DNA of 63,555 nt, the filler included, from Bigelowiella natans CCMP2755 (lineage: Eukaryota; Protista; Cercozoa): assembly GCA_000320545.1 (NCBI GenBank). It is 5 parts of 5 records of this genome, joined end to end, with 100 filler letters (N's around TTAATTAATTAA, not from the genome) between each part and the next. Parts side by side here need not be neighbours in the genome. Positions count along the whole stretch, not along the records: positions 1 to 15,040 come from ADNK01001502.1; 4 more parts are not named here. One strand, written 5' to 3'. The translations under genes were made by a program, and so were the position numbers. Numbering within the stretch: the stretch's first letter is position 1; every line of letters begins with the position of its first letter. Positions 1 through 63,555 of this stretch are shown here, one piece after another. The notes below the pieces were generated by a model. That model worked only from the letters and a program-made list of their open reading frames with translations, searched no databases and was not told the DNA's origin.

Positions 1-2211
1 TGATCTTGCGGGCTGCTGCAGATGCGGCATCAGATTTGAGCTTGCCGACATCCGAAGGGCGGAAGAGAAACCTAATAATCGTGCCAATCCCCCCCACCCC
101 CATCATTATCGTCAATCCACCATCATCACGTAGCAAACTAGATAGAAGCTACTCAATCCCTATTGCTTCTTCGATGCATGATTTCGTTCTAGTTTTGCCC
201 CCCCCCCCCCCCCCTCCCCCCCCTTTCCCCTTCACCACCTCTCGAGCATTGTTGTTATTCAGGTATAATGGCGTGTTGGTGTCTCTCTGTTTGGCTCTGT
301 TTGGCTCTCAGCCGGTAGGCTACTACTAGATTCCAACAACTATATTGCGCAATCAATCGCTTCTTACTGTCGATTGAGGTTAGATCGCTCGATGGCGTCC
401 ATATCCGTGACGGTGACAACGCCGCCCGTCTTGCTCTCCTCGGCCTTCTTCGCTTGATGGCTCGCATTGGCAGCCCCGACCCCCATCAGGGCGAAGTTCT
501 TCAACATCTCACAGCCAATGGCCCCCGCTCCGACGAGGAAGCTGCCGACAGATATATCGAGTGTGGAAATATAAACAATACTCGGCAAACTACCTCCTCG
601 AAAAAACCCAAATAGCTACTGCTGCTACTACTACTACTACTACTACTACTACTGCTGTGATCTTCCGCTATCGCATGCTCGTCCTTACATGTTCAGCCTC
701 GACATCTTCGCCTGCACATCCTTCCCGAAAACAGCAACGTAATCGTCGTAGCGGTGGTGCTGCGCTTCGTCGGGTTCGAACCGATCCTGCGTGCCATCTT
801 CGTCTTCATCTTCTTTTTCTTCTTCAGCAGGGAGGCACTTGGCCGCGGTGAAGTAGTAAAACTGCTTGATCGGCGTGAATTTGCCAGAGACCGCCTTTAG
901 CACTTCCTGCAGGAGGGGAAGTGGGAGAAGGATAAGGAGGAGGAGGAGGATGAGGAGGAGGGAGATTACCAAACAAGGAAGGGAAAAGAAAAGAACCTGG
1001 CCTGCAATGCCCCCGATAACAGCTGCCATCGGCGCGATGACCGCCGAGGAGGTCCTAGCAAGTTTCCTGCACAGTTTTTCATCCACCTTCTCCTTAGCGT
1101 CCGGCATTTGGTCTTTAGCGAATTTGACCGCAAGATCATACACGCTCTTCGCATCCGCCGAGGAGGAGGGGGAGGGGAAGGTGGGCGTGGTGGCCCCGCC
1201 CGTGCCCCCCCCCCGCTGCTTCCTGAACTCGGAGATCCCGTTTAATGTGGCGTGGAGCGTGAAGCCTTCCCCCATGTCGCTCGCGATCTGCGGCGCGCTG
1301 ATGCACTTTTTCAGGGGGGAGAACGCCACTTCCATGGGCCGTTTGACCTGTTGGAAGTAGCCGCCCCCTGTGCTGCTGCTGCTGCCCTCGCTGAGAACGT
1401 CTTCCACGCTGATTGAGAAGCTTGTGGAGTTTATGTATTTGATTTGCCTGATGATCGTTCGTTGTGTGCGCGAGGAGGTGGTTATAGACACGTGTTTATA
1501 TAGACTCATAAATGACCCATCCCCCCACCCCCCTCCCACACCCCATCTTCTCATTATTTCACGTGCATACTTCACTATCTGTGCGGTTACGTTCCGAATC
1601 GCGACTAGAGCGCTCACCTGGGCTTGATAGCATTGAGCGAAGACAACTTCATCTGCAAACATTAACAGGGAGTAGGTAACATGAAGGCGAGACGGAAGAG
1701 GAGGAAGACGAGGACGAGGAGGAAGGAATAGGAGGAGCGGCAAAGAGGGGGGGAGGAAGACAGCGAGTGGAGGGCGGATGAGGGCTTGCAGGTCAAGAAA
1801 CATATCTACACACACACACAAACACACACACACAAGAATGCTACTCCTTTCCCTAGAGCCACCAGAGCTTACAACTCAAACCAGAGCACAAAGGCCCCCA
1901 GCACATAGGATGCCTAATGCAATGCTACACCTTCTCTTCCTTCTGCTACCCAACTAAATCGCGCCAAACAAATCTTGCACTGGGGTCAGTGCTAGATTTT
2001 CTCTTCCCCCCCGCCACCTAGAGCTTATTACTAGTAGTACGAACCAATCATACCTCCTCTAATGTGACGAGATCTCCGGTTGAGAGGCCATGGCGCTCCG
2101 CAGTGGTGATCACGGCAGGTTTCCCGGCAGCAAACTTCTTAATCAGCCCACGCCTCGGTCTTTCGCCGTCCGGATCACTCACGAAATGCGATGGGCCTAG
2201 ATCTGTCGAAT

Positions 2212-2272
<61 letters not shown>

Positions 2273-3419
2273 CAATAATGACTGGCGTTACCCGCAACCG
2301 ACAAGTACGTAACAGACGATGCGTAGGAATTCTATCTACATACCGACGAAGATGGCACCCAAGAGACCGGCTACATCCGCAGAGATGAATTTAAGGCTGC
2401 ACTCACGACAAATTTCGTTGATATCGATCTGTACGCAATGAGGCGGTATTATATGACATTATTCGCTAGAGGGGGCGAAAGAGATCAAGAGGGGGAGAGA
2501 GGACGAGGAGGAGCGCGCAAAAGGTAACTGATGAAAGGGCGAAAGGTTTCGTAGCTGAGCGATGGAGGAAGCATTATAGGCTTGCATAAATATGCTTGTA
2601 TACAGAGTGTGATAGCGCTTCACACAAAAGGACAGCATCATCACCTGTTCCTGCACCGTCTTGTTGATGGCGACAATAACCGTGTACCTATAAATTCGAA
2701 CGCCTCGTTAAATTGAACGTCATCTCAAGAACCCCCCTCCCCCCTTTCGTGGCAATGGCACACGTAAACAACTACACAAAAACATAGAAACGCCGACAGA
2801 AAAGAAGGCAACCTCTTGCTTCGAATGAGAGACTTCATGTCGCCCTTGGCCACGTGCACATCGACGTAGGAATTCAGTTCAGCCAGCTGATTTCGGCATG
2901 CCGCTGCCAACGGTTGTCCCACAGCACTCCGCGGAATGTAGAACTGCGATGCGCGGTGCGACTCCAAGGCCTTCGAGTCGTCATGCAGGCCAACTTCCTT
3001 CACCCCAGCGAGAATTATGTTTTTCGCTGCCGGAATAGATCAAGAGAGGAGGGTCATGATTTTATTCTCGCGCTCTTGTGGAATATAACAATCGTAGCAA
3101 GAATAATCGGTTGTTGCGCTCTGGTCGCAGTTACTACCTAGCTCTACTCCGAGTCCGTCCAAGCCCAGAAGAAGCACGGAAGATTCCTGCATGCGGCGCT
3201 GTGCCTCATGCCCGAATACATAGAGCTGCCGGGAGTAGAGGGACTCATCGATCTCTCCCGTACCTTTTTGATATTTTGAATACTGTATTTAACGGTGGTG
3301 AATCCTTATATTGTAGCTGCTCTCATTTTCTCGTATTTGAGGCCCGTCCTTCCTTCACATTCAATTTCTCACATCATTCTGAACGCAAACGCACCTCCCA
3401 TTGCACCCCCTTTCCCCAT
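1..3419 (-). CDS. UBA1: Ubiquitin-activating enzyme E1, multi-exon, 3' part runs off the window start
   Basis: Spliced translation with GT-AG introns gives MGKGGAMG|[43 protein letters not shown]|[16 protein letters not shown], then [20 protein letters not shown]|[49 protein letters not shown] and [14 protein letters not shown]. These are the classic UBA1 motifs. ATG at 3419 is inferred. Confidence 0.95.
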
Positions 3420-4848
3420 TTTGTCTATGATATTTAAGGATGTTCTTCAAATCTGCGTTTTGATCATAATTCTAAGGCTCTGCATAGGCCATTCACCTTT
3501 CGCTTGCTTCTTCTCGTTCTCCATCAGGGGTGGGTGGCTAAAAATTGCGCGAAAACGTTCGCAAAGAAATTTCCGAACGAAGGTGATTATTCGCTCTATT
3601 TATGGGGAAAACTTCTAAAATTAGTTTCTACTACAAATGTGCGAAAATTTATATGGGCATCTGTAGAAGAATATTGTTTTCACTTTTTTAGGATATTTTA
3701 TGGTTAGAAAATGTCCCGAAATTTTCTGACCAGCCTTCGTAACGTTTAGATGGCGATAACAGACGTACACATTGATCAGTTTACACTTCCCATTCTCCTT
3801 GGGCGATTTATTACATTATCATCAAAATTAATTTATTTAGAATTAAGAATCAAACGATGATGAAGTACGACATCTTTACTATTGCGACAAACATTCTGCA
3901 AAATAAAGTATAAAAATCCGCAATTTTCTTATGGTTGTCTTCTGCACGAGTATTCTCTGAAACGCCCGAGGGAAAGCAAATGCGACATTGATCACCATAT
4001 TGTCGCAATAGAATATTCAAAGGGTTCGACTTCCGTTCTCTAGATCTGCTGTTTGCTGGCAAACTTTTTGGGAAAGTACTCGTATGGATGAGACAACAAC
4101 ATCACAACACTTTTTTCTCATTAATTGAAATTGAGCAGCGATTTGACTGCAATTTCTTCTCCATCCGTTTGCAGCCGAGCTTTCGCTATTCGCTTCATAG
4201 AAAGTTGCCTCCGATCCACCATAACCCAAGCAGACACGGGGCCTCACTTTATGATTCCCATTCGGTTTTTGGACCTGGATCAGTAGCAAAAAGTTGCAAG
4301 AAGTTGCATGCAACTGATGGCTGTTTTTCCTGAGCCAGGTATTGAGGTTCGACTCCTCATGGGATCACGGGGAGGCACACGTCGATTGTCATCTCGGTGC
4401 ACTGTCGATTTTCCGCCTCCACGAGACCTTAAGGCGATTCCATTAGATGGAGCTTAAAAGGCAGTTTACCGAGAATGGTGAATATATACCGATACCTTAG
4501 CTCTGTGCCTTCATCGCTGGTGGACCTGCGGTCAAGTTTTGGAGTCTATGAGGGCAGCAGGCAGCAGGCACCCAATACACACGACTGCAGCTTTGAACAC
4601 GTGTGCTTCAGCATGGGAAGCGCAAATCATTGTGATGTACGATCCTATATGTAGTGCTAGAGCACACGAAAGCGTAAATGATGCATTGCTCGGAGACATA
4701 ATGCATCCTACGCAAATATATAAGCTAACAATGGCAATAATATGCGTCAACGTTTCTATTTATTCGATCAGACTCTTGCTCGTCATTGGCAACGTGCTCA
4801 AATATTTAAATTCGTACGTGCATTGCATCGAATTTCTTGTAGCCATGT

Positions 4849-5971
4849 CTAGATATTGTTCTCCGCTCTGAGTGCGTCTTTTTTAGTTGCAGCTGCTCTA
4901 ATGAACGACGCGGCTACGATGATCGGACGCGCATCTGTGAATTCTTGCAGAATTTCAACATACTCTTCAACCCCCCTCATATCCCGGTTAAGAAAAAACC
5001 CGGCGGGGAAGGGTTTAAGGTAAGGGAAACACCCAAAATCCCGACACCAACAAGGCTTTTATAAGGGGTTTGGGGTTTAGTTTGTTTTGGTAGGACCACA
5101 ATTCAGTAAAACTCCCGTTTGGAGAGGGGGTGTTTCGGGCCCAAAGGTTTTTGGTCCTCCGGAACCCAAAAACAGGAGCGGTTCCTTCGATGGGGGAAGA
5201 TAGAAAGAGGCAAATGGGAATTCCAGATTGTGTTTTTAAAAACTCCCCCCCCCCCCCCCCCCGTAAAGTTTGCACATGAAAATTAATTGTGTATACCTGC
5301 GAACCCACGCGTGGAAGCGGTCTATGATAAGGCACTGGTTCCTCCATTTCGCCTAAAAACCACAAGAAGTATTCTTTGTTCTATTTCCAAGGCAATGCGC
5401 CCAATATAGATTTATTGATGCGTACTCTCAGAGAAACGACGACGTATCGTTGATCTTTAACGTATATATTACGAAGCATATCTGAACCTTCATAAGGCGT
5501 GTGCCATTCCTCCAGACTAGAGAACTAAGCAGCAGTACATTGAGTTATATGAAGAGCATAGATAACACACAAATGCTTCTTATAAATAGAAGACGACCCC
5601 TTTCGCTGCTTCTTGCGCCGGTACGTTGATTAGCATCCAGTGGAGATATTGACGCGAGCCAATGGAGCGCAAATCATCAGGATTTACCATCATAACGCTA
5701 TAAAGCTGAGATTTGGTCCGCAATGTTTTGCATATCAGATTGTTATATCTTTCGATTTTAAAATCTTTATCTAATGTACTTTACGTGCGTGCGTGCTTGT
5801 ATGATGCCAGTTGTGTATGAATGCATGTGCGTGTATATGTGTGAGCCGCGATTGCATATTTCTTAACTCCAGGAACTGTTCCATTGAGGTAAATGCAGCA
5901 ATATAAAAGTGATAGATGTGCTGGCTGAAATGCGAAGAGAAATAGGAATTTGGTAGACTGGACAAAGAGAG

Positions 5972-6028
<57 letters not shown>

Positions 6029-7471
6029 GGGGGAGGGGGGGGGGGGAGAAAAAAAAGTGGGGTGGACAAAGAACAAAGCAAGGAAGGAAGGAAAACGCCG
6101 GATATAAATTCTCGGGTTCAAAAGAGAGGACGAACCATATTCTGCTGGCCAGCAAAGCGAACTGCCGGAGGATACTTGAGCTCGTCCTCATAAACCTTCC
6201 ACAAAATCAAAGGTTATCGAGATCTTCTGAGAGAGCAATTTGCAATCGGAGCGAACAAAATTCAGCTCCTCTTGAAGGGCAAGGAAAGGCACCACCCTTT
6301 CCGACACGTATATCATCTCACAACAGGGACACCCTAACATGCATCCAACTGACCAGTTGGCCAAGGCGGAGCTCGCGGTCATCCTTCCACACGCCAACCT
6401 GCAGCACCACCAGCAACGTCGGCGGAGACATAGAAGATGTCACAGACACAGTATTTAAGTTGATTTAGGTAGGGATCAGCTTTCTCGCTCGAAAAGTCAG
6501 GTAGAGAGAAATGAGAGCCGCGTTTGTAAGGGGAAACATGCAGATCGGGAGAAGGGGTAGACAGGCAGAAAGCAAAGCACAATGAGCCCTGGTGTTTGCA
6601 ATTTTTAGGCAACGACCTCGATTGAGAAATCACTGGCAAAACGAGGCAAGACGCTTGTGAATACATGGCTTGCATCCAAAGACTCCTCCAAAGCGTAATC
6701 ATCTAGTCTACGGGGTGCTTTACGATGGATTTTCTTCGCATGTCGCCGCTCCATCTCCGGATGGTCACCGCCATCGCCACTCTTGCCGATATTGAGGAGG
6801 CTGGGGGGGGGGTAGAGCGAGAGCTCCATTTCCTGCTCAGCGCGCCGGTGATTTTTGTGACAAAAAGCCTTATGATGGGGGGAAAGATACAACGCATAAA
6901 GATACGTGTATGTATGAAGAAGGGCTGTGAACGTGAGTGGAGATATTACGCTAGGTTGTCATCTTCATCATCATTCAATGTGTGATTGGTGGAGAATAAG
7001 GAAACAAATTCTCAGGTTTCACCCCAATGCTTGCGCCCCACTCAATGCTACAGTCCTCCTTCTCGAGGGTGACCTACGATTTGAGACTTAGCAGATGAGA
7101 TGTATGCACTACTCGTGTCTCAAACAGGTTATATATTGGTGGGGGGGGGGGGGAGGGGAGGGGGCTACCAACCTCCAATAGGCGATGGCTATCGTTGAAG
7201 TCGCGCTGATTAAGATTAGCACGCATGGAAAGCATATCAGAGACATCAGATACGCTGATCGTGCATAGAGAGGGGCTATCAATGACAGGTGAGTATCTTC
7301 GCGGGGATGGTTGTTGTGTGATGTGAGATACCAGCTCCCAATTATGGTACAAACGATGGTGCGGATAGGCGTATTGAAACTTCGACAGCTTTTCCTCCAT
7401 TATTTCTCTATGAAGAATGATGCATCAGGCCCTAAGAATCGGTTCTTCTACTTCCACACCAAAAACATGCG

Positions 7472-7502
<31 letters not shown>

Positions 7503-7843
7503 ATACACACACCCGTACGCACGCAAATGCACACACGTGCATACACACATACACATACGCTTCCACGCGCACATTACTAAAAGGTTTATTCTTACTTTCC
7601 ATCGTCTTCTTGCTCGTCGACGTCAGAAGTAAGCTCGTAATTAAAGTGCCTTATGCGGTGCTCAAGCTGGCCCCAGAATAGCCTATCGCCATTCACCTGA
7701 AGAGAGAATCGCGGTGTCTAGTAACTCCAAGGCAGAAGAATACATTGTAATACGGAAGTCTCTTCTTCAACCGTGAGATTCTCCTCCTTTCCTCCCCCCT
7801 CCCCGCTCTACTCCATCTATATTTCGATGATATTTGTCAAACA

Positions 7844-7882
<39 letters not shown>

Positions 7883-8237
7883 TCTTCACTACTTTGACGG
7901 AAAGCTGTTTGGGCTCTGTTTCGTGGATCGGTCTCTTCCTCGCAGTCTCGCAAAGCACGCAATTCTTTATCGTGCTGCCTATATCCTGCCAGTAGCAATG
8001 CTCATTCAGTACCAACCAACGTATGGCTTATACAATACATCATACATATATCGTTGACTCGATTTTCTAGCCTCTCCCTTCTCTGTTCGGAGACCTGTCG
8101 CATCGATCCCCAATAGAAGTTCGGAGCTATTCTCTCAAACATCCTCGTCTATATGCGAGGAGGGGTCAGTCATTAGGCACCGAAGGAGAAATCAAACACG
8201 CACACACAAACACACACATATAGACATAGTATATTTG

Positions 8238-8285
<48 letters not shown>

Positions 8286-9152
8286 ATGCATTCGCATACG
8301 CTTCGTGCAAGAATACCTTTCCAACAAAGCCGCCATAATGCCGTGCGTGCTTGTGAAGCTCCTCATGGTAGACCCGCAGCAGATCTGCTACCATCGGAGT
8401 CGGAACTACTACCTGAAGAATTGTTCTCGCAAAATAAACGAAACGCATCGTTCCTCAAGCACATTTAATCGCTCCCTTGTACATATTCGCGGATGCTGCA
8501 GGACGATGGCTTGCGGGAGAAGAGAGGACGATGAACAAATGGAAAGGCAGCGAGAGAGAGAGAGAGAGAGGGAGAGATGTGTGATGTGATGAGGAAGGTA
8601 GGTAGAAGATACGTATATGCGTAAGATCAGCTGTTTTTAGTTAGCAATATTTCACACTTGGTGCTGTTTCGTAGGAAGGATGGGGTTGTGTTCCATTCTG
8701 AATTATGAGGAAGAGGGGAGGAAAGAGAAACTGTATTACAAGATGCGTTTTCTGCACACGTGAATCCGTGATAAATCTACCTGCGCAGCAGAACGCCAGT
8801 AGCCGGGTCTATCGTGTATATCTGCCACCAACAACAACAACAACGACGCACAATGAGCTTTGCATCTTACGATGATGCGAATGCTGTGGATATTCTTAAT
8901 TCAAGCGATGATGCGAACGCTGTGGATATTCTTAATTCAAGCCCATTTGGTCCCGAAGCAGCCCGCGCATCTTCCCGTAATTCTTACACTTCGTCGAGTC
9001 ACTAGACCTTGGAAAGAGCGATGTAGGCGTCATCATCAACCTTGGGGCAAATGGGTGTAGGGTTACCGCGCGTTGAGGATGGCATCGAGGAAGGCAAACA
9101 AAATGCACAATTTATATGAAGATGATCCAGAAGAACACACACACACACACAC

Positions 9153-9189
<37 letters not shown>

Positions 9190-10583
9190 CCCTTGCACGA
9201 TTCTTCTCAGTTAACAAAGAGATATATTCCTTGAGCGTCTTTTCCTCCCTTTGAGAGGAGGCCACCTTCCTCAGGCTATTGAGGTTCGCCCACGCGCGCA
9301 TGTAGTCACATGTGTCATACAAAAACGGACACAAGCATGCAATCTGAGGGTACACCCAAAACACGGGGGAAACTGGAGACTAGAAAATAAGTATATTAGA
9401 TATAGTGAGCACATATTCTTCAACATCCAAATGTGCGAGCGGAGCAGCAATCGTATCATATATGCATTACTCAGGCTTGAACCAGAGGGCTTTGATCTTC
9501 TCCTTCTTCCGCTGCCGAATCTAGCGTGTAAGCACCATTATCATCATCACCATCATCATCATCATCATCACCACCATCATCATACATGATAAAAATCTTG
9601 GCGAGTTTTGGCTAACAGCTCGAAGCAAATCGTTGTGTGGAAGAAGCCCGTATTTCTCCCGCCCGCTCAATGCTACGAAAGTAGTACGGCGACTCTCTGC
9701 CTGATGAGGGCTCCCGGCGAGAGATGTAGAGCTCTTGTTCGCGAAGTACTACCTTTATTTCAACGTGCTTCGAGGTCGTTTCGAGGGGTACCGGAACGCT
9801 GAGCACAACGTCGTTCTTGGACTCCTTCCATGCGAATCTGGGTTTGGTATACATCAACAACGCAGGCTTTATACGTGTGTAGGCGGTGGCGAAAAACAGG
9901 AAGAGAAGGAGAGAGAGAGAAAGAGAGAGAGAGGGGGGGAGGGGGGGATGGGGAATGTATTCAACGTGACGTACATAAAAGTATATATATATATATATAT
10001 ATATATTATATCAATGTATATTGCTGTGTGTGCGCGCGCGCGCATTGCCTCCCCACACGCACCAAACATTGAAATACCGCGACGACTGATGAACAGTGCC
10101 TAGGGACGATAGAACTGGGTGATTCGATAGCGAAGAAGCCGCCTTTATTCGAGCCTGAGTCGCCATCCTCCGTTGCTTAAGTCGCTGCTGCTGCGAAAGG
10201 TATGCTAGATAACTTGCGAGCCATGGAGGTGATACTTTCCTTGTATGGCTGCCGTCACAAGCCAAGCCTCCCTCCGCATCATTGCTGCTGCCGCACCCAT
10301 CGCGAGGCCCTCCGCTTGCCCCCCCTCCTGTCGATCGTCTGTAGAAGTGTCCGTCATCATCAAAGTCCAGGCTCCTGAGAGAGGGAGAGAAGAGAGAGAG
10401 AGAGAGAAAAGAAACGACGAAGATCTCACTGATATGTTTCCATTTATGTCCCGTTAGCTCAGCAATGAATGCCCCACGGCTGCTTACATGGTTTGGTTTG
10501 GATTCCGGTAGAACCGTTTCGTGACCTGAAACAAAACGCAAAGGCACGCAAACACACGCATAAGTCTGTGGGTATCGCCCCGA

Positions 10584-10628
<45 letters not shown>

Positions 10629-11768
10629 AAGTCGAGGAATACACCACCTCTGAAGGCATTTCATCATCGGAGTCCGGCATCTCAAACGTGTGCGCGCTCG
10701 GGTCTCGAAACCCATCTCTAAGGTGGAATACAGGGGGCAAGCACCGACACAGTAGTTACGAAAGGTTTGGGGGCTGCAGCACGCATTTGTCACTACTATA
10801 GCGGCCATCAGCACTTTGATGAATCTCTAGTTACCATGCGCGCCCTTTTCCTTCATGGATTGATCTTGTCTCCGACAAAACCAAAAATCGTCGAAGGAAA
10901 ACCCTAGCCCTAGCATGCATAATTAACCTTGTATTTTCTGTCACAGCAGTCCAGTTCAACGGTTTACGCTGATGATGCGGCGCATCAGAGGGGTTGGAGT
11001 CTTTCTTGAAGCCGCCTTCAGGCTGTTCTGTACGTACATTACGAGCACTATCTGCTGCCACTTCCTGATGTCCTTCTGCAAGTCCTCCTAACAGCTTGCG
11101 CTTTTGCAGCATTTTCGGATTTCCAGGTTCGTCCTTCCCTGCATCATCGTTCCCGCCCCCCTTTTCCGCCGTCTTCGCCGTTCTCGGGGAGGGTGGGGAG
11201 CTGTTGTCTCTTTGGCGCTTTGATTGCGTCCCTATCTTCCCGCCGTTGTTGTTGTCGTTGTCGTCATCATCGTCGCCTGGCCCGAAATCCTCCCGAAACA
11301 AATTGGGAAGGTTGTTCATCAACTTCATTTCCTCCTCGCCATAGGCATCTTCCATCCCGGCATTGAAAGACGCGGGAGCGTCTCCAGCCAACGTGGGGGC
11401 CGCTGAAGAAGCGCTGCTCCTCGCTATTCGGTGGCTATCGTCCTGCCCGACAGGGATGTCATCCTTATTTCCCAAGGGATCTTTGCGCTTTCCATGCTCT
11501 TGGAATGCTGTTGTGGAGAGATCGGGCCTTCGTAGCGACGATACAACCTAATAGTGGGTAGTGGGTAGTTTGTGGTAGGTCAAATGTGACGGATGCAGTA
11601 TTGGAGGAGATGCGGTGGGTGGTTGGTTAATGATGGAGAAATTACTTTATGATGCACGCACACGCACACGCAAACACAAACACAAGCACAAACACTCGTC
11701 GCGCATTATACACTCCCAACTACGCAAAACCTGCGCCATCCCCTTGATAAGCGAGCTGCAAAGAACAT
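4849..11768 (-). CDS. Large multi-exon protein: putative mitochondrial presequence, split CS (p23/NudC-like) domain, integrase-type H2C2 zinc domain, C-terminal PEBP-like domain
   Basis: N-terminus MFFAARLSRGWRRFC|VVSSLRR. CS N-half FAWKESKNDVVLSVPVPLETTSKHVEIKV (in ORF 9612-9860). H2C2 exons at 8412-8317, 8148-8095 and 7985-7893. CS C-half QLSVK|VNGDRLFWGQLEHRI...LLE|VTLEKEDCSIEW. PEBP motifs SHVFTSVLPRF, LKYPPAVRF, YSVMMVNPD..QYLHWMLINVP, YHRPLPRVGS, PIIVAASFIRA. TAG stop at 4849-4851. Not every intermediate junction was verified. Confidence 0.7.
8870..8941. repeat. 36-bp tandem duplication (2 copies, 1 mismatch)
   Basis: cgatgatgcgaaYgctgtggatattcttaattcaag at 8870-8905 and 8906-8941. Confidence 0.95.
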
Positions 11769-11917
11769 ACCGAAAGTAAGCAATCGAACATTTGTTTTAG
11801 CAATTGCATCAACGACAACAACGAGAAACGGAGCAAAGCTCATTCCGTTTGCATCATGACACCTCTCTATCTGCGCGCGAACTTGCAAGTTCCGCGCACT
11901 AACTTGGAGTTTCTGCT

Positions 11918-12277
11918 ATGTATTTAGATGCATATCTTCGTCAATTGCGCTGCTCAGTGCGCAGCTGGAGAACCTGGGATTTTTTCTCTGAGGCTCTTCG
12001 ATTTGAACGTATCGCTTCTTTTGGGAATCCGAGAGGCATATCACGTTCTCGCCGTCTTCAATCTTCGGGTAAGGGCATGACACATGGATGGCCGTTTTGG
12101 TGATTAGAAACAAAGAAATCACATTGTTAAAGAGTAGAGATATAAAGGGGGGGGGGGAGAAGAGGGGGGAGGGGGGGAGGGGAGCTAACCCTTTCGTCGT
12201 CGTACTCTTCACTCGCTCTATTCTGCATTTCCTATTTCGAAAGACATTTTGTTGGTATCACTCAAATACCTTATGTG

Positions 12278-12320
<43 letters not shown>

Positions 12321-12374
12321 GTTTATCGAAATATATATATTTATATGTTTATCGATAGATACAAATTATGTGAG

Positions 12375-12417
<43 letters not shown>

Positions 12418-12623
12418 GTGTGTGTGTATGTGCGTGTGTGTGTGTGTGTGCGCGCGCGCAGTTTCAACGGCCTCTTGACGATCTGAATATTGGAGGCAAT
12501 GTGCCCTATTCCGTTCTAGGCATTTGCTGTGCATGCCAGAGAATACTTACCTCCATCATCAACTTCCGCTTCTTCTCCTCTTTCTGCGAAATACATCGAT
12601 GTTTCAGTGCGTATGGGTGTGCT

Positions 12624-12662
<39 letters not shown>

Positions 12663-12923
12663 CTGTGTTGTATGTATTGTATGTGTTGTGTTGTATGCGC
12701 GCTTGCGCTCAAATACAACTGCGTTCATATCGTACCATGTTGCGAGTGAAATTGCTTCTATTGATTTACGAATGCCGTTAATTGCTTCTATTGATTTATA
12801 AACATCGCTAAGGCAGGCTCACATCGTTCATACGCCTTAGAACGCCCTTTAGTTTCTCCCTCTGTGCATTTGGCCAAATAGATAGGAACATACACGCACA
12901 AAGACATAACATATATATTAAGA

Positions 12924-12965
<42 letters not shown>

Positions 12966-13200
12966 TATATAATGTATATTTATTTATATATGATTCTAAG
13001 GGATGTGGATAAACGGCAGGATTTTAAAACGGAAGTCACGATCAATATTAGGGATCTTGCGCCACCATTTTGAGCGATTTTGAGTCGGTGCCGATAACGG
13101 GAAGATCGAGAGAGTCCTCATCTGACACTGACCTACAAGACCAAATGTACACAAAGCAGAAATAAGAGAGGGGGGGAGGGGGGAGAGTACGAGAAAAAGG

Positions 13201-13246
<46 letters not shown>

Positions 13247-14121
13247 CATATGAATGTAATGTGGTAAAGCATAGTGCTATAGATGGTGGAGAGTACTCTT
13301 GAAGGCCTCTTAATCGGAGATTTTCCATGCCCTCGATCATTTGATTCACACCTGTAGAAATAGTCAGGATTCGGTAAGCTGAGTAATTTCCACCGATTTA
13401 TACCAGGTTTTTGGGCGTTTTGTTCTGGTCTATTCTGGCAATACAGCAATCTCTTGGATTATCAACCTTTTGCACTGTCAGCGTGTATTTATACATAGCA
13501 TGCATCCCGTTGTAGGAAGTGTTCAATCGTATATGTGAATGTGTGCGAGTTTATCACGTGGGTCTCGATCCTTTTTGTAGCTACGGCGAAACGGCGAATT
13601 CCTATAGATTCTTGCCTCCTCAGTAGCCTCCTTCTCGAGAGTCTAGTCGTCGGTCATGTTTCCAAGGTGTTTTGTTACGATAACAGCAAATGTCAAATTA
13701 TACGTTTATTCTCTGCTCATAATCCCCCCCCCCCCCCCACACACACACACACACACACGCACAAGTGAGATAATTCTCATACGATATAGAGTTCTTATAT
13801 TATGCAATCTAGAGCGGTATCCACCGAGAGTATAGAGGCGTTGTGCGCCTGGTCTTCGTTTGCAAGGTTCTCCTTTGGATTTTGGTTGTTAAATTCGCCC
13901 GGTCTATCAAGTTCCTATCATATAGTATATGAGCACGGGCTCGTCTGCTGATGCATGTGCGGGCGTTGGGACGGAAGAAAGAGGAGGGGATAGGATCATT
14001 TGCATTTACCCGCATTAAATTTAGCAGAGCTTCCTGCTCCGGAGACTGCGCCTTCAGAAACTGAACGAATCATCATCAAGTGCGTTTAATGTATTTGATC
14101 CTTTGAAAACTAAATAACCAT

Positions 14122-14162
<41 letters not shown>

Positions 14163-14288
14163 GTGTGTAGACTATTTCATGGGTAGGAAGGCTGAATCTA
14201 GCGGGAAATTACACGTTTGAATTCGCGTCAACGCTGATGTACCTCTCAGCCAATAAATGGACGGCATTCAATGATTTTTGAAATATAA

Positions 14289-14338
<50 letters not shown>

Positions 14339-15040
14339 AAGCGACAGCACCGATTTGTACATTTCTTCCACTCGGCTCATAGAGACCAAACCTTCCCCGT
14401 CACCATCGCCTTCTTCCTTCTGCAAAACGTCAGCCATAACAACGCGTTATTGCGGCCATACAAACGCTCTTGACGACGAGAGGCCAGACCGATCAGACGC
14501 TTACAAAGCACGTTCAGTAGGTATTGAAAAGAGGGTTGATAACCGCTCTAATACGTGGTAGGAGCGAAACGGTGGGTTGTGCAGCATATTACGTCGGAGT
14601 CTGGGATCTCGCTTGCCAGCTTATCGTAAAAACTTGGATATTTTCAAACGGCATCAGCAACACACACTCAGTTCTTTTACCGTATGGGGTGCTGATGGTT
14701 TTTGCCATTAAAAATGAATTTCTTTCAAAAAAACGATACTGCGAGGATGCTTAACGCGTGTGGTAGAGTATCTGGCTATTGATGTAAGTACGTGTAGTTT
14801 GTTGTTGATGATGGCCTTATCCGCCGTTCCGCCACGTCTTTTTTCATGTTCTCTTCACCGACACACAAAGCAGGAGGCGCTTGAGTCTCATTATCAGCCC
14901 TGGGGGGGGTTGCTTTAGGCGGCGATTTCGTGCTATTCTTCCGCCATATGTACTTTGAGTAAAACTCCCTCCTGCGACAATAACATGTTGGCAGGGAGGG
15001 GGGGGGGGGGGGGAGGAAGGTAAGGGGAAGGAAAGTACGT
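11918..15040 (+). CDS. Probable intron-rich gene of unknown function, cut by contig end
   Basis: ORF 11918 ends at a G|GTAAG donor. Further short AG..GT-bounded open segments lie between microsatellite introns (e.g. FQRPLDDLNIGGNVPYSVL, VFGRFVLVYSGNTAISWIINLLH). No recognisable domain. Confidence 0.35.
12750..12798. repeat. 19-bp direct repeat, 30-bp period
   Basis: aattgcttctattgattta at 12750-12768 and 12780-12798. Confidence 0.9.
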
Positions 15041-15140
15041 NNNNNNNNNNNNNNNNNNNNNNNNNNNNNNNNNNNNNNNNNNNNTTAATTAATTAANNNN
15101 NNNNNNNNNNNNNNNNNNNNNNNNNNNNNNNNNNNNNNNN
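15041..15140. other. Artificial contig spacer
   Basis: Ns flanking TTAATTAATTAA (stops in all six frames), 100 nt, identical at four sites. Confidence 0.98.
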
Positions 15141-17100
<1,960 letters not shown>

Positions 17101-17464
17101 GGGGTCATGATTTCTGTTGTTAAATTTTCGAACACAAATACAACGCAAAAGCTACACGAAAGCAAGGTGAAATGGATGGGGTCAAAGAAAAGGGGGCTGA
17201 GACCCATGCTGGAGCTGGTCTAGGGGGCAGGCGTTTCCGAGTTCACAGATTTGGGTAACCGAATATCTGGAGAATCTCCGACGACAATGTGATATTCATT
17301 TGAATTTCAATCCAAAACAACACCGCGACAACCAAATTGTGGGATTCCTATTTAACGAGCCTAATTTCTCGCTGGTCGTATTCTCGGGCCTTTTTTAAAC
17401 TTGAATTGCAGACTAAAATACGACTGCGACAAACGCACCAGAATTTCCTACACTGGATCTAGTA

Positions 17465-18420
17465 GATCACCAACAGGGTGCTGACAAGTCCTTGCTTCTT
17501 CATTGTTCATTGTTCCTTGCAACGAGTGTTGTTGAGGCTCTGCTGCGTGCAAATGCCTGTCTCCCATGTGGTTCTGACGCATGTAGTTTTTGATCAACGC
17601 TTTGTTCATTGTTCATTGTTCATTGTTTTAGTCTGCGAAGGAAACAGGACAGCGGCCTCGACAAAAACAAGTGAGCATCGCTGACCGCAGCTTTGGACAA
17701 ATCTGTTGCTGAAACACGTGAAAACTCGCCACTGCACTGCAACTGTAGCAGAAGTCGAGGTGGTTGGCTTTGTGTGGCTCAATTTGCACTGCACCACAGC
17801 ACTGCTCCAGGGCGGAACAATGAACAATGAAGGCGGAACCAAGTGACAATGGTGAAGTGATGAAAACGAAATTCTCATCACAATTCTGCGGTGGACTCAG
17901 GAGAGTTTCGGTTGCACACGAGGGTGCACTTTTTGCCCGTCTGTTTGAGCGAAGACACCAGTCCAATGCAAAGCCCTCGCAGCTAACTAGCTGACAAGCA
18001 TGCGTGTTGCACGTGACACACACGGTGGCCATTGGCCATTGGCCATTGTGGAAATTGTCCGTTGAAAATCTTCACGCTGCAAACGGTCGTTGGAGTTTTT
18101 AGAGGAAAATCGATCATCGATTTTTCTGAAACATGCGGAGCGATCTTCAATCACACACGTCTTTCGAAGGTTCATTGTCTTGTCGCACGGAGCGGAACAC
18201 AGTGCATTTTGTGTTGACTATGAGCATTCAATCTCAACCAAAAGCTGCGATGAAACAGAGAAGGTGTAGAAGACCATCCCTTCAAAACAGAAGGAGGATG
18301 CCTCCAATAAAAGAACAAACAGTGGATGAAGAGGGAGATGTGTTTGACTTTCAATCTCTTGCAATGGAAATGAGACCAGAGAGTCGCGAGGATCCTTCTA
18401 GCAGTGGAACAAACCTTGCA
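17465..18420. other. TpA-depleted tract
   Basis: About 10 TA in about 955 bp by hand count, 9 of them in TAG or CTA context. Confidence 0.85.
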
Positions 18421-20013
18421 AAAGTAGATAAATTTGACGTGTCATTCAGTGAAGTTGTTCAAAATTGAAGATCTTTATCCATCATTAATGAAATCAATAT
18501 TGTGTTTTAAATCAAGCGTACACCTGTCCACCGACCAACTCGACCAACACGCAATCGGACTTCGTTTGGTGATAAATCCGGGAAACTGTCGGAACTGTCG
18601 GAACTCAATGTGAACACAATGAAGAGGAAAAAGATCAATGTTACTTCCCATAGCAGAGGTCTGAGAGCAAGTATGTCGAAACAAGAAGTTAATTCTCAAC
18701 ATCTACCAAGAACATATGTGAACATCCATGCATCCCAGAACAGAGAGCTTGCGCTGAAATTTCGTCGTGCACAAGAAGAAATTAGAAAACTGAAAACGTA
18801 CAACAAGGCAGCAACTAATCAAGTGGTAATGTATAAAAGCTTCCTAAAAAACATAGAAACCAGTGCTGCGGCCAATTTGGGTTGGAAAGTGAAAAAAGAA
18901 TTGAGAAACAAGAATTCCTTATTGGAAGAAATGAAAGTAAAACTTTCAATTGAGAAGACTAAATTCGAAAATTTTAAAGATAACATACAACATTTTTTAA
19001 TGGATACTTCGTCTAAAGTCATGGGCCGATGTGAATGGATATCAAAATGTGCTAATCAACGAATAAATTTGCTACAAACTAAAATTTTGAGAACACAAGA
19101 AAAACATCAAAATTTCAAACAAGAAATCTTAAAGCTTCAAAGAGTTCATAGGAAAAAACAATATTGTGCTGAGAGGCTTGATGAAGTGGAAGAAGAGTTG
19201 AAATTTGTAAGAAATTCACTTTCTTCAAAGGATCAATGTTTGAAGGACTTGCAGGAAGAAATCGAAAACTCCAATAAACTATGCACGGAACTCCGAGCTT
19301 CTATTGTCGCTAAAGATTCGTTTACACAAAACCAGAGGAAAGAACTACTAAATAAAGATATCGCTCTACAACTGTTGGATAAGAAACTTAGGCTCACAAG
19401 TGAATCTATCTCCTTGAAAGAAAATCAGCTAAAAAATCTTAAGGCTGAGGTTCGCGTGTCTTCTGAAAACTACAGCAAGATGCAACATCTCCAGAATAAA
19501 ATCGATGCTGAATATGAAAAAAGAGTATCTACATCTGAACAGAAACTAGTTGAATTCCAAAAAGAAGTCGGTTTGAAGGAAGTAAAAATTCGGCAGTTAC
19601 AAACAGAAATTGAAAGTATTAACATAATTCAGAATGGACTCAAAGAATCTTTGATCGATAAAGATAATTTCATAAAACATTTGAGAAATAGTTTAATTGA
19701 TAGTGCTACATTTTACAAGATGGAAGAAGAATTACAGCTCAAAAAAGATACTATTCGTTCAAAGCAAAAGGAAATTGATAGTTCTCTTATCAAGCTAGCA
19801 GCTAAAGACAAATTAATTCAAGATCTTAAAGACTGCATAAAAAAGGAGCGTAAAATTTTCAAATCCAAAATTGCAAGCATTGTTTCTCAACACAAAGCAA
19901 CTGTTGGATCTGTGACGCGAGAACTCAAAACCCAAATTTCGAAACTACACCACACGTTGGAATGTGTGAGTGCCAAGCACGTAACGAAAATAGATACGAC
20001 AAATACTACATAG
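18220..20013 (+). CDS. Long coiled-coil protein (about 565 aa), probably one intron
   Basis: ORFs 18133-18468 and 18610-20013 are in the same frame. A 93-nt GT..AG intron (18424-18516) removes both intervening stops (LAK|RTPVHRP). The C-terminal two-thirds is K/E/L/Q-rich with heptad character. Confidence 0.75.
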
Positions 20014-20629
20014 TAGAAGTAATTTTTGTTCCTGTATTTTTGCTTCACGTTGACAACAACTAGCTACCATCTCGTCACAGGATGCGTAGCCGCACATGGC
20101 TGTGTCGTATGCCATTCTTATTAGAGCTGTATATATGTGTGATGCGTTAGGCGGGCCATTAGCACACACTGATGAGCCATGTGTTCTTTTCCAATCGCAA
20201 GATGCAAAGATCATTGAGTTGCACGCAAATTCATGTACACATGCACTTACACGCTTGCATTGCTAGACTGCGTGTCATACTACAGACATCGATTCCGAAG
20301 CTAGTAACTGTGCTAGAGTGAGTTGCGTCTCATGGTGTCGCTCATCACGTCAATGATCAAACGCATTCATGGAGATTCATTGCGATTGGCGTTAATAAGT
20401 TAGTGGTGTATGCGATGGTGTGTAGTTCATGTTGTTCGATTCTTGCGACAGCTACATGTAGAGATAGGTTGATCGTCGCACTGACATGCATGTGCGCCAC
20501 ATCGCACACAGCATCCCATCGATCGCCCAATCAGAGCCGGAACATATCGCACGTTCAAAGGAATTACAAAATGTGAATTTCCATGATTGCAACGCTTCAC
20601 ACTTATGATAGACATGCAATATGTTATGT

Positions 20630-20676
<47 letters not shown>

Positions 20677-21017
20677 TATTACTGTGTCTATTATACTTTA
20701 CACTAGAGCTAATCCATGTGGATGATTACTGAACTAATCGATCAATGCATCACAGCAACATGACAAGATGATGACTGGCCAAAGCATGGGTACCCGTTCC
20801 AAGTTCAGTAAAATCAAAGCCATGTTAGTTAGAAAGACTAATCACATCATATTTGTTTAATGCAGAGCATTTCTAATTGCAACAATAATGGTAAAGTCAG
20901 CCTCGTTGCGCTTGAGTATGCGGTTCCATGCAGACATCGAAGTTCAGAATCACCGATTAAATTTCGAGCTGCAGGTCTTTCTTCTTAGAAATGTGGCCGG
21001 GACGTGTGAATATTTGA

Positions 21018-22513
21018 TTATGTAAGTCCAGTGACACCTCCATCGATGCGATATTCAGCACCAGTTACAAAAGCTGCCTCACGCGAGGCCAAGTATAGCA
21101 CGAGCGCAGCAACTTCCTTCGGTTGCCCCATGCGGCCCATGGGCTGATACTTGGAGAGATTTTCGAACATCTGGAAATTGAAATGAAAGCGTAAGATGTA
21201 GAATAGAAAGTTCATGTATTTGGTAAAGCGCAACAAAAGATCGTAAAACAATTTATTGATAACCTCCTTTTCCTTCCCTGGATAGTGCTTTTTAAGATAT
21301 CCATCAACGAAGGGAGTGTGAATTCGCGCAGGGCATACTGCGTTCACTCTGATTCCTATCAAGCAGATGAAAGTTTTCAACTAAAATCTAAAAAGCCAGC
21401 TAAAGAGTTTGATTCACACCTTGCTTCACGTAGTCGTTAGCCATTGATAAGGTCATCGTCAGAACAGCTCCTTTGCTCGCAGAATAAGTGAAACGATCCT
21501 GATGGTTACAAGAAGTTAGTCCATAGGATTCCGAATCTTGTGCAAGCTAGTCTCGGTACTACTGACCCTGAGCCCAATGACAGATGCGATGGAGCCCATG
21601 TTCACCACAGCACCACCACCCTAAAGAGCGAAATGATGACAAGCAACAACTTTTGTCAATAAAGAATACCGTCATAATCTCAGGGACATACCCCTTTGAC
21701 CATGATTGGTGCGACAGCCTTGCAGCAATAGAAAACACCTAAACCGTAGAATAGGACATTTAGGCCGTGGATTTGAAAGGATATAATGTTGGCGAACCTT
21801 TGACATTGACGTTTAGAACAAACTCCATATCTTTCTGTGTAGCTTGTTCGACTGTGCCAATGGTTGATACTCCAGCATTGTTCACCCTGGTAAATAAGGA
21901 GTCAGTTCTGACAGAATGCAAGCTTTATTACGCCTTAAAATTTTACAAAATGTCGATTGTGCCCTTCCGTTTTGCAATTTCGGCGAAGACTTCGGACACT
22001 AATTTTTAAGTTAAAGTTCATATCAATATTAGCCGATCATTTTAAATTAAAAACCGTCAGTTATTAACCTTGCTTTTCGTCCGTCACGTCCATTTGGCTA
22101 GCGTGTGCCGAGCCCTTAGAATTGCTTTCGGCGATGCCTTTTACAACCTGAACCCATGAATGCGATGTTTAGTATGCTGTGGCTATCTTAACTCGAAATC
22201 GAAGGTTGAAGAATATGATCTGGACCTCTTCGGCTTTCTTCAGATCAAGATCCAGGATTTCTACCATTGCACCTATTCGGAAAAACTAACCTTATAACCC
22301 ATTATTGCAATGCACACTATGCATCAGTTCACCTTTCTTCGCGAAAAGCTCACAAATTGCCTTTCCAATTCCAGATCCTCCTCCAGTAACAACCGCAACC
22401 TACCAAACGACTCTTTGAGGTAACGAAACTTCGCCAAGGGAGATTTACTTCCCTACAATAGATAGTACCTTCCCATCCAAAGAAAACGATCCCCATTCGT
22501 ACTCAGTGCTCAT
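21018..22513 (-). CDS. Classical short-chain dehydrogenase/reductase, 11 exons
   Basis: Motifs VAVVTGGGSGIG, DIL|VNNAG, VNMGS, YSASK (YxxxK), IRVNAVCPARIHTPFV, QPMGRMGQPKEVA, FVTGAEYRIDGG. All 10 GT-AG introns splice in frame. Confidence 0.95.
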
Positions 22514-23439
22514 CTCGAAATTAGCCTCCTCACGCACAGTTTCAGGTTTCAGAGATCAATCTTGTTGGTGATAAAATGTAAAATATCCGTTTTAAGACAA
22601 AAAACGGATGGCATTTTGATCCTTCGTCTGAACAGATATTAAGACGCACATTGTCAAATCCCAAAAATTCAAAAACTATCTTTCGGAGCGCGCCGGCCGG
22701 AATCTCGGAAGACCTAACTAAAAGTAGAAATCTCATAATTCACTCCCTTTTTCATTTTGGAAATGTAGTTCTTTATCATTGTTCATTGTTCATTGTTCAC
22801 ATGCTGCGGGGGCTTCATGTGCAGCTAGTTTGACAAGTGGCACTGTGCAAAATGCTTCTGTGAGATCAACTCCGCTTCCCTCTTTCCCCCACTCTTTTTT
22901 TTGCCACGTGGACGCTGTCGTCAGGCCGCCTGCCGTTGTTTCTCTGGCTCGTCTCGGTGCGAACTGTGCATGGTACCCATCTAGCCATGGCGGCTGTTGC
23001 ACATTCGAGACATCGTTAGCGTTAGATTATGAAGCTAATTAACGAAAATGTGTTCATGTACAACGCTTGCCGGCACGCCTAGACGCCGTTGCTAGCGATG
23101 TAGGTGCTTCTTGGATAAATGGTGCACGTGCCTTTGCCTTCAACATGACATCACGCACACATTGCTCGACTTTCGTCTTGTTGCTACTGGATTGCGCCAC
23201 AAGTATCCGTGCTTGCATTTAATCATATGCTGCGCCTGCCTCTCTGCGCTTTCTAGCCTTTTCTTGTGCATTTGCATTAAAAGGTGGAGGACATGCCATC
23301 CATTGCAACTTTGTTAAATCAACATATAAGCAAGAGAACTCATATGCCGATGTGCAGGTATATATGCGCCAATATTGTCGACCCATCAATTATTTGTGGC
23401 CCCGATGCGAAGTGTGCCAGTTTAAGCATTAGTACTGAA

Positions 23440-25121
23440 TTATTTTCCCTCCTGAAGACCGTATTTCTCTTTCAGGCCTTCCAAACTCCTAAGAGCATAT
23501 ATGTGGCATTTTGTGATAATTATGAATTTGATTGGCATCCTTGCTGTAAAATAACGTGTCAAAGTTACCCAGTGGTTATGTTCTTAAAGCCAAGTTTCTC
23601 AAGCTCCAATGCGAATCGTTGCGCCCTTTTCCCTGGCATTTTTAGGGACACACATCAATATCTCTACTCGAGGTGTTTATTTTTTCAGCCAGGCACAAAT
23701 GATACACCGACTTGAAGAATAACGAATTTACCTGAACGACAGTAGACGACGACATCTCCCACCTGGCAACGTAGACATCGCCTCATTAGTATAAAGAAGG
23801 GATACTCATTTCCACCAAATCAACTTAAAAGGGGGTGGAAGCAGGGACTGAGGGAGAGATTTGTACAGAGGATATGTCTTTAGGAACAGCCCCCGACTCG
23901 AGTCCTTTTTTAACACATTCCTAGGTTGGAAAACGTAGAATTAACAGACAAAATTTCTTGTGATCATCCCTAGTAGTTACAGTACAAGCAGTGGCATGGA
24001 GTAAGCATTTAATGATAATTACCGCTGCATCGTAGGAGTTGTCGCACCTTACACGAACACTCCCTTTCAATTCCCTGAAGTAAAAAAGCACGAAAGAAGC
24101 AAAGTGAAACTCCAAGACGTTGAGGGAAAAGTGTGGATAGACCCATCTCTTTCAGATTCCTCCTTGCTTCTAACGTCAATGATGAGCGTTTTCCCTTTCT
24201 CCTCTTCTTCACTGGAAACAAAGATAGGTATCATCTGAGTACGAAGTGTCAGCGGGCTTTGCTCAAAAGTACCTGCTTTTTAATATAGTCAGACCAAATC
24301 TACCCTTAAGCTCGTCAAGGCTTCTGAAACAACGCAGTCATTTCGTATTAGACATTGTTGGGATCCTCACACAAGAATGAGAGAACGACAAAATGGCGAA
24401 TTGACGACGAGGACATAATCAACCCAGTGACGATGTTCTTGAAACCTAACTTCTCCAGCTCTGTCGCAAATCGTTTTGCCCTCTTTCCTAATTCATCAAA
24501 AGAGTCGCCATCAATCAGGTGTTGATGATACACCAAAATGCTGCTTGGAAGATGTAATACCGGAGCGGCAGTAGACGACCACCTCGCCCACCTGCGAGCA
24601 TGTATGTAGAAAACTATGATGATGCAGGCTTATATTGTCTTTGATATCGTACTACTACTATTAAGATTAGGGAGGACATTATTGATTTACCGTTGAAGGG
24701 TCCTTGGGGACAGCCCCGGAATCAATTCCTCTTTTTACACAGTCCTACAAGCGAATGATCGAGGATAGACTTTAGTGCAAGCAGGGTAGTGCTAGAAGGT
24801 GGTATTTTTCACCCATTTGAAAAAATTGTTACCGAAGGATCAAAGGAATTATCACAGCGAACCCGGACTGTCCCTTTCAATTCTCCTCTGGGTGAATACA
24901 TGCGAATGGCTTAGGTGGCATTACTAATTAAATACTGCATGCAGTCTGAAAATACCCAGATTTCTTCGCCTCCTCTTCACCACGTACATCAATAACGAGT
25001 GTTTTGCCATCCATTTTTCCCTTGAGACTGACGACTGCCTGTTCACTCCTCGCTAACGAATAGCATGATGCGCAACCAGCTTCAGTATTCTTACATGGGC
25101 AGATACCCCGTCCATCTCCCC

Positions 25122-25165
<44 letters not shown>

Positions 25166-25345
25166 CCCCCCCCCCCCCCCCCGCCGCAAGTGCACGGATA
25201 CACACCCTTGTACACACTACTATCTTGTCCTTCACCTGGTCGTGCCGTCCAGTTATTATATCCGGACTCCGAATCCAGGGAGGGTAGTCGGATGGACTTC
25301 GTAAAATACGAGCGGCTTTGCAGAAAGAAAGCCATAAATTGCATG
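23440..25345 (-). CDS. Tandem two-domain rhodanese (sulfurtransferase-like) protein
   Basis: Two homologous units, each KTLxIDVR..E...G|ELKGxVRVRCD...|VGxVVVYCRSG|KRAxRFAxELEKLGFKNIxTG, fused in frame. TAA at 23440-23442. The start is uncertain (ATG near 25345/25335 or at 25014). Confidence 0.85.
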
Positions 25346-25369
25346 TCGTCGTGATAAAAGCACGCTCGT

Positions 25370-25420
25370 TTTACACCTTTGAACATTTAGGTCGGCGTTT
25401 TAAATGTTCAAAGGTGTAAA
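25370..25420. repeat. Perfect 20-bp inverted repeat with 11-nt spacer
   Basis: TTTACACCTTTGAACATTTA (25370-25389) and TAAATGTTCAAAGGTGTAAA (25401-25420). Confidence 0.95.
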
Positions 25421-25677
25421 TTGTTGTATTAGTAACGATCCCAAGGGGGCTTGTTGGTCTAAGATACATACTGAATATGTCGTAATTGCATGCTGCGGAC
25501 TGGGCCACATACCGAGCAGCATGTGTCGAAAAAACGATGCCTGGCACGTTGTGGGTGATGAATAGGCAGTAATATTCAGAAGTTATTATGATAAGATAAG
25601 TCTACTTGCTTTCCATATCGAGGCTCGCTCGTCAAAGAATTGATTGTTCACCAGCGACATCCTACTCCGTCGAAACC

Positions 25678-26811
25678 ATGCCCGCCCGAGGCAGAATGTC
25701 AACAGCGTTAGCGTCCCTTGCTTTCACTCTGGCGATCACCCCAGCCCTCGCAGCCAGGGTGGGAAATTACTCGCTCACCCATCGCATCAACAGCACGACA
25801 TTTCTGCAGGAGTTCGAATTCTTCACCGCAGGGGACCCAACGCACGGATACGTCCAGTTCGTTTCACAGTCAGAAGCAGCCCAGCTAAGAATGCTGCAGC
25901 TGGACGCCGGCTCGATCTACATGTCGGTGGACAAGGATGGAAATTATGACCCGAACGGGCCCGGCAGGAAGTCTATCCGCGTGCAGAGTCGCAAGGTCTT
26001 CAATGGTGGCGTCTTCGTGATTGACCTTGACCACATACCGAGCGGGTGTGGCACGTGGCCTGCCTTTTGGTCCGTCGGTCCGCAGTGGCCAGACAACGGT
26101 GAGATAGACATCTTGGAGGGCGTCCATCGAAACGTGCAAGACATTAGCACGCTGCACACAAGGGAGAAATGCTCGATGCAGACGGTCGATACTGCGCTCT
26201 TCACAGGCTCTTGGAGCACGGGGTTCGGAGGACAGAATGCGACAGACTGCTATGTGAAATCAACCATAGAGTATGCCAATCAGGGATGCGGTATCATAAG
26301 TGACGACTCTGCATCATTTGGAGAAGCATTCAACCGGCGGGGGGGTGGTACCGTAGCGACTGTTTGGGATGACGAAGGCATTCGAATGTACGGTTGGAGG
26401 CGAGGCGCCGAGCCTGCGGACGTGAGGAAGGCTGCCACTGGGAAGAGCAAGGGAGGCGAAGTCACGATCGATCCGGATGGGGAAGGTTGGGGCATGCCGT
26501 ACGCGCTGTTCCAGTTCGGGGACAACTGCGATCCGTCACACTTCGCGAACCACCAGCTAGTGTTTGACCTCACACTATGTGGCGACTGGGCGGGCTCTAC
26601 GTTCTCTTCCGTGTGCTCGGACATCCCCTCGGCTTCCTGTGAGGCCTACATCGCTGATCATAGGAACGTACAAGACGCCTTCTGGTCGGTGAGGAGCGTG
26701 GATGTGTACGAGATTGGAGGCCTCACCCTTGCAAGACCAGCGATGGGGTTCCAAGGGAAAGGCTGTAATGACACAGACTACGGGTGGGGAACTCACCACG
26801 CAACACGCTAA
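25678..26811 (+). CDS. Secreted GH16 endo-1,3(4)-beta-glucanase (Lam16A-like), intronless
   Basis: Hydrophobic signal-like N-terminus, then FFTAGDPTHGYVQFV, GRKSIR, HIPSGCGTWPAFW, WPDNGEIDILEG (ExDxxE catalytic motif) and FDLTLCGDWAG. Confidence 0.95.
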   Translation: MPARGRMSTALASLAFTLAITPALAARVGNYSLTHRINSTTFLQEFEFFTAGDPTHGYVQFVSQSEAAQLRMLQLDAGSIYMSVDKDGNYDPNGPGRKSIRVQSRKVFNGGVFVIDLDHIPSGCGTWPAFWSVGPQWPDNGEIDILEGVHRNVQDISTLHTREKCSMQTVDTALFTGSWSTGFGGQNATDCYVKSTIEYANQGCGIISDDSASFGEAFNRRGGGTVATVWDDEGIRMYGWRRGAEPADVRKAATGKSKGGEVTIDPDGEGWGMPYALFQFGDNCDPSHFANHQLVFDLTLCGDWAGSTFSSVCSDIPSASCEAYIADHRNVQDAFWSVRSVDVYEIGGLTLARPAMGFQGKGCNDTDYGWGTHHATR

Positions 26812-27428
26812 ACATGAGAGATTGCTGTTGGTGTTGCATAAATCTGCTTCACTTGCGTGAGAAACCTTCGTCAGATCAAAGAAGAAGTTCAGGCTTAGAT
26901 TGAGCTTGCCCTCATATGTGGTGTGTGCCACGTCATTGCTCCATCATGTTTTGTGATTTTGGTTGACTCAGCAAAAATGTGTTGTTGCTATTTGCACGCT
27001 GTGTGCGAATCGAGAATCATATTACTGTGTCTATAAGAATAATGTGCTACGATGCATGCACATTCACTACGTACAGCACGCGGCGTCTGCAAATGCTATG
27101 TACATGTAAAGCCAAAAAAGCACGAGCAATCGTATCGTACGTACATACAATGCAGCTGCCTAGCTTGCATCCCGATAATTGCGCAGCATTCTAGCGCTAG
27201 TGCACGCACAACGTACGTGCTATATATACGCCGCATCTGCCGCCGGGTCTCTGACTGACAAACATGTTGTTGGCAAGTCTAGCATGCATTGCGGCCGATG
27301 GAATAATGACCTAGATCATACGCTATCCCTACAGTCTAGTAGCATAATCTTTATCTGTTACACAGGCAGTTGCTTCATACATACTAGCATAGCATAAAGA
27401 AATTGTCGGTAGCAGCAGCAGCATTAGC

Positions 27429-27777
27429 TCATTTCGTAGATTTTTTCTCCTTCCTCTTTCTTGCCTCGATTCTCTCTAAGCTGAAATCGATGAGGTCCAG
27501 CAGGCGGCTAAGCTCGATGTCTGGCCTGTTTCGGGAAACACCAAACAAACACAATCATCAGATCGACGAACGCAGAGCGGTGGTATGGCACAAAAGCCAC
27601 TAATCGCTGAAGCGCGATGAAGTGATAAAACTCTTAACATAAAACAAAAAGTTCAAGTTAGAATTTGTAAATGTGTATATCACATTTTTGTGAAAATACC
27701 CCGAGTACAAGCGAGCTGGAGGGAGAAGCCGGACAAGCAAGTCCTTGATGTATGGGCCCACGTGCGGGCTTTGAGCC
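27429..27777 (-). CDS. Last two exons of an unidentified gene cut by the contig end
   Basis: AQSPHVGPYIKDLLVRLLPPARLYS|GPDIELSRLLDLIDFSLERIEARKRKEKKSTK*, joined by a phase-compatible GT-AG intron. Confidence 0.55.
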
Positions 27778-27837
27778 TGTGCAGAGGGACAAGGAGCATC
27801 GTCAGAGGGAAAGCAAACTCGTTACATAATTGTGTGT

Positions 27838-27937
27838 NNNNNNNNNNNNNNNNNNNNNNNNNNNNNNNNNNNNNNNNNNNNTTAATTAATTAANNNNNNN
27901 NNNNNNNNNNNNNNNNNNNNNNNNNNNNNNNNNNNNN
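27838..27937. other. Artificial contig spacer
   Basis: N-TTAATTAATTAA-N, 100 nt. Confidence 0.98.
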
Positions 27938-28137
27938 TTGGTGGGGGGGTAGGGGAGAGAGAGAGAGTAGTAGTATGTTGGGAACGGCGGATGCGTTGGA
28001 CACTCGATAGTTTCTCACCAAAGCAAAATTAAACGCCCAACCCCTCCCCCCCTTACCCTTCTCTGCTCTTCCTCGTTCTCCTCCTCTCTCTCTCTCTCTC
28101 TCTCTCTCTATTTTATTCGTGGTGGTGGTGGTGGTAG

Positions 28138-28829
28138 AAATGCCCCGGACCGAGAGCCTCAAAGACTGCATGAGCCGAACTATACCCTACTTCAAAAACG
28201 ATATAATGCAAAATCTTTACAGCAAGGGTTCCATGAAGAACACGTTGGTAAGCCGGCATACACACACCGCGCGCGCGTATGGATATGCATGAGGGTTATG
28301 TGGCGGTTAGATCATGAGCGCATTTGGGGTAGGTCTTCTCCATTCTCACCAGTATGGATAGCAAAACACACACACACACACACACACCGTAGCACCTTAG
28401 AACAGTGTCAGTGGTAATAGTAGCAGCAATGGCCAAACCCAGTGATAACAAACCGATGCCAAAATTGATGGCATTGCAGGTGGTGAGCAGCGAGAACGCC
28501 ATTCGGGGGTTGCTGATGGAGCTCTGCGACATTACTGAGGGGGACATTACATCCGTGGAGATTCCCACTGGTCTGCCCATGCTGTACGACAGAAAGACAA
28601 GGTGAGAAGAGAAGAGAGCAGCGTCAGTATAGTAGTAGCAGTAGTTCGGTTTGTGTCTTTCGAGATTCGCCTGTTTCCCCTTGTTACCGGAGGCTGATTG
28701 ATGATGGGGGTTATGAATAAGGTCAATATGTTTGCTGGACGACGGAAAAGGCGACCCGCTATCTCGCTATAACTTCGGCTCAAAGCCCGAGCTGCTGTTC
28801 AAAAATAGAATCACGAGCAATGGCTCTGG

Positions 28830-28866
<37 letters not shown>

Positions 28867-29067
28867 GAAAAACAACAGAAGGACAAGAACCAGGATGGCG
28901 GGTTGTTGAACGTAGGTACAGGCGATGAGAGAAGCAAGGGCTCCTTCTCCTCGCCAACGTCGATGGGGGATAACAACGACGATAGCAAGAATGATAAGCA
29001 GCAACAGCCAAATAACAATAAGAGGCAGCCCGCAGCGCTCGTCTCGGCGTTGTGGAGGTCAAAGTAG
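28138..29067 (+). CDS. C-terminal exons of a cofactor-dependent phosphoglycerate mutase-like (histidine phosphatase) protein, 5'-truncated
   Basis: PRTESLKDCMSRTIPYF...TL|VVSSENAIRGLLMELCDI....ITSVEIPTGLPMLYD matches the dPGM motifs P.TESLKD...R..PY and NIPTG.P..Y. Confidence 0.85.
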
Positions 29068-29624
29068 ATGGACGACGCACCGAGTCTTTTGGTTAACTTT
29101 TAGCGCACTGCTCATATGAATAAGAACTCGCAAGGTTTATAGTTTTAGCTGCAAGTTGCCCCACCGTATGTACAATATCTGGATGATTACTATAGGTAAA
29201 GTGTATGCAACGACTGCTACGCATGTCTATTCTAGTATTGCTAGATTGCAACTTCACTTGCTCATTAAGTGTGACATCATGGCATGCATCGTGTGTGTGT
29301 GATGACGATGAAAATCATTTTTCGTTGATGATGTGCGGTACTCCAAGCAAACAGTGCGAAGTTCATCATTGTGTCATTGATGAGCAGGTTAATTATCCTG
29401 AACAGAATCCAGCATGCTGTGTGCATGCATGATCGTGCGCAACGTGCATGTGCTGCGTTACAATGCTGTTTGAGGCGGTCCATAGTGACACGCACTGTGA
29501 TGAGTAATGTAGCTACCGAAACATCTGTTTTACGTGACATCATTACGTAGCCATGTGCGCTAAACTTCCTATATCTGCTTTTCTGTGAAATGTTTTAGTG
29601 GTTAGGCTTGTGAGAGGGGTGTAG

Positions 29625-29670
<46 letters not shown>

Positions 29671-29889
29671 GGCCATCCTAATCAAACTATGCAAAGCAGC
29701 GGCCACAGCGCTGAAATGGCGTTTGCTAAAGTTAATACCAAGACAAAGCAACACACTCCTGTGACTTTCCCCTACTATTTTCGCCTAAAATAATTAGCCT
29801 ACGGTAACATCCAAATGTTCATGACGTCAATCTCAACCGCCACTCGCATGCGTGCGTTGTCATCTAGCCAGGGCAACGAGCGAGAAGCG

Positions 29890-32150
29890 TCATTGATGTC
29901 GGCCATCATCCCGTCGACGAAGCCAGGATCGAAGAGGCCGCTCGAAGTGCTTTTCAAGTACATGCGCCATTGCGATGGAAACTATCAGCACAAGGGGAAT
30001 CGCCCATACCGGTATCTGACTCTTACGGGTTTCGAATTCGTTACACTCTTCCGCCGCAGCGCCGCTCGCCTCTCCCTTTTTAGCATCATGCCCACACACG
30101 CCATCAGCTGGCCAAACCAATGGGCCGTGCAGAGCAAGCTTGATTCCATCGATCACAGGAAAGTGAATTAGATATAAACAGAGGGATATCCCCCCGAGCC
30201 ACTGTGCAACGCCAGTACCCAACGCAGTTGAAGCGGCACTTCGACCTCGATCGATCGCCAACGCAGCGACGACGGTCAGCTGCGCATGCGGAACGATGGC
30301 TTGAAACCACACCGCTCCTAGAAGGGATGCATGTGGATCTCTCAGAAAATAGACCTTCAAAGCCGCATCAAGAGCTGAGACGGCCAGGAACGCGGCGAGG
30401 AGCTCAAACGCAATTAAACTCGGATTTTGTGCGAATTCGGGCATTAACCCAGAGGCTCCGCTGAAGGTGGAAGAGGACAGTGCTGCCGCGCCTTCTGCGA
30501 CAATATCATCCTCATCACCGTCATCGTTGCTATGACTGTGGCTTGCTACGTCGCCATCGTCACTGCCATCACCAAGGCCTGGGTTGATGGCGCTCATTTT
30601 GTAGTCATACGACTCCTCTTGGCGGCGATTGTGAGAAGGAGACCACCGGCCGGAGTTTGGGGAGATATGCCCGCACGAAGGCCACCAACCCCCTCCATTT
30701 CCACGGTAGCAGCAACAGCAGCAACCTCTAAGAAAAGGCCATTGAATCCGGCCTGTCTCGTCACCAGCAGCAGCCCAATCATCTTCATGTTCATCATCAT
30801 TTTCCGTGTTTATAGCGAGCTGGCTACTGCCGCTGCGGGTGATAGAGCCGTGCTGTTGCCTGCGACGTTCCAGACGAAGACAGAGCTCCCCCCCCATCAT
30901 GCCCATCAAGAAGAGAGGGAACCTCGTGATAGGGTTCATCGTGGCCGTTGCAAAGCTGATCCAAAAGCCGGCGCCAAGGACAAGAAAGAGGGGGAACCCT
31001 ACAATCGTCAAGCAGAGTTGTAGATAGAAGCACGAAGCTACTGAGTTGCGGAGCTCATGATCAGCCATTCTCTGCAGCGTTGGGAGCCAACTGGGAAAGC
31101 AGAACCAGAATGATGTAAGAGTGGATATCGTCCACGCCGGGCCGTCGAGTGGGGACCCTACTGCAAAGCTTGCAAGTGTAGAGAGGGGGGCTAGCACCGT
31201 GGTAATGACTGAAACGACAATGGAGCCCACGTTTCCAGGACGAACGTATCCGTAACCAAGGTAGAACGCTGGTGCGGCTGTTAGTCATGCACGTGTATGC
31301 ATGAGTATTCGTGTGTTAGGAATATATTCATTGATGAATAAGATACCAATGATGTTCGCAAGGATATAGATGGGGCCGATCCTTGCCACGCGGTTTCTAT
31401 AAAACCTGCTCGCATCCATGATTGCTGCCTCGCGAGAAGCTCTAGCGCCTGATTGTAGCTCCTGCTGATACTCACGTCGTCTCCTCGCCTCTTCTATTTG
31501 GGACGGAAAAGGGACCATGGAGAAAGTGGTTTGTGTGTGTGTGTGTGTGTATGTGTGTATGTGTGCGTGTCGTATATGAATTCGAAGATGTTTGTTCTAT
31601 GGGGAACATGTTGCATATCAACTGACACCTGAATGTGTTGTTCTTAAAGCGAGGTGGAGCAGGCAAGGAAGGATGGGGCCTTCATAACGTAGACGTTTTC
31701 TTCCATAAACTGCTGTAAGGGAAAACCCGGAGAGGATGAAGAAGAGGGGCATGATCGCAGATCCCTGAAAATCCAGTCCAAGCGGGCTGTACAAGATAGC
31801 GTGGAAGGCCACAACCCACACCGCCGCGGCTCCTGGGGGAAACCCACATTAAGAACTGTATTCATAATAGATACACAGCAACTATGAAAGGACAGAGCAC
31901 ACCTCGCAAGCCTGTGTGGGAGCGCATGTCAAGCTGCACAGCATCCTTTTCCTCATTAGCTTCCCCTTCCCTTCCTTCCTCTTCGTGGGATGTAATCTCT
32001 AGTTTAGTTGGTTGGCGAGCCTTTGCGTCTGCACGCTCTCTCACCTCGTCCCCTGCGTTTCACAAAAACAATAAGTACCAAAAAATAGAGAGGATCAGCG
32101 AGGGGGGTACTTTCTTCAGCATGGACGACAGCATACTCTCGAGCCGCCAT
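29890..32150 (-). CDS. Acyltransferase family 3 (OafA/Acyl_transf_3) membrane protein
   Basis: Motifs TGLRG|..AVWVVAFH, MPLFFILSGFSL, FYRNRVARIGPIY, GPAWTIST..FWFCFP, LGGISLCLYLIHFPV, FERPLR, with many hydrophobic helices. Confidence 0.9.
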
Positions 32151-32345
32151 AGCACTAGCTTCACAAGTTGCTATCCTCCCTCATCGTCCTTGTCCTGCTT
32201 CTCCTCGCCTTTAAACGCTGATCGGCTCCTGAAAGAGCACCATCGTCAAGGCTCTCCGAACATGTTCGAGCATGTAATCATCATTTGCAGCCCTTTTTTT
32301 ACGAAATATTGGGTCATTACATTGTCGCACAACGGGAACGCCATA

Positions 32346-32765
32346 CCACGAGAATCGACATGCATCGAGCGAACTTGCCGATCGATCCATTTCATGCTGC
32401 GACGGCTAAATTTGGGCCAACCAAAATGGCTCTCCGAATCTCGCAATGGTGCGTTTTAGCCCCACCCCCATGAATTGCATGGGCTGACTTCTGGCTGTGG
32501 TGATGGCTGCTAGTGCAACGTGGCCATCTGTGATCGACAGCCGTTGCATGTGTGCGCATGCATCACACATGTGCGCGCACGACATGCACGTTGCTGTGTC
32601 TAGCTGTTGCATGACATGCATTGCACCATTTCGCTGCTTGGCTTGTGCGTCGTTGGATCGTGCTGGCGTACGGCTCGGCAGGCTCGATTACTCAACGCAT
32701 GCATGTGCGTGCATTTTGCGATGTGTGAAACATGATGCATGCTTCACACAATGTGCGTCTGAGAC
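32346..32765. other. TpA-depleted, TG/CA-rich intergenic tract
   Basis: 6 TA in about 420 bp, 4 of them in TAG/CTA context, plus long alternating purine-pyrimidine runs. Confidence 0.75.
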
Positions 32766-32888
32766 CTACGTACTTGGGATGGAGATGTAGCACCCAAATC
32801 AAATGAACAGAGCACAAATGCTTTGGAAATCGCCAGTTTTACTAAGATTACATTCAACACTAGGTGTGGTAGGCCTATTCTAATTATT

Positions 32889-33399
32889 CTACTTCTTTAG
32901 TCTTTTAAGTCTCTTCGCTTTGCCAGCAGGGGTGTGTTTGTACAGCAGGGCCATCATATGCTTCTCAGACTTTAGAATTTGCTCTGTGTTGCCTTTAGCC
33001 AAGTCTCTATTGAGTTCCGCGTCCTTTGCTAGCTGCTTAAGGTAAACTTTCTGTTTGATCTTACGGTTGAGAACCTGACATTTCATATTTAGATTATTAA
33101 AAGCTTCAACTGTAACGCTGAAGAAGTAACATGCAACGGCAAGCTTTTACGTTCAAATGGGTTCAAATGATAAGAAATTATGTGCAATCGAGACCAAAAC
33201 CACCATCACACGATGTAAAATACTAGGTTCGCAGCTCACTTCAACTGGAGGGAAAAGATATTATTTCTGATCACATATGTCTGTAACCCCACCTTTTTCT
33301 CTTCATGTGAGTAGTTTTCCTGCATATACATGAAAAATACACCGGTCACGTTACGCCGTAAGATATATAAATAAATATATAAATAATATTTTTGTTATA

Positions 33400-33440
<41 letters not shown>

Positions 33441-33888
33441 ATATACATTATGCATTTAGATGTAGACAGAGGAAGAGGTTTGGGAGAAGGGGGGCAGAAA
33501 ATGTATAGAGTAGCAAAAAACCTTGAGAGAGACATCGGACATAGTCAACTCGCTCACTTCATGGGATTTCTGAGAATATGGCATTGACGAATGTAAAGGA
33601 GGAGAAGAGAGAGGAGATTGTGATATCGCTCCTTCCAGCTAGAGACACTCGAGAATCGATAGCTTTACTGCTCGGTGGTGATGGATGAAATGCAACTATC
33701 AACACACACGTACCCGTCCATCATCATCATGATTGTTATGAGTCCTGGAGGTCAATGCTACTTGGTCAGCGACGTGTTGGTGATAGTTTGTGCCCAATGC
33801 TTTTTCAACTTCGCACTCCCTTTCCACCTAAAGTTTCAAATGTAAATCTATATGCGTGCATATATAAAATAATTATTAACTTAACAGT

Positions 33889-33930
<42 letters not shown>

Positions 33931-34667
33931 TGTGTGTGCATGTGTGTGTGTGTGTTTGTGTAATGAGTTCATATTTTTGCTTATATTAGTTGAATGGTTT
34001 CAATTACCCCGAACACATACAAACACAGAAAGAGATAGCGAGAGCGAGCGAGAGAGAGGCAAGAGAAACCAAACTATGTATACCAACCTTCTGATCTAAA
34101 TTTTCCTTGAGAATATCATCGTGATCTTCCCGGCAACAATAGTAGTGCAGATAGAAAAAAACCTAAACGCAGAACAATCATTGTTTATTCCTGTACCAAA
34201 ATTGGTTGAATGAGGTCCCCATGTTGTCAAGTAGTGCTTCTATTTCGTTTCAACAGTAGTCAAGTATTATTTGCTTGTCCACTCAATCAATTACTTCAAA
34301 GAGTAGCCAGAACAAAAACCATCCAGTATGAAGCACCTGTAGGGAAGTTGGCGATCTGCACACCAACCACGATGCATACTGTCAGATATGAGCAAAGTTT
34401 CATTAAATTTCTATCAGTAGCACATTACTAATAGCAGCTGGCTGTCTTATGTACATTTGGACACGTTCATGGGAAAAAGTACCCCAGCTTGCGCATTTGC
34501 CACATGATATTTAACATTGCGCCTATGATGATGAAGCTGCCAAAGAAATGATGGCAGAATTCCCATGCTTTCCGACAACAAGTTTTTGTCTAAGATTATA
34601 CGGAGAAATGGAGAAGTTGAGACTTAGATCTGCAAAAGTAAAGGCAATTATATCATTTTTCAAATAA

Positions 34668-34699
<32 letters not shown>

Positions 34700-34813
34700 C
34701 AATATAGTGGCCACCATTATGTTTTCCCCGGGTAGCTTTGTTCTGTATTTCTGTGGACGACAGAGAGCGAAGAAGAACTGGATACGGACAGATAGATGCA
34801 CAGAGAAAGCAAG

Positions 34814-34854
<41 letters not shown>

Positions 34855-35062
34855 GATTGGCAAAAAAAACTCCACACCGACTTCCAAGCCTCTCCTGTTC
34901 ATAGAACCAGTTTTTCTTACTTGCAAAATGATGACGATTATTGTGAGTGCCCCTGCTTTCGAATGATATCTGAGATGATGAAGTGAGAAGATTAGTTTGG
35001 AATATACATACAGATATGTATCAGCATATACATATAGATTTATTTAAATACAATATTTATAC

Positions 35063-35095
<33 letters not shown>

Positions 35096-35560
35096 TAATT
35101 ATTTTCCTGCGCCTATTTTTCAAAAACTACGTTTCAAGATGTTCTTGGCGCCCCTCGGTTTGATAATAAGCCATCCCTGCTCCCAGAACCTAAATTAATC
35201 CAGAATGAAACTAAATTCGATGCTTATCACCCTCTTGTGGAACAACTCCTCTAGGTTGTCATCTAAGTTTTGAGTCCAGGTCAATGCCTCTGTTTTATCT
35301 TTCTACTATTGCGTAGAGAGAGTAAATTCAAGCACATAAATTTTGGAATAAAAAAATATACCACAAATACGAAGCCGATGACTTGGAAGGTGACATGGAA
35401 GCAGTGCGGCTTAAACTTCTCCTCGAGTTTCCACTAATTCAATAATACCAAAACCACTATTTGTTGGGCTGGCAAGCTCCAAATTCGATTTTTGTGCCTC
35501 AACATCTTTTCAAAAATAATGTAGCATGTGAAATCGCTTGCACTCTCCTCCATTCCCTGT
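32889..35560 (-). CDS. Intron-rich gene of unknown function
   Basis: A series of AG..GT-bounded exons (KDKTEALTWTQNLDDNLEELFHKR, FWEQGWLIIKPRGAKNILK, GAMLNIMWQMRKL|DRQLPYRCFILD|EALLDNMGTSFNQF, VERECEVEKALGTNYHQHVADQ) and a basic last exon ending at TAG near 32889. Confidence 0.55.
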
Positions 35561-36768
35561 CCCACAACATCATCCTCTTCTCACTGACAAAAGCGGATCC
35601 TTTAACTGGCACAAAGGCTTTCTTTGTTATCGTGCGGGTTGATAGAATGCCTGTACGTTTTAAAATTAGGAATTTGAATTCGATCTCGACTAAGAATCAT
35701 TGTGTATTGATTCCTTACCAATTGTGAAACAAAGGCAAATCCCAAGCCACATGAAGATCCTTTGTGTTAAAATTAATAGAGTCTTATTACAATAGAAAGC
35801 CATTGCGTTCGATCGGAGGAAATCTTACGAGTGTGCCACTCGAGCTTCATCTTGGAAGTAAAGAGTAACCCCCATTAGAGTGGAGGAAGAAGTTCACAGG
35901 AGAATGATAGGCTATCGACAGTGATGTGGTGGATGGGGGTGGAGCGTTACAAATATGCTGCTTCTCCTTCCTATTACGTAACGTATGCTCCTGAAACACA
36001 TTAGCGAAGTGCAAAAATGCCTAATAATGTACCGAAATATATCTTATTTATCCTCATGATGTTTTAAACAATCATTTCGTAATGAGTATCCAAAATATTG
36101 AAATTATAAATAGAATTCGATTAAATTGAGATGTTCTTCCCATATATTCTTTGTCCAAATAGGACGTATTTCTAATACTGAAAACCTTCCATTCCTTTGA
36201 TACGACAATACTAATTTTTTGTCGTTAGGATCCAGCCAACTATTAACCCGTAAATCAGACTATTATGCAGTATTTTTATTTATAATTACGATAATATAGT
36301 GTAATTGTGGAATTATTATTGTAAATATGAATGACGTAAATAATTAACATGCTGCTGTAAACCAAAGAAAAAGAAAACAATAGTCTGAATTAAAAGAAAA
36401 TCCCATCTCGTTTGGCTAAACGGAAATGGCTACGGAGGTGACTGTGGTGCTTGACTTTTACTTCTTGCCCATTTTGAAGAAGATTAGGAGGCACCTGCGT
36501 TAAAAAAAACCATGATGCCTAATCCCTAAGAATTGAACTAGACTGTCTACCTTCTATTATTGGACGACGGTATAGGGAAAGTGTGTTACGGTTGTGCCTT
36601 CTTCCCTGAAGTTGTTATTGTACTGGTCATTCTTCGTAACCGATATCTATCCTTCGATGGAAATCTTTCCCTCTTTCACCCAGCTCAAGAGTTTCCACCC
36701 CCTATATATACCCGAAATCAACCTTTTGCAAAGGTGATAGCGCGGATGGAAAGTGCTTCAAGTGCTGA

Positions 36769-37478
36769 ATGAAAGCTGCAAGGGAGACGATCGTTGGAAC
36801 TACAGGTCGATCGGGATACAATGAAGAGGCCGATTTAGAAGTAGGACTGACGATGGTGGAGCCCGCGCGATACGGCTCTCTGGAGTCATATGTGAAAGAG
36901 CAGGTTTGGACCAAATGTTGTCTTTTGTTGCTGAGAAGCTTCTTACAGTTGGAGATAGCGTATTTTAACATTATCACGTCCTGGTCGTATCAGGAGTCGA
37001 TGATGCACCCTGGCGAGGACACGCGATGTTTCTGCTGCTCTTGGAATGTCCCAGTTGTCCTGCAACCTGTCTGTCGATACACCGGAAAGTGTGATAGGTG
37101 GATGAATAACATGGTGGCTGTACCGATCATCGCTTGACTTATATCTCTTTCAAATCTTTTATTTTTTAGGGCATGTACGCATTGTATGTTCCTTCTGCAG
37201 GTACTCAGATACATTTCTATTTTCGTTCACCATTCTGCAACTCAAATGAAAACAGCTCACCCCGAGAATAATGCCCACTTGTATTCGTACCATCTACAGT
37301 TCCTGGGGTGGTGCTGTCTCCTATCACTTCCCAGAATGGCGTGTATCATTGACCTTATTGTCACCCTCGCGATCTATCTGGGCCCTATGCGGCATGGAAT
37401 GGAAGTATTTGAATTTCTCGCAATGGAGGTGGTCTTAGCTGAAGCTTTGTGTATAAAATATTTATGTGTGTATATACG

Positions 37479-37510
<32 letters not shown>

Positions 37511-39838
37511 TATATTTATATGTATATACGCCATTTGAGCTCCTCCTCAGCGGCTGGTTATATTCCAGGCTTGGCCATATGACTTTGAAAAGTCATCGTT
37601 GCTCGTCGTGACCCTCGCTATCGTCCGATCAGTCACCCTCTTCAGCGTCTTTGCAGAAAGGAGACGGGTAGAGCCTCCTCCCCACTTGCATCATCAGCTG
37701 AATCTCAACTGTGGCCTCCTAACCGTGGGAACGAAACCTAATGAAATGCCCTCTTTCCGATGCAATAGGAATGGACGATTGCGGTGTCTACGTCAATGCT
37801 CCTGCTGACCTTTGGCTTCATCGGGGCCAAGATCGCCGTGGGGATCGAGACGAATTGTAATAGCGCAGAACTAAATGTTTGCATGGATGGAAAGAGGGCG
37901 GTTGCGTGGTGGGAGAGCAATGAGAGACAAGTAGCGGTGATGGCTTTGTGAAGTGCTCTGTGATTACTTACCGCTTTGGATGATGTGTGTTGTGTTACAG
38001 ACATGTTCCGGCAGCCCCTCCTCCCATTTTCAATCGCTATTGCTACTATAGAGTAAAATATTCTATTCGAACGATAACACATCATCGCCATAATAGTCAC
38101 CTGTCCGCACGCATACGATACGATAGTTTCTCTTCCTCGCCACCCTCCCCCCCCGCGCCCCCCCACCTCCGTTGCTAACCCCCCTCGCTCATATTTACCA
38201 GGTACGTTTTGTATTGGCTAGTCGGTCGAAGGAGAGTGGTCATGCACCCACGCTTTAGCCAGGTTCAACCGTAGTAATAGTAGTGGGAGTTGTGAGTTGT
38301 AAGTAGTGGCGGCATCAGATATAGAAAGAACTCGGTGCTGGAGACACACGCACACGCTTTTGTCTATGACGGCTATTATTCCTATTCTTCTTATTATTCT
38401 TATCGTGATTATTCTTGCTCGCTTGCTGCTCCCCAGAGCACCAAGAGCACCAATGTATCAGCAGAGCTGCCGGTATCTTTCTCTGCTCAAAACCTGCAGC
38501 AGCTGGGGAAGCTGCACGATCTGAAAGACGACGACAGCAAGTTCATCAATATTAGCAACGTGCGTAATTGTTCATCGTTCATTTTAGTTTCAGGGAGGAG
38601 GGGGGGGGGGGGGGGGGGGAATGGAAGGAAACTGATGACCATTATTCTGATATTAGAGGAGCATTCACTACAAGCTGGAGAAGGGAGACCAGAAAAAGAG
38701 CGGAGAGGATATAGTCTTGATTCACGGTGATAATAATAATGATAATAATAATAATAATAACAATATAATATTATTATTATTTTCCTCGAAATCAATACAG
38801 CATTCTCCCCGGCGCACCATCGCCATCATCCTCCTCCTCATCATCATCGTCGTCGCCGTTTGCTGCTTTGAATGTTGCTAGATTTTGGAAGTAGCCTTTT
38901 GACTTGGAACGATGCAATGCCGTACATCAAGCCCAAAGCAAGGTAGCCTTGCTGTTGTTTCCTTAGTGCTGCTACTCACCACCGCCACCATCGGCATCAT
39001 CATCATCACCACCATCACCACCACCACCACCATCACAGTAGCAGTGATAGCAGTAACACCGCATTATGACTGCACAAAATTCACCTATATATCGGCAATC
39101 ATGTGACGACCAAAGGCGTATTTTACGGTTTGACCTGCCTGGGTTCGGCTTAAGTTGCCGGCCGACGGAATGGGGGGAGGGGGAAGAAAATCCCTACACA
39201 GGTTTGCTACGGCTGGACGTGGTGTTTGTTTAAGCGAAAGTGATGATGGTGGGAGGGGGGGGGGGGGGGGGGTTAGGAAATGATGATCAGGGTTAAAGTG
39301 TTTTCCCTTGAGCTTCTATGATGGATGAGCTGGCAAGGGAGTATGTGAATAACATGTGGTTTGTTGTGACGGTGATTACCAAATCCAGACGCCTTCTGGC
39401 TAAAAGTTGTTTTCGGGTTGATGGAAAGGGTGAGAATCAAGAAGGTGGGTCTTCCCGTTTAACATCAACATCATCGTCATTATCATCATCATCATCAGCA
39501 TCATCATCATCATCATCATCATCCTGGCCTTATCCTGCTCACAACCAACGCTACCGCGGCTATTATTCGTTCTTATATAAACAACTTGAAAAGGCTGCCC
39601 TGGTGGGGCATGGAATGGGAGGCTCGTTAGCCATTATAGCGGCCTCAGTACAGCCAAGAAAGGTCATCGATTGCTACTAGTCCGAACTAATATAACCCCA
39701 CACCAAATTATCGCTGCAGAGCTTCTTATTAGGCGATGTGTGGTGGGTGGTGAGCAAAGCATAGAGGCCGAACGGCCATCATCGTCGAATATATGTGCAC
39801 TCACACTTATACACACATGGCTGTTTGTTTGGTCGTCG

Positions 39839-39869
<31 letters not shown>

Positions 39870-40071
39870 CTTCGTTTTTGTTGGTATTTCCTAGGTGTCA
39901 CGACTAGTCCTCGTAGCCCCGAAGATATACGGAAACAGCTACGTCCCCAAATCGCTAAAGCCTTTCCTCACCACGCCGTCGTTACTCAGGTAACAGTTAC
40001 TACCTCGGAAGCATTACAAATGATGTGAAACTATGATGATCTTTGCCCCCCCCCTTTTCCCCCTCCCCATC

Positions 40072-40106
<35 letters not shown>

Positions 40107-40589
40107 CCTCCAAAGGGCATATTACTCCAAGATACAAGAGGAGTCGACCTACGAAAGGAAGATTGTTGTGAAACCTCAAGGAGATGACGTAATACATCAT
40201 GATCATCATCATCATCATCATCAACAACAACAACAACAACAGCGACTCATTGAAATGCAAAGCAGAGGGGGGATGGGGGGGTTGTGGTCGCACTCGATTT
40301 GGTCGAAGAGGGTGTCTGCAATACCAATACGGCACCTAATAATTGAGTCTGATGTTAATCAGAAGCAAAGCTTGATGTGTGATGCGGAGGGGTGGGATAC
40401 GGTGATATTCGAGCTTAACAAACCCCATCGTAGCAGGTAGCAGTTGCATGTGCTTCATGTGGCCAGAGAGGCACATATCAGCACAAACTTCTTCCTATTT
40501 ATAGCCATCTTTGCATGGTGATGATGCCGTATCTCTCCTGTTGTGAAGGAGGAGGAGGAGGCCTAGCAATGTAGTTCATCATATTCGAG

Positions 40590-40627
<38 letters not shown>

Positions 40628-41328
40628 AATGATGATGATGATAATGATGATTTCCATTGCTGCAAATCAATTCACACCCCCCCCCCCCCCCCCCTCTCCC
40701 TCAGGTACAGTGTTAAGGCAATTCTGCCGAATCTGAGCACGGCTGTCTGTATCATGCACGGAAAAGAAGACAAGATGGTAGTAGTAGTTGTAGTAGTAGT
40801 AGAATAAGGAGGAGGAAAAGTAGAAGATTAAAGAAGAAGAAGAAGAAGATGATGATGATGAAGGAGTCTTAGTAAGCAGTAGTAACCATCATCCAACGCA
40901 GTAGCAATCATCACCCGATGCCTCCTTTTTGTTTACCGCTGCCATCGACAGATACCGTACAAAGACTCAGAGATTGCCTTCAAAAACATGAACATGAAAA
41001 GAGCACAACACAGGCTGGTAGTAAGATGATGATGATCATGATGATGATGATGATGATGATGGCGATGGCGATGAAAGGACGTGTATACATGGCATAATAA
41101 TGAGGGTTGGGAGAGGAAAAGAACAAGGAAGCGTGCATCAAGAAAAGAGATATCTAACTCTGTCACCCATCATCATCGCGGAAATCGTATTCGTTTTCAT
41201 CATTCCTTCCTCATCTTCTTCTTCTTCCTTCGCACCACCACCAGATCACTCTTGACCGCTGCGGGCACGTACCCCACCAGGAGCTGCCAATGGTGTTTGC
41301 GGAGCAAGCTACTACCATCAGCAGATAA
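36769..41328 (+). CDS. Membrane-anchored alpha/beta-hydrolase-fold protein with N-terminal MENTAL-like transmembrane region
   Basis: TM region PYDFEKSSLLVVTLAIVRSVTLFSVF...WTIAVSTSMLLLTFGFIGAKI. Hydrolase motifs DFGSSLLTW, RFDLPGFGLSCRP..W....NPYT, LVGHGMGG, IMHGKEDKM|IP, CGHVPHQELP. The 3' end may extend to 41649. Confidence 0.8.
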
Positions 41329-41398
41329 ACGATTACTCGACCAAACAACGCTGCTGCTGCTGCTGCTACTGCTGCTGCCTGCAATAGAACTACTTTCC

Positions 41399-41442
<44 letters not shown>

Positions 41443-43102
41443 TTATATATATAGAGCTAGTAACAGATGCCAGGCATCAGTCACCTCCAGATTTGCTGCT
41501 GCAGAGCTGATAACTCGCCTAGAAAAAGCGCTGGGCAACACCTGCAATGTCCTGGTTATATAACAATACAACGAAGAGGAGTAACTGTGGAGAGAGTACG
41601 AGAAGAAGAGGAAGTGCGCCAAAGCTTCCAGGTCGAAAAGGAACGATAGAAAACGGAGGATGGGCCGCATTCATTGCATTCAATCGAGTCGTGTGGGCAA
41701 GGGTTGATGATACAACAGGGGGGGGCTGTCTTTGGGGTTTTTTGTCTGTTGGTGTGCTCCCGCCTCAGTAGCGAGCCATCGTGGCTGGAGCTCATTCAGT
41801 AGTATTGATAAATTACAAAGTCTTGCAGCTTGGTAGTAATTAATAACACCCTGCCTCGAATCACCATCATCATCGTAAAGCGGTGTCGATGTATTTGCAA
41901 TACGTTCACTGCAATCTATTGTCTGCGTTACATTTATATGACCAATGGGCGGTACACGCACCTTATAAAAGTTGAGCTTGGAGATAAGTTCTTAGAATTA
42001 TACATTAATAGAGATTATACATTAAACTCGGACACATGTCATTCCCATGCATCAGCCTATGTTGGTGGCGCATGCATGGCTAGATGGCATTCGCCAACAC
42101 GCTCTAGACGCCTGTTATAATATGATATATCAGATGAATAATGCGTCGGATGGCAAACATGACGTACCCTTTCTCATTCTAGTAGCACATGTACATGCAT
42201 CGCATCGTACGATCGATGTATTCAGACACGCACGGCGCATTATTACGTACATCTAATAGATGCTGCCTATAACCGTGTAGCAATGCTAGAATGGTTTATC
42301 TAGTTTACGTTCTAGCACATGCATGTATGTGTGACTACTGCTAGACACGCACATATAGACATCAGACAAGCCTAGATGCTAGCATGTATCATCTCGCATC
42401 ACTGGCTAGCTGGTGTCAAACAAATTGAAATTGCCAATAAGTGTCGCATTACCATGCGTTGTTAATTCATCTGTGGGGTAAGCAATCTCGGAAAATTCAT
42501 TTCTAGATTTCATCTCAAGTACAATGTGAGGAAGCAGATGTAGAGATGCCACATGTGATGCATGTGGTGTCATGATCGAAAGACATGTTCTTCAATGCAC
42601 GGCACAGGAACACCGACAGCTATACAGCTCTAGAGCAGCTCATATTATGAAATCAATTGAATGCCATCATGAATCGAAACGATGAGACGAAACGACTGAC
42701 CAAATCTGAAAAAAGAGGCACGGATAGACGGATCGCTGCGCGCACCGCGCGACATCGACGACAGGCTAGCAGGACACAGATGCTTTCAAATGCATGAAAC
42801 ACATGTTAGTCGAGACAAGCAGATACAACCTAAGTTCTGTAACCGCTCTAGCGCTGCTTTGCAAAGCTACATCAGGATGACTATTGAAAAGATTTAATCA
42901 CTTCATTACATCCGTCTCACGTATATGCTGTGTAATGCATGTACTTCCAGCTGCGCTACTCGCCATGCCCGCAATTCATCTAGTCTTGTATGTTCAAATG
43001 CTACTTATATCATACCCGTAGAACAATCGCCAAACACAGGCAATGCATTGATATGCGAAATCAAAAACAGTTTTCTCTTCTCTATTGACAGATTAAATGC
43101 GC

Positions 43103-43738
43103 TCATTTCCCGTATGCCCTGGCCTTCAATTCCTCAACGGTTTTCTGCACTCGAACAATCTACACACGTGCGCACAGCATTAGGAGTAAATGGCGTCGAG
43201 AGATAATAAGGTTGCAGTAGCGCGAAAATGATATACAAGAAATAAACAAACAGCTCGGTGGACCAAGGGCCTTGAGAAATAATAATACATAGTAACAACC
43301 TGCTCCGGAGCCGAAATACCAATTTCTTGGATTTCCGCTTTTGTTAGCGTCATGAACCTGCAGACATCCAAAAATGAATGATCTCAATAAATTCTCGTCG
43401 CCTTTTAATCGTCTCTCTTCGTCTTCTTTCTACGCGAGAATCATGATAATGTATATATGTCTATTGAACATTCTTCATACCCTAATCCGTCGAGCTGCTG
43501 CTCACAAAGGAGAACCAAAGTCACAGGATCCAAGTACGTATCACTATCTCTTTTGTTCTGATCAGGAGGGATGATAAAGGAAGAGGCATGTGCAGAAAGG
43601 AAGGGAGAAGAGTAATAAGCTAGAATTTCCACGACACAAAGAAATATACAAAACTTGCTGTCTCCTCCTTCAAAGCAGAGTCATGTAGATATCTCAGTTA
43701 TACCACAGTATGGATGTGGCTGGATGTGGCTGGTTTCT

Positions 43739-43777
<39 letters not shown>

Positions 43778-43811
43778 ATCTCTTTCTTTCCCCCGTCCTC
43801 TTACACACATA

Positions 43812-43850
<39 letters not shown>

Positions 43851-44460
43851 AACGCACGCAAGCAACACACACCGATAGCCATCCCATCAGCTTGCTATCA
43901 TCCCATGTCGTTGGATCGTCCAAGATTCTCTTCCGCAACCTGTCCCTTAGTGCTTCTCGACTACCCCGAACCTAGAGAGGGGAGGGGGAGGAGGAGGAGG
44001 AGGAGGAGGAGGAGAATCAAGAAAAGAAGCGCACAAAAATGTCACCAATGCATAGGAAATAGCATTGGATGATTTTCTATTTGAAGGAAGAAGACGAGAA
44101 GATTATATGTAGAAGGCTGCTGCTGCGCCTACCGAGAGGCCATAAGAGCTGAGAGCGTACTGCAACGCTCTTATCTTCAGGGCATCCACAGCTTCTTCAG
44201 TGAGAATCGAAGGAATAGAAGGGGGGGGAGGAGAGGCCAGCAGTAACTGCTCAAAGGTGGGGGTCGTTTCTGATGACGACGACGAGGACAATGACGACGT
44301 GGGAGCAGCTGCAGTTTCAAAATGACTACAAGATCCATCCGATTTCTTGTCACCATCCCCGTATAATATGCTGTGATTTCGCTTAAGCTGTTGCGTTGTG
44401 TGAAGAGATGGTTTGTAATATTTAACGGGACAATGGACGATGTAGTCCCCGCCCTCCAAC
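43103..44460 (-). CDS. C-terminal exons encoding a SAP domain followed by a SAM-like domain
   Basis: SAP: VDALKIRALQYALSSYGLS|VRGSREALRDRLRKRI. SAM-like: LDGLGYEEC...FMTLTKAEIQEIGISAPEQ|IVRVQKTVEELKARAYGK*. Confidence 0.7.
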
Positions 44461-44677
44461 CCCCCCCCCCTTTTAAGAGCCTTATCTATCTCTCAATATG
44501 TAAAGTATTTTCTTCTTCGTCTTCTCGTGTATGCAGCAGGAAGAAAGGGGCGTGGCACCTTGGGGAGCGTGTTTCTTTGGTTTTGTATATTCTTTACAAT
44601 ATGAATTCCTACACACACACACAAGAACAGCAGCATCCACATTGTTGGGGTTTTGATGTCAAACACTATACCACCGT

Positions 44678-44777
44678 NNNNNNNNNNNNNNNNNNNNNNN
44701 NNNNNNNNNNNNNNNNNNNNNTTAATTAATTAANNNNNNNNNNNNNNNNNNNNNNNNNNNNNNNNNNNNNNNNNNNN
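44678..44777. other. Artificial contig spacer
   Basis: N-TTAATTAATTAA-N, 100 nt. Confidence 0.98.
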
Positions 44778-45259
44778 TCCCTCTTTCTCTCCCCCTCCCT
44801 CTCTCCCTCTCTTTCTCTCTTTCTCTCTTTCTTGCCCTCTTTTTCAAGGAATGACTGGAATTGATTTTAAAATAAGCAGGAGCTGGTCTTAGAAAGAAGT
44901 TATAAGTTGTTTTTCCCCTGGGAGGGGGACGTTTTCGTACAAATCCCCTGATTTTTTTTTTCCCCCCCCCATTCCCACAAAGGATGACCCAAACTCATAA
45001 TTTTATACATATATATATATAAATATAAATAAAAATATATAGGGGTGGGGGGGGGTGTGTGGGGGGGGGTGGGAAAAGCACCCGGGCTCGAGGGTTGTAT
45101 GCTCCAGCTCGCGCTCACCCTCCTTCACCATTCCCCGGATAAATTACCACCCATCACCAGTAGTGGGAGAGGGCATCTATCAAGATTGTTCATCCCATGC
45201 CCCATCACAACTGTGAACGGTTTGCGTGGAAAAAAAAGGGGGGGGGGGGGGGGAAGTAC

Positions 45260-45684
45260 TGATACGCCATTTCTTCAGCTCTTGTCTGGTTCGCATCCTC
45301 AGGAAGGTCAGGGATCAACGAATCTGGAATCTGATGATAAGGCGCATTTTACAAAGCAAGCAATGATGAGAAGGTGCTGCTCCGGCGACGAATTCGTGAT
45401 TCACCTCCCTCTCGTCGTCGTCGAGCATAGAGCGGACTCGAGCCTGATTGAATTCAGACAATGAATAATTATATTATCGAGTATATAACGAATGTCCAAA
45501 TTGCTGGTCGATGTCATTGTTCGGTTCGTCTCTTGCTCTCCTCTCCTCTCCTCTCCTCTCCTCTCCCCCTCCCTACACAACTCTCTCCCCCCTCTTCGCG
45601 AGACATTTCCTGTTGCATGTCTTCCCCTTAACCACCCTCTAGTTTTTCCACCACCGGCACCATCATCATCATCATCATCCTCGT

Positions 45685-45718
<34 letters not shown>

Positions 45719-46168
45719 ACATACAGGAGCTTCCATCATTTCTTTGGACATTCCTCCGAACTTTTCCAGCCCCCCCCCTTCTTCGTCTTCCTCCTCCTCC
45801 TCCTCCCACCCGCCACAGGCCTAGTTGTTACAACAACAGACGAGACCGTCAAAGTCGTGCGAGCTCCTACCAATACTACTTTAATCTGAATTATATGTTT
45901 GTAGTACTGATCCAGTCGATCTTCATCTTATGCCTCAATCACAGCATCAATATACCATCGTGCTCGCTAACATCATGGGGCATGATGGCCAATGTCACCA
46001 ACGCCGCCATCCTCATCGCCAACACCACCACAGCACCGTCAATACGATCAAGCACGTGATAGAGCATATCTCCTCGTACATGCTCTGAGCTTTCGTCTTC
46101 GTCGCTGCTCTGCCCCACAGCATCGCCTAAGTGGAAGAGGCAATGAGAGGTTTCACCGTTTTTAAACG

Positions 46169-46215
<47 letters not shown>

Positions 46216-46443
46216 CATGCATACGCCGTATACACGCATTTCATAAGCACTCAGGCAACGATACGAAGCAAGCAGTCCACGCGGCATTTCCACATCATGA
46301 CGTTTCTTTTATCTTTCGCTCAGGCGATGATTTCCACGCATCACCTAGGCCTCTTTTCATTTGCTGCTTTTCCACGTCATCGAGCTGCTCCCATATTTCA
46401 CATGGGTTTGTGGGGATACGAAGATATGTTATTGCAATTATGT

Positions 46444-46515
<72 letters not shown>

Positions 46516-46693
46516 AGCATGCAGTCGATATGGAGATGGCGTGCTGTCGCGCACCTTCTGTTTTCCCCTTTTACTCTCCGCAATCTGATAGAGACACAAG
46601 CGTGGTGTCAAGTTGAATCGACCCTCCAATGCCAATTACTCCTCTCCCATTTTAGTGAGTGGGAGGCGGGGGGGGAGAGAGAAAGTGGAAGAA

Positions 46694-46738
<45 letters not shown>

Positions 46739-46922
46739 GAAACGGAAGAAACGGAAGGAAGAAAAATGCTCGAAATAGTCGATCGGTGCACATATCATCA
46801 TAGCTTCGGACCCAATCCTCGAGCTTCTCCGAACTCTCTTCCGAGGGGGTTCTCAGCTTTCCTTTGTTGAGTCTATCGTAGAAATAACGCGAAGCGAAGC
46901 TGACGAAGGTGCTGCCTGATAT

Positions 46923-46963
<41 letters not shown>

Positions 46964-47453
46964 ACCTCTCCATCACGGTTCATCGTCGTATGACGAAAGG
47001 GATGGCGTGCTACCTCCTCGTAGACGCCAGCGGGAGTGTTCCAGACGTGTTTGATATTTCTGTACACATGCCAAAGTCAACGATATCAGGGGATGTGTTT
47101 TTATGCGACATAGAAGATGGCCAGGCCGCTTGTTTTACGTTGGAGAAGTGATGATGACTGCTCCGAAAGCTGTTGCTGGTGTAATTCAAGCGACTTTCCA
47201 AACTTTGCGAGAGACCAAGCCTGGAATGGCTCTGCGGCAAGGGCAGAAGTACCACGGCGAGAATGCCGATCATTTGCCGACTGAATAGCTCGAGCTCCTG
47301 CAGAGGAGATGGACACGTAGAGTCAGTCAACTAATCTCGGTCACACCTGTGGGGGGGTAAACACCAGAAACAGAATGCAGAACTCTTTGGGAAGGAAGAT
47401 ACAACCTTAAGCCTTCGCAAGGACGTCTTGTATGACCGGTCGCCCTCATCCAT
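45260..47453 (-). CDS. 5' exons of an unidentified gene (possibly the N-terminus of the SAP/SAM gene across the spacer)
   Basis: MDEGDRSYKTSLRRLK|ELELFSRQM..., STFVSFASRYFYDRLNKGKLRTPSEESSEKLEDWVRSYDD, EIWEQLDDVEKQQMKRGL. Same strand as the SAP/SAM exons. Confidence 0.45.
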
Positions 47454-48017
47454 CTTTACACTCGAGAGAGTATTGTTGCTCTCACTGATCCCCCGAAGGG
47501 GTTAGTAGGGTTTCAGTACGGAGGGTTCCATGAGACTTTTTGTGATGAGAACATTGGAAATTTTTAGTTACCGAAATAAACGTAAGGAAAATAGATTTAT
47601 GGAGAAATACGAATATTTTCAGGAAACATTGAAATTCGTTTCAGAACATATTCTGCACTTGTAACCCTTACAATATGCGCAGTGACTTTTCTAATTCTTT
47701 GCTCGGAACAGGTTCGATCGACGCTCAGCGAAGCAAGAAAGATAATATTTTATCGAGTGTTTGACCAACTTGCCGAGGAACATCGATCATCTCTTCCTTT
47801 GGCCTTAGTGTTTCTATGAAGACAATCATTTCTCTTTGTCGTAGACAGGAATAGAACTTCAATAAAAATCTCTCCTCGTTTGTGAAGTCGCGGTATTAGG
47901 CTGAGAAAATTATACATAATAAAGTACATTTATTATATACGACAGCAGAAATATTTGTAAAATGTCTATAAATTGCCCGTCCGCATAACTGGCTCTTCCC
48001 GACTGGATACCACCATC

Positions 48018-49031
48018 ATGGAACCCCCATACGGACGTGCTGATGAAGAGGAAGAGGAATGTCTTGACTGACCAACAGAAGAGCCGGAGGTGGCTGGCAA
48101 GCATGATTTGGAAGCAGCTGAAGAGGAACAGAAGCCAAAGGGCCTTTGTGTAGCTGTTTGCACCATGTTGGCTGCCATTCCGGCACTTGTGGGTAGCTGA
48201 TGTTGGCCTATCCTGATGGGAGCTATGTTTGCGGTGGCCGCGAACAACGTCCCATCAGGATTGGTGGACTTCTTCCATGGAATTCAGGTTGCGATTACGT
48301 TTGCCCTGATGACCAATGTGGTTCAGTTCGCCTGGTGGACCCGAAAAGGCAAGCGCGGAAAGGCAATGACTCATTGTCAGCGATTCGGCTCTGTCTACGT
48401 TCTGATGGTCTCCACCTGCCTTGTCATGGTAAGCAACACCCCACCTACCGATATAGCACTACTTTCTTGATTATCATTGATGGAGGGATTGTTGTGATGA
48501 TGATGATGATGTGTCGGACGACATCATAACTGCCAGGTGCAACCGACGTGCATGCTGGTAATTAGCTCTTGGGGAATCAACAACTTCTTCTTCGACAACC
48601 AGTCGAACCCGAACGCGTTAGTTCCTAATACCCTAACTGGCTGGATGATACAAGTCTTCTGCACCTACCTTGGCTACATCCTCCTCTTTGTTGGTGTCTT
48701 CTGGGCCACGGGGCTGCACAAGAAAATAGCTCGTAAATGGGCCATTCTGAGGAACGGTGCGCCTGCTCGCAATGCTTCAATCACGAAAAAGTACAGCAAA
48801 ACGAGCAATGGAGAATCCGTCTCTGAGAACGTTGGCGGCTGGGATAGGGTACCTTAATAAACATCTCTCAAGCCCATCTCTATTCACCCACCATTGTCAT
48901 CATCTTGTGACATAACTTCTCTATCATCACAGGTCGGAACCAACAAGGGCGACCTCTGGTCCACTCTTTTCGAAGATTCAAAGACTGAGTCGAAAGAGAG
49001 GGGACTGGATACTCCACTCGTTCAATCTTGA
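48018..49031 (+). CDS. Membrane selenoprotein (MSP-like) with two in-frame TGA (Sec) codons
   Basis: From ATG 48018 one frame reads MEPPYGRADEEEEECLD-TGA(48069)-PTEE...CTMLAAIPALVGS-TGA(48198)-CWPILMGAMF...FFHGIQVAITFALMTNVVQF. Intron 48429-48536, then about 4 TM helices including FCTYLGYILLFVGVFWA. Stop is at 48857 or, with a second intron, 49031. Family assignment is from recalled motif similarity. Confidence 0.82.
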
Positions 49032-50255
49032 AAGGGCTCTTACCAATTGAGAGTTCCTACCAATCTCCGCAAGAATCGAAATCCGCGACCGAAGCAATTC
49101 GAGAGAATCCTGAAGCTTCGCAGCTCTAAACTTCTCCCTGGTTTTTGTTGGCTTTCTGTCAACACCTGGAAGAGCTCGAAGTGGAAATCAGCTGGCTGTC
49201 ATGGAATCGATTTTTCGTGGGGAACAACTTCGTCATTTCATTTCTTGTACATACGAATTCAAATGGACACTTTGACCACGTACCTGAATGTTAAGCTTGA
49301 AGGACTACGAAGTCGGTGTCACTTACGCGTGCTCATATCCATGCATGTAACGAATGTTCAGCGCAATGTGAGAATGTACGCATATACTAGCATGGCGTCC
49401 TTATTGTACCTGGGAATCCCATATTGCTACGACATGGTCTAGAAGTGTCGTACGACGCTCATCATGCATGTCTCATGATGTTGATGCATTGTCATGCACA
49501 AGCAATAGAAAGTGCGATCTAGCGATGTGCACTGTACATATATTCGTGAACACTATACCTAGCTAGCTAGCGTCGATCGCAACGTGCATGTGTGAACTTT
49601 ATGCGTGACATGCTAGCATGCGTTCACGTGTCGTTCGCACGCCTATGTAGATGACAATCTCTATAGATATCGATGCCCATGTGTACATGTATATATAAGC
49701 AGACACATATTATACATGGAGCTAATAAGCTTTACAGCAAACCCAGTAGCATACGCTAAACATCTACTAGACATGGTTAGATGGCCGATTGCTGGCTAGT
49801 AGTTGGCGTCGATATACAATTTTTATCATCCAAATAACGCATCCCGGTATGCAGGTGTGCCTCGCTAGCTCGCTCAAAACCGAGCTTATTAGACAACGAT
49901 GGCATCTACTAGCAGATCGATGCGAGCTAGCTAGCTAGCAGTTTGAGTAGCTGGTCCTTTTTCAGATTGTAGCGTGTGAGGAAAATTTTAAACACCAATG
50001 TAACTCATTAGGTAACATTAACAAAAGCTACATGCATGTGCACTACTACTAGACTAGTGCATTGTGCGTGTAGCTCTGCTAGAGCTGTATTATTTATGAG
50101 CTCATCATGCATCGCAAGGCGCAAGGCGCAAGACGCGATGTGCTTCATCGTCCACATTAGGACGACCATTAAAAAGATTTAATGATATCATTGCATCCGT
50201 CTCATATTACCTGCGATGTGCGTGTTTTGTTATGCATCTCATCATCAAGTTACCA

Positions 50256-51867
50256 TCATTTTTGCAGCATTACGTGCACGTTTCTAGCTGCCTTTTCCGG
50301 CGAGTTCCTGAACCGCATCATGTGCTCTTGCATCGCAGCCGCTGAAAATCGTGTGCAGAACCTAGCTTGGAACGTTGCCAGATGCCTTTCCTTCGCGGGC
50401 AAGGACTTGATGTCAGCTGCAGAGACTCTGCCTGCATTATCCACTTTCAAACAGCGCTTGTTGCTGGTACTCCCAGCACCAGGAAGAACGAAGCTGTAGA
50501 TATTGTCCAAGGTCGTCGTTTTCGCGAGCAAAGCTTCCGTCGCCGTCGGATAGCAGCCGCTGGCACAGAGTGGTGAGTGCGCGGATTTGATTTCCATGGA
50601 GCTCGTTGATTCTGCAACATCGTCCTTCCCATCTCCGTTCTTTTTCACTAACTGAGCGGTGAATGGGAACCCCTCATCGAAGACCCTCTTCGCATTCGAG
50701 GAAGTAGTAGTAGTTCTGTTGCTGCTGCTGCTGCCAGTCACATCGACGTTTGCGTGTTGTGCAATGCGGGTGTTATCATTTTTGGCTTGCCTCGTGTTTG
50801 TTTTGGGTGCCAACGAAACTCGCAGCGATAAGTCACGTGATGTCTTCTTCCGCTGATTCAAATCCTGTGCTCCTTTCGTGTCGCCAACGCTGTTACTGCT
50901 CGAAGAAGAAGAAGAAGAAGAAGAAGAAGAAGAAGAAGAAGAAGAAGAGGGAGAAGCAGCCTTCGCATCATCTAAGAGCATCCGCGTGGAGACTGTAATC
51001 GTGGTGTGCAAAGACGACGACGACGACGATGATGATGATGATGAGGAGGGGGATTGGATTTCGTCGTCCGCCGTCGTCGTCGTTGTCGATATAAGCACTT
51101 CAAAGGTGGCTTTCTCTCTCACAGCGATGATAGAAACAAGGTCGGAGCGGCCATAGAGGGCGAGGAATTGGCACTCGAAGTCATCCCAGAAGCGCATGCT
51201 GTCCTTGACACCTTTGTAGAACTGCCGCCACATCCCTCTCATGATGCTCAGGTCCGCGTTGGGGAACTCCACGCGAGTCCCTTGCTCGTCCACGACACGG
51301 AGAATCTCCTCGTGCAATCGGTTGCAGTGGTTGGTGGTGAAGAATATCAAGCGCCCTGAAAGGATGGGTGAGGTGATGGGAACGGGGGTGGTTAGCGTGC
51401 CGACAGCGTCCAAACATCTCATCCCCCCCCGTCCACCGAGCGTGGAGCAAACCATTTTGTTTTTGAAATGTGGCGAGGTCATGGCGAAGGACCATGATCG
51501 ATCGCGTCAAGAGCGAAGGGTGGATTCTTGCCAAAGCAGTCAATCATCACGTCATCATCATTACCATCATCATCATCATCATCGTCTCTGAACCAATCCA
51601 CCCTAACGCTACTATATTCTGAATGATACCGCAAGGAGGGTTCAGCATGCCCGATATGAGCTCCACAAAGTCCTCTATCTTGACTCCGAAGTCGGAGGGA
51701 TTGCTCACGCCCTCGATGGCAGCCTTTATGCCCTCGACGCCCTTCTTCTCAGGGTTCTGGTTAAGAGGTGTGAATAGAATAGAATAGAATATATATATAT
51801 ATATATAATATGTAATATGTAAGATCCGAATATGGTGGTGATGATACAGATATCATCCATTTGCGTT

Positions 51868-51908
<41 letters not shown>

Positions 51909-51953
51909 ATACACATGTGTTATATACCAATCTCTCTCTCTCTCTCTCTCTCT

Positions 51954-52001
<48 letters not shown>

Positions 52002-53098
52002 CATTTATAACAACATTCTCTGTGACAACGGGCCTTCATTTATTATTTAAACGCGAGGCAGAGGCGAGGAGGCACTGCATACATTTTGAGCGGCGAGGGC
52101 CACGGCTGTGGAGAGCGCCATCTTCCTAGCTTCTTCCTCCTGCTTGCTCGCATCTGATGCCTTCTCCTTGGTGAATATAGACTCTGCATCCTCCAGCACC
52201 ACAACGCACTAACGACCGTAAATTCAAAAAAGCCGTTCCTGTGATTTAAATTGTGGCGGAAGGAGAGTGGGGGGAGCGGGGCGGCGGACAGGGAGGCAGC
52301 ATGTTTTAATAAATTTCATTTCGAGCAACCTTGTTCTGCAGAGTGAAGTCTTTGAGGTTATTCCGCAATACCTTCAGTTAGAGCAGGTAGGAAGGGGGGT
52401 GGGGGGGGGGAGGGGGGGAGAGGATGCTGATGCTTATTGTTCCCGCGCTGCTTGATCTCAACCCACGAAGAGGCCCCGAAGAAGAGACGAAAGCACAAGA
52501 GCTCTGCTTCTACCTCTCGGTTGAGATTCTTAGATGCCAGCTGGAGATAGTAGTAATCGATTCGAAACAGAATGGCCAAAGCTTGCAGAAAGGACGACTT
52601 TCCATTTCCTGGGGGTCCATGCAACAGGTACACCCTCTGCTCTCCCAGTCGTATAATTCAGCCAATCATCGCCCGCGAGCAGAGTAGGTATAAGGGAGGG
52701 GGGTGTTAATTCATCAGAAAGGGTAAGATGCGAGATGCAAAATTTGTGTATATTTCATCAACCAAATCTTGATGAACATTGCGAGCAGCCATCAAAACGC
52801 GGTGTTGCAACATTTATTCAAGGATCGTGAGCGTTTCGATTGGTCCGTGTGCAGGATTGGGAGCCTGGCAGCACCCCAATGAGGGATTGGTTTGGTTTCA
52901 TTTCACCATGGTGAGTTTTGCATGCAGGAAGGGCAAGTGTGCAGCTTATCTAGCAACCATGGCCAGCACGCACCTGATAAGGTAGATCGTTCGCTCGGTA
53001 CCTTGAAGATTTGAACAACACCAATAAGTTATCAATAGCCCAACATCATTTTGATCGACAACATCTACCAAGCATTCTTCTCATTGCACACACACGCA

Positions 53099-53174
<76 letters not shown>

Positions 53175-53390
53175 CATGATTTTATTTCAGTGACCATTCT
53201 CTCCTGCGGAAGAAGCGTTTGATGTCTTGGAGAAGCTCCTGGCCCTTCGGCCCCAAGATGACGGTCTCCATCTTCCGTGGAGGAGCGTATATGCGCTTAA
53301 CACCGAATATCTTTGACGAATATTACAGTTTTAGACACAGAGAATGCGCCAATAAAGCTAGGAAAACGACAACAGGAAGAAGACGGAGAG

Positions 53391-53433
<43 letters not shown>

Positions 53434-54487
53434 TTTAGAGTATCTGTTAGTATGGAGTGCAGTGATTCTTCCGTTGCAGAATCGTATTGTCGTGTAGTAC
53501 CGTGAGACGGTTGATAACACATGATCTGGTCCTGCTCTTCTGAGTGAATTGTATTGCGTCGTTCACAAGATTCGTCACTAGATCTCCATTCCACCACAAC
53601 GTCGAGACAACCAGCTTATTCGCATCCGAGGATGAGGCACCTCTCCCGCCTCCCTGCTCGTGACCAACCATCATCGTCATCATCACAGCATGAATAAAAC
53701 CATCGGGTGGGGGGCGGGCCAAAATATACGAGATGTAGCAAATAATACCGAACCCCCCGTAGCTTTATTGCAACCATTCACCTCCGTGAGAGGAACTGCA
53801 CGTTGTGAGCTTATGAATATGGCGAGGAAAGTGTCAGAAGGCTCTTTCCTTGCTTCGAGGCGATCCTAAGAACACCGCTGCGAAGCAAAGCAAAACCGGA
53901 GCGTCGAGTTCCAATACTTATCCTATTATTCTCCCTTCTTCTGCCCTTCTATCCTAAGGCTCCCCACATCCCCCCCTCCCGTCAGGTGCGGCGACCAATG
54001 TGAAGAGAGGGTGGAATCGGGTTTCGATAAGGCAGAGAGATGGCGCCCAACTGCATGTGTTTATGGCAGCAAAGAGACCCACCTGTCGGTTAACCACAGG
54101 TAGATACCGTCGGAGCAGCTGCAAAAGACCTGAATCTACTATGATTCTTTTAACGATCTGGGGGAAAGGTGAGAGGGGAGGAGGGGGGGGGGGGGTTTAG
54201 GGTTAGGGAAGGGGGGGGAGGGATTGTAAATCCGAAAGGACATAATGGATGGTATTCAGCCAGCGAAGATATAATCTTTTCTCCAATACACCAACCTCGA
54301 TTCAACAAGGAGCGCAGTGGCAATAATGAAGGGTTACATATGGAAGGATGACATGTGACCGTGGATATGATGCTGTTTTGATCTAGTGGGCTGCTGCTAC
54401 TCTTACCCCTGGAATTGAGTCCCAAATGATGTCAGAGTCGCGATCTGGTCGAATCCAGATAATGGGGATGGTATACCATGGCGCCTA

Positions 54488-54519
<32 letters not shown>

Positions 54520-55700
54520 ATGATGTGCATTGATAAGCTGAAAGGGCGGTCACTGCTAGAAAACGTGTATCATCATAGCCCGCAAATTGCAGAGAGAATC
54601 CTGCCATGTAATTGCGACATCGATAAGATGTGCCTCTACGACACGCGCTTGGGAAAGACTCTCACGAATGGGTCCGACAAGAACGATTATTTTTTTTTAT
54701 CAATACTTACACCGACAGCGATAGCCACCTGTTTGGAGGCGAGCCAAAGCCACGTACTATTGCTTGCTATAGGAATGTGCGTGACGTGGACCGGGGCTGC
54801 GCCATGAGCTGTGAGGTCATACGATATCTGCCTGCTCGCTTCTGCGCCCTGTTCAGAGGATGAGTTGCTGTGCAACACCTCAGACCTCCCAATTCCCTTT
54901 CATTTTTAAATATGATTATTATGGAGGAAGAGAAATATGAGCAGCGTTATGATTTAGTTCAGTGCCAAAGCAGACTGTGCTTGACCTCATCGTGCGTAGT
55001 GACCTCCATTCCTACCGCCGAGTCCATGAGCTTTTCGCTGACGAACGTTCTACAAGGGAAAATATGCGGCGAGGAAAAAATTAAAAGGCACATTTCTAAC
55101 GCTTTGATTTTAGTCGATTGTGTCATCATCGCCTCAGTACTCTGGGTCCTTACCGAATCATCATTTGTGCCTGAAAGGTATGGAACAACAGATGAATTAA
55201 GACAGGTAGCTCGAAGTGGTTGGTAAGTGGGAGTCAAACACACCTCGGACGAATGGAATCGGATCTGGCAAAAGAGAAAGTCATATAGCGAATTCTTCAG
55301 ATGGTTAAGCTGCCTTTGGAGCCACAACTAAGGAAGGATACGGAGGCATTGACGAATAAATGGGGTAACTTTATGTTCTTCAAGTCAGATGGGTTTTGCT
55401 ATTGAGCTTACGTAGAATACTGACATCCAGACCTGGGATATAGAATGAAGTATGACTTTAGAATCATCATGACGGAGCACTTCATCTGCACTATTGTTAG
55501 GCTTACCATCCGAAGGACTTGGTTGTTTGAGAATTCATTCCAAATGATCCGCATAATTCTGTCCGCGTCCAGCAGAAACGCTTTGAGCTGGATCGAAAAA
55601 AATGCACAGTGAGCACACAGCACATAACATGTTGTTTTCTCGTGTGGCAGACCCGCTTGAGCTTCGTTGCCTCCATACCGGTTTGTAGGCACTGCCCTCC
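50256..55700 (-). CDS. BCS1-like AAA+ ATPase, multi-exon
   Basis: PPRKMETVILG....LLQDIKRFFRRREW|YRANDLPY, YLLHGPPGNGKSSFLQALA (Walker A), CVVVLEDAESIF (Walker B), GRLIFFTTNH. Long low-complexity C-terminal tail. The 5' boundary is uncertain. Confidence 0.85.
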
Positions 55701-55749
55701 CCTGATGAACCTGCTCTATCTTTGCCACAATTCTCCTCAGGAGAGCTAG

Positions 55750-57128
55750 AGAAAATCCGTTGTCGTCATGCGAAAACAGGGGCCAAATTCCGAAGAATCG
55801 TGCCTTGCGACAAGCCTCAAAACCCATGGAATTTGGGCAGGCAAACGTCACGCAACCCGCCAGGTCACGGATGAGTTGGCGGGATCCATGCCTTGCAACC
55901 TGTCCTGTGGAATCTTGTTCTTCATTCATTCACTCATTCACTCACTCAGCAGAAGTGCTTCATTCATTCATTCATTCTTTCATTCCACATCCAGGCCAAA
56001 CCGGTCACAACTTCACGAAAATTGAAAAAAAAAAAAATGACGCATGTTTTTCGCGCAAACTCGATTCAGATGTCAAGCAGGGGTCCTTTGGAAACTTTTG
56101 GTACAGTTGATTTTTTTTCATTCGCATCATTTTTCGCCCCCCGAGGTGCGACTTCTGCTCGATCCCCTTGCCCCGCGCTGCCCCGCACCACGCGCCGCTT
56201 GTGCGCGCCACGCCTCGCTAGCTCGGCGTTTTGAATCAAAATTCTGCGCACGCGTTTGCACACGCAAACAACACACTGCAATGGAACACTTTGCCGAAAA
56301 CCAGCTGTGCAGTGTCCCCAATGCGTCAAAACCCCTCTCTGGCTCTGCACTCATGACGTGCATGTGTGTCCTGTGCTGGTGTGGCTGTGGCAGTGATGCC
56401 CCAATTCAAAATTTCAACGAATCACATCTCGATCAAATTTTCACACTTGAGCATCGCGCTTCCGGCTGTCCAAAGGGCTCCATCCATTGCAAACGGACAT
56501 GTCCTCACTTGCTCGCATTGCACACGCGCGTCGGCTGCATCTGCGACCAAAATTGTGAGAATTTTCTCCGCAATGCCCGTTGTGAGGGTTCAAATGTGCA
56601 AAAAATCGAGGTTTTTGAGCTGAGATTTTGAATTTTTTCATTTTTTGGACATTCCGCCGACTCAGAAAGTGTTTTTGAACGGTTGCGGACGGATTTCACG
56701 CAAAAAATGCCCTTGAAGCGCTCTGCAAACATGCGAAACCCATTTGTGACCGGGTTTGGGTTCATGTGTCATCATCTGATAACAGACACGCAATGTGCAT
56801 GGACGCATTCCACATTGCTGTGTCCATTGCTCTGGCATGCGCCAGCGCCAGAGCGGAGGCGGGGTGATCGAGTCTTCTAGCTCGGCATGAATTGGATTTT
56901 CACGCTCGGCCAAGCTGCAGGAGTGATCTGTGATCACGTTCAACAATCAATGTGATGCGGTGCGCACGCACGCGCACAAATTGCCTTTTGCGATACAGCC
57001 ATGAAGGCTGCACCACGAGCACACGCGCATGTGTGTCCATGTGTGCAAGGTGCGCATGGCACATGCCATTCATGCGTCATGTGCTGAGTGCAATGCAGTG
57101 TCTCTTGTCATGACATCGTGTCATCTGG
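55750..57128. other. Extreme TpA-depleted tract
   Basis: 5 TA in about 1380 bp by hand count (56102, 56219, 56780, 56878, 56994). CpG is abundant. Confidence 0.9.
55986..56769. mobile_element. Possible degenerate non-autonomous DNA transposon (MITE-like, about 780 bp)
   Basis: CCAAACCGGTCACAA (55996-56010) is inverted as TTGTGACCGGGTTTGG (56744-56759, one indel), each flanked outward by CACAT/ATGTG. No transposase and no clear TSD. Confidence 0.4.
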
Positions 57129-57240
57129 TAGCTCAATCTTGTGTTTTGCTGGTACTAACACTAGGGAACTACAGCTCACGCCGACTGCAAACTTTTCTGC
57201 GGCAGCAAGTTTGTGAGATGTTGTCACGGTCTCCCTGTTG

Positions 57241-58359
<1,119 letters not shown>

Positions 58360-59093
58360 CTTGTTTTGTTAAAAAGTTTGTTACAGTTAATCAGTTACTT
58401 TGTTAGATATTCTAGATTCTCATCATAGATCTACCCTCGTATGTTGTTCGAAAAATATTCTAGGATATTTCATTGGTAATATTACCCAAGAACAACAACA
58501 GTAACAACAAGTTAGTTAGTTAATCAAGTCTATCTCTCTTGTAGCATACATCGAATAGTAAACCTGGAGCAGTCGAGTACCGTCCTAGGAGATATGGCGA
58601 GCTCTTTCTGATTTCCTGGATTTTCATAGTGGATGTTGTCTTGTAACGGATATTCCGAAAGTTTTGGGCACAACGACTTCCTAGATCTAGGAGCACAATT
58701 TAAAAGTTGGAAGGTGAAAACTTCCAGACTGGCAAAAACTTGTTCAAACACAGAAGTCAATGGTGGGACATTGTGTCTAGGTCGGAACAACAACAACAAC
58801 AACAACAACAACAAGGTCACAGTTTCAGAGATGCTGGAGTGCGAAGATTGTCCATCACAACGACGACCAAAAAGCATGTTTACATGTCGCACTCGACAAA
58901 TACATGCCGTTTTGATGAATACGACGAGGGAGATTAAGCGTTCATTGCACACCAAACTTCCAAATTCCCGGTGTGCGTCTAAATTGTTGAGACAGTAATC
59001 CAATTTCGCAAGCTTGGGGGGTTAGTCAAGTGCGAAACTGTAAAGCTTCGCTGCATCTCACTTTAACAGATAACAACAGGGGCCAGCTCTACA

Positions 59094-60030
59094 ATGCCGT
59101 CGCCGCTCCCATACCGAGTTGTAAAAGAGGCGCAGCCAATCCCCGAGCAAAGTGTCATCAGCCCACCGGTCTACACCTCCAATTATTATGTTGCGTCTCG
59201 TGCCACTTCTCTTAACGTTTTGTGTGTTCCTTGAAGGTTGGCATGATAGTTCATGTGTACTCAAGCTCAAACCCCGCATATTACATGGCCGTTGATCTTC
59301 AAGACCACACCAAATTTAAAGGGTGGGTTCCAACTGAATGTCTTGCTCCATTGGAGCAAAAGAGGACGGAGTCAGACGACGCCGTGACGTCGATGAGTGC
59401 GACGAACGTGGGGGGGGAGGTACAAACCAGGAGGGCACTGGTTAGGGACCGCATTACCAATTTCCAGAAAGACAAACACGATGAGGTTGATTATAAATCT
59501 TCTCGGCCGTCAAGAAGAAGGGGCAAGCTATCAGCTGAAAGGCTCGCGCTATTCGGGCCACCCATGCGTCCCAAACTGCGCAACAGGCCACCGACCCCAG
59601 ATGGTGGACGTAAGGCTCGTCAACAGCGCGGTACCCGGGCATCTCGTGCGAAGAAGCCCTCCCAGAATCCTGAAAAGGAGGAGACGAAGCTGCTCACAAG
59701 TTCGGGACAAAAATGGACAAAACCGGCTGTCACTATGAATTCAGATGTTCCTGATGATGATGAGGTTCCAAGTGCGTTTCTTTGTCCGATATCGCAGGTG
59801 GTGATGAAAGACCCCCACATCAACGTCGTCGGGCAGACCTATGAGAAAGATGCGATAGAGAGGTGGTACAAAAATAGCAGCCTCGACCCAATGACCAACC
59901 AGAGGGTGGAATCGAAGAACCTTATTCCAAACTGTCTATTAAAAAGTCAGGTATCGCATGTGCCACCATCTTTCTACGTCGTGAGTGCAAAAAACTAAGA
60001 TGTTCGTCCTCTCCCCCCCCCCCTCCCCCC

Positions 60031-60084
<54 letters not shown>

Positions 60085-61806
60085 ATTTATACACCTACGA
60101 CCTAGATCCTCGAATGGAAGACCCAATCGGAGAAAAAAAATACCGAAGATCTAGTTGCAGCATCTCCCAGTCCATTGCAGCCAATGGCCTCAACCGGGGA
60201 AAGAAACGCAAGTGGGCAACCGACAGGAAGCAAGCAAAAGAGGCCATGGAGGAAAGTCAAATCAGCCACAAAGACTCAGCTAACTAAAGAACAGGAAATG
60301 AAGGCCCAGGGGTAAATTGATGAAATCGATCGTCGCCTGCCAGAGACTAAACAAATTTTTTACTTGCTCGTTGATGTAAGTGGCTCAATGAGCGGAGGAC
60401 GAATCAGGAAAGTAGGGGAGGTGCTGGATCTTATAGCTAGTGGTTACGAAGACATCGACGAAGTGGCAATCGAGTGTTTTAATCACAAGCTGTGTGAATT
60501 GCAGCCACCCACATCAGACCGCAAGGAGCTGTCTGAAGCCATCAAGCGGCTCCCAGATCTGGTGTCCGGCGGGACCAGGACCTATGAAGCTATTCATTGG
60601 TTACTTCAAAAAATATTTCAAAATGAGAGCCGTCGACCAAGCTATGTCAATCTCATGATCATGACAGATGCTGAAGACTATTTCGATGAGAGTCTCCTTA
60701 AGAAAGAATGGAGTGATTTTCTTTCGGCCATGGAAGGAAACAATGACAAGTTGATAAGTAGTGATTCAATGAGATTTCCTGAGTCCATGCTCTATGGCTC
60801 ACAAGTCAACGAAGCTACAACTGTACTCGTCGGAAGCAGCGATGTCGCTGAGTCAGCTCAGCTCGGGGTTATCGGAAATGTCCTTAAATGTGAGGATGAT
60901 GATTTTGCCGATAAGCTTAGAAGAGCAATCCGCACGGTCAGAGAGGAAGTTAAGTATGACCTAAACTGGGAAAACGGCCCGGCAAAGCCTATGAAGTACT
61001 TTGAGGGTATAATGAAGGTGCGAACGAATGAGGTTGTGACGGAGATTAAGAAGGAAGCAAGAGAAATTGAGGTGGAAATCAAAAAGTCTACAGCTGAAGT
61101 CAAGGCTGCTAAGAGTCGTGTTGAGAGAATTGCTGGTGATTTTAAGAATTTTGTGGATGGCATGGGAGACATTGATTCCATGAGCGTTGAGGAGAAAAGG
61201 CAGAAGCTGCAAGACACCCATGTGAGAGTTCAAGCAGGGAAGGAGGAGAAGCTGAGAGCTAAGCAAACCATGGAAAAGATGGAAAAACAAATTAAAACCC
61301 TGGATGCAAAATTTGAGAAAATATGCAATAAAGCACGCGATGACTTAAACAGGTCAGTCAGCACTGAGACCACTGCTTTCCACGCCATAACCGTCGGCCT
61401 AAGGAGAACGTGGAAAACCATTGGAAGTTTATTTAAGCGCGTAATGTTGTTTTCCAAAAAAAAGAAGAAGGAAATAGCCCCCGCTATGAGTGAGGAAGGT
61501 AAGAGAATGCAGAAGATGCTCTATGACTCCCTTCCCGATATGCCCGACAAGTTTCGATTGAAGTTCATAAAGAAAATAGATAAACTTATTAAACATTTTG
61601 AAGAAAATTCGAAAGAAGGAAAGTCCAAGATAAAAACTGTACAGGACAAGCTGGTACAAGAGTTAAAACAAGTAAAGGAAGGGAAGAGTAACCTAGCAAA
61701 ACTCATTGCGGTCCTTGAAGAAACTCTAACAAATCTGGAACTGAAGGAAGAAGAACTCGAAGACGCCATTTCAGATGACGAGAATAGCGAGGATGATGAG
61801 TATTGA
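59094..61806 (+). CDS. SH3-like + U-box + vWA + coiled-coil protein (putative E3 ligase); one in-frame TAA between U-box and vWA
   Basis: SH3-like: YRVVKEAQP...|VGMIVHV...KGWVPTECL. U-box: VPSAFLCPISQVVMKDP...GQTYEKDAIERW....DPMT....LIPNCLLKSQ|ILEW. vWA MIDAS: LLVDVSGSMSG...GGTRTYEAI...MIMTDAED. K/E-rich coiled coil follows. Confidence 0.8.
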
Positions 61807-62235
61807 CGCTGTTCTTTAACATTCTTTGTTGAAACATGGGTCGATGCTCAGATCTAGCCAACGTAACACGCTACGTTTTCTCATGACTTGTAACAGATGA
61901 TACGCTGCATGTCATCGGATTATTGATGCGCGCACGTTATGATGCACACTCCATCTCAGCATGATGACAGCGCATGCTACATGTTTTGCACACATCCTTA
62001 CTGCTTAGTTAGTTAGGCTAGGCGTATGTGCATGCAGTAACCGCTGCCGTGCTGCGTGCAGCGTGCGCACGAACAGCCGCTGCCACACTTGCACGGACAG
62101 ATCTAGAGGTCTACAGGCTAATGGCGTGACAACGCAAACAAATGATGGTTGGATTCATGTTTTCATGAATAGTTCAACACTAAGACATGGAACGATCCGA
62201 CATAAATGCGTAGCAGACATTATAATGATGCGCAC

Positions 62236-62335
62236 NNNNNNNNNNNNNNNNNNNNNNNNNNNNNNNNNNNNNNNNNNNNTTAATTAATTAANNNNNNNNN
62301 NNNNNNNNNNNNNNNNNNNNNNNNNNNNNNNNNNN
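62236..62335. other. Artificial contig spacer
   Basis: N-TTAATTAATTAA-N, 100 nt. Confidence 0.98.
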
Positions 62336-62833
62336 GCATCATCATCATCGTCATCGGTAGTTTACACCACAGAAAGGCTTAAAAGATGATAATTATCGAG
62401 GGTTCTTTTGCGCTTGCCAACATGAAACGATTTAGTGGGGGCACGACGAGGAGGAGGAGGAGGATGAGGAGTACTTATGGGGGGGGGGGGGGCACGCAAC
62501 ACTGCTCGTGGCATGAAACGGGCATACATAAACAAACACATAAACACACACAACGTGCATACTCGCAGATATGCTTTATTCAATGCTTCTGATAGGGCCT
62601 CCTCTCTGTCTCTAACGCTCTTCCGAATAACACATTAGTCTCAGAATGCCGCGCGCGTGGGGGCATCCGGTGTCTGCCTGGCCTTGGCGCTGCTGTACTA
62701 CTTTTCACTACTTCACAAGCCAGACCGATCAATATATTAATAATGTTGCTACATTGTCGCTCGTAGCCGAGCGCACCTTGACGTTGCAACAGAAAAGATA
62801 GCGTACTCTGCGACACGCAGCCTGACGGCCATC

Positions 62834-62866
<33 letters not shown>

Positions 62867-63283
62867 GTAGATGATCCGCCGGGTATTGATTCATGATACC
62901 ACAATCGCTTTTGCTGCTGATTTTGCTGACGTACAACCACCACCAAGACCACCATTACCAAAACCGTTGTGTGGTCGCAACCGAACAATTTCAGTTACTT
63001 TTCACCCCGATCTCTCCTCAACAGATATCCGTCCATTATTACACTCCCTCTGCTTGTCGCGTTCACACTGACGCTCACAATTGACAAGCTCGCTAAAGAG
63101 GCGGTGAGAATTAAGGGACGAGGAGGAGAGGGGAGGGAGGGGGGGCATAATGCATGAACCTTGCAACAAAAGAGCATAGTTGAGGAAAACGGAGGAGGAG
63201 GAGGAGGAGGAGGAGGAGGAGGAGGAGGAGGAGAATCCATGAGACCAATGCTCAGAAATGAATGTGTCTAGAAATTTGTAAGA

Positions 63284-63322
<39 letters not shown>

Positions 63323-63555
63323 ACAAAAGAACTGTGGCCATATTTTTGTGAAGATATTCGTCTTTCTCTTCCCCCCCCCCCTCTCTCATGTTCGGCTACA
63401 CCGTATTATACTTGTTGTTAGCTCCCCATATCTGCTGCTCTTCTGTGCTATCGGCGTCCTCGGTAATTAGAGCAACGCCAGAATGAATGAATGCTACCAG
63501 TAGAAACATTTTAAACGGAAAACAACCAGAATGCTTTATATATTCAAGAAAATAC

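Follow-up and report, generated by a model that had tools for sequence, protein, structure and literature searches.

Gene organization and transcript support

The analysed window, a stretch of 63,555 nucleotides from Bigelowiella natans CCMP2755, carries on its minus strand a gene that was modelled at positions 5598–14437 with 32 exons, 997 open codons and 31 introns, all of which have GT-AG ends. The encoded protein, of about 1,000 or more amino acids, comprises a long N-terminal region, a CS/p23-like domain that is predicted to be split in two, a retroelement-type module that would interrupt this domain and lies midway along the chain, and a PEBP-like domain. The model has RNA support within 6500–11000; beyond these limits, on either side, its exons are predictions. 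Transcript contigs extend about 600 nt past 6615, and competing readings are possible for the exons below 5598, which belong to the 3' PEBP part.

Comparison of transcript-type contigs with the window yielded 13 tabulated splice joints for 6500–11000, all of the form CT..AC. All 13 were seen in the contig runs X15 and X17 and nine in X19, the three runs coming from three studies; the raw-read run X21 showed none of the 13, with three reads placed in total. That X15, X17 and X19 are RNA is a label guessed by software. These runs contain 0.17–0.26 of the window's words, against 0.90–0.96 in DNA runs, and several intron-only bins have zero depth in them, so that they behave as transcript sets. 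The initial annotation had proposed that five small exons (8821–8781, 8697–8658, 8412–8317, 8148–8095 and 7985–7893) splice in frame, and this is borne out: the exons have GT-AG ends and join in frame, and their four joints belong to the 13 that were tabulated, two of the four being seen in X19. The offsets of the spliced model equal those of X17 contigs at all five places compared, an agreement that also backs four joints absent from the joint table. Within record 5 of X17, a single spliced contig links exons of the N-terminal part to the module and to the CS flanks on either side of it. The intron at 9007–8822 contains a 36-bp tandem duplication (8870–8941, 97% alike) and is covered by unspliced contig pieces in X15 and X19.

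A query with one exon returned one protein among 70 candidates, the B. natans entry JGI Bigna1 75220 (P0002). This model is wrong at three places, where intron DNA stands instead of RNA-supported exons (9275–9520, 9008–9040 and 7332–7407). The RNA-supported exons that it lacks align to the orthologue from Amorphochlora.

The N-terminal region (10078–14437) encodes about 560 charged, low-complexity residues, and joints 10717/10928 and 10523/10646 within it are found in contigs. The N-terminal halves of the B. natans and Amorphochlora proteins do not align beyond chance, as 43 shuffles in 200 gave an equal local score. The predicted B. natans start, which lies outside the RNA-covered part, is acidic; no targeting peptide was seen there, and a signal-peptide exon 5' of 14437 was sought by eye without one being found. 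An Arg/Ser-rich, presequence-like peptide had been described at the protein start and taken as a sign of possible mitochondrial action. It probably corresponds to a Met followed by a Ser-rich stretch at 10078–10166, an assignment of the Met at 10166 that is a guess. This Met stands at codon 534; upstream of it the frame is open for 129 codons within the RNA-supported stretch, and in the alignment with the orthologue it falls in the interior. The presequence is thus likely internal, and the argument for mitochondria as it was given fails.

Downstream on the minus strand, a ubiquitin-activating enzyme E1-like gene occupies 1–3260 (E1_4HB, E 0.0002). On the other side, at about 14780–17000 and also on the minus strand, exons that cross a gap resemble by eye what we take to be RCC1 repeats; a Pfam scan of one ORF in this interval gave no match. 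The 100-base gaps at 15041–15140, 27838–27937, 44678–44777 and 62236–62335 each consist of a 12-base core with a run of N on either side, and neighbours across the four are uncertain because the gaps are joins. Farther along the window, the ORFs at 29893–31284, 50259–51506, 57244–57834, 59216–59995 and 60316–61803 have Pfam matches, namely Acyl_transf_3, the BCS1-type AAA lid, EF-Tu domain 2, U-box and VWA. ARAGORN found no tRNA.

The integrase-type module

The B. natans JGI protein matches the Integrase_H2C2 profile (PF17921) with 37.8 bits against a cutoff of 25.5, in support of the identity first assigned by eye, and all three orthologues pass the cutoff (37.8, 35.4 and 30.1 bits). None of nine single-exon peptides matches H2C2 in a Pfam scan. 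The module is wider than was first read: it begins at 9275 instead of 8820, spans 7905–9275 and encodes about 144 residues that correspond to an integrase N-terminal extension domain (NED) followed by the zinc-binding N-terminal domain (NTD). Six introns interrupt it, and one more lies at its first codon. The NED-like part (8658–9275) is formed by exons 9275–9191, 9040–9008, 8821–8781 and 8697–8658, and is identical to the orthologue at 25 of 68 positions. Its register was taken from a profile built on hits selected by likeness, so that the register counts and the score does not. The NTD (7905–8412; exons 8412–8317, 8148–8095 and 7985–7893) is placed by PF17921 and shares 28 of 63 residues with the orthologue.

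AlphaFold2 models the module of the Amorphochlora orthologue with pLDDT values of 75–95, from an alignment that included H2C2 relatives, which favours an integrase fold. The model superimposes to residues 8–98 of the PFV integrase (4bac) with a Z score of 8.2 and an rmsd of 2.7 over 87 aligned residues, and to residues 23–135 of the Ty3 integrase (7q5b) with a Z score of 8.0 and an rmsd of 3.1 over 93, the alignments starting at PFV residue 8 and Ty3 residue 23. Beyond PFV and Ty3, the fold search returned the MLV NTD at Z 5.7, and the next unrelated row at Z 4.9. For residues 403–700 of the JGI protein, the Atlas features gave no usable match, and the Atlas structure rows were all H2C2 clusters (TM 0.36–0.43). 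Weak Pfam matches to DciA, SAGA-Tad1 and Peptidase_C28 were set aside as chance.

Other parts of a retroelement were sought and, in agreement with the initial annotation, were not found. Reverse transcriptase (RT), RNase H and rve are absent in Pfam scans of all three orthologues. A tblastn search of the window with 13 element polyproteins, which has low sensitivity for small exons, gave a best E of 0.26. No LTR-like repeat occurs in 1–15040, where only microsatellites and short duplications were seen.

The net charge of the module is +4.2 per 100 residues in B. natans and −1.4 in the orthologue; the 73 other hits of the protein search described below have a median of +4.0. A charge that is not kept basic suits protein binding better than DNA binding.

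The zinc site

The first His, the Trp and the CxxC of the module are invariant; the CxxC (7950–7961) occurs in each of the three orthologues and in every one of the 73 other hits. The region upstream of the CxxC departs from the family pattern. Two His lie four residues apart at 8353–8367, where 8365–8367 encodes the canonical first His and 8353–8355 an extra His; both are kept in Amorphochlora and fall on one predicted helix. The extra His sits in an insertion that is absent from all 73 other hits, and the segment that carries it is six residues longer than in Ty3/gypsy and foamy-virus integrases. The canonical second-His position, 29 residues before the CxxC, is occupied by Phe (8326–8328). 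This column holds His in 71 of the 73 other hits and Phe in both full orthologues. The residue first read as the second His (8338–8340) is Lys in the orthologue, and that assignment is not upheld.

The resulting spacing, HX3H-X38-CX2C, falls outside the HX3-7H X23-32 CX2C that is given for integrase HHCC fingers (PMC5384227). The zinc site was likely rewired, because the canonical second His is replaced by Phe while another His is conserved. On the pattern of conservation, it is fairly likely that zinc is held by a putative rewired H-x3-H...CxxC set.

A CS/p23-like domain predicted to be split by the module

Upstream of the module, one exon (9753–9837) encodes the N-terminal half of a CS/p23-like domain. 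It matches PF04969 at positions 3–31 with E 0.019 and, in a second scan, at positions 1–41 with E 0.0025 and 19.2 bits; the orthologue matches at positions 2–35 (E 0.003, below cutoff). Overall, scores range from 16.4 to 19.2 bits, which misses the cutoff of 21.3, and cover the first half of the profile only. The NudC-family structure 1wgv is a weak PDB match of this half (E 0.06), and a PDB sequence search with the half alone returned no match. A basic bridge exon (9471–9520), which is established by a contig joint and missed by the JGI model, leads from the N-half to the module and is identical to the orthologue at 6 of 15 residues.

The stretch after the module (7038–7904; exons 7696–7596, 7407–7332, 7205–7173 and 7073–7023) is the predicted C-terminal half, with an acidic insertion. 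It is conserved in the three orthologues and resembles what we take to be the pattern of the second half of a CS domain; no profile matched it, including Pfam on the JGI version. The name CS is given from the N-half match together with this C-half pattern.

The orthologue flanks, residues 652–700 and 843–938, fold together when supplied as two chains, with a value of 0.63 against 0.00 for the best of three controls, contact agreement between runs of at least 94% and partner pLDDT of at least 66. Among microbial pairs, 51 of 78 solved ones and 2 of 108 mismatched ones attain the mark used in this test; among eukaryotic pairs, 39 of 65 and 2 of 126 do so. Contacts are predicted between strand 671–678 and residues 916–922, and between 688–689 and 849–851 at the edges of the insertion. 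The run was made on the Amorphochlora protein and shows no function; halves of a known fold may pass by likeness to solved CS folds, and this likeness is the point tested. Against a split CS domain stand the scores below cutoff, the C-half that no profile matched and the outcome of AlphaFold2, which with shallow alignments left both CS halves below pLDDT 50. Fold searches with these models returned no CS structure among their rows, a result that is uninformative because the halves were unfolded. On these predictions, the two flanks probably close into one beta domain.

The PEBP-like domain

The N-terminal two thirds of a PEBP-like domain were placed at 5598–6706 from PF01161, PDB and Atlas comparisons. 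PF01161 (PBP; cutoff 24) gives 18 bits for the JGI protein, 23.9 for another orthologue and no match for that from Amorphochlora. The closest PDB entries differ by orthologue in how mL38 ranks against canonical PEBPs: for the JGI protein they are Tm16 (E 2e-5), then FT and mL38, and for the orthologue and a three-sequence profile mL38 chains come first, at 30.5 bits against 28.5 for FT. The Atlas comparison of the orthologue reaches 0.92 to PEBP clusters with 200 of 256 features, and the clusters that the features indicate are short canonical PEBP/FT ones. AlphaFold2 left the greater part of the domain unfolded. What we take to be the anion-pocket motifs are degenerate in the PEBP-like domains of all three orthologues.

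Orthologues and relatives

An unindexed search of 1.84 billion representative proteins gave 76 hits and was the sole search to retrieve the orthologues; word-indexed searches returned the query protein only, or nothing among shorter proteins. P0003 from Amorphochlora amoebiformis (1184 residues, E 8e-27) matches the CS N-half, the module and the C-flank, and P0010, an MMETSP fragment, matches from the module end onward. Both run on into the PEBP-like domain, and among the 76 hits only these two match past the module into the CS flank or flanks and show PEBP similarity. Identity per segment is 27–44%, with the zinc NTD at the top (44%, against 27–40% elsewhere). The three orthologues form a clade with support of 0.97 in an unrooted tree of 76 segments, whose 121 columns are too weak to name a donor lineage. 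Judged from sequence, the gene is conserved in at least two chlorarachniophyte genera.

The first 46 residues of P0003 contain no acidic residue but 10 Arg/Lys, and include a hydrophobic stretch at 14–33. This leader could be a targeting signal; the predicted B. natans chain has no counterpart to it.

Among the 73 non-orthologous hits, 28 were scanned: 21 have rve, RT or RNase H, six carry several H2C2 stretches and no core, and one is a fragment. In P0007, P0021, P0052 and P0074, which lack an integrase core, three H2C2 stretches are accompanied by THAP domains and by a D-Tyr-tRNA deacylase domain. P0007 comes from the fish Coilia grayii, and proteins of this type constitute another host architecture with an H2C2 module. 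P0012 and P0027 have four H2C2 stretches each, again with no integrase core, and P0012, from the sea urchin Lytechinus, has C2H2 fingers in addition.

Interpretation

The integrase module is very probably a true domestication in a host gene, since the splicing, the open frame, the Pfam and fold matches, the orthologues and the loss of the catalytic core all speak for it. The old co-option of a Ty3/gypsy integrase module advanced by the initial annotation is backed in the same way by Pfam, the fold, the RNA joints and the orthologues. Its splicing and its H2C2 domestication stand; the presequence, the argument for mitochondria, the second His and the extent of the module do not, and it overlooked the NED, the CS-like halves that flank the module, the PEBP-like domain and the shift in His register. 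An artefact, in which the element would have decayed or the gene model be chimeric, is highly improbable and already largely refuted. Although the errors in the JGI model would speak for it, one spliced contig of X17 runs through N-terminal exons, the module and its CS flanks on either side, and the same domain order recurs in an independent genome.

The reading that we prefer, with a probability of roughly one half, is that the module is a zinc-held protein-binding arm on a co-chaperone-type scaffold. The NED and zinc NTD of a Ty3/gypsy-type integrase would be inserted in a hairpin turn of the predicted CS/p23-like domain. Since no catalytic part is present, a scaffold is the best reading of the protein. 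CS folds dock on Hsp90 or on a client, as in p23, Sgt1 and NudC, and the CS fold of this protein would do likewise. The NED would bind a partner protein, as the NEDs of Ty3 and DGLT-A bind TFIIIC subunits: that of Ty3 binds Tfc1, and that of DGLT-A binds the TPRs of Tfc4 as well as RNase H and itself (PMC6101501). The PEBP-like domain, with its worn pocket, may offer a further docking surface. The location in B. natans is most likely the cytosol or the nucleus, since the predicted start is acidic; the basic and hydrophobic start of the orthologue, unlike that predicted for B. natans, is a counterpoint. In a history that is slightly less likely than not, a chlorarachniophyte ancestor would have captured the entire NED–NTD arm into the CS hairpin of an Hsp90 co-chaperone, moved its zinc site onto a new pair of His and retained the arm since then for targeting in a CS–PEBP scaffold.

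Cellular HHCC modules that are known act on DNA (PMC5384227, PMC1807970), which counts against a protein-binding arm on a scaffold, as does a zinc motif outside the published spacing. The module might be a DNA- or RNA-binding zinc finger and the protein a nuclear regulator in which the CS and PEBP domains sense or dock. Spt10 has an integrase-like His2-Cys2 finger within its DNA-binding domain (PMC1807970), the HHCC of ZBTB11 is required for repression (PMC5384227) and the Ty3 NED helps to grip LTR DNA, which it steadies (PMC8632968). In the present protein, both NED and NTD are retained and a basic bridge precedes them. This reading is nevertheless rather unlikely, given that the orthologue module has a charge of −1.4 per 100 residues where other hits have a median of +4.0, that the canonical second His is lost and that Pfam scans show no other DNA-binding domain.

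An organellar role appears improbable, whether as an enlarged mL38-like mitoribosomal protein or as a plastid or periplastid protein with a bipartite leader of the kind described in PMC3542566. It would account for the first rank of mL38 in the PDB for the orthologue and the three-sequence profile, for the C-terminal PEBP-like domain that mL38 itself carries (PMC5683760) and for the acid-free, Arg/Lys-rich leader of the orthologue with its hydrophobic stretch. The B. natans protein, by contrast, matches Tm16 and FT ahead of mL38, the Atlas points to short canonical PEBP/FT clusters, the claimed presequence is internal and the predicted B. natans start is acidic. Still less probable is a module without zinc that is tolerated as a structural passenger within a CS–PEBP loop: the Phe in place of the canonical second His and the spacing outside the published motif agree with a passenger, but the NTD is the best conserved of the segments compared, and the His pair and the two Cys are shared between genera.

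Comparison with known systems

A search of the published literature, mostly outside subscription journals in its scope, returned no report on the gene or its architecture. In the portion of the PMC10927497 supplementary files that was available, the gene ids and domain names did not occur and numeric coincidences alone were seen. The domestication of integrase HHCC modules as such is already known from Spt10 and ZBTB11.

The module shares with the NED and HHCC NTD of Ty3/gypsy and foamy-virus integrases a PF17921 match above cutoff, a fold over 87–93 residues, the first His, the Trp and the CxxC. It differs from them in that no catalytic core, RT, RNase H or LTR was found with it, in having introns inside and in the Phe that replaces the second His. 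The PEBP-like domain resembles the PEBP family (PF01161; FT/TFL1, Tm16, mL38) by sequence and by Atlas features, and differs in being the C-terminal domain of a long protein. As in CS proteins (PF04969; NudC, 1wgv), the N-half matches the start of the profile in both genera; unlike in these proteins, about 155 residues of bridge and retroelement module interrupt the domain, in addition to a second, acidic insertion.

GIN1 and NYNRIN keep the integrase core, which the present gene lacks. Like it, these two host genes descend from integrases of retroelements and have an HHCC motif (PMC5384227). Spt10 in yeast and ZBTB11 in vertebrates are closer, in that each has an integrase-type zinc module in a host protein with no integrase core (PMC1807970, PMC5384227). 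They regulate transcription and have GNAT or BTB/C2H2 partners, whereas the partners here are CS-like and PEBP-like, and the spacing of ZBTB11 is the canonical HX6H-X29-CX2C, which that of the present module is not (PMC5384227).

Few HHCC modules of integrase type in cellular proteins have a role that was tested, and their sources are fungi and animals; the present gene adds a rhizarian case. Its proposed design, with an insertion in a host fold, altered ligands and a chaperone-type context, tests the module as a protein-binding unit, and the case bears on the way in which the register of a zinc site may move. The gene also illustrates how an intron-rich genome hides captures, as no single exon matches H2C2 and the public model is wrong around the module. 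In contrast to Spt10 and ZBTB11, only here is the module predicted to interrupt a domain; if the proposed arrangement is true, domestication proceeded by domain insertion within a host fold and not by end-to-end fusion.
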